Shown: positions 1 to 64,000 of the stretch, one piece after another
Position numbering within the stretch: the first letter of the stretch is position 1
Layout of the letters: each line of letters starts with the position of its first letter
From: a phage
Sequence record: PZ242158.1
DNA: 64,000 bases
Reading direction: 5' to 3' (one strand)
Notes under the pieces: model-generated
Seen by the model: only the letters and a program-made list of their open reading frames with translations
Database searches by the model: none
What the model was told of the DNA's origin: nothing
Position numbers and translations under genes: made by a program

Positions 1-27
1 ACCTATTACAAAGGCTCACTGGCTAAG

Positions 28-903
28 ATGGTCAAACTGGGTGCAGGAGAGGCTCCAGCAGCGACTCAGCAGCAAAAACAGCAACAAGGTGCACAATCAC
101 AAGGTCAGAAGCAGAAACCCCAGCAGAATGCCAATCAGGACGTTTTACGCATCTATGGGGATGTGACTCAGATTGTTGGCAACGTGGTTACTGTAAATGA
201 CCACAAGATTGGCGAAGGTGCTATGGTTGTAACTGATGAGCAGCTTAAAGACCTGGTGGTAGGTGGTCGTGTTGCAGCCATTGTTGACAAAGACACCGGA
301 AACATTATCAGTGGTTTCAAAGCCTATCCACCTAAGGCAGAGAACGGCACTCAAGGCTCTGGTGGCAAGCGTAAATCCTCTTACGACCCTATTGGTGTAG
401 AGACGGGGCATAGCATCAATGCTTTGCAGATCATCCTGGATCGCGGGTTTAAGGTGGATGACCCACTAAGCGTGGCTAAAACACTGCACGTAGTCACCAT
501 TGAGCTTAAGAAAGAGTATGCTCAAGCCACCAACCGAACTGAAGATGAAGTAGGTGCCAGTGTCGGTAATGCGGTGTTGAACGCTTGTCGCCGTATTGAC
601 AAGAAAACGAAAGTTGATGATTTTGCAGCGGCAATTACTGCAGAAGCAAAAGATGTCTTGACTAATCTGGCTGAGCCGTTGTACGATTGGATCAAGAACG
701 GTGCTGAGTCCACTGACCATCAAGAACCTCAAGCTGCCAAACAGGAAGCCGCTCCACAGCAAAACACTGTAGACGCTCCTCCTGTAAATGATGAGGAAGA
801 TGACCCGATGGGTCAGAATCCGGCGCAGTATGACTTCTGTGATGACATACCTTTCGCTCCGGTAGGTTTGCAATATGGCAAAAGTAGAATCCACGCATTG
901 TAA
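28..903 (+). CDS. hypothetical protein with Gln-rich segment and acidic SSB-like C-terminal tail (..DFCDDIPF then 16 more residues); no in-frame stop before position 28 so the true start may lie upstream of the window
   Basis: Long ORF; acidic tail with DDIPF motif resembling bacterial SSB C-terminus; 3' end overlaps next gene. Confidence 0.45.
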
Positions 904-1498
904 GAGGTGCATCAAGTGCGGAGAGGTGAAAGACCTCTCCGAGTTCTACAAACACCCAAAGATGTCTGACGGTCATCTTAATAAGTGCAAAGAGTGTTGC
1001 AAGAAGGCCAGCAGGGAGGCTGACCAATTTTCCCACGACTCTTCAGAAAAAGGTGTAATACGCGTGCTGTACAAGGCTCAAAAGTGCAACAGCAAGCAAA
1101 GAGGTCACCCGCCTCCGACTTACACCAAAAAAGAGTTTAAGGAGTGGCTATACCTAAACGGTTACAAAGAGTTGTATGATCAGTGGGTAGCCAGCGGATA
1201 CGACAAAAGGAAAAAGCCTTCTTGTGACAGGATAGATGATTTCAAAGGGTACTCTTTTGATAATATCCGTTTAACGACTTGGGGAGAAAATAAAGACAAG
1301 CAGACAGAGGATATTCTGTTGCATAGAAGCACCAGCGGTAGACGGTGTAAAAATGTAAGGAGGCTGGACATGAATGGCAACGTTCTTAAAGAATGGGTAT
1401 CCCACAATTCTTGTAGAAGAGAAACCGGAATATGTGTTGATTACTACATTCATGAAAAAATTCCAGCCCCAGATGGATACCTCTATGAATACTTTTAG
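875..1498 (+). CDS. homing-endonuclease-like protein (N-terminal CxxC..CxxC zinc-binding loop; C-terminal PSCDRID..GY..N motif, His-Me/HNH type)
   Basis: Cys-rich N-terminus [28 protein letters not shown] and DRID-GY-N motif typical of phage free-standing endonucleases; overlaps 3' end of upstream gene. Confidence 0.5.
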
Positions 1499-1560
1499 CA
1501 CCTAACTAACATAGCCCTGCCCGAAAGGGTGGGGCATTTTTGTATAAGGAGATCTGAAAA

Positions 1561-1977
1561 ATGACATTAGAAGATATCATTGTTAAACCTGAGAACTATG
1601 ACCAATACAACCTGTCAACTCAATCTGTAGACTTTGGATGCGCCACGGTCAGTGCGTGGCTGGTTAACGGAAAAGAGCTGGATAAATGCTTAGAAGCTCA
1701 CATGTCTATTAACAAGTTTCTGGATGAAAATACTCACTGGCTTGAGGGTGCAGGCGTATATGCTTCATGGTTGGAGAGTATGGGATTCGACTACCAATCT
1801 GAAGAGGGGTGGTGGAGCTATTTAGCTATCTGCCCAGAGACGCTGCAATGCTTCATGAAATATTCTGAAGATTTAGAGTATCGCGCTGTGGTTGACAGTG
1901 CTATTGCCCGTTATAGCCGTAAACCTTTTTCCCACGACATTAAAACTGTGGAAGAATTTGTTGAAGTTTTCTGTTGA
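1561..1977 (+). CDS. hypothetical protein
   Basis: ORF with AAGGAG RBS 8 nt upstream of ATG. Confidence 0.5.
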   Translation: MTLEDIIVKPENYDQYNLSTQSVDFGCATVSAWLVNGKELDKCLEAHMSINKFLDENTHWLEGAGVYASWLESMGFDYQSEEGWWSYLAICPETLQCFMKYSEDLEYRAVVDSAIARYSRKPFSHDIKTVEEFVEVFC

Positions 1978-2073
1978 CACAGGTTGAAAGGTGTGCAATT
2001 ATAACTTCATAGAACGGGAGGACGTGATGAACGAAGAAAACTGGGATGTATAACTAACAGGAGGCCACTGCCC

Positions 2074-2271
2074 ATGATTTATAGAATCCGTGTAAGAGAA
2101 GATGCACCAGGTTGTTACTTTGACTGGCGTGGGTGGTGGTTTCTCCACCCGATGGATGGACTCACAGATAGAATGCTGGATGCTGCCCTTTATACAGATA
2201 CCGATATAGAATATAATCTCTATCTGAAGGATGGTATAGATAACGGTCTATTTGAAGCAATTCCTGTGTAA
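2074..2271 (+). CDS. hypothetical small protein
   Basis: ORF with AGGAGG RBS upstream. Confidence 0.4.
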   Translation: MIYRIRVREDAPGCYFDWRGWWFLHPMDGLTDRMLDAALYTDTDIEYNLYLKDGIDNGLFEAIPV

Positions 2272-2339
2272 GAAACTGTGATAGCCATGTTTTATGATCT
2301 TCCTGTAGCACCACCACCTGTTGAACCCGGAGAACTAAG

Positions 2340-2765
2340 ATGATCTATGAAATGCCAAAACTGATTCGTGATGATGCCCAAAACGCTCACACCATTATTA
2401 TGGGCAAACGTATGGATATTATTTGTCATAAAGATTTCTGGGAAGGAAGTTACTTCACAGAGTATTTTGGTAAACTGGACAATGGTCTGCTGATCCAGTT
2501 CTACACCGATGCGGAAAACAACATTCACTGGGAGTTCGAAACTGAAGATATCCATAAACTTTTCACCTTCCTCGGTATTAAGGTTGAGGCCAAGTTTGAA
2601 GAAGGTGAGTGCGACGATTGTGGATTCTATGAGGTAACAGATTTCTACCTTCCAAGTGGTAAAAATCTCTACTACGAAAGCCACTTCGGCAACTCAAATA
2701 TGCCACAGGGTTGGGATGAGTTTTTGGAAATTGCAGAAGAGGAGCTGGAATACCGTGATTATTGA
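2340..2765 (+). CDS. hypothetical protein
   Basis: ORF 141 aa, co-directional. Confidence 0.5.
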   Translation: MIYEMPKLIRDDAQNAHTIIMGKRMDIICHKDFWEGSYFTEYFGKLDNGLLIQFYTDAENNIHWEFETEDIHKLFTFLGIKVEAKFEEGECDDCGFYEVTDFYLPSGKNLYYESHFGNSNMPQGWDEFLEIAEEELEYRDY

Positions 2766-3213
2766 TACTGTAAAGGGAGATCTAATCTCCATTTTCAAGA
2801 AAGGGTCAGGCCACATGATCCACGGTTGTAACTGCTTTCACACAATGGGTGCAGGTATAGCGAAAGATATTGCCCGTGAGTTCCCTCAAGCACTGGCAGC
2901 CGACAAAGAGACTGCTTATGGTAATCTAGACAAGCTGGGTATGTTTTCTTGTTGGGAGCATTTTGCCAAGGCCAGGGTCGTATATGGAATCAACCTGTAT
3001 ACCCAGTTCTACCCAGGGCCCAATGCTGAATACTTCTCAATCATGAAAGGTTTTGAGCGAGTCAACGAGGTATTCAAAGGTATGTCATTGCCGTTCTACA
3101 TTCCTAAAATCGGATGCGGTATTGGAGGTCTAAAGTGGAAACATGTAGAAGATGTAATTAATCTTGCAACCACAGATATTGATGTGGTTGTAGTAGAGTA
3201 CAAAAAGTGTTGA
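2755..3213 (+). CDS. macro-domain-like protein (ADP-ribose binding/processing); start placed at GTG overlapping upstream stop, ATG at 2656 is an alternative
   Basis: Motifs GDLISIF, HGCNCFHTMGAGIAKDI, PKIGCGIGGL resemble macro domain signature (GDIT / NAAN..GGGV / P.I..G..G). Confidence 0.5.
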   Translation: MIIDTVKGDLISIFKKGSGHMIHGCNCFHTMGAGIAKDIAREFPQALAADKETAYGNLDKLGMFSCWEHFAKARVVYGINLYTQFYPGPNAEYFSIMKGFERVNEVFKGMSLPFYIPKIGCGIGGLKWKHVEDVINLATTDIDVVVVEYKKC

Positions 3214-3464
3214 CGACCATCTTCTGAGGTGATATAGTTTCCACAACAACTAAGAGAGGAGAGCACTGTGGAGACTAAAATCTTAATTCTTGCTGTGGTA
3301 GATACAACCGAAGGAGCTATATTCGAATCTGCAGGAGGGTATTTCTACCTACCATACGGAAAAAGAACTTCCGAGCCAAGTAAAGATTCAATCCTCAAAG
3401 TGTTCCCGTGTGCTTTCTGGCTGGAGATTTTGGTATAAGATTGCAGATGATTTGGGAGAGAATT

Positions 3465-3659
3465 ATGAGAAACAAGAAAGAACTTTACTCTGGTGAGTGG
3501 ATCAACGATCAACAGGTGGGAGAGGTAACCTGCTTCCGATGTTTTACCAGGTACAATCTTAAAACTGCACCAAAAAGTGTTCCAAAGACTGATGGTTATT
3601 ATATAAAAGAACCTCATTGCCCAAAATGTAAATGCCGATTGTACTGGAGCAATCTGTAA
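3465..3659 (+). CDS. small Cys-rich (zinc-ribbon-like) protein
   Basis: CFRC ... CPKCKC pattern; GGGAGAG RBS upstream of ATG. Confidence 0.4.
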   Translation: MRNKKELYSGEWINDQQVGEVTCFRCFTRYNLKTAPKSVPKTDGYYIKEPHCPKCKCRLYWSNL

Positions 3660-3722
3660 GAGGTTGACATCTGAAAACTGCAGTGTATAATATACGCATA
3701 AACTAACAGAGAGCGATGTATT

Positions 3723-3914
3723 ATGGTAATTTTTAACCGAGATGGTATCATAGTTAGACAGCACCCGTTCCTTGAATACTATCAAATTGAGCAATGGTGC
3801 TACGGGGATTGCAGTCACTCCTATGGGCAAAGTTGGGGATACCGTACAGTTTTTGAATCCACAGACCTTGACAAAGTAAGACAGAAAGTTTTAGAACTTA
3901 TTAACAACAAGTGA
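3723..3914 (+). CDS. hypothetical small protein
   Basis: ORF 63 aa. Confidence 0.4.
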   Translation: MVIFNRDGIIVRQHPFLEYYQIEQWCYGDCSHSYGQSWGYRTVFESTDLDKVRQKVLELINNK

Positions 3915-3921
3915 GTATGAT

Positions 3922-4257
3922 ATGGTAACATTGGAAAGACGTAAAGCTATCGCCGCCACACTGGCAGACATCTTTTGGGATTGCAATTTAAAAGATACCC
4001 GATATTGTGGCGCATCTGTAGATGCATTATTCCCACGGCCCACTATTGTTGCAATGGGAAACCTGTCAAACGTGGTGTATGGAGCATGGGACAAAGAAGG
4101 TGGATTTTATATCTGGCAACCTGACTACGGGACCTGGAAAGAGGTAAGGGGTGCGGATGACTTTGGGCCTGCAGTTGCCAAAACGATGGATGGCTGGCAA
4201 ATTTATGTTGGAAATGACATGAAGCTGAAAGGCGAGATTGTTTACTGGTTACCTTAA
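3922..4257 (+). CDS. hypothetical protein
   Basis: ORF 111 aa. Confidence 0.45.
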   Translation: MVTLERRKAIAATLADIFWDCNLKDTRYCGASVDALFPRPTIVAMGNLSNVVYGAWDKEGGFYIWQPDYGTWKEVRGADDFGPAVAKTMDGWQIYVGNDMKLKGEIVYWLP

Positions 4258-4277
4258 GAAAGTGCAGGAGATAAAGT

Positions 4278-4523
4278 ATGAACAAAGGGTGGACATTTGT
4301 AGACGGCGTTGAAAACATGCCTCTAGGAAAGTATATTGTAGCCATGGCAGATGAGAATGGTAAGGTAGATTTCGGAGCTTGCGAGATTGTTCTTGCAGGA
4401 TCTGGTGACCATGTGCACAAAACTGGGATAATTAACGGTCATTTCTACTTTGATTACAACCCTGTTGTGGCGTATATGGCTATGCCAGAATTCGAGTTCC
4501 CAAAGGAGGGTGCGGATGTTTAA
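4278..4523 (+). CDS. hypothetical protein
   Basis: ORF 81 aa with GGAG RBS. Confidence 0.45.
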   Translation: MNKGWTFVDGVENMPLGKYIVAMADENGKVDFGACEIVLAGSGDHVHKTGIINGHFYFDYNPVVAYMAMPEFEFPKEGADV

Positions 4524-4713
4524 GCTTAAATCTGCATGGAACATCGCTGTGGGAGACGAGATCCGCATCCCAGGCGGAAAGACAATCATGAAGATATCTC
4601 GTATCGAGTACGAAGGTGATCGTGTATTCCACATCTTTGCAGAAGATGGTCGAGAAATTTATATACAGGCAGGTTCTCACATTTATATCCGTAAGAAAGG
4701 GGACGACAAATGA
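4516..4713 (+). CDS. hypothetical small protein
   Basis: ATG preceded by AGGAGGG; overlaps upstream stop. Confidence 0.4.
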   Translation: MFKLKSAWNIAVGDEIRIPGGKTIMKISRIEYEGDRVFHIFAEDGREIYIQAGSHIYIRKKGDDK

Positions 4714-5039
4714 CAGAGATCATCATTTCAACTGCAGGGTATGTGTTCCTGACAATCATTGCACTGACTATTTTGGTTACAGTGTATGGGTTTGTTATCC
4801 TTCCTATCCTTGAGACATTTAGTTTGTGTCGGTGTTGGAGAAAAGCTTACGGGCCACAACCGTGGAAGGACTGGCCTCACCTGGTGCGCTTAGCGTTCTC
4901 TTATGCTTACGATCACTCTAGCAGTGCATGCATAACCGGATACCACGCCCACAATTGGAGCTGGGAAGGGTTGAGGAAGTGGAATGTTACAAAGACTATA
5001 CCTCTCCGCATGTATAAACCTAAAAACAAAGATAGCTGA
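4710..5039 (+). CDS. hypothetical membrane protein
   Basis: Two hydrophobic segments near N-terminus; ATGA start/stop overlap with upstream gene. Confidence 0.45.
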   Translation: MTEIIISTAGYVFLTIIALTILVTVYGFVILPILETFSLCRCWRKAYGPQPWKDWPHLVRLAFSYAYDHSSSACITGYHAHNWSWEGLRKWNVTKTIPLRMYKPKNKDS

Positions 5040-5340
5040 TACTTGAAAATTTCTGGCATATCAAGTATAAGGGGGATTTCTAAAATGGATTTCCTCCTTT
5101 TTGATATTTCACCAGGCCAGATATTTTAAAATTCTTAGAAAATCAGAAAACGGATAGAAAACTAAAATGGATTTTTCAGGGTAGACACGATGAGCTGAGC
5201 CACTCATCCTATCGTTTGCGTCATATTCCGGGCTACCATTCCAGATTTTCCGCGTATGCTCACACCCTTCTACCAGAACTTTCCCACTCGCCCTTGGCCT
5301 TTTATGGCAATAATCCAGCCACTATCTTGAAGTTGCGGTA

Positions 5341-5540
5341 CAGCTCTCCAAGTACTCGATCTGTTTTTCGTTTCAAAGATTGAATTTTCTGAAAATTTTT
5401 CTCGATAAATTTCTCAGTACTCGATCTGTTTTTCGTTTTCTGAATCGGATTTTCTGGAAATCGTTCCAGCTCTCGACCTGAAATTTTTGGGGACGAAATC
5501 GATTTTTCGTTTTCAGAAATGGATTTTTAAAATTTCTATA
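5341..5540. repeat. imperfect tandem repeat array (three units of about 52-74 bp sharing CAG(C/T)(A/T)CTCGA(T/C)CTG..TTTTTCGTTT)
   Basis: AGTACTCGATCTGTTTTTCGTTT present at 5351 and 5416; related unit at 5467. Confidence 0.6.
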
Positions 5541-5643
5541 TGGGAATATTTTATGGGATACTGTTTTATAGGAAATTGTTACGGAGGGTAATTAGCATGC
5601 TAATTAAATTTATTAAATGCGAGGAGTTCTCATTTAGAATTTT

Positions 5644-5660
5644 GAATGATAATCATTCTC
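5644..5660. promoter_or_regulatory. Fur-box-like palindrome GAATGATAATCATTCTC
   Basis: Core AATGATAATCATT matches the E. coli Fur box core (GATAATGATAATCATTATC). Confidence 0.4.
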
Positions 5661-5773
5661 GTTTGCAGAATAACGGGCAGGCCCGGTGATTGTCTCCCGG
5701 CCCCTGTTGCCCCGGCTTGTTATTATAGTATCACACAGGACAAAGAAAGCAAGGATTTTTTGCATAAATTTTT

Positions 5774-5799
5774 AAATGATAATGATAACCGTTCTCATT
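5774..5799. promoter_or_regulatory. Fur-box-like palindrome AATGATAATGATAACCGTTCTCATT
   Basis: Imperfect palindrome AATGATAAC-C-GTTCTCATT; related copies inside the 434-bp repeats. Confidence 0.35.
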
Positions 5800-6234
5800 T
5801 TATGCAGCGCCCATCCCCGGTGGTTGTCTCCCCCGTCACCGGTGCCTGCCGTCCTTTCGATAGGCATATTGTGCCACCTGGCGGGGCCGCTGTCAACACT
5901 TCTTCAAAAATTTTTTCTAACATAATGCACCAACCGCTGCAACCTGGCGGGGCCAGCCTGGCAGGACCTGACTGACCAGGTAGGAGAGAGTGAAAACTTG
6001 CAAACCTGGTAGGCCTATGCTACAGGGCAGGTAACAATTGAAGAGGAGGTACAAAAATGAAAAGTAATATAATCCCCTGGAAAATGTAGCGATCAACGCC
6101 GCTGAAGTTATCACCCTGGTTGAAAAGGCTATGGCGGGAGCGTTGGAACATAAAGAAGAGTACGAAAAATGATGGTTAACCTGGCAGGGGCGGCGGCTGG
6201 AGAATTCTTCCCAAAAAATAATTCTAACTAATGG

Positions 6235-6262
6235 TTGACAGCTCGGAGAGTTCTGTTATTCT
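6235..6262 (+). promoter_or_regulatory. sigma70-like promoter (TTGACA-16-TATTCT)
   Basis: Consensus -35 with 16-bp spacer upstream of 6316 gene. Confidence 0.45.
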
Positions 6263-6315
6263 TATCCTCGCAAGGTGAACAACACCACACTAATTAACAG
6301 AGAGGATAAAAAATC

Positions 6316-6513
6316 ATGAACGCCTACGGAATTAAAGTACGTCGCAACACTCACCAGGCCGTCACCGATCAAATGGTTTGCCAGGTGGACGTAACCATCA
6401 ACAACGGGCAAGGCCTTTATAAATTCCGTCGCGGTCAGAGCTATACCCGGCAACAGCTTAATCGTTGCGCCCTGACAAAAGGCCAGATCAACCACTGGTT
6501 TAATAAAAAATAA
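6316..6513 (+). CDS. hypothetical small protein
   Basis: AGAGAGGATAAAAAATC-ATG start context. Confidence 0.45.
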   Translation: MNAYGIKVRRNTHQAVTDQMVCQVDVTINNGQGLYKFRRGQSYTRQQLNRCALTKGQINHWFNKK

Positions 6514-6516
6514 GTA

Positions 6517-6545
6517 TTGACATATAGTCTGACACCAAATACACT
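6517..6545 (+). promoter_or_regulatory. sigma70-like promoter (TTGACA-17-TACACT)
   Basis: Consensus -35, 17-bp spacer. Confidence 0.45.
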
Positions 6546-6577
6546 AAAAGCACAAAAGACACTAAGAGGATAAAATC

Positions 6578-6976
6578 ATGAAAACCACTACCTTTAATTT
6601 TGATAATGCGGACTTTTCTTTTTCTGATGTCAAGAACTGCCGCCGTGATCGTGGATTTTACAAGGCTTATAATCTGGTGGGCCTGGACGATGACAATAAT
6701 TTGCACGAAGTAGCTGAGATCCGGTATTATGCCGCCGCCAGTGGTAACACTCACTACTGCGTGTTTTGGATTCACGACAACAAGAACAATAAGTACGGTT
6801 ATACTGGCGGCAAGGCGAGCGGTCACGGTTACGATAAAGCTAACGCAGCACTTGAGAGCGCATTAAATGCTATGGGGATCACTGCCGACGGCTGGATCTA
6901 CGAAGAAGAGTTTTTGTCGGCACTTGCTGACCACCTGGGCTATAAAAAGCACATTGTGACATGCGCCCACGAATAA
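6578..6976 (+). CDS. hypothetical protein
   Basis: AAGAGGATAAAATC-ATG start context. Confidence 0.5.
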   Translation: MKTTTFNFDNADFSFSDVKNCRRDRGFYKAYNLVGLDDDNNLHEVAEIRYYAAASGNTHYCVFWIHDNKNNKYGYTGGKASGHGYDKANAALESALNAMGITADGWIYEEEFLSALADHLGYKKHIVTCAHE

Positions 6977-6982
6977 AAATCA

Positions 6983-7010
6983 TTGACACGCTGCAAAATT
7001 TAAGTAAACT
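6983..7010 (+). promoter_or_regulatory. sigma70-like promoter (TTGACA-16-TAAACT) followed by 5'UTR hairpin GGCGGGAATGTTTCCCGCC
   Basis: Promoter plus perfect stem-loop at about 7021-7039. Confidence 0.45.
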
Positions 7011-7058
7011 AGACACAAAAGGCGGGAATGTTTCCCGCCAACACAAAGGAAAAAGATC

Positions 7059-7463
7059 ATGAATAAGAACGTACGCCGCATCATGAATGAACTGGCAAAC
7101 GATGAAAAAATTATTGACATGCATTTGATCAACATTTGCCGCCGTTGTGTAACATATAACAACCGCGCCGCAAAAGCGCGTGAGATGAACGCAAAAGGCA
7201 CCTTAAAGCCATTCCAGGTGGTGGTAAAGGCCATTAAAGATGTAACTAATACGGCAAACCAGGTACAGGGGAGCACCAACGAGAGTACCAATATTGATCC
7301 GGCTTACATCATGAAACGGATCCGGACCTGCAAGAACAAAGAGCAAGTGTATAATGTCATAGACTGGTTGGATTCTATGGGCGATGTGGTGTACAATAGA
7401 TTCTCTGCAGCTATTGAGATCCAGCTTGACAGGTTAGACGGTAAAGTACTTAAAACTTACTAA
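7059..7463 (+). CDS. hypothetical protein
   Basis: ORF 134 aa with upstream promoter and hairpin. Confidence 0.5.
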   Translation: MNKNVRRIMNELANDEKIIDMHLINICRRCVTYNNRAAKAREMNAKGTLKPFQVVVKAIKDVTNTANQVQGSTNESTNIDPAYIMKRIRTCKNKEQVYNVIDWLDSMGDVVYNRFSAAIEIQLDRLDGKVLKTY

Positions 7464-7474
7464 ATTTATTTTTA

Positions 7475-7510
7475 GATGGCCTTGACTCCAGGGCCATCAA
7501 TAAAGTAAAT
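7475..7510 (+). promoter_or_regulatory. repeated terminator-hairpin/promoter module (GATGGCCTTGACTCCAGGGCCATC hairpin containing TTGACT -35, 17-bp spacer, GTAAAT -10)
   Basis: Near-identical 45-bp element recurs at 8096 and 11836. Confidence 0.45.
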
Positions 7511-7543
7511 TAATCTCAGCTAAGCGAAAAAGGGGGCTTTAAG

Positions 7544-7663
7544 ATGAGCACTACACGCCAATACACAAAGGTAACTATTATCGCCTGCGTTGTCGGTTAC
7601 ATCCTGGCGCAAATGTTAATGAGCAGCGCTAACAGTTTTGCAAAATTTTTCTTAAATTTTTAA
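7544..7663 (+). CDS. small hydrophobic peptide (39 aa)
   Basis: AAGGGGG RBS; hydrophobic core IIACVVGYILAQML; below ORF-track size cutoff. Confidence 0.3.
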   Translation: MSTTRQYTKVTIIACVVGYILAQMLMSSANSFAKFFLNF

Positions 7664-7691
7664 TTGACAAGCTAACTTAGATTGATATACT
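7664..7691 (+). promoter_or_regulatory. sigma70-like promoter (TTGACA-16-TATACT) with downstream hairpin GGGAAAACTTCCC
   Basis: Same architecture as promoter at 9527. Confidence 0.45.
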
Positions 7692-7742
7692 TAAACACGT
7701 AAACGGGAAAACTTCCCAGAGCACACAAAAGGAGAAAACACC

Positions 7743-8084
7743 ATGACTACTATGACCGCCGCAGAAAAAGCTATTCAGATCGCCGCACTGAAAAAACAGA
7801 TCGCAGACCTTGAGAACAAGATCGATAACTTTGAAATCGACGAGGACAAGTACGACGAAAACTATGATGAATGGTTAGACGAGATCTACGGCGAAATTAT
7901 GATCGGAAACATTTCTTTTCTTCCGTCGCGTATCCTCAAGGAGCTAGATCCTATCGCTTACCGCTGCGGATTTAGCGACTACATCGACAGCCTGGATATT
8001 GAGGACGATGAAGAATACCAGGAATTACAGACAGAGTTAGAAGAAGCAAAAGAAGAGCTTGCAGAACTGGAAGAAAACGAGTAA
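7743..8084 (+). CDS. hypothetical acidic coiled-coil protein
   Basis: ORF 113 aa, Glu/Asp-rich. Confidence 0.5.
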   Translation: MTTMTAAEKAIQIAALKKQIADLENKIDNFEIDEDKYDENYDEWLDEIYGEIMIGNISFLPSRILKELDPIAYRCGFSDYIDSLDIEDDEEYQELQTELEEAKEELAELEENE

Positions 8085-8095
8085 GATTATTTTTA

Positions 8096-8140
8096 GATGG
8101 CCTTGACTCCAGGGCCATCAATAAAGTAAACTTTATACTG
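8096..8140 (+). promoter_or_regulatory. second copy of terminator-hairpin/promoter module
   Basis: GATGGCCTTGACTCCAGGGCCATCAATAAAGTAAA repeated. Confidence 0.45.
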
Positions 8141-8173
8141 TTAACACTGAACTAATGCATAGGAGTTAAAACC

Positions 8174-8419
8174 ATGGCAGCACTAATCACCAAATATTAT
8201 GCCCCTACCAACACCAAAAGCGCCCGTATCATGGTAAAAGGCTTCGGACGTAAAAAGGTGTACACCTGGGATTATGCCTTAGACACGGAAGACAACTACA
8301 CCAACGCGATGACCGATTTTATTAATGATCTGAACACGCGGATCTTGACAAATTATAAAATTACCGATATTGCCTATATAGGGGAAGGCGGGATCTGTTT
8401 TGTCGGTATCGTCAAATAA
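8174..8419 (+). CDS. hypothetical protein
   Basis: ATAGGAGTTAAAACC-ATG start context (identical context at 12773). Confidence 0.5.
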   Translation: MAALITKYYAPTNTKSARIMVKGFGRKKVYTWDYALDTEDNYTNAMTDFINDLNTRILTNYKITDIAYIGEGGICFVGIVK

Positions 8420-8494
8420 GCTGTTTTTTCGGTGGTCCTGGTAGCAGGGCCATCTATAAAGATAGTTTATCAATACAATGAAAGGAGAAAGTAC

Positions 8495-8848
8495 ATGATC
8501 AGCGGGGCAAGTTTTATTATTGGCGCTATTGCTACGGCTTTAATTGTAAACAAGATCCAATCTAAAAACGAAAAAGATAGCAACGCCCTTACAGAATACC
8601 CGTTTTGGGTATTCAACGACAATGAAGACTATATTATCAAGTACAAGAATGAGAAGGGCGACCAGGTAACACCGCGACCGATCCCGGCTTACAAGATGCA
8701 AGAAACACTATACCGCCTAAAGGCTGGAGGCGCAAAAATCGTAGACTTTTGGGGATACGATCACACAGATCAGGAAGTTATAAAGCGCCGTATCCGGGCT
8801 ATTCAGGCCAATATTGAAGTTAGCAAGGGGGGAATATATGAAGATTAA
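8495..8848 (+). CDS. hypothetical protein with N-terminal transmembrane segment
   Basis: AAAGGAGAAAGTAC-ATG; hydrophobic N-terminus. Confidence 0.45.
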   Translation: MISGASFIIGAIATALIVNKIQSKNEKDSNALTEYPFWVFNDNEDYIIKYKNEKGDQVTPRPIPAYKMQETLYRLKAGGAKIVDFWGYDHTDQEVIKRRIRAIQANIEVSKGGIYED

Positions 8849-9035
8849 TTTTGAGAAGATTGTAAAGCGATCTCATGCTTCCGAAGAGCTGCCGGAACGC
8901 CGCCAGCGCAACAATAAACTGAATAAGCCAAAAAGATTTGGGAAGATCTGGCGAAATCATTATGATCGCAAATTACCGGGCCTGCTTTTGGAACGTGAAC
9001 GACAGGCGGAACGATACCGCCACAAAGGCAAATAA
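8838..9035 (+). CDS. hypothetical basic small protein
   Basis: Overlaps upstream stop; Arg/Lys-rich. Confidence 0.35.
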   Translation: MKINFEKIVKRSHASEELPERRQRNNKLNKPKRFGKIWRNHYDRKLPGLLLERERQAERYRHKGK

Positions 9036-9043
9036 CAACCAAC

Positions 9044-9070
9044 GCCCCGCCATTGTGCGGGGCTTTTTAT
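9044..9070 (+). terminator. rho-independent terminator (GCCCCGC-loop-GCGGGGC + T-tract)
   Basis: GC-rich hairpin followed by TTTTTATTT. Confidence 0.6.
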
Positions 9071-9276
9071 TTCTATCCTACGAATAGCGCCCCCGGTTGG
9101 CCCTGTAAGCGCCAAAAAGGCCCCACCTATGCAATCGCCCCCCTTTAACCTGAAAACATCGCTTAGGGCCGTTTTATGGCGTTAAAAATATCATTGACAG
9201 TGATTTTATTTAAAGCTTGACATCTTAAACAGGTTAGCTATACTAACCACATCAAAGAGAGAAAGGAGTAAACGCC

Positions 9277-9537
9277 ATGCGTAAATTAAAAAATTTTGAT
9301 AAAGTTGATGTTGTCCTGAATAATTTTTACTACTGCAACAACAAGGCCATTTGGTGGCGTGATAGTTCCACCGATAAAGTTAAAGCTCGCTTTCTCCAAG
9401 GGCACTGGCAAGGCCGTCCAGTGATTAAAATACTGGGGCAACTGGTAGCGTTTAAAAATTGCCGCCGTGTTGATGACGTTGAAGAGATCTTGAACATTTT
9501 ACGCCACAATAATTTAAAAAATAGTGTTGACAAGTAA
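9277..9537 (+). CDS. hypothetical protein
   Basis: ORF 86 aa. Confidence 0.5.
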   Translation: MRKLKNFDKVDVVLNNFYYCNNKAIWWRDSSTDKVKARFLQGHWQGRPVIKILGQLVAFKNCRRVDDVEEILNILRHNNLKNSVDK

Positions 9538-9554
9538 ATCTCGATAAGTATACT
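9527..9554 (+). promoter_or_regulatory. sigma70-like promoter (TTGACA-16-TATACT) plus 5'UTR hairpin GGCGGGAAAACTTCCCGCC
   Basis: Consensus elements; hairpin at about 9565-9583. Confidence 0.45.
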
Positions 9555-9611
9555 TAAACACACAGGCGGGAAAACTTCCCGCCACTAACAAAGAAAATAG
9601 GAGAAAATATC

Positions 9612-10235
9612 ATGACCACCGTTAACATTACCACAGGTTACAATTTATCTTTCGACGTGCTGACCGACGAACAAAAAGAAAAAGCTATTGAAATGGTCCG
9701 CGAAAGAGAAGAACACAGCGGGGATAATTTTTTTGCAGAAAGTGTAATTGAACACTATAAAGAATATGTCTTTCCAGAGTACGGCCTTGAAGATACCGAA
9801 GTACGTTGGTCCGGCTTTTGGTGTCAAGGCGATGGCGCGTCAATCAGTGCTGAAAACGTGGATTTAGAAAAATTCTTGCGTAAAGTAAAGGCCCTGACCA
9901 AGTTCCGATCAATTCGTCACTTGTTCGGCACAATGCACGATGGCGAGTTATCAGCCAGTGTTGAACGTATCCCGTTTAGCCATTATCATCACGAAAACAC
10001 AATAGGAGGGTGCATCGATACTAATTGGCTAGACCTGACCACCAAGCAAGAGGACAAAGTTGAAGAGCTGGAAGAGCTGATCACCGAGACGGTACGGGAG
10101 CTATCCCGCAAGGTTTACGTAGACCTGGAGGAGGCCTATCTTGAACAGTTTACTACCGAAAACCTGATCGGCCTTATTGAAGCCAATGATTGGCGGTTTG
10201 ATGTGGATGAATATGGGGAGATGAGTTTTTCATAA
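9612..10235 (+). CDS. hypothetical protein
   Basis: ORF 207 aa. Confidence 0.55.
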   Translation: MTTVNITTGYNLSFDVLTDEQKEKAIEMVREREEHSGDNFFAESVIEHYKEYVFPEYGLEDTEVRWSGFWCQGDGASISAENVDLEKFLRKVKALTKFRSIRHLFGTMHDGELSASVERIPFSHYHHENTIGGCIDTNWLDLTTKQEDKVEELEELITETVRELSRKVYVDLEEAYLEQFTTENLIGLIEANDWRFDVDEYGEMSFS

Positions 10236-10325
10236 ATAAAGTGTTGCAATAATCTAAAAACCTGCTATATTAAAAACTCAAGGGGCGAGATGACTTGCCC
10301 CCCACAAAACAAAGAGGAAAACATC

Positions 10326-10706
10326 ATGAAAAACACTACTAAAGCTATTGACACCGTTATGTTTAACCTGGTTACATTCCGTGAAGATATGAAAGATCTT
10401 CCACGTGAAACAGTGTGCGACCATATCGAAAACTATCGCAAACTAATCAAAGAGTTGCCTTTAAAACGTGACCAGTACGCGGCTAACGCTATGCTTAACG
10501 CCATGATCAAAAAGATGATCCAGTGTGATTTAACTCTGGCCTATGATTATGCAGGCGGTCGTTTTGCAGTATACAATCAGCCCGTGCCCGGTATGAGCAC
10601 CACCGAAGAATTGCACGCGTTAAATCTGAAACAAGATGTATGGGATAACATGCCCCGCGTGGTGGTGTGGGCAGAAAGCGGAAAGATTTACGGCGATAAT
10701 TTTTAA
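10326..10706 (+). CDS. hypothetical protein
   Basis: CAAAGAGGAAAACATC-ATG. Confidence 0.5.
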   Translation: MKNTTKAIDTVMFNLVTFREDMKDLPRETVCDHIENYRKLIKELPLKRDQYAANAMLNAMIKKMIQCDLTLAYDYAGGRFAVYNQPVPGMSTTEELHALNLKQDVWDNMPRVVVWAESGKIYGDNF

Positions 10707-10770
10707 TCAGGTAACAGGCGGCATATTTGCCGCCTTATTGTTAAACAGAACTGCAAAAGAGGTACATAGA

Positions 10771-11142
10771 ATGGAATTTATTATTTTGGCTGTAGTAGTT
10801 GCCTTGTTCAACGCCTGGATCGCTGGCAAGATGGGTAGATCCGCTTTTTTATGGTTTATTATATCTATTTTCCTGGGGGTGGTTGCAACTATTGTACTTG
10901 TTATCCTTGCAATTGTTGACAAGGGGAATAATAGAAAGGGTAAAGTATTTTCAGACCTGTACGACGCTCAAACATTTGTCAACGCCTACTACAGCGATCT
11001 TCCAGTCTCCCTACGTTGCAGCCTTGCACAACAGGTTTTCGATGAAGCTAAAACCAGAGATCACGCCCATGAGATTTGTTTAACTGAGGCGGATCGCCTA
11101 TTTGAGAGGAATAGAAAATATGTGGACCAGCCGTTTAAATAA
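10771..11142 (+). CDS. hypothetical membrane protein (two predicted TM helices)
   Basis: Hydrophobic N-terminal half. Confidence 0.45.
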   Translation: MEFIILAVVVALFNAWIAGKMGRSAFLWFIISIFLGVVATIVLVILAIVDKGNNRKGKVFSDLYDAQTFVNAYYSDLPVSLRCSLAQQVFDEAKTRDHAHEICLTEADRLFERNRKYVDQPFK

Positions 11143-11361
11143 TGCCACGTTAATTAACCCCTTTAGTGAAGATTTGAAGCCAGCCGCCTGGCGGGATGGA
11201 TTCAATAACGAAAGCTTTATTTTCAGGCCTGATCTTAAGGAATTTTATAACAATGGATCGAACAACGACAGAGATAATTTTTCTTGTAATGTGCGTGGTG
11301 ATAATACTCCTGGGAGCCATTGCAAACCACGTCACTGCTAACAGGAGGAAAGGGGGAGACG

Positions 11362-11481
11362 ATGACACCCAAGGATAAGCCCCGCACCGATAAGGCGCGC
11401 CGTGTTATGGTATGGCTTGAGATCATCGCCCTTGAAATATTGTTAGGCGTAGGGATGTATTTTATCGCTGTAAGTAATTGA
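11362..11481 (+). CDS. small hydrophobic peptide (39 aa)
   Basis: AGGAGGAAAGGGGGAG RBS; C-terminal TM-like segment; followed by terminator-like hairpin. Confidence 0.3.
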   Translation: MTPKDKPRTDKARRVMVWLEIIALEILLGVGMYFIAVSN

Positions 11482-11622
11482 TAACGGCCCCGATCCCTGG
11501 GGCCTAACTTTTCAAATTTTTTTTCTCCCTGAGTGTTGCAATCCGATCCAGAATATGGATAATAACAATCAACGGGGAGACACTCCCCACCGCATAGACA
11601 AAGTTCCAAAAGGAGAAACAAA

Positions 11623-11823
11623 ATGAGCAACAATATCCGCGTTATTAACTTCAAAAAAGAAGAAAAAATTGCCGTGCTGATTGACGGTCAAGAAATCTTT
11701 AAAGGTGATTATGAAGATCATCAAACGGCGATTAGTATCACTCGCGTGATTGGTTACCATAATTTTTACCCTCAAGGCGCTGAGGCAGCAGTAAAACTAA
11801 TTAAAGAGATTGTAGGCCTGTAA
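11623..11823 (+). CDS. hypothetical small protein
   Basis: AAAAGGAGAAACAAA-ATG. Confidence 0.5.
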   Translation: MSNNIRVINFKKEEKIAVLIDGQEIFKGDYEDHQTAISITRVIGYHNFYPQGAEAAVKLIKEIVGL

Positions 11824-11835
11824 AATTTATTTTTA

Positions 11836-11872
11836 GATGGCCTTGACTCCAGGGCCATCAATAAAGTAAATT
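11836..11872 (+). promoter_or_regulatory. third copy of terminator-hairpin/promoter module
   Basis: GATGGCCTTGACTCCAGGGCCATCAATAAAGTAAAT. Confidence 0.45.
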
Positions 11873-11914
11873 TAAACCCTGTTAAAATAATCAGTGCAAA
11901 AAGGAGTAATGATC

Positions 11915-12214
11915 ATGTTTATCCAGGCTAATAATCTTTATTTCTTTGATGGTCAGATCGTAGACGGCGTGGAGGTGGAAATCACCGGGTGCCCTGGCGG
12001 TCAGGTTATGACTTTTCGGAATAATGCCTTTGATGATTCTCATATCGTTATGAGAATGGAAGTTAGTAAGCTGGATGACAAGAAAACACTCATTGATTAT
12101 TCCGTGAAAGATCATCCAGACTACCACATGATCTATGGTGATTTGTGCATTGTTGACCGTGACAAGGTGGGCGGCATTGTGATCGCTATTGTGAACGATG
12201 TTTTCTCAAACTAA
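11915..12214 (+). CDS. hypothetical protein
   Basis: AAAAGGAGTAATGATC-ATG. Confidence 0.5.
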   Translation: MFIQANNLYFFDGQIVDGVEVEITGCPGGQVMTFRNNAFDDSHIVMRMEVSKLDDKKTLIDYSVKDHPDYHMIYGDLCIVDRDKVGGIVIAIVNDVFSN

Positions 12215-12231
12215 TTTCAGCAGGTGATTTT

Positions 12232-12582
12232 ATGAAAGTAAAACTATATTACCTTAATGAGCTTAACCCCCTTGCCCAGGTCCGCGCCCTGGCTAATACC
12301 TTGATTTGTGAGAAATCTGTATATTGTGTTGAGCTTAACTCCATGCGTGAACGTCTCAAAGGTGGTTACTTTGACATCCATGCTGCAATCAACGGCCTGA
12401 ATATGGAATTTATCCGCTTACGTAACAGCCGCCAGAATCTGGCAAGAATGGAACAAGATCCGGCCCACCTTCGTAAGCTGGTTATTGAAAATCATCTAAT
12501 GTTTAATGCCGATGGTGATTATTACCATTTTCACCGTAAACGCTGGTACCGTAGCGGCAATATAGGAAAGAATGCAAAATAA
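12232..12582 (+). CDS. hypothetical protein
   Basis: ORF 116 aa followed by two hairpins (12586-12651). Confidence 0.5.
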   Translation: MKVKLYYLNELNPLAQVRALANTLICEKSVYCVELNSMRERLKGGYFDIHAAINGLNMEFIRLRNSRQNLARMEQDPAHLRKLVIENHLMFNADGDYYHFHRKRWYRSGNIGKNAK

Positions 12583-12788
12583 GGCCCCTGGCAGGGCCTG
12601 CAGCGATATAATCACATAAAGGCTATGCGGTTGCATAGCCTTTATTATTTTGGCGTTACAGCGGCCCCCAAGGCGCTTAAAAAATTTTTAAAGAAGTACT
12701 TGCATCAAGTCCTACAATATGGATAATAAAGGGTGTCGGGGGGCGGTGAGGCCTCCAATCATTAACCGGATAGATAGGAGTTAAAACC

Positions 12789-13073
12789 ATGGCTATTGTT
12801 ACCGTTGGCGATGTAGTAGAAATGGAAGCCAAATACTTAAAAGCTGGTATGCATATCATACGGAATGATCAAGAATTGTTATTAACCATGGTTGAATATA
12901 ATCCCGGTCAGGATTATCCAAGCATTGACTACTTTTTCCAGTATGTTGATGAAGAATTAAAAGAGGATGAGGCTTATCAGGGTGAATTTTGTAATTTCTT
13001 TTGCCCTGATGAGGTTGTAAAAGTTATCTATCAACCTGGCGTACCTTTCCCGCTGCACGCTATCAACAAATAA
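12789..13073 (+). CDS. hypothetical acidic protein
   Basis: ATAGGAGTTAAAACC-ATG. Confidence 0.5.
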   Translation: MAIVTVGDVVEMEAKYLKAGMHIIRNDQELLLTMVEYNPGQDYPSIDYFFQYVDEELKEDEAYQGEFCNFFCPDEVVKVIYQPGVPFPLHAINK

Positions 13074-13128
13074 ACCTGGCGGGGCCGAAAAGGCCCCCAA
13101 TTATGAAAATAAAGAGAGGCAAATCATC

Positions 13129-13362
13129 ATGATGGAACAAATTAAACGCGCCGAGGCTATTAATGGCAACGTGATCTATTTTGTCAGCAAAAACGAAAAA
13201 GGCGTACCCTATGCGGCGGTAATAGTACAGCCTGACGGCGATTATTGGTGTACTGTGTACGGCGCTTATTCTTTTGGGCGTCCAGTGCATGATAAAATTT
13301 TGAAAGTAGCGAACCCTACCGGGAAAAATATCACAGCAGAAAAATTTTTTGAAAATAGTTGA
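13129..13362 (+). CDS. hypothetical small protein
   Basis: AAAGAGAGGCAAATCATC-ATG. Confidence 0.5.
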   Translation: MMEQIKRAEAINGNVIYFVSKNEKGVPYAAVIVQPDGDYWCTVYGAYSFGRPVHDKILKVANPTGKNITAEKFFENS

Positions 13363-13433
13363 CATGACCATATAAGACTGTAGTATATAAATCAAAGGGG
13401 CAAGCCCCACCAACCACAAAGAGGATAAAAATC

Positions 13434-13613
13434 ATGGCTATTATTGCAAAGACTGAGATCGTAGGCTTGGATTCTATTCTCCTCGCATATGAGGAAGCTA
13501 TAGAAATGTATGTGGTTTCCTATGGTGAGTATATCCGTGAATATAAATCTATTGATCTGGCTTTTGAATGTTATATTCGCCAGGTTAATAAAGCGTACGA
13601 TGATTATCGTTAA
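13434..13613 (+). CDS. hypothetical small protein (59 aa)
   Basis: TTGACA-16-TAGTAT promoter and CAAAGAGGATAAAAATC-ATG. Confidence 0.4.
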   Translation: MAIIAKTEIVGLDSILLAYEEAIEMYVVSYGEYIREYKSIDLAFECYIRQVNKAYDDYR

Positions 13614-13703
13614 AATAGTTTGAAAACAAACAACCATCTTACAAAGCATAATACATAAGGCGGTGGAATGGTCCGCCACCTGGAACAAGAAGAGGAAAAC
13701 AAA

Positions 13704-13808
13704 ATGAAACAGAAATTAATTGATGCGGTGATCCTGGTTATTGCCCTGGGTATTGGCCTGATTGCAACCATGGCTAATGTGATCTTGTCTTCCAACGGTA
13801 TCGGGTGA
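13704..13808 (+). CDS. small hydrophobic peptide (34 aa)
   Basis: AAGAGGAAAACAAA-ATG; single TM-like segment. Confidence 0.3.
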   Translation: MKQKLIDAVILVIALGIGLIATMANVILSSNGIG

Positions 13809-13817
13809 GGTTGGCAA

Positions 13818-14033
13818 ATGATCACTAACAAAACAGGCAAAACGGAATTTTTACGCAACTTACAGATCGGCAAGCCTGAGATCTGGTATTGCACTAAAAC
13901 ACCACGTGACGAAATGAAAGACTTCACCGCCACGCTGCAACGGGTAAAGATATCCATCACGCAGAAAAAGGCCTTGATAGTGGTGGAAGGTGAGATCCCT
14001 CAAACCGTTGTTATAGTTGAGCGTACAGCATAG
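13818..14033 (+). CDS. hypothetical small protein
   Basis: ORF 71 aa. Confidence 0.45.
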   Translation: MITNKTGKTEFLRNLQIGKPEIWYCTKTPRDEMKDFTATLQRVKISITQKKALIVVEGEIPQTVVIVERTA

Positions 14034-14124
14034 TTTAATTTATACCGATACCCGAAAATTAACCAACAAAGCATAAACAGGCGGTTACCGCCGCCTTAAA
14101 CGTAGCAGAAAGAGGATAGACACA

Positions 14125-14409
14125 ATGAAAAAGATGATCGCAGTGGTTGCCCTGGTTGTTGGACTTAATGCGCCTGTAATGGCTAAAGAGCTGGCAAAAG
14201 AGGTTGATCTAACGGATATCCATGCCGTCAATCAAATCGGGGTTACTTATCGCTTATGCCTTGCCGCTAAAACTTTTAATGACGGCACAACAGAGTACTA
14301 CGGATTCGAGGGTATCCGGTGCGGTGAGCTTGCTCGCGACCTTAAGGAAGATCCAGACCTGGAAGATCTGCCCATCACCGTAAACGGTAAAGCTTACGTA
14401 AACCGTTAA
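14125..14409 (+). CDS. hypothetical secreted protein (N-terminal signal peptide)
   Basis: MKKMIAVVALVVGLNAPVMA signal-like N-terminus. Confidence 0.5.
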   Translation: MKKMIAVVALVVGLNAPVMAKELAKEVDLTDIHAVNQIGVTYRLCLAAKTFNDGTTEYYGFEGIRCGELARDLKEDPDLEDLPITVNGKAYVNR

Positions 14410-14411
14410 CC

Positions 14412-14546
14412 ATGAGAAAGATAATCATCACCTTGGGGATTGTGGCGGGATCGCTGGCGCTCTTTCTCCTTATGGTTAGGTATGTGCTGATCGGTATTGT
14501 CCTGGTAGTCAGTGATCTATTGGAAACGGTTGGCACCTTGTTTTAA
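14412..14546 (+). CDS. small hydrophobic peptide (44 aa)
   Basis: Two hydrophobic stretches; immediately follows upstream stop. Confidence 0.3.
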   Translation: MRKIIITLGIVAGSLALFLLMVRYVLIGIVLVVSDLLETVGTLF

Positions 14547-14558
14547 AGAGCGGTAAAA

Positions 14559-14750
14559 ATGAATATCGAACAAGTTAGAAAGGTATTGGCGGTACTGCGT
14601 TATCATAATCATAGAAAGGTCATAGACGATCCTGATTATGTCGATTCAAGCCTGGAAGGGGATACACTACAAGCCATAAGTAATATGCAAGAATTGCTAA
14701 AGCGCATGACAGAGAAAAACCGACCGGACTACATAGGCGAAAAAATATAA
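14559..14750 (+). CDS. hypothetical small protein
   Basis: ORF 63 aa; terminator-like hairpin downstream. Confidence 0.45.
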   Translation: MNIEQVRKVLAVLRYHNHRKVIDDPDYVDSSLEGDTLQAISNMQELLKRMTEKNRPDYIGEKI

Positions 14751-14963
14751 TCCTTATAAACTACAAAACAGGGCTTGCAATGGTCCTGTTTTTTTGTTAT
14801 ACTTGTTTCACGGCAGGCACCTGGCGACGGGGGGAGACAATCACCGGGTGTGCCTGCTATATAAAAACTATAAAAACCGTTGACATCTGCCAGGTGCTGG
14901 GGTAGCATTTATCTCGAAGGGGGCAAAAGCGCCCACACAACAACCGGAAGAGAGGAAAACGCC

Positions 14964-15236
14964 ATGTTAAGCTGGATTAACCAAGAAGTTGAATCACGTT
15001 TTAATGCTATTTGGGATCTCATCGAAAAAGAAGACGGCACATCAAGCCCCTACCTCAACAATTTGGAATTCCATTTTGTGGAAGCGATGAACGCAGAACA
15101 TGATCACGAAGGTGGCGCGGATGAGTTCGCTAAAGGTTATGGCTTTAACAATGCCAACGAAATGATCGAGGCGGTAGTACTCCAGGCTGAGGAAGATTAT
15201 CAATTAAAAACGCTTGAATTCTGCCGCCGCAAGTAA
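14964..15236 (+). CDS. hypothetical acidic protein
   Basis: GAAGAGAGGAAAACGCC-ATG. Confidence 0.45.
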   Translation: MLSWINQEVESRFNAIWDLIEKEDGTSSPYLNNLEFHFVEAMNAEHDHEGGADEFAKGYGFNNANEMIEAVVLQAEEDYQLKTLEFCRRK

Positions 15237-15298
15237 TAAGATAATGACACGGGCCAAAAGGCCCACTAAACAAAAACCACATAAAGAGGAAAAACATC

Positions 15299-15562
15299 AT
15301 GAAACGCCTTGATCAGCTCAAATTAGTTCAATATATGGCTTATCGTGTTCTTGAAGTCCAGAAAGGTAGCAAAAAAGAGGTTTGCGAGAAAGCTTATAAG
15401 ATCTTCACTCGCAAAAAAGATGACTGGATGCTACGCCAGACCAAAAAGGCTGACATCTTGGGGTACCTGGAAGAAGAGATCCGACTTGAAGAGCAAGAAG
15501 AGATCCGCCGTAGTGAGGCAGATTATCAGGCAGCTTGGGAAAACTGGATGAGCAACAAATAA
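15299..15562 (+). CDS. hypothetical protein
   Basis: AAAGAGGAAAAACATC-ATG. Confidence 0.5.
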   Translation: MKRLDQLKLVQYMAYRVLEVQKGSKKEVCEKAYKIFTRKKDDWMLRQTKKADILGYLEEEIRLEEQEEIRRSEADYQAAWENWMSNK

Positions 15563-15705
15563 TACAACAAGGTGCACGGTCAGGGGCTTAAAGCCCCTTG
15601 ATCACATAAAAATTATGCTATCCCTGGTTGACAGGGATCGGCAGTTTTGCTATATTCTTTTTTGAAGGGAAGTTGTAAGAAAATTAACTAAGAGGTAAAA
15701 ACACC

Positions 15706-16125
15706 ATGAACATTAAATCTAATAATCCGGCATATAGCTTTGATAACGCTTTTTGTCACGGTCCGGCGGCGAAAGGATTCGAAATCGATGGTAAACTAAT
15801 TATTGTCAATGTTGACGGGGAAGAGGTTGCAGTATATCCGGTGGCAGACGTAAAAAGCCGTTTACAATGCCGCATGGATGTTACCGCCTATCAGCTTGAT
15901 CCGGTCCGCATAGTTGCCCTGGTCCTGGAAGAAGAAATTAAAGCCATGCACCATAGCAACAGGTTTATTGGTGACGCTCAGGATAATATGAAGGTGTGCC
16001 GCCATAAAGTTAATGAAGTGCTTAAAGAGTACGGCTATAAAGATCTTATGATCAAACGTGATGAAAAATTCCGGTACCGTAACGACCTGGCAAATCGGAT
16101 TTTTGAAATATACGAATCATTATAA
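15706..16125 (+). CDS. hypothetical protein
   Basis: CTAAGAGGTAAAAACACC-ATG; last plus-strand gene before gene-free zone. Confidence 0.5.
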   Translation: MNIKSNNPAYSFDNAFCHGPAAKGFEIDGKLIIVNVDGEEVAVYPVADVKSRLQCRMDVTAYQLDPVRIVALVLEEEIKAMHHSNRFIGDAQDNMKVCRHKVNEVLKEYGYKDLMIKRDEKFRYRNDLANRIFEIYESL

Positions 16126-16785
16126 TTTTTTAACTGAATTATCAAGGGGCTTAGGTCCCTTTCTTTTTGTCTGCTCTTCCTCCCTACCATAAACGGCCCT
16201 ACCTGGCAAGTGGAATAATTGACGAGCCATCAATCCCACACACTGTACAAATATACATGTAAAATAACTATTGCATAACCTTTCATTGTGTGGTAGCGGT
16301 GCTATTTTTACCCGTTTTCCTTCCAAAATTGCACGTAATGCAGCTATTGCACAAAATTTAACCTGATGCGCATCTTCAATATCTTGTCAACAACTAAAAA
16401 TCTTTATAAGTCATACACTTACACAAACCAAAAAGCGTGTTCTACGTGAAAAATCGAGTATAACTATAGCCGACAGATCTCAGAATTTACGTACGCTCAC
16501 CATTCTATAGCCTGCTAAGTATTTATTCCGACCATAGAATAACAGAATAGTCAATACCTGCATAAAATAATTATTCGTTTAAATTGCATAACATAAATCA
16601 GCTCAGGTGTCAACATTTTTCGTAAACAGTCTGAAATTGTCACGGCAAGTTATCATAATCAGAGAAATCTTTAGTCGTCTAATGTTTACTGTACGTTACT
16701 ATACTAACTGGAATCATTAGATGACTAATAGAAAGATAAGAAATAATTAACAATACAATTATTTTATCTGTAACAATAAGGCAAC

Positions 16786-16950
16786 TATGCAAACGAATGG
16801 CATGGCGCGACGGAGTCGCGACATAATATAAAAGCAGTAACCATCACCCCCGTGATAGTTTGTCTGCAATCTATTAATCAGATCATAGTTGCCTTGTATT
16901 TAGTTAATCATGACATAACAAGCAAGGCAACTATAGATCTTCTAATAGTT
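16786..16950. repeat. iteron-like inverted repeats (AAGGCAACTAT / ATAGTTGCCTTG) with palindrome GCGACGGAGTCGC
   Basis: GGCAACTAT occurs twice direct and twice inverted within about 160 bp; ATGCAAACGAATGGCATGGC also repeated at 16797 and 17059. Confidence 0.5.
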
Positions 16951-17191
16951 GCCCTGCTTTTATATTATGTCATATATTATTAACTTGTTAATTGTTAGTC
17001 AGTCAAATCAACAGCGTTATCATTTCAGTCTTTATTGTTGTTGATCGTTATTGTTATCATGCAAACGAATGGCATGGCTTATCATCTCTGTATAAACAGT
17101 TTATGCGTGAACAGTGAGGCATGCAATAGTAACAATTGTTATTGTGTCATCATGTCAAGGGTAAAGTGTCATAGTATGTCAGACATGTTTT

Positions 17192-17625
17192 TCCCCTCTT
17201 TGTCAAGTGCTGCATGAAAAAATTTACAAGCTGGTATGGTAGCATTTTTGCGGCCTTGTTTACATTCAGGAGTGTATGTATAATCCTTGTTGTGTGGGCG
17301 TTTATACGTCTGGACGGTCAGAAGTCTGCAGGTTAATATCTAATCTATTGGCTGCTAACTATATCCCACACAAATGATAAGAAATATAATTGTTATATGC
17401 GTAAACTGTAACTCATGTTATCAATCCCTGTATGTATCGCCAGTGGTGCGCATAATGGGTATTATGTTAAATTGCCCGTAATGATAACAGTTCTCACAAT
17501 GATAGGTATTCTCATTCATCCACACAAAATAGGTTGCAAATGTTGTGCCACTGTGTGAACGGCCTGGCCTATTAATTTCTCTCACTGCCTCGATATTTGA
17601 GAATTGTTATAAGAATGAGAAGTAT
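17192..17625. repeat. 434-bp direct repeat, copy 1
   Basis: Identical to 17752-18185 by visual comparison. Confidence 0.85.
17256..17284 (+). promoter_or_regulatory. sigma70-like promoter inside repeat copy 1 (TTGTTT-17-TATAAT)
   Basis: Perfect -10 hexamer with 17-bp spacer; no ORF downstream. Confidence 0.4.
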
Positions 17626-17751
17626 CCATGTTTATATTACATCTACTTGGTTCAGAACCAAAATGCGCGAAAGCGTTTCACGATAACTAGCGACCACGGT
17701 CTGTTCCCTGGCGGCCATACGGCTTCTACTGAACGCAGCAGAGGGCGATAA

Positions 17752-18185
17752 TCCCCTCTTTGTCAAGTGCTGCATGAAAAAATTTACAAGCTGGTATGGT
17801 AGCATTTTTGCGGCCTTGTTTACATTCAGGAGTGTATGTATAATCCTTGTTGTGTGGGCGTTTATACGTCTGGACGGTCAGAAGTCTGCAGGTTAATATC
17901 TAATCTATTGGCTGCTAACTATATCCCACACAAATGATAAGAAATATAATTGTTATATGCGTAAACTGTAACTCATGTTATCAATCCCTGTATGTATCGC
18001 CAGTGGTGCGCATAATGGGTATTATGTTAAATTGCCCGTAATGATAACAGTTCTCACAATGATAGGTATTCTCATTCATCCACACAAAATAGGTTGCAAA
18101 TGTTGTGCCACTGTGTGAACGGCCTGGCCTATTAATTTCTCTCACTGCCTCGATATTTGAGAATTGTTATAAGAATGAGAAGTAT
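17752..18185. repeat. 434-bp direct repeat, copy 2
   Basis: Identical to copy 1; 126-bp unique spacer between copies. Confidence 0.85.
17816..17844 (+). promoter_or_regulatory. sigma70-like promoter inside repeat copy 2 (TTGTTT-17-TATAAT)
   Basis: Same as copy 1. Confidence 0.4.
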
Positions 18186-19213
18186 TCCCATTCCGTCCGC
18201 CTGGCAGCGCTCCTGTAGGTCCTGCAAGGACTCTAGCTTTCAGCTAGACCCTTCGGGCCTCCCTACAGGTCAGGTCAAAATCGTGGTAGAATTGGGCCTA
18301 TTCAGATATTTCTGGCTGACTCTTCAGGTCTGTGTGGGAAAAGCCAACCTCTCCGGCGGGGCAGGGGGAGGTCAATTAAAAAATTTACGTGGTGTATGAA
18401 GCGCTCTTCAGGTAAGGCAGGTATTATGGGATGAAACCCTCTTCAGGCAATGATATTTGTGGGTGTGATATTTGCTGGAAAGCCAGATATGACGGGACTC
18501 CCGGCGGGGCAGGGGTAGTACAGACAGGGAAAATATGAGAATGTAGTTGGGGAAATTGATCAGACAGGTAGAGTATGGAATATGTTACAAGTATGTTAAA
18601 TATGGAGGTTGAATATCTGTAGGATTTGTGTGTAAAATCAAAGACTTAAGGGGTGTTGTGATATTTTCTATAAATAATTCAAGTTTAATAGGTGATATTT
18701 GTCTCTATCCGCTTTGTGTGGTAAACAGATTCAGATGAGATTGGTTTACAAGTGTATACATAATATACAAATTAAAGATACAAGAAACCCCCCATCCCCC
18801 TTCGGCTACCATTCACCTTTTCCTCTGACTGGTACTTAAACACTTATTCAGACTCTTCAGGTTATCACCCATATATCATATGGCAGTGACTGGTGTCCTC
18901 CGGCCCCTCTTTCGTCACCCGTCCGCTTCGCCATGCTAATGCCATAGCCAATGGTTCGGTTGTTCACCCTGTTCACTCAGGTGTATCTCCATACCCCTTC
19001 AAACCGAAGAGAACAGAAAACCCGAATTACTCGGTAAAAGAAAAGAGAAGAACTTAATTTTATCAGGATAGGCAAGAATGTCAAGGCATGACTGCTCACT
19101 AAACAAGCAAACAGTCATGTGTGGGAGGTAAGTGATTGTGGTGGTGGGAAATTTAGTTGAAAGATGTGTTATAGGTGCGCTTCCAGCACTTTAGCCGGGC
19201 AGCTAATTGTGTG

Positions 19214-19429
19214 TCAGTCCAGTGGTTCATCACCTACTTCACTGAAATCAATGTTCATGGTCTCCTCCCAACCATCAATCTCAGCACCAGAGTAGAGATC
19301 TTTAGGACTTACTCCCAAAGCATCAGCAACAGAGTCCATATTTAACACCTCTGGCAGGTATGATTCATCGAATTCAAGGTAAATCAGGCCACGAGTGTTG
19401 TCAGCTCCACCAAATATTTCTATCTTCAT
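19214..19429 (-). CDS. hypothetical small acidic protein
   Basis: ORF 71 aa, acidic C-terminus; last gene of minus-strand block. Confidence 0.45.
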   Translation of the reverse strand: MKIEIFGGADNTRGLIYLEFDESYLPEVLNMDSVADALGVSPKDLYSGAEIDGWEETMNIDFSEVGDEPLD

Positions 19430-19550
19430 GAAATCTCCTCTGGAAATGAGAGTGTGAACAGGGTTTTATACGTTCCGATGCACAGGAATTATGCACGTTT
19501 GCCTCTTCAGGCCATGCTTTAGCATGAGGAACCTGTGTGGGCTCGGTGCT

Positions 19551-19763
19551 TCATAGTCTACCACCCCTGAACTCTTCGTGCTCAGGCATAATAGAGAACC
19601 AGATATCTACGATGTCTTCCCACGTTAGGTCATCAGCCTCAGGATCTACCTGGAGCGAAGATGGAGAATCTTCAGAATCTAAGTTTTCCTCTTTCACTGG
19701 CTCAGCCAAGGGACATATAGTCACTCCTTTGGATGTCTCTTCAGATGCATGTGTGTTTATCAT
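19551..19763 (-). CDS. hypothetical small acidic protein
   Basis: ORF 70 aa; overlapping plus-strand ORF judged less likely. Confidence 0.3.
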   Translation of the reverse strand: MINTHASEETSKGVTICPLAEPVKEENLDSEDSPSSLQVDPEADDLTWEDIVDIWFSIMPEHEEFRGGRL

Positions 19764-20123
19764 GTTCCACCCGTGAGTATTCCGGCAACAGCCGCTATGG
19801 ACGTAATGATCATCAGGATCACCACTAAAACTTCGGACAATGTTCTCATTGTGTACTCCATATTCTACAAACTATGTGTGGATACTATCACTGGATCGGT
19901 AATGTGTCAACAGAAACGCCGCGAGGGTTTGGTTAAAATCCGAGCGTATGGTGATTTGGGTCAAAACGGACGTGCGTTCTCGCTACGCTCGAAATATGGA
20001 GTTGTTTGTAGGGAGCTCTTAAACGCTCTGTAATGAGATTAACTGCCCAAGGTATGCAATCGTGCACCAGATAAAGAAAAGGACGCCACAGAGCGTCCTA
20101 GGTGTCTTAAATTTGATATTTTG

Positions 20124-20435
20124 CTATACCCACGAGGGCTTATCAAGGTTGGAGTAGCTGAAAGGTGTCAAAAGGTGACTGTCAAAATCTCTCAAACTAT
20201 CCAAATCTTTTTCCTCGTCCTGACACCATCTGTGCCTACATTTGTTGTTGTAGTGCATGGAATGCATAGCGTTCTGCAACTTAACAGGCACAAGTGATTC
20301 AGGAGTAGATAGTATTGTTGGGTATGCCAGAACCACCTCAAACAGTGGAAACACATCGAAACTAAAGTCTACCTCTGCAGAGGTTGATGGCATGTAGGAG
20401 TATTTAGCCGCCTTTGTAGACATAATCCACCTCAC
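20124..20435 (-). CDS. hypothetical protein
   Basis: ORF 103 aa. Confidence 0.45.
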   Translation of the reverse strand: MRWIMSTKAAKYSYMPSTSAEVDFSFDVFPLFEVVLAYPTILSTPESLVPVKLQNAMHSMHYNNKCRHRWCQDEEKDLDSLRDFDSHLLTPFSYSNLDKPSWV

Positions 20436-20764
20436 ACAGGTTTGATAATACCTTCACCGAATAGCTCTTCGTATCTAATCTTGTCCGGATCCCACTCCTG
20501 GAGAATTTCGAAGACAATATCCAACCCAGGAACAATCACTTCTCCAGTGTCAAGCTTAGCAAGAACAAAACCGGAAGGTTGAATGGTTTCCCAGTTACGG
20601 CGATCAGAATAAAATACTTCGAAAATATCACCAACCTCAATCCGTTTCTGTTGCTCAAGATGCTCAAGGTTCTCTTTCATACGGATGCAGCGTATTTTTC
20701 GTGCAGGCCATAGACCACCTGCATCACGTTCATTCAATTCTTTTACAGTGATCGGTATACCCAT
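20432..20764 (-). CDS. hypothetical protein
   Basis: ORF 110 aa; stop/start overlap with next gene. Confidence 0.5.
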   Translation of the reverse strand: MGIPITVKELNERDAGGLWPARKIRCIRMKENLEHLEQQKRIEVGDIFEVFYSDRRNWETIQPSGFVLAKLDTGEVIVPGLDIVFEILQEWDPDKIRYEELFGEGIIKPV

Positions 20765-20790
20765 CTCAAATCTCCTTCATAGATAGTAAA

Positions 20791-20810
20791 AGAGGGGCCC
20801 AAGCCCCTCT
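20791..20810 (-). terminator. hairpin terminator (AGAGGGGC-loop-GCCCCTCT, T-rich flank)
   Basis: GC-rich stem-loop in intergenic gap. Confidence 0.45.
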
Positions 20811-20818
20811 CTTTGTCA

Positions 20819-21124
20819 TTATTCTACAGAGCGTTTGAACAGAATGTCTGCCTCGGACATGTGCTCAACCTCTTCTTCGATTTTAGCTCGACGTTTTTCA
20901 GCCTCATAGCGAATATCGAACTCGGTAGCCACCAGAGATTTGATGAATTTAGGAGAATACAGGTGATCCTGCTTCTCAACGAGAATGATATCCTTAATGG
21001 CATCTTTCAGATCTTTAATCTGAAGTTGGAGTTCCACCAGTTCTTCGATTGTCTTGCGAAGGCGATCACGCTCTGCAGTGTCAGAAGGAAGAGAGGTGAA
21101 CAGTTCAACTTTAGATTTAGCCAT
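20819..21124 (-). CDS. hypothetical coiled-coil protein
   Basis: ORF 101 aa. Confidence 0.5.
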   Translation of the reverse strand: MAKSKVELFTSLPSDTAERDRLRKTIEELVELQLQIKDLKDAIKDIILVEKQDHLYSPKFIKSLVATEFDIRYEAEKRRAKIEEEVEHMSEADILFKRSVE

Positions 21125-21152
21125 AGTAAGAGTCTCCTTATGTTGTTTTAAA

Positions 21153-21470
21153 TTAACGTTCTACAAAAATATCGTTCAGTTCAATAACCAGGAATTTCTG
21201 GTCTTCACTGTCGTCTCGTGCCAGCACCTCACAGACGTATCGGTCATCTCCATCATCATCGCAGTCAAATACAAGACTGAGGACTTTATCATGGTAAACC
21301 TTCGCCACTACCGCCTCGTAAGTATTGCCGATTGTGAATCCAAGATAATCTCCGATGCATTTGACAACAACATGGTCTCCAGCATTTAAGTCAATCTTCG
21401 TCATTACTGCGCTCCTTGGGTAATAATACTGTATGTAAAACTTTAACCAGAGATGTGAATAACGCCCCAA
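21153..21470 (-). CDS. hypothetical protein
   Basis: ORF 105 aa. Confidence 0.5.
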   Translation of the reverse strand: MGRYSHLWLKFYIQYYYPRSAVMTKIDLNAGDHVVVKCIGDYLGFTIGNTYEAVVAKVYHDKVLSLVFDCDDDGDDRYVCEVLARDDSEDQKFLVIELNDIFVER

Positions 21471-21559
21471 AACACACCGATAGCGCTAAAACAGACAAGG
21501 CCATCATTAAAGCTTCAGTAAAATCAGTCACCCCTCACCTCTTGTTAGTCACTATACTG

Positions 21560-21823
21560 TCATTTATCCTTGCCGTCAAGAACTTTTTTAAATCTTTCAG
21601 GGATATCGCCTGTTCTTAGATAGCTCATGACCTCACAAGGTTCCCACTTAAATTTCTTACAAAGCAGGGCGGCTGAGATTGTTTCATTGCGAAAAGAAAG
21701 GATATTAATATCCCATTCTGAGAACCCCAACTTCCGAAGGGTAGCTACAGAAATCCTCACCGCAACCCAGCAGCAAAAACATGCAACAAACGCCACTGCT
21801 ATAACCCACATCAGGATGTTCAT
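21560..21823 (-). CDS. hypothetical membrane protein
   Basis: Hydrophobic N-terminus. Confidence 0.45.
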   Translation of the reverse strand: MNILMWVIAVAFVACFCCWVAVRISVATLRKLGFSEWDINILSFRNETISAALLCKKFKWEPCEVMSYLRTGDIPERFKKVLDGKDK

Positions 21824-21912
21824 ACAAGCACCTCACTGAAATACAAGACACAGTGTTAAGGTTACTGACCAGCAAATAATTAACAGTGCCGTTGCAACCT
21901 TGGCAAGATTTA

Positions 21913-22200
21913 TCATAGTGCCTCTAAGATTTCATATCCTTCGGGTCGGAATACAAGCCACTCCGTGGCTCCGTTTGGTCGATACGCTTTATACAGAACA
22001 ACCTGATCTCGGCACATGCACATAGCTACATAGTTTTCATCCACACCTGCAGCCTGCATTGCAGCTTCTTCTCCGGCAACTGCTTTGCTTACAACCTCCT
22101 TGGTAGGCAGGTGTGCGATCAGCTCGTCACCATCATTAATTCCAAAATGGCTGAGTTCTCCATTGGTATCTTTAATCTTAATCTTAACCAGATCTTTCAT
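21913..22200 (-). CDS. small acidic protein, paralog family C (C-terminal ..EGYEILEAL)
   Basis: Shares C-terminal Y-E-[IV]-[VL]-[DE]-E signature with neighbours. Confidence 0.5.
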   Translation of the reverse strand: MKDLVKIKIKDTNGELSHFGINDGDELIAHLPTKEVVSKAVAGEEAAMQAAGVDENYVAMCMCRDQVVLYKAYRPNGATEWLVFRPEGYEILEAL

Positions 22201-22529
22201 TAGTCTTCCTCCAGGTTCAAAGGCCCTAAGATTTCATATGCCAGATTAGAAGTTACCAGAGGGTCTTCTGCATCTTTAGTATTGTACCACCCGTGAATAA
22301 CCAGAGTCCCACTTTGTTTCATGTCCAACTGGAGCTCTTCTGCCGTTTCCTCATCCAGCTCCAAGATTTCCATGAGGTATTTGATGTTAGGAAGGTATGC
22401 AGCTGTTACAGTTCCCTCCACCAAACCTTCGGGCCAACCTACATCCGGATGACAAGTAGGAACCAAGTTGGTCAACTTAATGGTGTACGCTTTTTCTGCA
22501 CGAGCCTTCAGTAACGGGTCAATCTTCAT
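22200..22529 (-). CDS. small acidic protein
   Basis: ORF 109 aa, coupled to neighbours. Confidence 0.5.
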   Translation of the reverse strand: MKIDPLLKARAEKAYTIKLTNLVPTCHPDVGWPEGLVEGTVTAAYLPNIKYLMEILELDEETAEELQLDMKQSGTLVIHGWYNTKDAEDPLVTSNLAYEILGPLNLEED

Positions 22530-22879
22530 TATTCGTCCTCCTCTTCGGTGCCTGCTTCCAGTAATAAGTTAAGAATATCTTCTGCACAAGGCTCATAGAA
22601 CTCTTGGCCTTCATTATCGATGATTTTGTAGTCATCTCCACGAATAATTAGTGGATCACTCTCAAAATTATCGAGACCTTTAACAACGACAACACGATCG
22701 ATTGCCATCATTGTAAGAACTTTATCGACATCTTCCTCTGCTACACCATACTGCAGCAGAATGTCTTTAGTAGGAGGAACAGCATCCACCACAACACCGT
22801 TACCAAAACCTTCCGGAAGTTTAGCTAAAATATCTTCCGGAACCACATTAACATCAAAACCAGTAATTTCTACTTTCAT
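22529..22879 (-). CDS. small acidic protein, paralog family C
   Basis: Starts MKVEITGFD; acidic C-terminus. Confidence 0.5.
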   Translation of the reverse strand: MKVEITGFDVNVVPEDILAKLPEGFGNGVVVDAVPPTKDILLQYGVAEEDVDKVLTMMAIDRVVVVKGLDNFESDPLIIRGDDYKIIDNEGQEFYEPCAEDILNLLLEAGTEEEDE

Positions 22880-23140
22880 TTACAGCACCTCTTCGTCAAC
22901 TACTTCATAAAAATGGCCTGGGATTGCAATAGCGTTCTCACCTTCACCTACAAACACAGTTCCGTCAAGAATCAACATCATAAGAATTTCTGTAATATCC
23001 TCTTCCGGAACGTTGCCAAAACCTTTAATCAGCTCGTAGGTTGGAATATTTACCTCTAAGATGTCACCATCTTTAGAACGGAAATCAACACCGTCCTGAA
23101 TCTCTGCCGTTTCAAGGTTTTTCAATTTAATCTTCATCAA
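22880..23140 (-). CDS. small acidic protein, paralog family C
   Basis: MMKIKLKNLE.. and ..FYEVVDEEVL C-terminus. Confidence 0.5.
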   Translation of the reverse strand: MMKIKLKNLETAEIQDGVDFRSKDGDILEVNIPTYELIKGFGNVPEEDITEILMMLILDGTVFVGEGENAIAIPGHFYEVVDEEVL

Positions 23141-23216
23141 TCGGTCTCCTGTCTTGTTAAGATGAAGGTATTATTTCACACAGGGTTGGCGTTGTCAACA
23201 CCTGTGTGCAAGAAAA

Positions 23217-23612
23217 TTACTGAAACAGTGCGGATAAATTACCTTCTGGTGGGAACTTATCTGCCAAAAACGGTGTTAGCACAGTAGCCTTCTGAAGATC
23301 TGGGGTCCACTCGTTGTTCAGAACATCCCAGTAGTACGCAATGTTGCTGTGTGGGTGCCGCATTACGAACTTTTTCCCTTCGTAGTCATCTGAAACCTCT
23401 ACAGAAGAAATAACAACAGAATCTTCAAGGGTTTCTTCATAGAAAGATCCGCCTTCAAATTTCCAACGAGATGCAAGAGCCCCTGCCTTGAACGCTGCAG
23501 ATAACGGACTGTCGGCAAGAACATACATTTCTTGCACTCTGTCGCTGCGATCTTTGCTTCTTACGTTGTATACAGTATCTGAGCTATACTCAACACGGTA
23601 TAGGCTTACCAT
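23217..23612 (-). CDS. paralog family B protein (HP.S..YW....W.TP motif)
   Basis: Similar to 25419-25817 product. Confidence 0.5.
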   Translation of the reverse strand: MVSLYRVEYSSDTVYNVRSKDRSDRVQEMYVLADSPLSAAFKAGALASRWKFEGGSFYEETLEDSVVISSVEVSDDYEGKKFVMRHPHSNIAYYWDVLNNEWTPDLQKATVLTPFLADKFPPEGNLSALFQ

Positions 23613-23971
23613 TACCGCACCTCCTCAATAACTTCCACATCTGAACCTACCACAAATGCAAAAGGACAGGTTTCATGAAAGACATCCGGATCGCCGCCAA
23701 GCTTGCTAACAATCTCTCCACCACTAATAAACACAAGCTCACCGATATTCATCAGATTGCTGAAATAGTACCCATAATGATTAAAGAATGCAGCAGGGTC
23801 AGGTAGACTAGTAGCCTCAAGCACTACATCAGTTGAGGTTACTTTCTTATCATAACCTCTCGCCTTTTGAGATGCAAGATCTGCAGAATCCTCAGGCGAC
23901 CGGAGATGCACAGGAATTGTTTCACCAATAAAGCGTACTTTCATATTATCACCCAACAACCATAGCTTCAA
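23612..23971 (-). CDS. small protein, paralog family A (alternative start MKVRFIGET at 23944)
   Basis: Contains MKV(K/R)..G...G(E/K)..V.(K/S)GG.. pattern. Confidence 0.45.
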   Translation of the reverse strand: MKLWLLGDNMKVRFIGETIPVHLRSPEDSADLASQKARGYDKKVTSTDVVLEATSLPDPAAFFNHYGYYFSNLMNIGELVFISGGEIVSKLGGDPDVFHETCPFAFVVGSDVEVIEEVR

Positions 23972-24212
23972 AAGGGGTCATGAACGAATAAACGGCATCA
24001 TCATCTGCTTCAGGGAATGCTCCCAAAGACTTCATGTCTGAGCCCTTGACAAATACAAGGTTTTGATCAAAAGCTTCTTGAGGATCAATCCGATACATAT
24101 TTCGTAGAATATCGCCTACCTCCTCATCAAGAGGTGAGTATGCTGTGCACGTTTTTCCGATCAAGCTTTGAGAATCAGGGTATCCACCTGAAGTTTTAAA
24201 ATAAACAATCAT
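23949..24212 (-). CDS. small protein, paralog family A
   Basis: VFVKGSDMKSLGA resembles VLVKGKDLLAAGA. Confidence 0.45.
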   Translation of the reverse strand: MIVYFKTSGGYPDSQSLIGKTCTAYSPLDEEVGDILRNMYRIDPQEAFDQNLVFVKGSDMKSLGAFPEADDDAVYSFMTPFEAMVVG

Positions 24213-24303
24213 ATAGTATCACCTCTGGTAAGAGATTGGGATTCCTTTCCCACAAATAATTACAAACCTTCCTTATCGAGGAAGTATGCTAATCCAAGCA
24301 GGA

Positions 24304-24573
24304 TTATTCCTCTACAATCTCATACACATCCGGAGTTACAATCAACTCTTCTCCGTTACCCGGTGCAACAAACACCACCATGCCTTCAGGTGTGTGCTTT
24401 TTAGCCATCTCGATAACATCTTCTCGCAGAGCTGGCTCCATCAGATCAAAACCTTCACCCAGGGCATCACGAACCACCTTCATATAGTCAACTGGTTGTG
24501 CTTCGACAATCATACCTTCAACCAGTCCACAGTTTTTGTCTGCCAGCTCAGTTTTGAATAATTTAATTTTCAT
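24304..24573 (-). CDS. small acidic protein, paralog family C
   Basis: MKIKLFKTELA.. and ..VYEIVEE. Confidence 0.5.
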   Translation of the reverse strand: MKIKLFKTELADKNCGLVEGMIVEAQPVDYMKVVRDALGEGFDLMEPALREDVIEMAKKHTPEGMVVFVAPGNGEELIVTPDVYEIVEE

Positions 24574-24710
24574 TTAGAGGTCTCCTCAATTATTTGATAT
24601 TAATAGCCGTAACCTAACACATTAACTACAACTGCGATTGCAAACATAATTTCAAAGCATGCAATCTCTACATTTGGGACTAATTTCTTGATCACACCCA
24701 TTGTAGCACC

Positions 24711-25028
24711 TCATTCTCTAAAGTCAATCTTTACTTTGCCTTTCCCCTTACCTTTCTTTCCACCGCATTTAGCCAGTTGACGTGCTGCAACATCTACCAT
24801 ACGGTCAGTTGCCTCGTAAGCATCACTGCCTTTAGCTTTGGCAATAACTTCTTTTCCAGAATTGTCAAAAATGAACGCCATAACTTCCTGGTGATCATTT
24901 TCAACTTTTACACTCACACGTGCATAGTTGGCAGAGGGATGCAAACGCTCCAGCTTAGACATTTTGTGGGAAATGAAAGACACCATACCTTCAGTGATTT
25001 CTACGTTGCCAGTGATTTCAATTTGCAT
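24711..25028 (-). CDS. hpf: ribosome hibernation promoting factor / YfiA (RaiA) family homolog
   Basis: MQIEITGNVEITEGM...KLE...VKVE...G.E..A.A.G.D.Y.A.D...D..ARQL.K closely parallels E. coli HPF (MQLNITGNNVEITEALR..). Confidence 0.75.
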   Translation of the reverse strand: MQIEITGNVEITEGMVSFISHKMSKLERLHPSANYARVSVKVENDHQEVMAFIFDNSGKEVIAKAKGSDAYEATDRMVDVAARQLAKCGGKKGKGKGKVKIDFRE

Positions 25029-25045
25029 AACGTGTTCCTTTTAAA

Positions 25046-25067
25046 GAAGAGGGAACCAAACCCTCTT
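25046..25067 (-). terminator. hairpin terminator-like element (AGAGGG-AACCAAA-CCCTCT)
   Basis: Stem-loop in gap upstream of hpf. Confidence 0.4.
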
Positions 25068-25110
25068 TGAAAACAATGATACTAAATCTGAAGCGTTGTG
25101 TCAACAGTTT

Positions 25111-25401
25111 TTACAGATTGTTGTCGATAGTTTTTAAAATATCCACAGCAAGATCTGCCATTTTTCGAACATACTCTGCAAACTCAACAGGATCCTTGAT
25201 CAAAGAATTCACAGGGTCGTACCCTAGAGCGTTCAAAATGGCTGCAGCATCTACAACCTTCTCATCATTTGCGAAGATCTCTCCGTCAAACTTGTAGGTC
25301 CATTTTGAGTCAACCTTAGCAGAGCAGGGTTTGTCCATGCTTGTTACACCATCGTCTTTAAACTCTCCTGCGTTATCAATATTTAGAATTAAATCCATCA
25401 T
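25111..25401 (-). CDS. hypothetical protein
   Basis: ORF 96 aa. Confidence 0.45.
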   Translation of the reverse strand: MMDLILNIDNAGEFKDDGVTSMDKPCSAKVDSKWTYKFDGEIFANDEKVVDAAAILNALGYDPVNSLIKDPVEFAEYVRKMADLAVDILKTIDNNL

Positions 25402-25418
25402 GGTGACACCTCACTGTT

Positions 25419-25817
25419 TCAGTTTAGCTTTTCTTCAACAACCCCATAACTTGGGGCAGAGTCAAGAGCTTTCTGGTTTAAAAGTGGCGTAGCAGAATCT
25501 GCAAACGGTGTCCAAGTTTTTGTTCTGGCATTCCAGTAATGCTTCACTCTGGAATCTGGATGCACTATAACAAAAACTTTTTCACTTGTCAACACATTAA
25601 TTTCTTCTACACCCTTGCTGATAATTTCTCCGTCATAGCCCCCAGTCTGGTATCCTTCGTACCAGGTTCTTGCATAGGCATAGCCAGCCTGCCAGCATGC
25701 AGCCTCCTCCGAGGTGGAGACTACGTAGAAGTCTTTCTCAAATTCTGGAATACGCCCTTGCTTTACGCTCCAAGCCCCGCGAATTTTCATTGTAACTTTA
25801 AACAGTTTATTTTTCAC
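25419..25817 (-). CDS. paralog family B protein
   Basis: ..HPDSRVKHYWNARTKTWTP.. similar to 23217-23612 (..HPHSNIAYYWDVLNNEWTP..). Confidence 0.5.
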   Translation of the reverse strand: MKNKLFKVTMKIRGAWSVKQGRIPEFEKDFYVVSTSEEAACWQAGYAYARTWYEGYQTGGYDGEIISKGVEEINVLTSEKVFVIVHPDSRVKHYWNARTKTWTPFADSATPLLNQKALDSAPSYGVVEEKLN

Positions 25818-25829
25818 AACGGTTACCCA

Positions 25830-26084
25830 TCACAGCTCTACAATATCTGCATCTGACCCTACCCCAAAGGCATAGTAGGACTCTTCCCCGAAATAATATT
25901 CAGGTGCACCAGCGGTGATCAGGTCTGATCCCAAGATAAACACCACGTTGTGGCCTACATAACTGTGATGTTGCCGCACAGGATCATCCCACGGCAACCC
26001 TTCAAAGTATACCGCAGGAACGACCTTTCCATTCAGGAAGGATTGTCCCAAGTAGACGTTAGAATCAAGAATTTTAACCTTCAT
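25830..26084 (-). CDS. small protein, paralog family A
   Basis: MKVKILDSNVYLGQ..GSDLITAGAPEYYF. Confidence 0.5.
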   Translation of the reverse strand: MKVKILDSNVYLGQSFLNGKVVPAVYFEGLPWDDPVRQHHSYVGHNVVFILGSDLITAGAPEYYFGEESYYAFGVGSDADIVEL

Positions 26085-26301
26085 GATCGTCCTCCACTAC
26101 CTCTACATCCTCACCTAGGGCAAAGTTATAGGTCCACTGACTGTCAAAGCATTCCTGAGATGCACCAGCGGCAATAAGATCTGCTCCTTTTATTTTTAAA
26201 AGGTCAGGGTAATCTTCGTTAGGGACAGCAGTAAACACTTTTCCTACTAAAGGCTCCTGACCAATATAGAAGCTTGAATCTAAAACTTTAACTTTCATCA
26301 A
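26074..26301 (-). CDS. small protein, paralog family A
   Basis: MMKVKVLDSSFYIGQ..GADLIAAGASQECF. Confidence 0.5.
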   Translation of the reverse strand: MMKVKVLDSSFYIGQEPLVGKVFTAVPNEDYPDLLKIKGADLIAAGASQECFDSQWTYNFALGEDVEVVEDDHEG

Positions 26302-26585
26302 CGGTCTCCATCAGGTGGTTGTGGGACGTAAACACTGTTACGAATATCGTCAGCAGTGTAGTAATAAGTGGTTCCAACCCTGTCTCGGGCTGCAATGTAC
26401 TCTGCTATACCAATAAGTGCCATTGATTTGGTGGCGTATCTTCCCAACTCGTTAGCTCCCCAGTAGAATTTAGACCAGTAGGGAATAAGACCGAACAAAT
26501 ATACCTTTTGACGAACTTCCCAGTAAGTGCCTTTTCCGACAAGTTTAAACTCTACTTCACTACTGTTAATCTTTTTCATTATCAA
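26298..26585 (-). CDS. hypothetical protein
   Basis: ATGA overlap with neighbours. Confidence 0.5.
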   Translation of the reverse strand: MIMKKINSSEVEFKLVGKGTYWEVRQKVYLFGLIPYWSKFYWGANELGRYATKSMALIGIAEYIAARDRVGTTYYYTADDIRNSVYVPQPPDGDR

Positions 26586-26878
26586 TCTCCCTCTACCGTG
26601 GTCGGATTGTCAGTAAGAAATTGAGCATTGGCTGGAGGCACGCCTGACATTTTCCACACAACCATAAGTTTGTAACCAGGCACTCTATTAAGTGCAGATC
26701 GAGTAGAGTTTGTGCACGTATACTTTCGCTTTCCAAACCCGTTCTCCATCATAATCCAGTACCCAGTATCTTTGTCACCAGGTATCGGTAGACCACCTTC
26801 ATCAACCCACTGAATGGACCACGGCACGATGGCTACAGCTTTATATTTAAACTTTTTAAACCACTCAAAAAGTTTCAT
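26582..26878 (-). CDS. hypothetical protein
   Basis: ORF 98 aa. Confidence 0.5.
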   Translation of the reverse strand: MKLFEWFKKFKYKAVAIVPWSIQWVDEGGLPIPGDKDTGYWIMMENGFGKRKYTCTNSTRSALNRVPGYKLMVVWKMSGVPPANAQFLTDNPTTVEGD

Positions 26879-27063
26879 AATTCAGCCTCGCTTGGCAACT
26901 CTTCTACCTTAACATGCCGAAAAGTGTTACCGTAATGGTTGATCCATGACATCAGCTCGCTTTCTTGCTCTTCCTCTGGGATGAACTCTCGAATGCTGAC
27001 AAGTTTTAAGAAAACCCAATCACAATCTGCACCCATTCTACCAGACAGGCAATAGTGCTTCAT
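26875..27063 (-). CDS. hypothetical small protein
   Basis: ORF 62 aa. Confidence 0.4.
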   Translation of the reverse strand: MKHYCLSGRMGADCDWVFLKLVSIREFIPEEEQESELMSWINHYGNTFRHVKVEELPSEAEL

Positions 27064-27081
27064 AAAACCCTCCTGCCTGGT

Positions 27082-27276
27082 TTAGAATATTGCTTCTTCC
27101 ATTGCGCCTGAGAGCAACAAAGAGGTGATCTGGCTAACATTCATCTCAGACTCTACTTCCTCCCCTTTGAAAGGTTCGCGGCAGAATAGGACTGTTTCAG
27201 GACTTTTACTTCGAACAATATAATACAAATCATTCAATGTGTTGTAGTAATAAGTGTTAAAACGTAAGTTTTTCAT
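27082..27276 (-). CDS. hypothetical small protein
   Basis: ORF 64 aa. Confidence 0.4.
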   Translation of the reverse strand: MKNLRFNTYYYNTLNDLYYIVRSKSPETVLFCREPFKGEEVESEMNVSQITSLLLSGAMEEAIF

Positions 27277-27560
27277 TTTCTAGTCCCCTTCTTAGATTTT
27301 TGTGTAGAAACGCTTTCTGCAATACGAGACAGACGTTCTTCTGAAGCCTTACCTACTCCAGGTTTTTTGAGTGGATTATCTTTATGACCACAATCCAACT
27401 GGATATTGGATACCTCTCCAACTTTGTAAGTCAATTCTAGCAAAAGGTTGTCGTCCTTGTCAAATGTTTTTACGATAAATTTTTTATCGTTCTCCTGAAC
27501 TTCATATCTGGTACCTGCAGTATACAGCATGGTGCCATCAGCATAGGATATCCAGATCAT
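27273..27560 (-). CDS. hypothetical protein
   Basis: ORF 95 aa. Confidence 0.45.
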   Translation of the reverse strand: MIWISYADGTMLYTAGTRYEVQENDKKFIVKTFDKDDNLLLELTYKVGEVSNIQLDCGHKDNPLKKPGVGKASEERLSRIAESVSTQKSKKGTRK

Positions 27561-27904
27561 TGAGCCTCCTTTTGCTGCAACAGCATTAACTCTTTGTTAG
27601 AGATCTTTACTGCTGTTTTTATTGTTCCATCTTCACGAAACCACGACCAGAACTCTACAGTGTCACCACTATCAAGTAAAGCATGCCCATGGTAAAAATC
27701 TTTGTCCTTAGACAGTTTCTCATCTATATCTGCATCAACACATTCGTGATCCATAGCATTTTGCCTGAACGCATCGGTTATGCCAATGCACGCCTTGCTC
27801 TCAAGACTGGTATATCCGATATCTTTTAATTCAGTTTCCCAAGTCCAGTACCCTATAAAAGCTAAAACAGCTACCCACAGTAATAACGTTTTAATCTTTG
27901 GCAT
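27557..27904 (-). CDS. hypothetical protein with N-terminal signal/TM segment
   Basis: MPKIKTLLLWVAVLAFIGYWTW hydrophobic N-terminus. Confidence 0.45.
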   Translation of the reverse strand: MPKIKTLLLWVAVLAFIGYWTWETELKDIGYTSLESKACIGITDAFRQNAMDHECVDADIDEKLSKDKDFYHGHALLDSGDTVEFWSWFREDGTIKTAVKISNKELMLLQQKEAQ

Positions 27905-27966
27905 TCTCTCTACCTCTTTCTTAGTTTATTTCACTATGGCACATCCTTTGTGCCATATCTCAACTA

Positions 27967-28437
27967 CTACTTAAATAGTAGTTCAAAATAGTGCAAAATT
28001 AACAGAAGTTGAACTACACCTAGTGCAACGGCGAGTATGTTAATCTTAGAATCGAAAAACTTCTTAACTTTTACTCTAAAAGGTTCCTTAATGTCCTTTA
28101 CGATCCTATCTATAGATGACCTCATATCTCTGATTACCATCCTGAACATTAAAGACGGATGCTCCCCCATCTCTGTAACGGAATCGAAAACATACTCTCT
28201 TCGGTCATAAGGGCCGCCAGCTCTGCGTATTAACCTCTCCACAGAGACCTCGAACGTCACACCTGTAACGTAATCATCTATAACAAGTCGTGACGGGTCT
28301 TTACCTTTACTATCAAGAGGTATCAAAGTTATCTTTCCAGATTTTGTTAAAATTTCCCCTTTTTCAAGCAAGGTGTACCAATGCTCTCTGCCAAGACTGT
28401 TGAGGCACGTTTTTACATATTTAACAAACATCGTCAC
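27967..28437 (-). CDS. hypothetical protein with C-terminal TM segment
   Basis: ORF 156 aa. Confidence 0.45.
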   Translation of the reverse strand: MTMFVKYVKTCLNSLGREHWYTLLEKGEILTKSGKITLIPLDSKGKDPSRLVIDDYVTGVTFEVSVERLIRRAGGPYDRREYVFDSVTEMGEHPSLMFRMVIRDMRSSIDRIVKDIKEPFRVKVKKFFDSKINILAVALGVVQLLLILHYFELLFK

Positions 28438-28637
28438 CCCTCACCGCACGTCTGATATAACCACTCTATAAAATCTTGATACCATTCGCCCTCTGAGCGC
28501 TCCGTAGGCCAATAATCTTCACCCTCTCGTGCATTAAAATCTGAGTATTCAACTTTCCACTCCTTTACCAGCTCGTGGAGAAGGTTTTCAGCCTGCTCTA
28601 AAGATTTATTTTTTACCATTGCTGTCTCCTTTTTCAA
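28434..28637 (-). CDS. hypothetical small protein
   Basis: ORF 67 aa. Confidence 0.4.
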   Translation of the reverse strand: MKKETAMVKNKSLEQAENLLHELVKEWKVEYSDFNAREGEDYWPTERSEGEWYQDFIEWLYQTCGEG

Positions 28638-28838
28638 GATAGTTATACATCAGAACTGCACCACCTAAGATGGCTACCAGTAACAATATCCCAGATAGCA
28701 TCTCAATAAACATGGCTTGAAACACTGGAAGGTCTCCCTAAATTAACGCACCATTTTAAATACATGCTCTTTTCCCATAAAGGTGCCTGGCTAAGATCTG
28801 CGTAGAACGCAATCTCTTTAAGAACAGTATAGATAGTT

Positions 28839-29066
28839 TTAGGTGCGGTCTCCATCCCTACTCTCCTTCCTGATATTCTTGTAGTAATCAACTAGGCACA
28901 TTATTACGATGAAGATAACAACAGGCCAAAAAGGTGCAGCAGTGATGATGGTGATAAAATCATCAAACTTCACCCTTCGTCTGGACACGATGCATACACC
29001 TGTCAAGAATACCGCTGTTATAACGGACATTACCAGGTAACCTATTAGCACAACATTTATACTCAT
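28839..29066 (-). CDS. hypothetical small membrane protein
   Basis: Two hydrophobic helices. Confidence 0.4.
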   Translation of the reverse strand: MSINVVLIGYLVMSVITAVFLTGVCIVSRRRVKFDDFITIITAAPFWPVVIFIVIMCLVDYYKNIRKESRDGDRT

Positions 29067-29096
29067 TGGTCCTCCCTTTGTAGGTTAAATTGTATA

Positions 29097-29630
29097 CTAC
29101 AAATGGTCGCTGAGGGTGTCAAGAAAATTATCCCGTTCTTTCTCAGAGTTTTCATGTGTGTAGCTGAAAAACATATCGAGAATAACCTTATTGATATATT
29201 CCAGCTCCTCTGTGTTCAGATGCTTAGCAGGATCTACAATGACATCCCAAATATCATACAGACCACACTCATGATACCCATAACGCCACTCAATTGTCAA
29301 GCTGAGCGGCAAATCTTTACCTTCACAAACAACCTTCCATCTACATATGTTGGTATCTGGTCGTACCTGTGCACGGTACACCTGCACAAAATCCAATTTG
29401 AATTTGAGGTACTCGTCATACAATTTAAGCACAAAGCTCTCGATTTGTGGAGACACTTTTGCAGCAAACTGTGCGTATTTGTACTTGCACTGAATGATCT
29501 TTCTGCGTTTTGCAGTTAAATTTTTTGCCGCCAGTTGTTCTTCAGTGTATCTCCACCTACGATCAACAAACGCAACAGGGTCTTTGTCCCCATAGAGGTC
29601 TTCCCAGTTAATCAGAAGCATACCTGTCAC
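29097..29630 (-). CDS. hypothetical protein
   Basis: ORF 177 aa. Confidence 0.5.
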   Translation of the reverse strand: MTGMLLINWEDLYGDKDPVAFVDRRWRYTEEQLAAKNLTAKRRKIIQCKYKYAQFAAKVSPQIESFVLKLYDEYLKFKLDFVQVYRAQVRPDTNICRWKVVCEGKDLPLSLTIEWRYGYHECGLYDIWDVIVDPAKHLNTEELEYINKVILDMFFSYTHENSEKERDNFLDTLSDHL

Positions 29631-29860
29631 TCCTCCACAACTTCAAGGCCTTTACCGCCTCGCTCTGGCAGATTACTTAAAGATAGGTAATACATATAAT
29701 CAGGAGAGATCCTGCCAGACTCTGCACCTGCAGCTAGTAAATCCTTCCCTTTAACCAGGACAACATTCTCGTTTGCAGATAGCCGTTTTGCTTCCACAAT
29801 TTTACCAACACAGTCAACCAAGGAAGGGTACCCTAAATCTGTAAGAAATTTAACTTTCAT
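29627..29860 (-). CDS. small protein, paralog family A
   Basis: MKVKFLTDLGYP..VLVKGKDLLAAGAESG. Confidence 0.5.
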   Translation of the reverse strand: MKVKFLTDLGYPSLVDCVGKIVEAKRLSANENVVLVKGKDLLAAGAESGRISPDYMYYLSLSNLPERGGKGLEVVEE

Positions 29861-29897
29861 GCTACCTCCTACCTACCGTCCCTGGTAAGATAAATTA

Positions 29898-30296
29898 TTA
29901 CTGAACAGAGCGCGGTGCTGGGAAGGATAACTCTTCTAAAGAGAAGATTTCATTTCCTACCACCCAAGTTGCTGGGTCATCTGGATCAACAGGTTGGATA
30001 ATCATTACCTCATCCGCCTCGCACACACGTTTCCCACCCATAGTAGCGTCAGCCACTAACATACGCGGCTCTTCAGAAATGCACAGGTAGCCACCTCGGC
30101 CCACTGTTCCTTCCACGGGATCCTGCCCTTTGACCACAATGAATACCTTCTCTCCTGTGGAGATATTACTTTTCACACTAACAGTTTGACCAACTTTAGA
30201 TGTACCGATCTTGGTGGCTTCAAACATTAAATCCCGAATTACTGTTGCATAGTTGCCGGACACTTTCTTACCTTCTTTAGTAATCTCAATCTTCAT
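29898..30296 (-). CDS. hypothetical protein
   Basis: ORF 132 aa. Confidence 0.5.
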   Translation of the reverse strand: MKIEITKEGKKVSGNYATVIRDLMFEATKIGTSKVGQTVSVKSNISTGEKVFIVVKGQDPVEGTVGRGGYLCISEEPRMLVADATMGGKRVCEADEVMIIQPVDPDDPATWVVGNEIFSLEELSFPAPRSVQ

Positions 30297-30568
30297 AATC
30301 TAGGCTCCTTAAATGAATCTATGTAATCAATTAAATCCCAAGCATCGCGATGGGCTGTCAGAGGGTATACTTCTCCGAGAGGGATCATAGCAATAAGTCT
30401 ATCAAAAACCCAGTCTGGACGCAACATTTTATGGTGATATTCCCACTCACCTTCCACAGATTTTTTCTGAGTGATCAGGATCTCTGTGTAGTGTTTCGCC
30501 TGTCTTGAGTAGATTGAAAATGACTTGTACATAAATGACCCCCTCTTGTTGAAAACAACAATACACAA
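30293..30568 (-). CDS. hypothetical protein
   Basis: ORF 91 aa. Confidence 0.45.
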   Translation of the reverse strand: MCIVVFNKRGSFMYKSFSIYSRQAKHYTEILITQKKSVEGEWEYHHKMLRPDWVFDRLIAMIPLGEVYPLTAHRDAWDLIDYIDSFKEPRL

Positions 30569-30883
30569 CTACCAGGTTACTGTCAAGTAGGCAACCGTAT
30601 TATTTTTCTCTGGGGAGATGCCAACAACATCTACCTGCAGACCTCCTGCCCTTAAATCTCCAACAATGTGCGGGAAGTAATCTGAGAGATGCGAGGGCAG
30701 ATTTATCGAAAATCCGCACCCCAGAAAGCCTGCTAACGCTTTATTTTGTATCTCCCCTACAATCGCATCATAAATGGAGTTAAGCTCGTCAGGGAGCGTT
30801 ACAGGGCGTTTTAGCGCTAGCTGGTGTAATTTGTCCTTAGCACTCATTTTCATTTCAGGTCTACCTCTGGGGGTGCCAACCAC
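30569..30883 (-). CDS. hypothetical protein
   Basis: ORF 104 aa. Confidence 0.45.
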   Translation of the reverse strand: MVGTPRGRPEMKMSAKDKLHQLALKRPVTLPDELNSIYDAIVGEIQNKALAGFLGCGFSINLPSHLSDYFPHIVGDLRAGGLQVDVVGISPEKNNTVAYLTVTW

Positions 30884-31383
30884 ATAAACGGCGGCAAGTC
30901 TAAACGGTTTTTCTTATCCCACACAAAATATGCATATGCTTGCCCGTCAGTTCTGCCGTTTGATTGAAATGATGGACGCTTAGATATTGTGATCACAGTA
31001 GTAGGTGCATTATCAAGCCACCATTCAAATCTGGCTTTGCTTTCCAGAAAATTAAGACGCAAAAGCATAATAACTACGTCAGCATCTTTCAACGCCTTGT
31101 CTACAAACTCACGAGCCAGGCTGTATGGTGGGTTGGTGATAATACAGTCAACATGGTTGTATTCTGTATTCAGATAGTCAACACCTTCTTGTATTTCTCC
31201 CCATGCAGATCCTAACGGCATACGGGAGTAGAACACACCTGAGGCACTATTCCTGCAAGGCTCTAAGTAGGTCCAGTCTTCTGGGAACGGAATAAGGTCA
31301 TACAGCCCTTCTGCACACCACTCCGGTGTCACATACTCATCGTAGGCGTTACGTTGTTCATCAGGTTTTCTAGCACAAGTCAT
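30850..31383 (-). CDS. small phage-type DNA N6-adenine methyltransferase (Dam-like)
   Basis: CIITNPPY catalytic motif IV in a 177-aa protein. Confidence 0.55.
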   Translation of the reverse strand: MTCARKPDEQRNAYDEYVTPEWCAEGLYDLIPFPEDWTYLEPCRNSASGVFYSRMPLGSAWGEIQEGVDYLNTEYNHVDCIITNPPYSLAREFVDKALKDADVVIMLLRLNFLESKARFEWWLDNAPTTVITISKRPSFQSNGRTDGQAYAYFVWDKKNRLDLPPFMWLAPPEVDLK

Positions 31384-31402
31384 GCAAATCTCCAGATCAT
31401 AA

Positions 31403-31422
31403 AAGCCCTCCGAAGAGGGCTT
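31403..31422 (-). terminator. hairpin terminator (AAGCCCTC-CGAA-GAGGGCTT)
   Basis: Perfect stem with T-rich flank on minus strand. Confidence 0.5.
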
Positions 31423-31434
31423 TAGAATTAATGT

Positions 31435-32484
31435 TTAAGCTTCTTCGACAATTCCTGCACCCAGGATTTTTTCATTGAGCTCTTTTGCTGTTTTAATAAT
31501 ATTGTCCACAAGACGCTTGCGAGTCTTATCTTTCACCTTAACCTCTTCACCGCCGTTCAGAGTAGTCTTCAATTGAGACAGAATATCCTGAAGTTCAACG
31601 ACAGAGAATCTCTGCAGATCTTCTGAAGTAATCTCACCCAGGGCAATTCGGACGGTCTCGCCACTTTCCATCTGCAGATTCAGGAACACAGTGTGAACAT
31701 CACCTTTCGAACCACCCGCTTTTGCAGATTCAACAGCATGAACTAACTCATCTAAAGATGTGCACTGATGAATCTCCGGAAGACCTGCTTCACCTAACAC
31801 GCCTTCTTCATCACCTTTTGCCAGAAGCTTTTTCGGTTTTTGTCCGTTCTGGATGCGTTGTATGTTGCCTTCATCCAGAATAATAGCTCCAGTGCGTGCT
31901 GCCAACTCTTCTCCGTCCAACCACACTTCGCCACCAGCTGTGATGGATGCGATCTCATCTTCTGTCAGCACCCCACCGTAGTATTTTTCGATCAGGTGTT
32001 CAAAACGTTTTTTCCAGTAGCTGACCTGAGTATTCATGTTAACACCGTTACCATAAGTGCCACCTTGATAGTAGTGGAACATAAATTCTGTGTCCGGAGC
32101 CACAGTGCGTTCTTTGCAACCAAGCCATAAGATTGTTCCAGCAGAGCAGCACATCCCTTCAGCATGTGCAACAACGCTTGCCTGAGACTCGCGGAATGCC
32201 TGCAGATAGGCCATTGCAATGTGCACGCAACCACCAGGGCTATTGATGATCACACGTATGCTTTCTTCCGGCTGAGCCATACGGATCGTCTGCAGACGAG
32301 ACATATGATCCTGCAGGTCCTCCAAATCGTCGATATAAAGAACGTGGTCAACAACAGGTGTTGGGTAGCTGTATGTTTCCATGATACCGCCCGGCATACC
32401 AAACATTTTATTACTCATAGGTTCGAAACCGTTCTGTTTTTCTTTCATGCCGTGTACCATGGTGCTGCGAGGTGTTAAATTCAT
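31435..32484 (-). CDS. ClpP-family serine peptidase with C-terminal extension
   Basis: INSPGG and GMCCSAGT motifs characteristic of ClpP/S14 fold. Confidence 0.6.
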   Translation of the reverse strand: MNLTPRSTMVHGMKEKQNGFEPMSNKMFGMPGGIMETYSYPTPVVDHVLYIDDLEDLQDHMSRLQTIRMAQPEESIRVIINSPGGCVHIAMAYLQAFRESQASVVAHAEGMCCSAGTILWLGCKERTVAPDTEFMFHYYQGGTYGNGVNMNTQVSYWKKRFEHLIEKYYGGVLTEDEIASITAGGEVWLDGEELAARTGAIILDEGNIQRIQNGQKPKKLLAKGDEEGVLGEAGLPEIHQCTSLDELVHAVESAKAGGSKGDVHTVFLNLQMESGETVRIALGEITSEDLQRFSVVELQDILSQLKTTLNGGEEVKVKDKTRKRLVDNIIKTAKELNEKILGAGIVEEA

Positions 32485-32544
32485 GAGAAATCCTTAATAT
32501 TGGAAGTTGAAAGCTATTTATTTAAACCTGATTCACATTTACCT

Positions 32545-32979
32545 TTATTTAGCAATCACTATGGAGTACTTACGATTGTCAGAAGCATCACAACTCAGTG
32601 ATTGCCAATCTACCACATACCACGTATCATTGTCAACAATTACTTTATCGCCTGTTCTGTAGCAAGTGCTGCTTTCAATAATTCGAGACTCGATAAAGAA
32701 TCTGTGTCGGCGCTCACGTAGCAACGCTAAGTTGATTATATTACCACCGCTGTCCTTGGTCCACACATTCTTGGATCCTTTATTTGCCAAAATTGTCTCA
32801 CCGTTATAGACAAATAGGCAGTATATTTTATTCAGTTTCTCTTGTATTGTAGCCATACTGTCCTTCTCTTTGTTTTGTCCGATAATAATATCTAAAGCTT
32901 GCCTATTTGTCAACAACTGTTTTAGATATTTAAGGGTGGAATAACCACCCTTCTGTATTACTCGGAAACAGGGGTCCAA
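32545..32979 (-). CDS. hypothetical protein
   Basis: ORF 144 aa. Confidence 0.45.
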   Translation of the reverse strand: MDPCFRVIQKGGYSTLKYLKQLLTNRQALDIIIGQNKEKDSMATIQEKLNKIYCLFVYNGETILANKGSKNVWTKDSGGNIINLALLRERRHRFFIESRIIESSTCYRTGDKVIVDNDTWYVVDWQSLSCDASDNRKYSIVIAK

Positions 32980-33746
32980 ATATGATTTGCACGATCCTCA
33001 ATAAGATTGAGTGCGATTTGACGACCCAACCCGGAACGAACGACATCGTCTGGACTATCAAAGCTGATCATTCCAACCTCAGGATCTGGATGACGAGTAA
33101 AGAAATCTGTCACCCATGCAAGGCCAGATTTACCAGGGATGTCACGTTGGCTATTATCACCCATAATTACAAGGGTGGCTTGATCAGAGATCCTTGTGAT
33201 AATTGACAACATTTCTTCAGGGTTAGTTTGCTGTGCCTCGTCAATCAGGACAAAGCATCGCTCATCGAAACTACGACCACGAATGCTTTCAACTTCACAA
33301 ATCTCGATACGACTGTTCTGACCGTCTCCCAGCATTGCGGCAAAAGCACCTTTGCCAACACGACGACAAATCGTGTCCATCATGCTTCGAAGATAGGGCC
33401 ACAGTTTCTGCATTGCATTTCCGGGTTTAAATCCTGAAGTCTTTCCTGTCTGGACGTAAGGACGTGCAACAATGATCTTATCAATCTCGTTCTTACGCAG
33501 AAGATCACCTGCATATGCAGATGCCATAAATGTCTTACCGGATCCAAACACGCCGTTTACAATAATAATCTTACGTGACCCTAGATAATCAAGATACTTT
33601 TGCTGCTTCTTATTCATTGGTCGGAGAGCTGGAGCGGTGTGCTCTCTTTCGTCAGCAAATTTCTCAGCAGCCTTACGCAGGCGATCAGATTTGCGAGCCT
33701 CTCTAGCTTCATCACGCATGCGTTTTGTTTCTTTAGCTCGACCCAT
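32958..33746 (-). CDS. phoH: PhoH-like ATPase
   Basis: Walker A GVFGSGKT, Walker B VLIDEAQ, PhoH-like spacing. Confidence 0.75.
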   Translation of the reverse strand: MGRAKETKRMRDEAREARKSDRLRKAAEKFADEREHTAPALRPMNKKQQKYLDYLGSRKIIIVNGVFGSGKTFMASAYAGDLLRKNEIDKIIVARPYVQTGKTSGFKPGNAMQKLWPYLRSMMDTICRRVGKGAFAAMLGDGQNSRIEICEVESIRGRSFDERCFVLIDEAQQTNPEEMLSIITRISDQATLVIMGDNSQRDIPGKSGLAWVTDFFTRHPDPEVGMISFDSPDDVVRSGLGRQIALNLIEDRANHIWTPVSE

Positions 33747-33784
33747 GTTGGGACTCCTTTCAGATTGAGATGTGCCAAGTACTT

Positions 33785-34135
33785 TTACTGCAACAGTTTT
33801 TCAATAGCCGCTTCCATGCTGCTTGCAACAGCCTGAACTCGGATATTCATCTCTTCTTGGTGGATCAGCTCCTTAAGCTCTTTAATGGTAAATTCTTTAG
33901 AGAAACCTTCCACCATAATCTTGTGCAAGGCTTCTTGCGTGTCTACTTGCAAGAACTTTTCCAGTTTGTTGGCAGAGGCTTCTAAATCAGCCCGAATACG
34001 AGGGTCATCTGTGCGATTCAGCATTAGGCGTAAGCCATCAAGATTAGTAGAAATAGCATCTGCATGTTGAGTAACTAACCGTGGCAAAATGAGGTCTACA
34101 AACTTATTAGCCAAATCGATACGTTCTTGTGTCAC
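33785..34135 (-). CDS. hypothetical protein
   Basis: ORF 116 aa. Confidence 0.45.
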   Translation of the reverse strand: MTQERIDLANKFVDLILPRLVTQHADAISTNLDGLRLMLNRTDDPRIRADLEASANKLEKFLQVDTQEALHKIMVEGFSKEFTIKELKELIHQEEMNIRVQAVASSMEAAIEKLLQ

Positions 34136-34309
34136 TGTTGCACCCCCTCTTCATCTTCATGATGTTTCTTTTCACGCTTGTGTTTTTTCTTAAGCTCAAG
34201 CGCAATCTCTTTCTTGTACGCCTTCTTCAAGGCTTTTTTAGCCATTTGGCACCTCCTCTGCTTTCATTTTACGATAATTATACCTATCTAAACAAAGCTT
34301 TGTCAACAA

Positions 34310-34783
34310 CTAGTCTACCTGAACCCAACCGCCTGATACTTTTTTAAACATTCTTTGGTTATCACTGCCTCGGAACGGTTTCTTGGTTGGTAAATCTTTT
34401 ACATACTTACCGTCAATGATGATATCAGCCAGTTTAAGAACATCACTAGAGATATGGTCAAATGTGAACCCAGTATATACAAGAATAGTTTTCTTGTCAC
34501 CAAATTTTTCCTTAATTTTCTCCATCAGGCTAATAATACCTGGCTCATTATAGTATGCTAAGGGTTCTCCACCCAGCAGAGAGATACCGCACACAGACGG
34601 GTTATCCAGATCTGACAAGATTTTTTGCAAATCTTCTTCAGTGAACTCCCTCCCCTTATCTTTTGACCAAAATGCCTGATTAAAGCAACCAGGGCAAGCG
34701 TGTGGGCACCCAGATACCCACAAGGCAGTTCTAATACCTGGCCCTTCTGTGTAAGATACTTCTGTGTATCCGACAATGTTCAT
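34310..34783 (-). CDS. nrdG: anaerobic ribonucleotide reductase activating protein (radical SAM)
   Basis: GCPHACPGC cysteine cluster; size and position next to nrdD. Confidence 0.8.
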   Translation of the reverse strand: MNIVGYTEVSYTEGPGIRTALWVSGCPHACPGCFNQAFWSKDKGREFTEEDLQKILSDLDNPSVCGISLLGGEPLAYYNEPGIISLMEKIKEKFGDKKTILVYTGFTFDHISSDVLKLADIIIDGKYVKDLPTKKPFRGSDNQRMFKKVSGGWVQVD

Positions 34784-34896
34784 AGATACTCCGTATCACA
34801 TTCAGGGCAATGCCAAATAAAATCGTCCAGTGCCTTGCACCAACGAAGATTGCAACGACAACCACACTTGCAAATTTTATAAATGCCTGATGACAT
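34780..34896 (-). CDS. small Cys-rich zinc-ribbon protein (38 aa)
   Basis: AAGGAGGTG RBS; CKCGCRC..WC..HCPEC; stop overlaps nrdG start (ATGA); below ORF-track size cutoff. Confidence 0.45.
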   Translation of the reverse strand: MSSGIYKICKCGCRCNLRWCKALDDFIWHCPECDTEYL

Positions 34897-34944
34897 GCTG
34901 CACCTCCTTTAGTTTATAACATGTTTAAAGGTTGATATATGGCT

Positions 34945-35937
34945 CTACAGGTTATTACCTGTCCTATGTTTACAACAAATCTCTCTATGCGCTGATTCTA
35001 CCATACTGAACACTTCAGGTCTGTAGTTAAAGAATTCGGTACTACCATCAAATTTTACAGGGAAGTTTATTTTATATTTACTGAAGGCTTTGTGCATAGA
35101 TTTTTCTACAGCCAGCATGTTTTCAGTTGATCCTTCCAACGTTTTCACTATGTGAAGATCGCGGATACCAGCTCCAGATCTTTGTGCACTTTTAAGTATC
35201 TGGTCTCTTCGCTTACTTTCATTATGACTGACCCCTATTTTCATAAATGTAGGTACTTCTGGATCATCAACCATAATGTAGAGTTTTCCGTTATCGTGTG
35301 ATAAAAATCCTGTTTTAGCGCATCTAGGGCAAGCATGTCCCTGCTTAAGACTGCTTGGTACGGTTAACCATGTGTGGCTACAACCTTTACAGCAGCACAG
35401 GACTTTCTTATCCCACCCAATAATTTCTTCCAATATCTCAACATAAGGATTTCTACTTCTTATGGACTCAACCCACTTTTCGTGTGGTGATGTTTTACTT
35501 TGTGAGATTCTTGACCCCTTGCAAACTGGACAACCTCTTTTCAAATTTATATGGTTATCAGGTGTCTGTGTAAAGTGATTTCCACAAGTGTTGCAGATTA
35601 TTTCTACCCTGTCTTTGCAAGTCTTGTAGTATACGAGAGAGTAGTCATATTTATCTCCATGGATTTCTTTGGCCCTTTCTACAAATTTAAGACCTTTATT
35701 ACACTTTGCAGCACGAGAAAGTTTTGCACAAAAAGGACAACCACGACCTTGCAAGTGTTTACAAGGTGCTTGCATAAAATCCCCATGGATTTGGCAGGTA
35801 ATGCAAACCTTCGCATAGCAATCCACGTACACTGTTTTCGTGTAATCGTATTTATAACCGTGAATGATTTTCGCCTTCTCTATAAACTCTTCTGTTGATA
35901 ATTTAGCCATTTCTTGTTTCCTAACTTCCCTAAACAT
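34945..35937 (-). CDS. free-standing homing-endonuclease-like protein (three zinc-ribbon repeats plus C-terminal T5orf172/GIY-YIG-like domain)
   Basis: Repeated HG.KYDYS...C..HG.F...P..H..G.GCP.C units; C-terminal YIMVDD..KIGVSHN. Confidence 0.5.
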   Translation of the reverse strand: MFREVRKQEMAKLSTEEFIEKAKIIHGYKYDYTKTVYVDCYAKVCITCQIHGDFMQAPCKHLQGRGCPFCAKLSRAAKCNKGLKFVERAKEIHGDKYDYSLVYYKTCKDRVEIICNTCGNHFTQTPDNHINLKRGCPVCKGSRISQSKTSPHEKWVESIRSRNPYVEILEEIIGWDKKVLCCCKGCSHTWLTVPSSLKQGHACPRCAKTGFLSHDNGKLYIMVDDPEVPTFMKIGVSHNESKRRDQILKSAQRSGAGIRDLHIVKTLEGSTENMLAVEKSMHKAFSKYKINFPVKFDGSTEFFNYRPEVFSMVESAHREICCKHRTGNNL

Positions 35938-35974
35938 CTGTATAGTGCCACATCCTTGTGGCTTTTGTCAAGTA

Positions 35975-37207
35975 TCAGCAACCACAACTTCCGTAGTGCT
36001 TAACTCGCTCGATAACTTCCGCTTGCTTACCTTTATTGTAAGGACGGGAGTTAGGACTGGAAAGATATCCAGACACTCTTCGGATCACTGAGATATATTG
36101 TTCATCGTGGCATCCGCACGCAGGGCAGCAGAACCCTTTAGCTGTTGCACTGAACTCACCAGAGAAACCACACTTGAGACATTTATCCACAGGTTGGTTA
36201 ATACCAAAATACATAATATGTTTATACCCGAAGTCAACAAGAGCCTCTAAAGCATCCAGGTTGTTTTTCAGGTTAGGTGTCTCTACGTATCCAATGTTGC
36301 CACCAGAGGAGATCATAGCAAAACCTTCCTCATACTCCCACTTATCAAAAGGAGAGCTATTTATCCACACTGGCTGATGGAAACTGTTGGTGAGATATTC
36401 ATGCTCGTGCTTCAACACTTCCGGGTATTCACGATCCAGACAGGTTGCAGCTTTATAGCATAGACTCTCAGAAGGAGTGCCGTACAAGCTAAATGCTAGT
36501 CTACTTTCCTTCTTGTATCGCTCACAAGCATCTCTCATGTGCTGAAGGATTCCAAGAGCTAAAGCCTTGTCACCCTCTCTGCCCAAAATCTGACAGGTTT
36601 CATACACACCAATATACCCAATACTGATGGAAGCGTACCCGTCATAGAAGAGTTTATCAATACTCTCTTCAGGATCCAGGCGAGCAAGAGCGCCTTCACA
36701 CCACATGATGGGGTTCTGCCCTGCCTTTGTTCCTTTTAGACGGTTAACCCTTACAAGGTGAGCCTCATATGCAAGATCCAAGTATTCGTCAAGAACTGCA
36801 AAGAAATCAACACCTTCCGTCTTAGCTTTTGCCGCAATCATTGGCAGGTTAAGGCTAACAACGCCTAAGTTAAATCTGCCAAGGTATTTCTCCTCGCCTG
36901 TTTCCAAGTCATTGTATTTGCTAAGAAAACTCCTGCAACCCATGCTAGTTACTTTGCCATCTGTCGAGCCTGTCACTTTTCTATTTAGTGGTACAGATAC
37001 GAAGTCAGGATAGATACGTTCTGCACAGCATTCCAGAGCTAATCGTTTCAAATCATAGTTAGGATCCCCAGGGTTCATGTTGACACCCTCTTCCAGGAAG
37101 AACAGCACTTTAGGGAACACAGGTGTGATACGTTCTTCACCAAGACCCATTTTGTGGACTTTCAAGTAATTTTTGGTAATCATTCTACCAAAGACCGAAG
37201 TGTCCAA
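35975..37207 (-). CDS. nrdD: anaerobic ribonucleoside-triphosphate reductase, C-terminal exon (glycyl-radical domain); true 5' boundary is the intron 3' splice site
   Basis: Zn site CPACGC and glycyl radical motif RRVSGYL near C-terminus. Confidence 0.8.
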   Translation of the reverse strand: MDTSVFGRMITKNYLKVHKMGLGEERITPVFPKVLFFLEEGVNMNPGDPNYDLKRLALECCAERIYPDFVSVPLNRKVTGSTDGKVTSMGCRSFLSKYNDLETGEEKYLGRFNLGVVSLNLPMIAAKAKTEGVDFFAVLDEYLDLAYEAHLVRVNRLKGTKAGQNPIMWCEGALARLDPEESIDKLFYDGYASISIGYIGVYETCQILGREGDKALALGILQHMRDACERYKKESRLAFSLYGTPSESLCYKAATCLDREYPEVLKHEHEYLTNSFHQPVWINSSPFDKWEYEEGFAMISSGGNIGYVETPNLKNNLDALEALVDFGYKHIMYFGINQPVDKCLKCGFSGEFSATAKGFCCPACGCHDEQYISVIRRVSGYLSSPNSRPYNKGKQAEVIERVKHYGSCGC

Positions 37208-37491
37208 ACCTAAACTTAATGTGATAAAAGGGGTTTGCGGTCCCCACCCTTATGTTTCCACAAGGCCAGACTATCTCTTGCCTGAAATCACACCGTGTGA
37301 TTCTTAATCAGACCCCTGCGTTTCGGAATCTTCCATAATCCCTACACCAAAAGGTTAGTCGTTACAACCGCCTCACTCCTTGTGAAGCTAGTCACGGGAT
37401 TGGCATAGCTTTCGCCTTAGCGTTCCCCGTTAGCCAGCGATCAGCTGACCCCTCATACTGAGGTTAGCAGAGTTTTAAAACGGCCAGTTTG
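37208..37491 (-). ncRNA. putative ORF-less group I intron interrupting nrdD
   Basis: About 280 nt separate two nrdD halves; contains R-like element ACGACTAA (P7 5' strand, plus coords about 37352-37368) and S-like element AAGAGATAGTCTGG (P7 3' strand, about 37265-37278); exon 2 frame reads ..GPQTPFITLSLG.. only after the intervening segment. Confidence 0.55.
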
Positions 37492-38355
37492 TTAACCGTT
37501 TACCGAGGTTAGTGTGTTGATCTGATAAAGCAACGTCTGCATGCTGTCAAACACGTCTTTATCTGTCATTTGCATTGCAACAGTTTCAGCATCCGGCAAC
37601 CAATGTTCCTGGCAAAATTTAAGGTTCTTCTCATAGGTTGCTTCAGCATACTGTGCCAGATAATGATCAATATGGCTCATAGTCTGACCACCATATTGAG
37701 CACTAGCTACCGCGCTAGAGATTTGACTAAGGATTGTTGTTGCAACCCCTATTGACTTCGGCTTACTGACATGGGCGTTGCCAATGTTGAATCCGTTTTC
37801 CAACATATCTGGATAATTTACCAAACAACAGTTTGTTAACGGACTGATCAAGTAGTCAAGATCATGCACATGGATGAAGCCTTTATTGTGCTCTTCTGAA
37901 ACACGGTCTGGCAGGATCTGTGTTGATGCAAGGTGTTTGCTAAGGATGCCTGCAAGCAGGTCACGATGAGTGTGTACATGATTAGTGGGCTTATTTGCGT
38001 TTTCTTTTGTAAATTCATCACAAGTTCGATCCAAGAAGCCACTAATATCTGCAAGCAGTTTTCCACCTGCCTCTCTGTTATTATCTCTTGTCTGTCTATA
38101 CTGGATGTATTCTCTGGCTGCACATTTTAAACCCATATCCATAAGAGCATCTTCAACAAGGATATGGATATTTTTTACAGAGATCGTGCACTGGTCGGTT
38201 GGTAGATTGTTAGCAACAACTTCATTAACCGCGCAGGCGATCCGGTAAGCTTCTTCTTCAGTATGTCCAGACTCAAGTAAGGCGGACTCTGCCGCCTTGA
38301 TCACCTTAATTCCGTTATAGAACTCTTCTCTACCGTCCCGTTTTACAACTTTCAC
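37492..38355 (-). CDS. nrdD: anaerobic ribonucleoside-triphosphate reductase, N-terminal exon (ATP-cone)
   Basis: MKVVKRDGREEFY.. ATP-cone start; annotated stop lies inside putative intron. Confidence 0.8.
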   Translation of the reverse strand: MKVVKRDGREEFYNGIKVIKAAESALLESGHTEEEAYRIACAVNEVVANNLPTDQCTISVKNIHILVEDALMDMGLKCAAREYIQYRQTRDNNREAGGKLLADISGFLDRTCDEFTKENANKPTNHVHTHRDLLAGILSKHLASTQILPDRVSEEHNKGFIHVHDLDYLISPLTNCCLVNYPDMLENGFNIGNAHVSKPKSIGVATTILSQISSAVASAQYGGQTMSHIDHYLAQYAEATYEKNLKFCQEHWLPDAETVAMQMTDKDVFDSMQTLLYQINTLTSVNG

Positions 38356-38630
38356 TTTTTCTCTCCAAAACCATTCTTAACAAAAGAGATGAAATCGTCG
38401 GCACCGCCTATATGGACACTTTCAAGATTGCTTTCTAAGAAGATCTGCGGCAACGTTCTGGGGACAATTGGACTGCACTTCTCAATAAGCTCTTCTTTTG
38501 TGTAGCCCTCGCCAAGTGTCTTATATACAAAAGGCAGACCTTTGCTGATTGCAAATTCTTTTGCTCTGACACAATGTGGGCAGTTATCCTTACCGTAAAT
38601 GATGATGAAAAAAGATTTTTCGCAGCTCAT
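38352..38630 (-). CDS. glutaredoxin/thioredoxin-like protein (NrdC/NrdH-like)
   Basis: CPHC active-site motif in 92-aa protein adjacent to nrd genes. Confidence 0.7.
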   Translation of the reverse strand: MSCEKSFFIIIYGKDNCPHCVRAKEFAISKGLPFVYKTLGEGYTKEELIEKCSPIVPRTLPQIFLESNLESVHIGGADDFISFVKNGFGEKK

Positions 38631-38633
38631 ATA

Positions 38634-39722
38634 TTAAAACTCCCAAATTTCTTCTTCAGCGTCGTTAACAGTTGTGTTGACGCGGTAGTCAGTGTTCGAC
38701 ATTTCTTGGTTCGCCGTCTGTTGTAATGAAGGTTTCATCCACACCTGCATAAACGGTAGCGGGTCCTTTGTTGGCGGCACAAAGTCTTTGTCGATGTCGT
38801 AGTAATCATAAATCGGTGAGCAGTTATAGTCAACCCACTCTTTAAGCAACGGTGAGTTAAGACCTATAATCGCTCTTCCTTCGCTGAAAATATAGTCACT
38901 CCAACCGTACTCTTTGGTTCGTACTTCATCAAGAATCTCTTTTAACTCCCCCTTTATCTCAAGGAAGCTTTTCTCCCATGCGGGATCATTAAGCAAGATA
39001 TCAATGATGGCAAAATCACCTTTCGAATGTAGCATTTCGTCAAGCATGATTTTTTGAACAAGCTGCGCCACCTGAACAAAGATACCCTGTTCAGCTACTG
39101 CGAAAGTGCATGCAAAACTTGCAATAAACTCAATACTTTCCAGAGCTAAAAGCGCAAAAAGCGCTCTAAGAATGCATTTCCGCACAATATCTTCTTCAAC
39201 ACTAGAAGGATCCAGGCGGTATTTTGCACCAATAACCTCAAGCTCTTGCATGTATTTGACAATAACGCCGGATCTGCTCAGAACGTTTTGGTTTTCCTGA
39301 ATCTCTTCTATAATCTCACGGGCATTGGGGAGGCATTGTCTAACAATCTCTGAGTAAGTTAGTGCGTGAAGAACTTCAATCTCTGACTGTTTCATCAATA
39401 GAGTGAAAAGCTCACTATTAGTGATGAATGGTGAAAAGAGGCAGATGATAGATCTTGCCGCAACGCTATCAGCCTCCCATTGCCACATCAAGGTCTGCAC
39501 CATCACGTCATAAGTTGACTTTGAGCATGTTACAAAATCTGAAATAGATTGCGACAAATCCACTTCATCCTCTGCCCAATCTTGCTCTTTTTGTTTTTTG
39601 TATAGTTCAAACAGTTGTGGATATTTTTTGTTGATAGAGTCGTACATACCCATTTGCTGTCCCAGAAACAGCGGATAGTCACCAGTTTTATGAGCGGTGT
39701 TCTCAGCATTAAATACAGCCAT
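38634..39722 (-). CDS. nrdB: ribonucleotide reductase class Ia beta subunit (start taken at internal ATG 39722 with GAGGT RBS)
   Basis: Ferritin-like di-iron fold motifs; upstream extension in ORF track spans a terminator hairpin. Confidence 0.85.
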   Translation of the reverse strand: MAVFNAENTAHKTGDYPLFLGQQMGMYDSINKKYPQLFELYKKQKEQDWAEDEVDLSQSISDFVTCSKSTYDVMVQTLMWQWEADSVAARSIICLFSPFITNSELFTLLMKQSEIEVLHALTYSEIVRQCLPNAREIIEEIQENQNVLSRSGVIVKYMQELEVIGAKYRLDPSSVEEDIVRKCILRALFALLALESIEFIASFACTFAVAEQGIFVQVAQLVQKIMLDEMLHSKGDFAIIDILLNDPAWEKSFLEIKGELKEILDEVRTKEYGWSDYIFSEGRAIIGLNSPLLKEWVDYNCSPIYDYYDIDKDFVPPTKDPLPFMQVWMKPSLQQTANQEMSNTDYRVNTTVNDAEEEIWEF

Positions 39723-39737
39723 TATTCTACCTCTAAA

Positions 39738-39755
39738 ATGGGGCCGAAGCCCCTT
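39738..39755 (-). terminator. hairpin between nrdA and nrdB (GGGGC-CGAA-GCCCC, T-rich flank)
   Basis: Perfect GC stem in 38-bp gap. Confidence 0.45.
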
Positions 39756-39760
39756 TAAAA

Positions 39761-42076
39761 TTATAGTGCACAGCTTTCGCAATACGGATCTTCAACTGAA
39801 CTATCTGCAATCAAAGGATAGTTCTTTCTGGTTTCATCTTCAGCCTGTTTCTTGGCATGAAGTTCCTCTGCCAAGGAGTCACCAGCACCAACCCTAGAGT
39901 TTAAATAATACCATGTCTTCATCCCGAATTTAGTGGCACGGATAAGGTACCCTAACTGCTCCTTCATTGAAATTTTACCATCTTTCAACTTGGTGTAGTC
40001 TATGTATAAATCCGCGCTGATTGCCTGACCTGTGAATTTTTGAATCACGGCATACATATCGATCATGTCGTTAGTATCAACGTCCCAAGCCGAGGTGTAA
40101 TACTCTTTCAACTCATCATAGTCAGGAACGATAAACAGCACCTGCCCTTGTGGCGACTTTTTAAAGATAATGTGCTCACGGACAGGATAAACCCCGTTAG
40201 TGGTGTTTGTTGCCAGCGAAGAGCTTTCATTAGGCATATATGCTTCAAGAACGCTATTACGTAGCCCACCATTCTCAATGATTTCTTTACGTAACCCTTC
40301 CCAATCCTGTTTAAGAGAAGGATCTTTCACCACGCTATCGACCTCTTTGTTATAGGTGTCGATTGGTAACCAACCTTCTGGATATTTTGTTTTATGCATC
40401 CACTCGCAGACACCACGCTCTTTTGCCAACCGTAAACTTGCCTTATGCAAGCTGTAGCTGTGAAGTTCTGCAAGATCGTGAACGAGCTGTTTACTTTCAG
40501 GAGACCCGTAAGTAACCTTGTGGCTGGCAATAAAATGTGCAACATTGGTAAGGCCAACCCCGATGGATCTGCGTTTTTTAACTGTGCTTTCCATATTTTC
40601 ATACGGATATGTCATGATTTCCATAACATTGTCAATCATAAGCACCGTATAGTATGCAACATCCTCATACTCCTCTGGAGTAACCCTCCCAGCTACAAGA
40701 GATGACAGGAAGCACAATGCAACCTCTCCATCATCAGCATCGTACTTGAAGATATTACGCATATCTGAATAGCCTTTTGTCGGGAGGGCTATTTCTGCAC
40801 ACAGGTTGCTTGAATAGATCACATCTTTAAAAGGTGTATGTCTATTCATCTCATCTGTCCAGTATACGTACAGCCTTCCCACCTCAGTGCGCTGCGTGAT
40901 CAGTTCAACAGCAAGATCTCTAGCTCGGATCCATGTTTTAGGAATACTGTCATCTTTAGCAATACGATCAACCTCTGCATCAAACTCCTCCATAGACATG
41001 GTGAAGATACCCTCATGCAGTTGAGGCGCGTGCTTATAAGAAACAAGCATCCAATCTAAATTCTTAGCCACACGGTTGATAAACGACCTATTAATACCGA
41101 TAGAGTAGTCCATGGTGTTGATTCTTTTTGAAGCAACAGTCATAGGGTTTCTCAAACGGATTAGCTCATCAATCTGCGGGTCCAGTGCAAGGAATGATAC
41201 TGTTGCAGAACCACCACGTGATTGTTGTCTGTTCTCCTTAACCCCAGCATCAATACCTCGATAATATGGAATCTTACCCATATGTTTAATAGTGTTACCA
41301 CGAACACCATCGCCTGCAGATCTTGAGGATAAGTAGTAGCCGATACCTGCTTGATTAACCGTCATTGTGTACGCAACTTCACGTGCCACACCAATAGATT
41401 TTGCTGTATCGTCAGCTTTTATTACACAACAAGATGCATACCCTGTCTTACCTGTGCGCAGCCCGTTTAAGTACGGTGTCGGGGCATTGATCTTTAAGTC
41501 GGACAGATAAGTGTATAATTTTACAACATCGTTGATACGACGTTCTTTCGGCATATTCTTCATGACAGCCATTGCTATCCCCATAAACATCATCTGGGGA
41601 GATTCAAACAAGGTGTCTTTAAGAGTATCCTTGATCCCATATTTGTCGCGAAACTGTTTAAGGACTGCATAGCCATAACCGAGATCTTTACTGTGGTCAA
41701 TAACAGCGTCTAAAGTGTTTAGCTCGGTAAAGCTATAGCCCATATCCTCCCAATACCCTTTCTCAACCATGGTATTGTAAAATGATGGTAAGGAAGGGAT
41801 CTTTGTAAACCCTCCAAAAGCCTCTTTATAAATCTGACCAATAAGAACACGACCCGCCATACGGGAATGTGCTTCGTCTTTACGGCTAACACAGGAGTCT
41901 ATGATAGCTTGGTTAACTTCTTTGGTTGTACATCCATCATACAGTCGTTTGTATGCATCCAGTGCAATGTGTGACCAATTGCCGTTACCGTCGTCACCGA
42001 AAATAGCTGCCTTATTTAAACGTTCTGGATCGAATGCCACTTCACATCCGTTGCTTTTAATTACCTTGGTGATCAA
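39761..42076 (-). CDS. nrdA: ribonucleotide reductase class Ia alpha subunit
   Basis: 771 aa; ATP-cone N-terminus, catalytic NLCAEI-type region, C-terminal CxxC redox pair (..YCESCAL). Confidence 0.9.
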   Translation of the reverse strand: MITKVIKSNGCEVAFDPERLNKAAIFGDDGNGNWSHIALDAYKRLYDGCTTKEVNQAIIDSCVSRKDEAHSRMAGRVLIGQIYKEAFGGFTKIPSLPSFYNTMVEKGYWEDMGYSFTELNTLDAVIDHSKDLGYGYAVLKQFRDKYGIKDTLKDTLFESPQMMFMGIAMAVMKNMPKERRINDVVKLYTYLSDLKINAPTPYLNGLRTGKTGYASCCVIKADDTAKSIGVAREVAYTMTVNQAGIGYYLSSRSAGDGVRGNTIKHMGKIPYYRGIDAGVKENRQQSRGGSATVSFLALDPQIDELIRLRNPMTVASKRINTMDYSIGINRSFINRVAKNLDWMLVSYKHAPQLHEGIFTMSMEEFDAEVDRIAKDDSIPKTWIRARDLAVELITQRTEVGRLYVYWTDEMNRHTPFKDVIYSSNLCAEIALPTKGYSDMRNIFKYDADDGEVALCFLSSLVAGRVTPEEYEDVAYYTVLMIDNVMEIMTYPYENMESTVKKRRSIGVGLTNVAHFIASHKVTYGSPESKQLVHDLAELHSYSLHKASLRLAKERGVCEWMHKTKYPEGWLPIDTYNKEVDSVVKDPSLKQDWEGLRKEIIENGGLRNSVLEAYMPNESSSLATNTTNGVYPVREHIIFKKSPQGQVLFIVPDYDELKEYYTSAWDVDTNDMIDMYAVIQKFTGQAISADLYIDYTKLKDGKISMKEQLGYLIRATKFGMKTWYYLNSRVGAGDSLAEELHAKKQAEDETRKNYPLIADSSVEDPYCESCAL

Positions 42077-42381
42077 TTTGCTTCCTCCACTTCATTAACG
42101 TATTTATCAAGGCAGGTATCAGTATCTTGCTGGATAAAGGTATCCTCTTCTACAGAGATATTTATAATTTTACCTGTATACTCGTCATAATAAACATCAT
42201 CATACATTTTAATATCGTTTGTCAGGCCGTTGAACCAAAGCCAACCAACATACTCTGCCCGACTTGCAAAACCAAGATCCTTCCACTTGGAGTTATGACT
42301 CATCTTCACCACCTTAGCTTTCAATACCGAATAATTTTTCCAGGCGATGCAGATCTTCAAAATTGAAAGGTTCATCAACAA
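42073..42381 (-). CDS. hypothetical protein
   Basis: ORF 102 aa. Confidence 0.5.
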   Translation of the reverse strand: MLMNLSILKICIAWKNYSVLKAKVVKMSHNSKWKDLGFASRAEYVGWLWFNGLTNDIKMYDDVYYDEYTGKIINISVEEDTFIQQDTDTCLDKYVNEVEEAN

Positions 42382-42814
42382 TATGAATATCTTCAGCCTT
42401 TTCAGATTGTTTTGTATACTTTCTTACATTAACACGATCCTCTACAGGGATATCATACGGAAGATCTTGAACAAGCATTGCCTCACCGGGTGCTTTATCT
42501 ACATCTAAAATATCTACACCGTTATACATTTGCGGGTATCTAAAGTCTGCACGCATGACACCAGCAAATACATCTGCCTTTCGATAATGTGTTGGCTTAT
42601 TTTTGCATCGAACGTTTTTTCCACGAAGAACATCAATACTTTTTAAATCAAACCCTACGGCAAAGAGTGCAGCTCGGAGACCGTTTCGTGTGCGAACGTT
42701 AAACCCGGGAACGGTAGATAGGAAATCCAAAGTAACTGAAATAAATGTCTTTTTAGGAATCATAACATTACTCATATCTGTCTCCATTTCTGGCTCACCA
42801 ACAAAGTGAGCCAT
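42314..42814 (-). CDS. hypothetical protein
   Basis: ORF 166 aa. Confidence 0.5.
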   Translation of the reverse strand: MAHFVGEPEMETDMSNVMIPKKTFISVTLDFLSTVPGFNVRTRNGLRAALFAVGFDLKSIDVLRGKNVRCKNKPTHYRKADVFAGVMRADFRYPQMYNGVDILDVDKAPGEAMLVQDLPYDIPVEDRVNVRKYTKQSEKAEDIHIVDEPFNFEDLHRLEKLFGIES

Positions 42815-42873
42815 TATTATAGATTATCTAATACTATTAGTCAACACAAAAGTTACCTATCGCTGTGATAGGA

Positions 42874-43857
42874 TTAACCTTTCACGAAGTGGTTATTAAG
42901 CAGTTGTCTGTGCTGAACCCACCCACAAAAGTTGGCAGACCAGAATTTACCATCACGGTCTTGATGGGTTACACCTTCCTGCCAAGTACTGATGTCTTGT
43001 GTGATTTCACATGAAGACAGGTAGTAGTTTAAACGTTCCATTGCGTTATCGTGATCCATAGGTGTTGCCTGGTGCTCGTAAGGGCTTGCATGAATACGAT
43101 CCCCACCAATCAATTTTTTAGCCACACTATCTGCCTTTTCAAACGTGCTGTCAATATTTCGATAAGATACTTGTGCACAGCAACTAGCACTGATAGACAG
43201 AGCTTCTTTAGTATCGAGAATGCAGAGCTTTCCTTCTGTGTCACGTACAGCGTAGTTAAACTCTCCGTCCAAATAAACGTGCTCTACATATGGGGTGTGC
43301 CATTGACCCGGTTTAAGGATTTCAGGAGTGCTATTCTCAAGAGCCTCCCACATACAATTAGCTAACATCTGAATCGTAGGATCCGCATCGTGCCAGCAAC
43401 GGAGGTGGAAAAAATTATTCCACTCGGTGCTTGTTACAACTGTTTTCATGCGCTGGAACGGCTCCACTAAGCGGTTACATACTTGCTTATGGTAACCAGC
43501 AAGGGCGAACTTCTCTGCATGCCAAGCGGCGTTTTTTGCAGCTTCTTTCCAAAACTCTTCAGGAGTTAGCTCCATGTCAGTGTACTCTACACGGATCTTT
43601 TGATCGTGTTCCCCACCATCTTCCATTCCTCGCTTATTTACACCGAAGCGAACTGGCATTGCCGGATTCTCCACAATCTGTTGCAGCATCTTGCCGACAG
43701 GTACTGCACGGGAAGACATGGCGTTTCGGCTGAACACTCGGTGCGTCATAAGCTCTGAGTGAATAATTCGAGGATACTCTAGTTCAAAAGTGGTGATACG
43801 CTTACCTTTCTCGGAAATGCTGTCAGCAATAATCTTTGCAGTGCACAGTTTTAGCAT
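42874..43857 (-). CDS. thyX: flavin-dependent thymidylate synthase
   Basis: ThyX signature THRVFSRNAMSSR (RHRxxSxxxxSxR). Confidence 0.8.
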   Translation of the reverse strand: MLKLCTAKIIADSISEKGKRITTFELEYPRIIHSELMTHRVFSRNAMSSRAVPVGKMLQQIVENPAMPVRFGVNKRGMEDGGEHDQKIRVEYTDMELTPEEFWKEAAKNAAWHAEKFALAGYHKQVCNRLVEPFQRMKTVVTSTEWNNFFHLRCWHDADPTIQMLANCMWEALENSTPEILKPGQWHTPYVEHVYLDGEFNYAVRDTEGKLCILDTKEALSISASCCAQVSYRNIDSTFEKADSVAKKLIGGDRIHASPYEHQATPMDHDNAMERLNYYLSSCEITQDISTWQEGVTHQDRDGKFWSANFCGWVQHRQLLNNHFVKG

Positions 43858-44057
43858 TATTTAGCTCTCCTTGTTTTAATTTTGGAAATTTCGTCTGGGT
43901 TTATGTTGGCCTTAAATGCAAGGTATCTGTTGAACATGTCAGAGCACATATCTTGGGTGATCCTAGAGGCATACACTAGCTTACCTCCTAGATCATACAC
44001 CTCTAGCCAGTCACCGTATCTGACTACAGGATCGCCACCTTTAGAACATCTGCCCAT
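43857..44057 (-). CDS. hypothetical small protein
   Basis: ORF 66 aa. Confidence 0.45.
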   Translation of the reverse strand: MGRCSKGGDPVVRYGDWLEVYDLGGKLVYASRITQDMCSDMFNRYLAFKANINPDEISKIKTRRAK

Positions 44058-44058
44058 T

Positions 44059-44652
44059 TCAAATACCTTCTAAAAATTTTCCTATTTTATACCAGCTATT
44101 AGCGGTATAGTCAACACTGACCTTTAACTCCTCGAATTGCTCATAAGGCGTATCTTTTAGGATTTTAATAACTTCAGGTCGTGAAGCGAATTGGTTCAGG
44201 TATTCATGCCTGTCGTCAATTATAACATCTACAGCCACATTCCCTTTGAAATGTGTGGCGTAGAAGCCGTGGCCCTGGGTGTGATCGTCCAGATCCATAA
44301 AATCACCGGTCCAACGCTTTAAGAACCTTGATTTAGATGCAAGGTGACCTTTCTTGCATACCGAGATAAATGCAAGCTTGTGACCACGAGCCACCAAATC
44401 TTTCATAACCTCAATAGCCCCCTCTTCAGGCTTAAGGAAGTCGTAGAGGAACGGATCACTCCAGAAATCAAAAGGTCCTATGATGTTTTCTTTGGGGCGA
44501 TCAGGCCAATACTTTGACAGATCGTAATACATCAGCCCATTAGAAGGTTTAACGACTGTCTTACTGGCTGGACCATACAAACGCTCCAACCACTCCCACC
44601 ATGCTGTTCCTGAATCTACCAGTGTCAAATCTACATCAATTCCGATTAACAT
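44059..44652 (-). CDS. HAD-family 5'(3')-deoxyribonucleotidase-like protein
   Basis: N-terminal IDVDLTLVDS (DxDxT) and VIIDDR motif. Confidence 0.55.
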   Translation of the reverse strand: MLIGIDVDLTLVDSGTAWWEWLERLYGPASKTVVKPSNGLMYYDLSKYWPDRPKENIIGPFDFWSDPFLYDFLKPEEGAIEVMKDLVARGHKLAFISVCKKGHLASKSRFLKRWTGDFMDLDDHTQGHGFYATHFKGNVAVDVIIDDRHEYLNQFASRPEVIKILKDTPYEQFEELKVSVDYTANSWYKIGKFLEGI

Positions 44653-45263
44653 TCTTCTTGGGCCTCTTTAGCATCAATATACTTGCACACAATCTCCGAT
44701 GCACATTCCCAAGGTGCACCTTCAGGATTTACAACATCGAACTCAATCCCTTTTATTCCGTTCTTTTCCAGACTTAGATAGGTTCTGGAATCATTTCCCC
44801 AGTCATATCCGACACGGTGAATACGGAACAACAACAGATCTCCACCTGTGCTGTATGCGTACTCACTAAGGCATGCCAGCTCCTCTTTGAATCCACCATC
44901 GGAGTAAACAACAACCCCTTTACCTTTAGGGAAATCTTTCTTCAAGGATGTGACTGCGGCCTTACCGAAAGCATCTTCACCAAAGATAGGTTTAATCAGA
45001 TTTTCACTACAATGGATCATCCACTCTCGCGGAGAAACATGCTTACCGTCTATCATTAAGAAAGGGCAAGGCTCTTCTTTGTAGTGGCGGTCATAAAGTG
45101 CATTCCAGAGTTGAGGAGTTACACCAGCTGCCTTAATTGCCACGCTGAAGAGCATCTCCTTAACCTCACGATGGTGTGAGTTAGGAATAGCTTCCAACAA
45201 GAGATCTGCAATGTGATCCTTACCACTACTAGGTGGGGCGTTAAGAACAATAATATCCATCAA
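44646..45263 (-). CDS. deoxynucleoside monophosphate kinase-like P-loop protein
   Basis: P-loop NAPPSSGKD at N-terminus, similar layout to T4 gp1. Confidence 0.55.
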   Translation of the reverse strand: MMDIIVLNAPPSSGKDHIADLLLEAIPNSHHREVKEMLFSVAIKAAGVTPQLWNALYDRHYKEEPCPFLMIDGKHVSPREWMIHCSENLIKPIFGEDAFGKAAVTSLKKDFPKGKGVVVYSDGGFKEELACLSEYAYSTGGDLLLFRIHRVGYDWGNDSRTYLSLEKNGIKGIEFDVVNPEGAPWECASEIVCKYIDAKEAQEEC

Positions 45264-45463
45264 AAACCTCCGTGGTATTCTTCAACTGCATCAATAATAC
45301 TTTTACACTTATCTACCAGCTCGTTAGCCACTACAGCATCGTCTTCCCAAACAGCCTCTTCAATCTGATCAAGCAATGATCGCATCTTATCCATCATTTC
45401 TGGGATAAAGTTTTCTGAAAAGCTGTCTGGAACTGTTAACTTTAGTGTCATTGCGGTCTCCAA
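45260..45463 (-). CDS. hypothetical small acidic protein
   Basis: ORF 67 aa. Confidence 0.45.
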   Translation of the reverse strand: METAMTLKLTVPDSFSENFIPEMMDKMRSLLDQIEEAVWEDDAVVANELVDKCKSIIDAVEEYHGGF

Positions 45464-45478
45464 TCATACTATGCGTTA

Positions 45479-45937
45479 TTAGAAGTTTGTTTTTACACGT
45501 CCCTTTTCATCTACCTCATTGTTAGCTAAAAGCGTTACAAAGTCTGTGAAACGGACATGAAGAACTCTTTTCTTGTCAAGGTATCCTAAAGCCACCCCTG
45601 AAAAATTTAGCATCAAGGGGGCTAAAGAAGCTCTGGCACTGAAATGCTGTTGTTCTACTCTTCCTACACCCTTAGTGTAGGATGGGTTAAGATTGTAAGT
45701 TCTGAATCCCAGTTTTGTTGGAGCTTTAGAATTAAAAACAACTTTATAGCGTTTCTTACTCAACTTATGCTCCAGGATAAGAATTCCCTTATCACCCTTG
45801 ATAAGTTGAAAATCTGTAAAGTGCTCTTTTAAGACGAAAGGTAGTGCCAGTCCCATAGCCTGGCCTCTTTGTACCGCTGTCTCACCAAAAGCTTTTGCAT
45901 CAGTAAGTTCTTTGGTCAAGTCTATGCTTTTGATCAT
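45479..45937 (-). CDS. hypothetical protein
   Basis: ORF 152 aa. Confidence 0.5.
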   Translation of the reverse strand: MIKSIDLTKELTDAKAFGETAVQRGQAMGLALPFVLKEHFTDFQLIKGDKGILILEHKLSKKRYKVVFNSKAPTKLGFRTYNLNPSYTKGVGRVEQQHFSARASLAPLMLNFSGVALGYLDKKRVLHVRFTDFVTLLANNEVDEKGRVKTNF

Positions 45938-46718
45938 ACCGGGTCTCCAAAATGTATTGTAGTTCTTTCTTGCCTATACTCTTCATTCCAGCAGTCTTAC
46001 CTGCTTCTTCTTGAAAAGAAGAATAGCATTCAGCAAACACTCTGTCAACACCGTCAACTAAAGATTTTATGAAATATGTAGATTCTTCAGATTTTGGATC
46101 ATCATCACCCAATACTTTTCCAGCGTTATACCCAACACGTCTTACACAGAAGTCGTAGTCATCCGGTGTGCTAAAAGAAAATAACTTATTCTCTCCAATA
46201 TCTACAGGATCCCTATTGCACGCCTTTTTCTCCCAAATTTGGAAAACACATGGCACGTCATAAGGTTTGCCATTAAGTAAAAACGAGTTCTTAGGGCACC
46301 TTTCGCTGTAGACAAGGTGCATAGACATGTCCAGTTTGTTTGAAAAAAATATTTTTTCAAATGTCCGTGGCAAGATGAAGGCTATAGCCCCGCCAAGCTC
46401 TAGCAATGATGCACAATGGTTAAAGAATTTGCAAGCTAAAGATGAATTCTTACCAAACGGTGGGTTACCTATGAAGACATCTGCCTTGGGGTGCACCTCC
46501 AAGAAGTTTGCCTGAATGCACGGTGTTGGTCCTTCAAATTCAGGATCTGGTACTAAATCGTACGACAGTATCTCTGAAAATAGTTTTGAAAAAGAACCTC
46601 TTCCAGCAGAAGGCTCAACGTATGCACAATTCCCATACTTATCTTTTACTTTACCAACAAGATATTCTGCATACTCAGGGTTTGTGTAATATTTGTCGTT
46701 GGACTCTTTCTTACTCAA
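45900..46718 (-). CDS. DNA N6-adenine methyltransferase
   Basis: SAM motif VEPSAGRGSF and catalytic NPPF. Confidence 0.65.
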   Translation of the reverse strand: MSKKESNDKYYTNPEYAEYLVGKVKDKYGNCAYVEPSAGRGSFSKLFSEILSYDLVPDPEFEGPTPCIQANFLEVHPKADVFIGNPPFGKNSSLACKFFNHCASLLELGGAIAFILPRTFEKIFFSNKLDMSMHLVYSERCPKNSFLLNGKPYDVPCVFQIWEKKACNRDPVDIGENKLFSFSTPDDYDFCVRRVGYNAGKVLGDDDPKSEESTYFIKSLVDGVDRVFAECYSSFQEEAGKTAGMKSIGKKELQYILETRYDQKHRLDQRTY

Positions 46719-46736
46719 AGTGCCTCCAAAAGGAAA

Positions 46737-46757
46737 AGGGAGGCTTGCGCCTCCCTA
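46737..46757 (-). terminator. hairpin terminator (AGGGAGGC-GCAA-GCCTCCCT + T-tract)
   Basis: GC stem followed by TTTTCCTTTT on minus strand. Confidence 0.55.
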
Positions 46758-46763
46758 TACTTG

Positions 46764-47747
46764 TTAGATTATCTGAATCAGGGTGTTTTTCATCTCTTCT
46801 CTGGTACGGATGTTGTTACGATCACGAACAACAGATCCACAACCTTCACAGCGGTATGTTTTAAATGCACTCAGCTGAGTATATGCCAAAGCTTCTTCCT
46901 CGTGAAGGTGTTCTCCACCACAGCGTGGGCAACGAACCTTTGGCTCCTCGTCCTGGTAGTACAATGACATGTTTGGGTGCTGCTTAGCAAACGGGCGAGC
47001 CAGCAAATACAGTCCTTCCAGAGACAGGATATCACCAACATTATACTCCCGCATCTGTTTAAATGCCTCAAGATCACCATGGACACACTTGATCCACATT
47101 TCAAATGTGTGATCAATCAGTTTCTGTCGGGCCAGTTGGAAGTATTTGCATGCATACTCCAAAGTGTTTGCATTCAAACGAAATGCCTTTTTGATCATTT
47201 TAAGGGTGTCAACATCTTTGTAGGGGCTTGTTGGAGGCAACCCGTGAAATGCAAATCGTTGGTTGGCCCACCCGCAGTCAAAACCTGAATTGTGGGCTAC
47301 TGCGACATCGCATTTATCCAGATAATACCACAAATCCTGAATCAATTCGAGATCATTGTGAATATCCTCATCCCACATTTTGTAATCTGGAAGAGCGCAA
47401 TCAACCACACTAGGGCTGTCTAACCACTTACCTGCGAAAGTTAGCATATAGGGCATAACTTCAATACCACAGGTTTGAATGTTGGTCTTATAGTGCCCAA
47501 AGAACCAGCCGTTTGTTGGGGATGTCTCTGTATCATACACCCAAACTTTAGCACCTTTGTGCTCTTCAAGGAAGCGCTCCGTTGCCTCTCCTACAATCTC
47601 TGACATATTCTCTTGTGCACGTCTAAGCTGTAGTCGGATCCAGCTCTCACGTGACTCACGGCCTAAAAATTCACGAGCAATTTGTCTATTAGTGTATCCC
47701 TGTTGCTTTAGTGTTAAAATTTGCTCAAGAGTTAACTTTGTCATCAT
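46764..47747 (-). CDS. DnaQ-like (DEDD) 3'-5' exonuclease domain protein with N-terminal HTH and C-terminal zinc ribbon
   Basis: YDTETS (Exo I), VAHNSGFDCGW (Exo II), CPRCGG..CEGCG. Confidence 0.55.
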   Translation of the reverse strand: MMTKLTLEQILTLKQQGYTNRQIAREFLGRESRESWIRLQLRRAQENMSEIVGEATERFLEEHKGAKVWVYDTETSPTNGWFFGHYKTNIQTCGIEVMPYMLTFAGKWLDSPSVVDCALPDYKMWDEDIHNDLELIQDLWYYLDKCDVAVAHNSGFDCGWANQRFAFHGLPPTSPYKDVDTLKMIKKAFRLNANTLEYACKYFQLARQKLIDHTFEMWIKCVHGDLEAFKQMREYNVGDILSLEGLYLLARPFAKQHPNMSLYYQDEEPKVRCPRCGGEHLHEEEALAYTQLSAFKTYRCEGCGSVVRDRNNIRTREEMKNTLIQII

Positions 47748-47759
47748 CGTTAAGATTCC

Positions 47760-47981
47760 TTAGTAAAACTGAAGAATGTCTTTTAAAGCGAAGTCACGAT
47801 ATTCGCCCTTGTCTACATCGAAGGCACGCATCAACCACTGCTCTTCTTTATGATACTCTGTAGAGCCAAACCATAAATTAGGCTCAGTAACGCAGCGATC
47901 TGCAACAACACCTTTCCAGTTACGGTATTTCATCCTGATCAGGACTGAGTCGCAAGGATTGAATACCTTTTTCATCCCCAT
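47760..47981 (-). CDS. hypothetical small protein
   Basis: ORF 73 aa. Confidence 0.45.
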   Translation of the reverse strand: MGMKKVFNPCDSVLIRMKYRNWKGVVADRCVTEPNLWFGSTEYHKEEQWLMRAFDVDKGEYRDFALKDILQFY

Positions 47982-48525
47982 AGAAATCTCTCTCCTCAGT
48001 TTTCTTTATAAACTCTTGCATGTAGAACTCAATAGCCTCATGCTTGGTGCACTCCGGATCAATGACAAGATTGAGATCTGATTCTGCTCGTGCAATAATC
48101 GTAGCTTTAGAGCATCTCCTCAAGAACTTTGTCATATCATCTCTGTAGTTTTTGTGGAGCGGGAAGTCGCTGTAGTCTTTCTCCAAATAGTCAGCCATCC
48201 GGCGCAACGCCTCTGATAAACTGCAATCTGTATACTCGTTACAGTATTTCATCCAGTATTTAAGCACATACCCCTCAAAGGTATTAGTGCATTGAGACAA
48301 AACACCCCTGCAACGACCAGTCAGATGATCATGATCTAAACAAGGCTTACGAAGTGGCTCGCACAAGATCGGATCAAGACCATCCTGCTCCTCTGACAAT
48401 TCTTTTCGAAAGTTGGCTATGTCCTTAGAATCTTTTAACCACCCGTTATGAACTGGGGCTTTGACAGCTTTCTTTCTTATTTTACGCTTTGCGATAATCC
48501 CTCCAGATGAGCCCTGCCTATCCAA
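47920..48525 (-). CDS. endonuclease VII-like Holliday junction resolvase
   Basis: CLDHDHLTGRCRGVLSQCTNTFEG parallels T4 gp49 HLDHDH..RGLLCNLCN..EG. Confidence 0.7.
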   Translation of the reverse strand: MDRQGSSGGIIAKRKIRKKAVKAPVHNGWLKDSKDIANFRKELSEEQDGLDPILCEPLRKPCLDHDHLTGRCRGVLSQCTNTFEGYVLKYWMKYCNEYTDCSLSEALRRMADYLEKDYSDFPLHKNYRDDMTKFLRRCSKATIIARAESDLNLVIDPECTKHEAIEFYMQEFIKKTEERDFYGDEKGIQSLRLSPDQDEIP

Positions 48526-49106
48526 TAAGCATCTGCGAGATCGGCCTTACCTTGTACCAAATTGATCCCGTCTAGGAACCCAGGTTCAGATACTTCGCAG
48601 GCCTTAACCATCAACTTTTTATCCATTGTAACAGGTTTCTTCACAGTATGCTCTTTACCTGTCTTTTTGTCAAGCTTTTTCTTCTCCTCAAAAGCAAGTT
48701 CTTCAGGAAGATGACTACGAGCAAACTTTTTGGCAGTTGTTGGTGTCACTGTGTGGACCTTAAACAGGCCGTCATTTTCACAATCAGCTAAGGCATCCCA
48801 AAGCATAATTTCAAGACCGTAAAACAACCCAGCCAGTTCACGTGTGGCATCCCCGCGTGATCCAAAGGAAAGCCCTTCCATAACCACGGTGTCAACGTGA
48901 TGCGTGTGGATATAATATCTGACCTGTTTGCAGATCCAGTCAATACGCTCAGCAGCTGTTGCAAAAGAAACCGTCCCTGGTTTCTTCTCTTTTGCAGATG
49001 AGCTTTGAGTTCGTAACACAACCTTATGAACAGGCTTTCCATCGTCCCATACAACGCAAGCTGTGTGTGTCAACGACTGGTCTATGGATAATAGACGCTC
49101 TCTCAT
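48477..49106 (-). CDS. putative RNase H-fold (RuvC/YqgF-like) nuclease
   Basis: N-terminal SIDQSLTHTA and MEGLSFGS acidic motifs; weak. Confidence 0.3.
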   Translation of the reverse strand: MRERLLSIDQSLTHTACVVWDDGKPVHKVVLRTQSSSAKEKKPGTVSFATAAERIDWICKQVRYYIHTHHVDTVVMEGLSFGSRGDATRELAGLFYGLEIMLWDALADCENDGLFKVHTVTPTTAKKFARSHLPEELAFEEKKKLDKKTGKEHTVKKPVTMDKKLMVKACEVSEPGFLDGINLVQGKADLADAYWIGRAHLEGLSQSVK

Positions 49107-49438
49107 GCTTCCTCATCCTCCTCTCCTTCATCAGGAGCATAAGCCTTATCTTTGAACAAGACGAGAGAGCAAAGCTTAACATCTGTTTCCACACTGGTGA
49201 ACATGCATAACCGCTCGCCCTCAATCAGCTCACAATCCTCTTTTAAAACAGCAGACCATACACGGTCATCTGCGTAATCATCCGTGTACAGGATGTATGA
49301 AATGGTGTCATCTTCATACAACCGCCACATACCTGTGGCAACAATAAATGTATTTTTTGTTTTAATGGCCCCTGTTGTATGATCATCCTCAAAAACAGCT
49401 TCCATGATTGCATTATCTACAGAATTTTTAGTCATCAA
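49103..49438 (-). CDS. hypothetical protein
   Basis: ORF 111 aa. Confidence 0.45.
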   Translation of the reverse strand: MMTKNSVDNAIMEAVFEDDHTTGAIKTKNTFIVATGMWRLYEDDTISYILYTDDYADDRVWSAVLKEDCELIEGERLCMFTSVETDVKLCSLVLFKDKAYAPDEGEEDEEA

Positions 49439-50574
49439 ATTGCTCCAACATTTCTAAGAACGTTAACAAGTTTTGTTTGATCATTGAATGTTCGCTTCAT
49501 ATACAAACAGTCAAAAATTATACTCATCCATTGACCTACGGAAATTCTACGATCAACACCATTGAAGTCAGTATACTTAACAACACCTTTCGGGAACCAC
49601 TTCTTGTACTGATCAATAATAGCCACCCACATCTCCTTTGGAGTGCTGCACTGAGACAGTAGGTAGAATGCTGAGGCATCCCCGAACTTACCCTTACCGA
49701 TAAGTCCTTGATACGGCTTGATATTGTCAGCAGAGTCACCACACAGCATTTGGTATCCGAAGAACAGCATTCCGTAACCACCAACCTCTCCATTAGGCTT
49801 CATGAAGATGTTCCCCATACCGTTATCGATCAGCATAGGGGTTTCCCTTACAAAATCTCCCTTATCGTTTCGCATGGGATCGAACACAAGCCCCGGTAGT
49901 GTTCTTTGGTCCTTATCAATAGAGATAATAAACTTGTTGAACTTACCTGTTTTTTGGTAGTGGTTCCAACCTTCAAATTGCTGAATAGCTAACCAGTCGT
50001 CAGCCTCGATACCGTTGATCACTTGAGCATTATACTGCTTTTGGAGATACTGTCTTGCATCTCCAAGCAGCAGTGGTCGAAGAGTATTGTTACGGTTGGC
50101 CTTGTATCTTTCCGGCATTGGAAGATCTAGTCTGAAGTTACCTGTGCCTCCCAACACCCCGACACATCGCTCTTCCGGAATACCCAGATAGTTAAGAACT
50201 GCATTAGCTTTACACTTAATTGTGTGTAAGCAGTTCTCTACAGGATCAGGGGTTTGGATATCCAAGACATCGAAATCTTCGCGTGTCCACGGAATAAACT
50301 CCTTTCCAGCCTTTTTACATGCGGCTTCACGGTTGGTATTCTCAGCTTTTAACCAACCACCAACGGTGTTCTTCTGCCTCCCCCAGAACTCTGTTCGTGT
50401 TTTAAACATCTTCTTGCGTCCGGAGGCTTTGTGTGTTACCTCAATTGTCCTTTTTTCACAACTTGCCGCAGCTTGATATGCAACCTGGTCGAAGTCATAA
50501 TAAACTATAGCGTCAGGTTCGAGAAGATCAGCAAGACAATCTACAGATTCAATAAGTGGATATTCTCTACTCAA
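49435..50574 (-). CDS. 5'-3' exonuclease / flap endonuclease (T4 RNase H-like)
   Basis: YYDFDQVAYQA, GIEADDWLAI, IISIDKDQ, GDSADNIKPY resemble FEN-family motifs. Confidence 0.6.
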   Translation of the reverse strand: MSREYPLIESVDCLADLLEPDAIVYYDFDQVAYQAAASCEKRTIEVTHKASGRKKMFKTRTEFWGRQKNTVGGWLKAENTNREAACKKAGKEFIPWTREDFDVLDIQTPDPVENCLHTIKCKANAVLNYLGIPEERCVGVLGGTGNFRLDLPMPERYKANRNNTLRPLLLGDARQYLQKQYNAQVINGIEADDWLAIQQFEGWNHYQKTGKFNKFIISIDKDQRTLPGLVFDPMRNDKGDFVRETPMLIDNGMGNIFMKPNGEVGGYGMLFFGYQMLCGDSADNIKPYQGLIGKGKFGDASAFYLLSQCSTPKEMWVAIIDQYKKWFPKGVVKYTDFNGVDRRISVGQWMSIIFDCLYMKRTFNDQTKLVNVLRNVGAI

Positions 50575-50875
50575 AGTCCCTCCTGTTAGTTACTCTGCAA
50601 GATGGTTGGATGCTGTAATGAAATGCATCATCACTTTCTGCAATAAGTGACTCAACATCCCAATACTTTTCAAAAAGGAACGGATTAGACCCCCAGTGGT
50701 GGGTTATTTTCATCAAGGAGTCTGGTATCAGATAGCCACAGATCTTAATTACATCGCCAGGTTGAATTGTGTTTTCATGAAGGTTGCTTGCCTTCTTCAG
50801 AATCATACCTTTGTGATTCTCATTTGCATACAACTGGACGATATCTTTATCTTCAACAATAAAAATTTTAAGCAT
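50567..50875 (-). CDS. hypothetical protein
   Basis: ORF 102 aa. Confidence 0.45.
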   Translation of the reverse strand: MLKIFIVEDKDIVQLYANENHKGMILKKASNLHENTIQPGDVIKICGYLIPDSLMKITHHWGSNPFLFEKYWDVESLIAESDDAFHYSIQPSCRVTNRRDFE

Positions 50876-50934
50876 ACCTAGTTCTCCTAGTTAATAAATA
50901 GTTAACTGATAATATCAGATCAGAGACTCATTTG

Positions 50935-51228
50935 TCAAGACTTTTTAGTCTTTCTTGGAGAGCTTTTTGTTGATCTTTTTCTTTTGTGGTAAATTCCAAG
51001 TGCAGCATTTTCTTGGGCACACGTTTTAACGGTTTTTAGATCAGAGCTTTCAGCTTTAGGTAGATTAAGCTCCCACCAACCCAACCAGTAAAGCTCTGAT
51101 TCCGACAGCTGCTCAGATTCAGACTTCCGATACAAGGCTTGCATACCTCTGATGATATCGTCCAGAGGTGTATCGAATACAAAAGCTGTCTTATCAAATT
51201 TCTCTTTTGCAGGTTTCTTAGCCATCAA
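50935..51228 (-). CDS. hypothetical basic protein
   Basis: ORF 97 aa. Confidence 0.45.
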   Translation of the reverse strand: MMAKKPAKEKFDKTAFVFDTPLDDIIRGMQALYRKSESEQLSESELYWLGWWELNLPKAESSDLKTVKTCAQENAALGIYHKRKRSTKSSPRKTKKS

Positions 51229-51682
51229 GGTAACCCTCTATCCACGAAAAGTCAGTCTTCCATTCTGGAACTTTACTAAGCTCACGCCACTCTGCAAAGC
51301 AGTCTCGGTAATAGGCCTCTGCCATACCCTTGGTGATCTTATTCACCTTAGCCAACTGATTAACTGCCTGAGCATACTTTCCACGGATATTTGCTAACCC
51401 AGGATGCACAGATGTGTGACAATCTGGGCACAACGCTATCAGTCCGACAAGCCGGATCACTCCCTCTTCGAAAGTGTAAAGTTCATGACACTCCACTGGA
51501 TGTTTGCTGCCTTTACCTCCGCACACCTCACAAGTGTAGTTGGCTTCTCTGTAACACTTCTTACGGATCTTATCCCACTCACTCTTCTTCACAGCGTTTC
51601 GGAGGTTATTATACCAAGCTGTTTCTGGGATCAGTTGCACAATAAGCCTGCGTTCAGACTTCATTAAACGTCCGTCTTCCAC
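51218..51682 (-). CDS. zinc-finger/HNH-like protein
   Basis: CEVCGG..H..ECHEL..CPDCHTSVH. Confidence 0.4.
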   Translation of the reverse strand: MEDGRLMKSERRLIVQLIPETAWYNNLRNAVKKSEWDKIRKKCYREANYTCEVCGGKGSKHPVECHELYTFEEGVIRLVGLIALCPDCHTSVHPGLANIRGKYAQAVNQLAKVNKITKGMAEAYYRDCFAEWRELSKVPEWKTDFSWIEGYLDG

Positions 51683-51691
51683 GTATCCTCC

Positions 51692-51898
51692 TCATTCAAA
51701 GAAATGGGTGCGAGGGCAGGAACCTGCCTCACCTTGTTTCACAAGCTCGTAGAGCTCACCTTGGCTTGTCTCATAAAGGCAAATACGTTTACCATTGTCC
51801 CGATATACATCGACAAGATACGCTGTTTCACCTGCAAACACGACACCACAGGACAGACATGCTGCCATGAACAAAATTGCCAACAGAAAATCTTTCAT
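51692..51898 (-). CDS. small secreted Cys-containing protein
   Basis: Signal peptide-like MKDFLLAILFMAACLSCGVVFA. Confidence 0.45.
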   Translation of the reverse strand: MKDFLLAILFMAACLSCGVVFAGETAYLVDVYRDNGKRICLYETSQGELYELVKQGEAGSCPRTHFFE

Positions 51899-51961
51899 GG
51901 TTAAACCCTCCTAAACATTTTATGAGGTAACAATACCACGTCCGTGTGGTTATGTCAATGA

Positions 51962-52723
51962 TCAATCCTCAACACAAGGTCTTGGATAGCCTCTGGATAA
52001 CTTCCACTCAGTTAGTGACATCCCTCCGTAGAGACAGTTTACTTCCCAAGACTTTCTTGCACAAACTGCCTCCCACCACGGATTTAGCCACTTCCTGTCG
52101 TTGAAGCATCTTAAGTTTCTTCCTTTGTTATCTCGTGCCCTCCAACAGGTATCTTTCTTAGACCAATCAATACCTGGCAGGATATTATTCTTGTGCGGGT
52201 TTGGAACTATCTTTAAAGCCTCTTCCGGGTTGGCTATTGACCATTCAACCCTAGACTTAGCCTCTTCGAAAGTGTCAAAATCTCCCAACCTAACATTTAC
52301 CCTATTTATCCTTCTACTTGCCCTCCACTTACCCTCTCTTTTCAGCCATACCACACCAGTCACTGTAGAGGTGTTATTGCTTTGCACATTTTCCAAGGCT
52401 CTCTTACAGTAGTTATCCCAAGGCTTCAACATTTGAAGGTTTTCTATCTTGTCTACAGGCACTCCGTTAGTAGAATTTTTCTTAGAGACGATATGATCGA
52501 TATGCCAAGTATCTGTGACACATCCGTAAAACATGTCAAAAATTTCCCTATGTCTGCCACGTTTAACATTTGTCAGCTTATTGTACACTTGGAAATATCC
52601 AGTCTTTTTGTTGTAGTGTCCAGCCCTATTTCCATTCCTACTGTAGCCAGGTTTCCAAAAGATTAGATCACCATCCTTGTACCAATAAGGATAGTGATCA
52701 TTAAAAAAGAAATGTATCTTCAT
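51962..52723 (-). CDS. HNH homing endonuclease with AP2 DNA-binding domain
   Basis: HIDH..N..N HNH core and AP2-like GVVWLKREGKWRASRRI...LGDFDTFEEA. Confidence 0.7.
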   Translation of the reverse strand: MKIHFFFNDHYPYWYKDGDLIFWKPGYSRNGNRAGHYNKKTGYFQVYNKLTNVKRGRHREIFDMFYGCVTDTWHIDHIVSKKNSTNGVPVDKIENLQMLKPWDNYCKRALENVQSNNTSTVTGVVWLKREGKWRASRRINRVNVRLGDFDTFEEAKSRVEWSIANPEEALKIVPNPHKNNILPGIDWSKKDTCWRARDNKGRNLRCFNDRKWLNPWWEAVCARKSWEVNCLYGGMSLTEWKLSRGYPRPCVED

Positions 52724-52748
52724 ATCTCAACACACCTCTGGTGTAGAA

Positions 52749-52770
52749 AGGTAGGCGAGTGGCCTACCTT
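52749..52770 (-). terminator. hairpin terminator (GGTAGGC-GAGT-GGCCTACC + T-tract)
   Basis: Stem-loop with flanking T/A tracts, potentially bidirectional. Confidence 0.5.
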
Positions 52771-52777
52771 TTGATCA

Positions 52778-53275
52778 TTAATCCAGAACAACACCTCCAA
52801 ACTCTACAAATTTCTTAAGCAACTTGTCAATGGTTTTTGGATTTTGGTCGTACTGGTTGTATGGGAACGAAGCCCAAATATTTGAGGTCTTACGTATAGC
52901 AGATTTAATATGACCGTTATCTATGTCTTCAAGTGCTTTACGTTCCCTGATCAACTGGATTGCCCACTTATCCTGGCTATCTGGTCCAAAATCCGGCAAC
53001 TTAAGCTGTTTTTTGTAGTGTTCCCAGTATTTGACAAGAAATTGATATTTACCGCAGGCTGTAGTTCTTTGCCCTTTTGAGTTAAACACTTTACCAGGGC
53101 GACCGTTTGCAAAAGGGTGCGTAGAAAAATCTGTAAAGATTTCAGGTTTTCCGTCCATCCCGTATGCTACAACATCGTATCCTCCACATTTGGTGGCAGG
53201 GTGGGTTGTTGTTCCCTCTGCCCAGCCAATAAGATCCAAGAAAGCTTTTCGTTGAACATTTTTATCAAGTTTCAT
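52778..53275 (-). CDS. endolysin, lambda R-type lytic transglycosylase
   Basis: NVQRKAFLDLIGWAEGT...CGKYQFL...WASFP closely parallels lambda R. Confidence 0.8.
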   Translation of the reverse strand: MKLDKNVQRKAFLDLIGWAEGTTTHPATKCGGYDVVAYGMDGKPEIFTDFSTHPFANGRPGKVFNSKGQRTTACGKYQFLVKYWEHYKKQLKLPDFGPDSQDKWAIQLIRERKALEDIDNGHIKSAIRKTSNIWASFPYNQYDQNPKTIDKLLKKFVEFGGVVLD

Positions 53276-53402
53276 TTTTCATACTCTCCAGTTTACTCAT
53301 AACTAACCAGATCAACAACACTACACAGTGTGGTTGTTATGTAGGTACCAATTGAAAAACCATCATTCGATTGGCTACCGTTACCTACTAAACCTTCCTA
53401 CA

Positions 53403-54686
53403 TCATTCCAGAACCTCCCAAGTGTCTGGGTCAACATTTCGGACGCAGATACCGACAGGGAATTGGTAGTTGTTGTCTTCTGTCCTTGATTGATATTTGA
53501 AGGTGACAAACTTGCCGATCATTTCCTGCATCCTGTCATAGCTACGCTCCTCGTGCGTGCCTTTCATCTTCATTTTAACAATAACACCTTCCTTGTCAAC
53601 ACAGATAAGAACACCTTCATCATTCTTATCTTTCTCAACGTCAATAACTTTCACCTCTGCGTCGTTGAACTTTTTCCATTTCAATGCTTCAGATGTTCGC
53701 TGACCGTACTCGTATTTACCGCAGAAATTACGCATGATAGTACCTTCATATCCTTCGGACATGAATATACCAACAGATTCTTCGCAATGATCAACTGTGT
53801 ACGCAAGCTCTGCGTCAACAACCTTGATATGGTCAAGCATCAGAGTGGTAACGGTATCCTCTGCATCCATAAGATCCTTGCAGCGTCCAGACTCTGTTTC
53901 TGGATCCCACCACACCTTGTCGCTAGGAATATCAAAAATGTGATACTCCAGATCGTAGCTACAGTACCCACCGTAACGCAAATCATCACGAACAGGCTCA
54001 ACATCGACAGGAATATCTACCTTGTTGAAGTTTTTGTATGTTGATAAGCCTGCCTTAATTGCTGCATGACGGCGTTTTTTATCTGCCTCATAGTCTTTAT
54101 CGATCTCGGCCTGAATCTCTTCCTGTGTGCGCCACCGTTTAGCAAGAGACACTATTTTCTGCAAAGGAAGACCATGAATGTATAGTTCCCCATCAAGTTG
54201 TTTAATCCCAGTGGTAGAATGGAAAGAACGAAGTTGCTCTAAAAGCTTTCCTTGAATAGGGTAGGACTTATTACCACGGGAAATAAATTTAGGCTCACCA
54301 TTTTGGAAAACAACAAGCAGACGAAGGCCATCTAACTTACGCAAGATCCAGCAAGGTAATTTAAGTGCCTTGCCACGCTTCAGGTAGTCATGCACCAGCA
54401 TGGGTAAAAGATCAACACCCTGCTCGCAATCTTCCATGTTTTCAACATACCCCAGACGGACTTGTTTTTCCCACTTGCTGATAGCCTCAAGCTCGGCCTG
54501 TTGCTCAGCTGTAGTCTCGTTGGCACGACCTACGTTCTTAGGTGTGCATACCGTCTCTTTGTACTGCAGTTTACCATCAAGCTTGCCAAACTCTACGATA
54601 ACCTTATCACCATCCGTGAATACTTTCCACTGTTGGTAGCTGCCATCTTTATTCAGTGCGTACAGTGTTGTTTTGATCTGATGCAT
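53403..54686 (-). CDS. ATP-dependent DNA ligase
   Basis: Motif I RKLDGLR (KxDGxR), motif III DGELYIHG, downstream EG and K-x-K motifs. Confidence 0.7.
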   Translation of the reverse strand: MHQIKTTLYALNKDGSYQQWKVFTDGDKVIVEFGKLDGKLQYKETVCTPKNVGRANETTAEQQAELEAISKWEKQVRLGYVENMEDCEQGVDLLPMLVHDYLKRGKALKLPCWILRKLDGLRLLVVFQNGEPKFISRGNKSYPIQGKLLEQLRSFHSTTGIKQLDGELYIHGLPLQKIVSLAKRWRTQEEIQAEIDKDYEADKKRRHAAIKAGLSTYKNFNKVDIPVDVEPVRDDLRYGGYCSYDLEYHIFDIPSDKVWWDPETESGRCKDLMDAEDTVTTLMLDHIKVVDAELAYTVDHCEESVGIFMSEGYEGTIMRNFCGKYEYGQRTSEALKWKKFNDAEVKVIDVEKDKNDEGVLICVDKEGVIVKMKMKGTHEERSYDRMQEMIGKFVTFKYQSRTEDNNYQFPVGICVRNVDPDTWEVLE

Positions 54687-54955
54687 TACTCGGCCTCTTC
54701 CTTAAAAATTTTAAACATCTCTTCTTTACTCATTACCAACCAGTCTCCCATAAAGTCAACTAGCCAATCTCCCTGGTACAAGACAAGGTTACCAAAAGGC
54801 TCGACAAGCTCACACATGCGACGAAGATCTCTGGTCCGAACAGGTGACGATGTAAACACACCTGTATCAATCCACCGTTGCAGATCAGATACTGATGAAG
54901 AGCTTCCGTCAAACTGATGTGCTTCTACAGGTTTAGCAAGATTAAATAACGGCAT
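54686..54955 (-). CDS. hypothetical protein
   Basis: ORF 89 aa. Confidence 0.45.
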   Translation of the reverse strand: MPLFNLAKPVEAHQFDGSSSSVSDLQRWIDTGVFTSSPVRTRDLRRMCELVEPFGNLVLYQGDWLVDFMGDWLVMSKEEMFKIFKEEAE

Positions 54956-55250
54956 TGCAGTCCTCCTTCTGTAGTAGGTCTTTTATAGGATAAACAAGTA
55001 AGTGTGGGTCGTAATAACGTATAGTCCTATTCTGCCACACTATGAACTTTATTACAACCAAATTTACAATATCTTTATCACCATGTAGCCCAACACACAC
55101 ATTTGTCCATATTTTGTGGTTGAAGACCTTGCTATCGATGTAGATTTTAGTGTCAAACTTATCTTCCATTCTACCAATAAGTTTGATCAGCTCCTTCATC
55201 TGGTCGCCAAACACAGCATCTTTTTCAAGATCTCTGGAATGCTTGTACAT
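54942..55250 (-). CDS. hypothetical protein
   Basis: ORF 102 aa. Confidence 0.45.
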   Translation of the reverse strand: MYKHSRDLEKDAVFGDQMKELIKLIGRMEDKFDTKIYIDSKVFNHKIWTNVCVGLHGDKDIVNLVVIKFIVWQNRTIRYYDPHLLVYPIKDLLQKEDCNAVI

Positions 55251-55288
55251 AACTGACTACCTCACTGCATACTTTCCATAATAAGTAA

Positions 55289-55306
55289 AGCCGGGTAATC
55301 CCGGCT
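55289..55306 (-). terminator. hairpin terminator (AGCCGGG-TAAT-CCCGGCT)
   Basis: GC stem in intergenic gap. Confidence 0.45.
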
Positions 55307-55312
55307 ATGTTG

Positions 55313-56026
55313 TTAAATATACTCTGTTACATCCTTGAAGCTCGAAGGCTTCATAATCTTACCTTTACTGTCAAGGAATATAATAACTTTATTGCCGTTG
55401 TAGAACTCCTCTTTAGCAACGAAACCTTCGTAGCGACCACCAAAACGACGCTCAAGATCTTTAATCTCCAACTCGATGAGTTGTTCAGCAGGCATATCTG
55501 CACTGGCACCGTGTGAATGCCGTAGATGGTTGATCCGTGCAAACTTACTGTCATTAGATTTTAGAACCTTCCGCATCATCCCACACACATCCCCGCTAAG
55601 CTGGAACAGCAAAGCTGTTGATAACTCCGCTAGTCGGTAAGCTGACGCTCTTTGCTTGGATGTGTTTTTCGCAGCGATCAGTGTATCATAGAACTCACCG
55701 ATCTTGAACTTAAGACCTCGCGGATTATCAAACAGGTTTGACCACTTTTCGTGGTTATCATTAACAAGATAAGCTGCATAACTTGTGACAACGTGAAGAT
55801 CGCAGGCCTCTTTTAGCAGGTGATCTCCACCATCACCTTTCTCCAGCTCTTCCAAAACTTCATTGAACTCTTCCTCAATGAAGCTAAGCTGTAATTCGAA
55901 TGGTGTGTATGATTTTTTCACTTTAGCTGCCACACGGTTCCAGTTTTCCACCCAGTTGGCAGACCAAAGGTAGTTTTCAGGCTGGGACAGTTTTTCCAGG
56001 TTGTCGATCAGTTTAGTATTCAGCAT
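55313..56026 (-). CDS. hypothetical protein, possibly MazG-like nucleotide pyrophosphohydrolase fold
   Basis: EEEFNEVLEEL...LLKEACDL pattern reminiscent of MazG E..E...E..D motif; weak. Confidence 0.3.
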   Translation of the reverse strand: MLNTKLIDNLEKLSQPENYLWSANWVENWNRVAAKVKKSYTPFELQLSFIEEEFNEVLEELEKGDGGDHLLKEACDLHVVTSYAAYLVNDNHEKWSNLFDNPRGLKFKIGEFYDTLIAAKNTSKQRASAYRLAELSTALLFQLSGDVCGMMRKVLKSNDSKFARINHLRHSHGASADMPAEQLIELEIKDLERRFGGRYEGFVAKEEFYNGNKVIIFLDSKGKIMKPSSFKDVTEYI

Positions 56027-56039
56027 TAAAGGTCTCCTT

Positions 56040-64000: not shown

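Follow-up and report, generated by a model that had tools for sequence, protein, structure and literature searches.

The window analyzed here, a 64,000-nucleotide stretch of phage DNA (sequence record PZ242158.1), raises the question of why an endolysin gene should lie in a replication operon, 10,044 bp from the i-spanin gene and on the opposite strand to it, and of which gene codes for the holin. The initial annotation offered three readings of this dispersal: rearrangement by endonuclease activity, a holin beyond the window, or one among the small membrane proteins. The source is a Vequintavirus (rV5-like) coliphage, and 124 Vequintavirus records match the endolysin region at 95 to 99% nucleotide identity. 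The scattered lysis genes and the lack of an adjacent holin are a fixed and already published layout of this genus. The explanation that we favor, and regard as probable, is that this is the published rV5-like layout with a GH104 endolysin whose allele has been swapped, probably by homing-endonuclease gene conversion. The finding is ordinary overall, with one modest new detail, namely that a divergent endolysin allele is strictly linked to a neighboring HNH gene. The genes and sites at issue are as follows.

51218..51682, minus strand: second HNH endonuclease gene (rV5 ORF91); PHROG 5200, E = 2.4e-72
51692..51898, minus strand: homolog of rV5 ORF90, 68 aa; poorly conserved signal-peptide-like N terminus and a beta domain of ~45 aa containing two invariant Cys
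51930..51958, minus strand: sigma-70-like promoter, TTGACA-17-TATTGT with TG (P90 in the rV5 record); the cassette described below ends immediately upstream
51962..52723, minus strand: putative free-standing AP2-HNH homing-endonuclease gene, 253 aa; PHROG 99, E = 1.7e-19
52778..53275, minus strand: endolysin gene, 165 aa; ATG start, GGAGAG Shine-Dalgarno-like sequence upstream
53403..54686, minus strand: ATP-dependent DNA ligase gene, 427 aa, the upstream neighbor; Pfam DNA_ligase_A_M and OB_2; PHROG 114, E = 2.7e-83
63319..63717, plus strand: i-spanin gene, 132 aa, N-terminal TMD (residues 14-32); PHROG 4297 Rz-like spanin, E = 1.1e-47
63714..64000, plus strand: o-spanin gene, lipobox LLLCGC; 95 codons, stop codon beyond the window end

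The endolysin, the spanins and the genus layout

The endolysin aligns by phmmer with lambda lysozyme in the PDB (1AM7/3D3D, E = 6.5e-35; query residues 4-163 against residues 3-153 of the chain) and matches PHROG 90 'endolysin' (3e-51), bearing out the lambda-R-type enzyme proposed initially. Glu20, in the motif WAEGT, aligns with the catalytic Glu of lambda (E19, in WSEGT), and this residue is invariant in 6/6 aligned sequences, across four phage alleles and lambda R. The profile searches agreed only in part, as Pfam-A (including Phage_lysozyme) and NCBIfam gave no match at E ≤ 1 for either the window protein or the rV5 allele; this blank is a matter of model coverage and not evidence against endolysin homology, and the assignment is based on the PDB and PHROG matches. 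Near homologs carry the NCBI name 'glycoside hydrolase family 104 protein', and a hydropathy scan found no signal peptide, SAR domain or hydrophobic segment. Judged by its sequence, the product of 52778-53275 is a soluble lytic transglycosylase of the lambda R/P2 K type (GH104), an endolysin, with predicted muralytic activity and transglycosylase chemistry (1,6-anhydro-MurNAc product). LysECP26, an rV5-type allele, has been purified, is muralytic, and lyses permeabilized Gram-negative cells (PMC9728275).

The spanin pair, reported initially as lying 10 kb off on the other strand, is equally recognizable and has the makeup of a two-component system: an i-spanin with an N-terminal TMD and a lipobox lipoprotein whose gene overlaps that of the i-spanin by 4 nt. 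The same pair is annotated in LL12 as gp66 (I-spanin) and gp65 (O-spanin, 288 nt). The observation that no holin-like gene sits beside either the endolysin or the spanins also stands: the endolysin has the ligase, the HNH gene and ORF90 as neighbors on the minus strand, and within the window no TMD protein flanks the spanin genes.

This layout alone is not new, having been reported in 2013 (rV5) and 2019 (LL12) and discussed in 2020 at the level of the subfamily. In rV5 the lysin is gp89 and the putative holin is the unlinked gp129, 'as in phage T4' (PMC3606486), and the LL12 announcement names endolysin gp90 and spanins gp66/gp65, with a holin not positively identified (PMC6658697). The spanins adjoin TerL in rV5, PVP-SE1 and CB7, a linkage that is thus found in further genera of this subfamily as well (PMC7344957). 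The initial annotation had missed this prior publication of the whole arrangement (PMC3606486; PMC6658697). The annotations of LL12 and rV5 have the same gene order as the window, and a synteny comparison of relatives recovered both the ligase-lysin-ORF90 order and the spanin-TerL linkage in rV5, LL12 and ~80 other genomes without the extra HNH gene. The ligase neighborhoods of Mydovirus (Mydo), Seunavirus (SSE121) and Henunavirus (Hena1) have no lysin annotated there, and so there is no subfamily-wide "endolysin slot."

Within the operon the order is ligase, endolysin, 253-aa HNH, and the second HNH gene further downstream is present in every relative examined, outside the variable cassette, with 98.6 to 100% identity in rV5 and FV3. 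Promoter and terminator scans returned 11 promoter sites versus 9.9 expected from shuffles, which is not above chance, and thus say nothing reliable on timing; the 127-nt region upstream of the lysin gene folds no better than shuffles (z = -0.44). In the account that we favor, any transcription of the long replication and nucleotide-metabolism operon would also yield the endolysin, which could accumulate harmlessly in the cytoplasm because it has no export signal; a separate holin would set the timing of lysis, and disruption of the envelope would be completed by the spanins encoded next to the terminase gene.

A divergent endolysin allele linked to an HNH gene

Two further features describe the segment in which the window departs from its relatives.

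51968..53233: divergent cassette, replaced relative to rV5/LL12; endolysin codons 15-165, hairpin spacer and HNH ORF
52747..52771, minus strand: 10-bp GC-rich hairpin right after the endolysin stop, then UUUCU

Comparison by blastn with LL12, rV5, FV3 and HMD-6 places the cassette breakpoints at 53233/53234 and 51967/51968, with the 5' crossover after endolysin codon 14; the 3' junction lies at GATTGATCA, a shared sequence immediately ahead of the promoter of ORF90. Identity between the window endolysin and the rV5/LL12 allele is ~55%, whereas the flanks are 93 to 99% identical, and ORF90 and the second HNH protein match those of rV5/LL12 at 98.5% and 100%, respectively. The GC content of the cassette (0.42 versus 0.43 for the flanks) is not distinctive. 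The HNH gene is inserted after the lysin stop codon and ahead of the P90 promoter, and 20 of ~120 genomes carry it; one identical set of 20 records has both the 165-aa allele (at least 99%) and the 253-aa HNH (at least 97%), and the phage collection contained no endolysin with identity between 60% and 99% to the window allele. DrSchubert has a cassette that is 96 to 100% identical, yet its ligase is of the rV5 type (41 to 76% identical). The 57-nt spacer between the lysin and HNH genes has an MFE of -20.8 kcal/mol (z = -4.0; 0/200 shuffles fold as well), and the hairpin at 52747..52771 is a possible attenuator or terminator before the HNH gene.

The HNH protein matches Pfam AP2 below the cut-off (E = 2.5e-4, 21.7 bits versus 33.3) and has no Pfam HNH match, although a 77% identical homolog from metagenomic lineage L010 has weak matches to both HNH (E = 0.0036) and AP2. 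The motif HIDH...ENL...N is visible in the window protein, and its putative assignment as an HNH endonuclease rests on this motif and the PHROGs. An Rfam scan of 50500-55500 at E ≤ 1 found no family, group I introns included, and the ORF lies between two complete genes, so that the HNH gene is free-standing and not carried by an intron or intein.

Other HNH genes occupy the same locus in relatives. An FV3-type HNH gene follows a chimeric lysin gene, 93 to 100% rV5-like for ~330 nt and 52 to 65% from there on; the 'rV5_ev' records also carry this HNH gene, and a literature search found no source paper for them. An HMD-6-type HNH gene lies upstream of a fourth lysin allele in 4 records, and JEP1 has a cut-down remnant of it. 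The pairing of the window recurs in other phage lineages as well: metagenomic lineage L010/L016 has an overlapping pair of lysin (77.6%) and HNH (77.5%) genes in a different context, and in L013 the lysin gene (80%) is followed by an HNH remnant without residues ~59-198.

The most likely cause of the cassette pattern is gene conversion driven by a homing endonuclease, which is a known process. The HNH would cut an HNH-less allele during co-infection, and repair would copy the HNH gene plus the adjacent cleavage-immune endolysin sequence; a 1.27-kb block (codons 15-165 and the AP2-HNH gene) would in this way have replaced the rV5-type sequence at the same site. We infer both this cleavage specificity and this direction of transfer. 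It is quite possible, although we advance it only tentatively, that the AP2-HNH family homes on GH104 endolysin genes, in which case the lysin and HNH genes would form a self-mobilizing cassette that overwrites the endolysin of a co-infecting phage and crosses unrelated lineages. Part of this reading, and held just as tentatively, is that the Vequintavirus locus would have been invaded at least three times by different HNHs, each fixing its own cleavage-immune allele.

The linkage and the breakpoints are correlational, and ordinary recombination of a mosaic segment could yield both. The lysin-HNH block would then be a passive segment moved by homologous recombination, with the HNH gene either a passenger or aimed elsewhere. 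The ligase lends substance to this alternative, being dimorphic within the genus (the window form and the rV5 type share 56% aa identity) without an HNH gene beside it and recombining independently of the lysin, which indicates that mosaicism occurs here without an obvious endonuclease. We nevertheless consider passive exchange unlikely, as three HNH genes each adjoin a different lysin allele in perfect linkage (20/20 for the window type, 11/11 for the FV3 type, and 4/4 for the HMD-6 type, the last taken from feature annotations under the HNH matches, the lysin allele itself not being searched). In addition, the FV3 divergence is limited to the ~150 nt nearest the HNH gene, which is the co-conversion gradient expected of homing, and the lysin-HNH pair moves as a unit into unrelated contexts.

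Gene conversion in place differs from the rearrangement by endonuclease activity proposed initially, in which a homing endonuclease would have split up an ancestral lysis cassette and transferred the endolysin gene to the replication operon. HNH genes are indeed abundant around the endolysin (51218-51682 and 51962-52723), and in L016 a span of 3 kb encodes the endolysin together with the i-spanin and an o-spanin-like lipoprotein, so that lysis-gene linkage varies in the wider group. Break-up of a cassette is nonetheless very improbable, given that the ligase-lysin-ORF90 order is identical in the ~80 genomes without the cassette HNH and that spanins beside TerL are conserved across genera of the subfamily; the lack of an annotated lysin at the ligase in Mydo, SSE121 and Hena1 fits a genus-level acquisition and not a recent endonuclease-mediated move. 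The adjacent HNH gene goes with in-place replacement of the endolysin allele instead of with its relocation. Just as improbable is that the lysozyme is a virion-associated or entry enzyme and not the lysis endolysin, since its unusual place among replication genes and its weak matches to PHROG 17230 'tail fiber protein/lysozyme' and a baseplate-hub chain (8KEA) are set against its being a stand-alone full-length lambda R homolog, its P2-like and lambdoid homologs that are known endolysins encoded beside holins, the reporting of no other endolysin candidate for rV5 or LL12 bar a gp25-like baseplate protein, and the lysis of permeabilized cells by LysECP26.

With its three HNHs and four endolysin alleles, the locus offers a clear natural case of allele replacement linked to endonucleases and could be a tractable model for the shuffling of essential phage genes by homing endonucleases. 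A further consequence is that the "rV5-type endolysin" of enzybiotic work is several alleles that are ~50 to 70% identical and not one protein.

Candidates for the holin

This genus, which is widely used in therapy and biocontrol, has only a putative holin, and the window holds the one published candidate.

28839..29066, minus strand: homolog of rV5 gp129, the published putative holin; 75 aa, two TMDs, charged C-terminal tail, own RBS
29094-29122: sigma-70-like promoter before the gp129 homolog

Among the 15 TMD proteins counted in rV5, gp129 was the only one given two TMDs by both TMHMM and Phobius, and with its two TMDs and charged C terminus it is the only published holin candidate for that phage (PMC3606486). 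The window homolog is 88% identical to it, with TMDs at about residues 3-21 and 40-58 in a hydropathy scan. That scan of the small ORFs recovered a two-TMD protein that fits the published gp129, in line with the initial suggestion of a holin among the small membrane proteins, but the suggestion found no counterpart in a holin family: the homolog matches only PHROG 10061 (function unknown), has no Pfam or NCBIfam holin family, and lacks a dual-start motif. The basic tail is kept in all homologs, remote ones included, and the loop and TMD2 are invariant. All homologs, again including the remote ones, are encoded in the same PhoH/ClpP-side position; the remote match P0158 keeps this synteny and is not beside a lysin gene, and in no relative examined does a gp129 homolog adjoin the lysin, so that there is no guilt-by-association evidence for a holin role. 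Only Vequintavirus-like relatives emerged from a word-indexed search and from a profile search run in full against 1.84 billion representatives, and nothing about the sigma-70-like promoter upstream points to late timing. Phage 21-type holins with two TMDs are pinholins, and a pinholin would be unable to let a soluble endolysin out. We infer that the gp129 homolog at 28839-29066 is the best available holin candidate.

It is somewhat unlikely, but a prospect to be taken seriously, that the true holin is a different small membrane protein, neither gp129 nor ORF90, encoded either in the window or in the ~70 kb outside it. About a dozen small TMD proteins are encoded on the coding strands according to the hydropathy scan, the two-TMD ORF 10771-11142 and ORF 4710-5039 being examples, and ten of them searched against Pfam, PHROGs and NCBIfam matched no holin family. 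The size of the TMD complement in rV5 and the fact that the LL12 annotators named no holin are also compatible with such a protein. The agreement of TMHMM and Phobius on gp129 alone speaks against it, as does the retention of the gp129 architecture (two TMDs, invariant loop and TMD2, basic tail) in remote relatives. No holin was found among the endolysin neighbors in the window, LL12, rV5, FV3 and HMD-6, and in L016 the spanins are the only TMD proteins encoded within 10 kb on either side of the spanin and lysin genes, a region that also lacks homologs of gp129 and ORF90.

ORF90 is the sole hydrophobic protein near the endolysin, and it could be the missing lysis partner, whether as a holin with one TMD, as an antiholin like RI of T4, or as some other regulator. 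It has its own promoter, is 97 to 98.5% conserved across all four lysin alleles, and remains directly downstream of the lysin gene in L013, although the pair sits elsewhere in the operon there. We consider such a role quite improbable, however, because conservation is lowest in the hydrophobic N terminus, at the end of which are signal-peptidase-like sites (VFA/G, AWS/G), and the conserved part, the ~45-aa beta domain with its two invariant Cys, fits a secreted periplasmic protein; nor did the LL12 annotators call it a holin. A homolog search matched only Vequintavirus-like contigs, and a Foldseek search of the PDB with the confident AlphaFold model (pLDDT 82) was uninformative, returning nothing below E = 0.05. 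By these sequence features ORF90 looks like a secreted protein and not a holin, and one possibility is that this always-adjacent periplasmic mini-protein works with the endolysin in a way not yet described, either to control lysis or in superinfection exclusion.

Comparison with known systems

The candidate holin, at 75 aa with two TMDs and a basic charged tail, resembles the class II holin S68 of phage 21, but it differs in having neither holin-family similarity nor a dual start and in never being encoded beside the endolysin in the relatives examined. Holins of the phage 21 type are pinholins paired with SAR endolysins, whereas the window endolysin is predicted to be soluble.

Free-standing homing endonucleases with co-conversion of flanking markers are documented in the seg and mob genes of T4, and in ICP1 there are 'nuclease genes at boundaries of genetic exchange' (PMC10448857; PMC2790892; PMC2988022). 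The HNH gene of the window is like these in lying beside an essential gene, in its presence/absence polymorphism among near-identical genomes, in the sharply bounded divergent tract that adjoins it, and in having decayed copies in relatives. It is unlike them in that an endolysin is co-converted, cleavage is putative, and the tract is a xenologous allele (~55%) and not a few SNPs.

The closest relatives of the endolysin by location are rV5 gp89, LL12 gp90 and LysECP26, which share with it the locus, the flanks, the first 14 codons and the enzyme family. They differ beyond codon 14, where amino acid identity is ~55%, in length (156 versus 165 aa), and in having no HNH gene after them. The rV5 allele is nearer to lysins of lambdoid and Jersey-like siphophages (63 to 71%), whereas the window allele is nearer to GH104 proteins of P2-like phages and enterobacterial prophages (57 to 64%). 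Homology to lambda R and P2 K is full length, with 47 to 48% identity to the former and 57% to the latter; the window protein has the size of P2 K (165 aa) and shares with both the conserved catalytic Glu and the build of a single soluble domain with no export signal. In lambda and P2, however, the gene is part of a holin-endolysin-spanin cassette, whereas the window gene follows a ligase in a replication operon and, in departure from the canonical contiguous cassette, is adjoined by neither holin nor spanins.

In this respect T4 is the better match, as its endolysin, holin and spanin genes (e, t and pseT.3/pseT.2) are likewise scattered, a comparison made by the rV5 authors themselves (PMC3606486), and its i- and o-spanin genes also abut (PMC7344957). 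The components of T4 are different: the endolysin is a muramidase of family GH24, and holin T, which has the regulators RI and RIII, belongs to class III and has one TMD. No homologs of the T4 endolysin, holin T or RI/RIII were found here. On established lysis biology, lysis would follow the same three-step scheme as in lambda, with the genes scattered as they are in T4.

Endolysin gene and its setting in the genus

The endolysin gene lies on the minus strand between the ligase and HNH genes, exactly where the initial annotation placed it. This gene, its neighbors, and the spanin genes are as follows.

52778-53275, minus: endolysin, 165 aa, ATG start, GGAGAG ribosome-binding sequence upstream
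53403-54686, minus: ATP-dependent DNA ligase, 427 aa, upstream neighbor of the endolysin gene (Pfam DNA_ligase_A_M and OB_2; PHROG 114, E=2.7e-83)
51962-52723, minus: HNH protein, 253 aa, downstream neighbor of the endolysin gene (PHROG 99, E=1.7e-19; weak AP2 domain)
63319-63717, plus: i-spanin (PHROG 4297 Rz-like spanin, E=1.1e-47; N-terminal transmembrane domain [TMD])
63714 to the window edge, plus: o-spanin, lipobox LLLCGC

The lambda-R-type assignment stands: lambda lysozyme (1AM7, 3D3D) matches over the full protein length in a phmmer search of the PDB (1AM7, E=6.5e-35), PHROG 90 'endolysin' matches at 3e-51, and the catalytic Glu19 of lambda R has its aligned counterpart in Glu20 of the motif WAEGT. 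Neither this protein nor the rV5 allele has a match in Pfam-A or NCBIfam, which we read as a probable gap in the models, since NCBI names close homologs 'glycoside hydrolase family 104 protein.' A hydropathy scan finds no hydrophobic segment in the endolysin, which is therefore a soluble cytoplasmic enzyme in need of a holin. The 3'-terminal part of the ligase gene contains a near-consensus sigma-70-like promoter (53572-53599, minus; TTGACA-16-TAAAAT with an upstream TG, 11/12 matches), ∼300 nt ahead of the start of the endolysin gene; the DNA around the endolysin has no excess of promoter-like sites over shuffled sequences.

On the opposite strand, 10,044 bp separate the spanin pair from the endolysin gene, in agreement with the ∼10 kb first reported, and no holin gene adjoins either, the endolysin neighbors being ligase and HNH and the ORF upstream of the spanins lacking a TMD. 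The initial observation thus holds in every part. A seven-tRNA cluster (62085-62897) includes a 99-nt tRNA-like gene (62554-62652) with a 4-base 'anticodon,' atcc, whose LL12 equivalent is annotated as tRNA-Lys of inconsistent isotype.

The region shares 95 to 99% nucleotide identity with 124 records of Vequintavirus (rV5-like) phages, and a synteny comparison shows the same gene order and spanin placement in LL12 and rV5. Both are annotated with Sir2-like and MazG-like genes, two small ORFs, ligase, lysozyme, ORF90 (a 68-aa membrane protein), HNH (ORF91), exonuclease, and further genes, with the i-/o-spanins beside the large terminase on the opposite strand. In rV5, gp89 was termed 'an obvious lysin,' no holin homolog was found, and genes 82-163 were assigned to a single transcription unit (PMC3606486); in CB7, rV5, and PVP-SE1 the spanins adjoin the terminase and are not in a lysis cassette (PMC7344957). 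The rV5-type allele LysECP26 was purified in earlier work and is able to lyse permeabilized Gram-negative cells (PMC9728275). Both the gene layout and the lack of a holin are therefore on record already, and the finding is ordinary.

The initial interpretation holds only in part: its suggestion of a lysis module scattered by endonuclease activity is not supported, because the layout is the same in ∼80 genomes that have the rV5-type allele but lack an extra HNH gene. In Mydo, SSE121, and Hena1, from other genera of this subfamily, the annotations show no lysin beside the ligase, which argues that the lambda-R-type gene at the ligase site characterizes the genus as a whole and did not move there recently.

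Approximately 19 MG0656xx records (e.g., MG065662 and MG065635), labeled 'Campylobacter phage' with Campylobacter jejuni as host, are nearly identical (96 to 100%) to this rV5-like coliphage DNA and are probably mislabeled or contaminant assemblies.

Proposed lysis route and holin candidates

The endolysin gene is in the long replication/nucleotide-metabolism operon, from which the enzyme would be produced in soluble form in the cytoplasm. By analogy with lambda and T4 lysis biology, early synthesis would do no damage, as the inner membrane is a barrier that the enzyme cannot pass. A separately encoded holin would open the membrane, the endolysin would next cleave glycan strands, and the spanin pair encoded beside TerL would then disrupt the outer membrane. 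The resulting freedom from timing constraints would suffice to explain the position of the endolysin gene.

Two hydrophobic proteins bear on the identity of the holin.

28839-29066, minus: homolog of rV5 gp129, putative holin, from a hydropathy scan of all window ORFs
51692-51898: ORF90, the sole hydrophobic protein adjoining the endolysin

The gp129 homolog has 75 aa, shares 88% identity with gp129, and lacks 3 residues of the gp129 tail; its gene has a good ribosome-binding site and an upstream sigma-70-like promoter (TTGACA-17-TAGTAT). We count as holin-compatible the loop and TMD2 (KFDDFITIITAAPFWP), invariant across gp129 homologs, and the basic C-terminal tail, kept even in remote relatives found by profile search. 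Two other features lend no support: the protein matches no holin family, and all homologs, including one remote relative looked up, have the same PhoH/ClpP-side position, none of them beside a lysin. The gp129 homolog is a plausible, unproven candidate, and that it opens the membrane is slightly less likely than not. That another TMD protein is the holin is rather unlikely.

Holin function through a mechanism linked to ORF90 is quite improbable. Conservation in ORF90 is lowest in the N-terminal segment, at the end of which signal-peptidase-like sites occur. The other ∼45 residues, two of them invariant cysteines, hardly vary; their predicted structure is a small beta domain (pLDDT 82), for which no informative structural match was obtained. 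This pattern suggests a secreted periplasmic protein and not a holin. ORF90 may nevertheless be linked functionally to the endolysin, since it is still directly downstream of the lysin in L013, a Vequintavirus-like contig in which the pair is elsewhere in the operon.

The gp129 homolog, with two TMDs, heads a run of membrane-protein genes (27967-29066) that is preceded by two sigma-70-like promoters, is conserved in the distant relative L018, and includes the following.

28606-28725: 39-aa ORF with one TMD
27967-28437: 156-aa 'virion structural protein' with a C-terminal TMD (PHROG 7821)

Elsewhere, the early-gene region has a perfect 300-nt direct repeat (17192-17491 and 17752-18051; 560-nt spacing), by which a 40-aa ORF with a TMD and a 47-aa ORF are each present twice.

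The endolysin-HNH cassette and its counterparts

By tblastn, only 20 phage records have the window endolysin at ≥99% identity and none has a version at 60 to 99%. The common Vequintavirus allele (156 aa; rV5, LL12, Murica, and others) is ∼52 to 55% identical, and P2-type K (57%) scores slightly higher than the rV5 allele (52%). The window HNH is found at ≥97% identity in 20 records (tblastn), exactly those with the 165-aa endolysin allele. The surroundings are near-identical (ORF90, 98.5%; HNH91, 100%; flanks, 93 to 98% in nucleotides). Similarity to LL12, rV5, and FV3 takes in 42 nt at the 5' end of the endolysin gene, ends after codon 14, and restarts at GATTGATCA, directly before the ORF90 promoter; these breakpoints define the divergent block.

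51968-53233: endolysin codons 15-165, a strong-hairpin spacer, and the entire 253-aa HNH ORF

The ligase gene (53403-54686) is dimorphic in the genus, the rV5/DrSchubert type having 56% aa identity to the window type, to which the FV3 and HMD-6 ligases belong (97 to 98%). DrSchubert combines an rV5-type ligase (41 to 76% nucleotide identity to the window) with a cassette 96 to 100% identical, which indicates that the cassette occurs on different backbones and that ligase and cassette alleles recombine independently.

The lysin-HNH pair also forms a unit beyond Vequintavirus. In L010 and L016, metagenomic contigs of a different, related, and uncultured lineage, the lysin (77.6% identical) and HNH (77.5%) overlap by 4 nt, downstream of i-/o-spanin homologs and upstream of an HNH-riddled nrdD. 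In L016 (7361-10498; also in L010), the i-spanin homolog (34% identity) and o-spanin-like lipoprotein (46%), with three genes between, are just upstream of the endolysin and HNH at the start of the operon with the HNH-split nrdD; a search of ±10 kb around the L016 spanin-lysin genes gave no holin candidate with a TMD. In L013, with a different gene order and a lysin 80% identical to that of the window, the lysin is followed by a remnant of the window-type HNH (3992-4304; residues ∼3-58 and ∼199-248 only) and then ORF90. This remnant looks like the decay stage expected of a homing-endonuclease life cycle.

At the endolysin locus, other Vequintavirus genomes offer independent parallels with different HNH genes. 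FV3-type genomes have a 227-aa HNH overlapping the lysin 3' end, and their lysin is 93 to 100% rV5-like for ∼330 nt, then 52 to 65% in the ∼150 nt nearest the HNH, a segment 80 to 85% like the HMD-6 allele; this chimeric lysin and the FV3-type HNH occur together in all 11 records. HMD-6-type genomes (4 records) have a third HNH, of 238 aa, upstream of a fourth lysin allele, and a truncated remnant of it lies beside the lysin of phage JEP1 (1750-2040). The JEP1 and L013 remnants, short ORFs or noncoding sequence, come from two different endolysin-linked HNH genes and illustrate how such elements decay. No intron RNA family was detected in the endolysin region, and the HNH genes are therefore free-standing.

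The rV5_ev records LR597647, LR694165, LR694610, and LR694611 (ev147, ev156, ev158, and ev168) have the FV3-type HNH and chimeric lysin, both absent from the rV5 reference record. Should these phages be derivatives of rV5 evolved in the laboratory, they would show an HNH segment being acquired; a literature search found no source paper for them.

Ordinary recombination of a mosaic block is a less likely source of the allele pattern; in its favor, the neighboring ligase comes in two forms (56% aa identity) although no HNH gene adjoins it. From the likeness to free-standing homing endonucleases of T4 and ICP1, we conclude instead that the Vequintavirus endolysin locus is probably a homing-endonuclease hot spot, and that the window allele, one of at least four, would have been brought in together with its HNH. 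We infer the HNH cleavage site, immunity of the linked allele, and direction of transfer. The endonuclease-linked endolysin allele would be a new, if modest, case of a process already known: for the T4 and ICP1 enzymes, co-conversion of flanking markers is on record and exchanged segments are bounded by nuclease genes (PMC2790892, PMC2988022, PMC10448857), and the Vequintavirus lysin-HNH pattern matches theirs.
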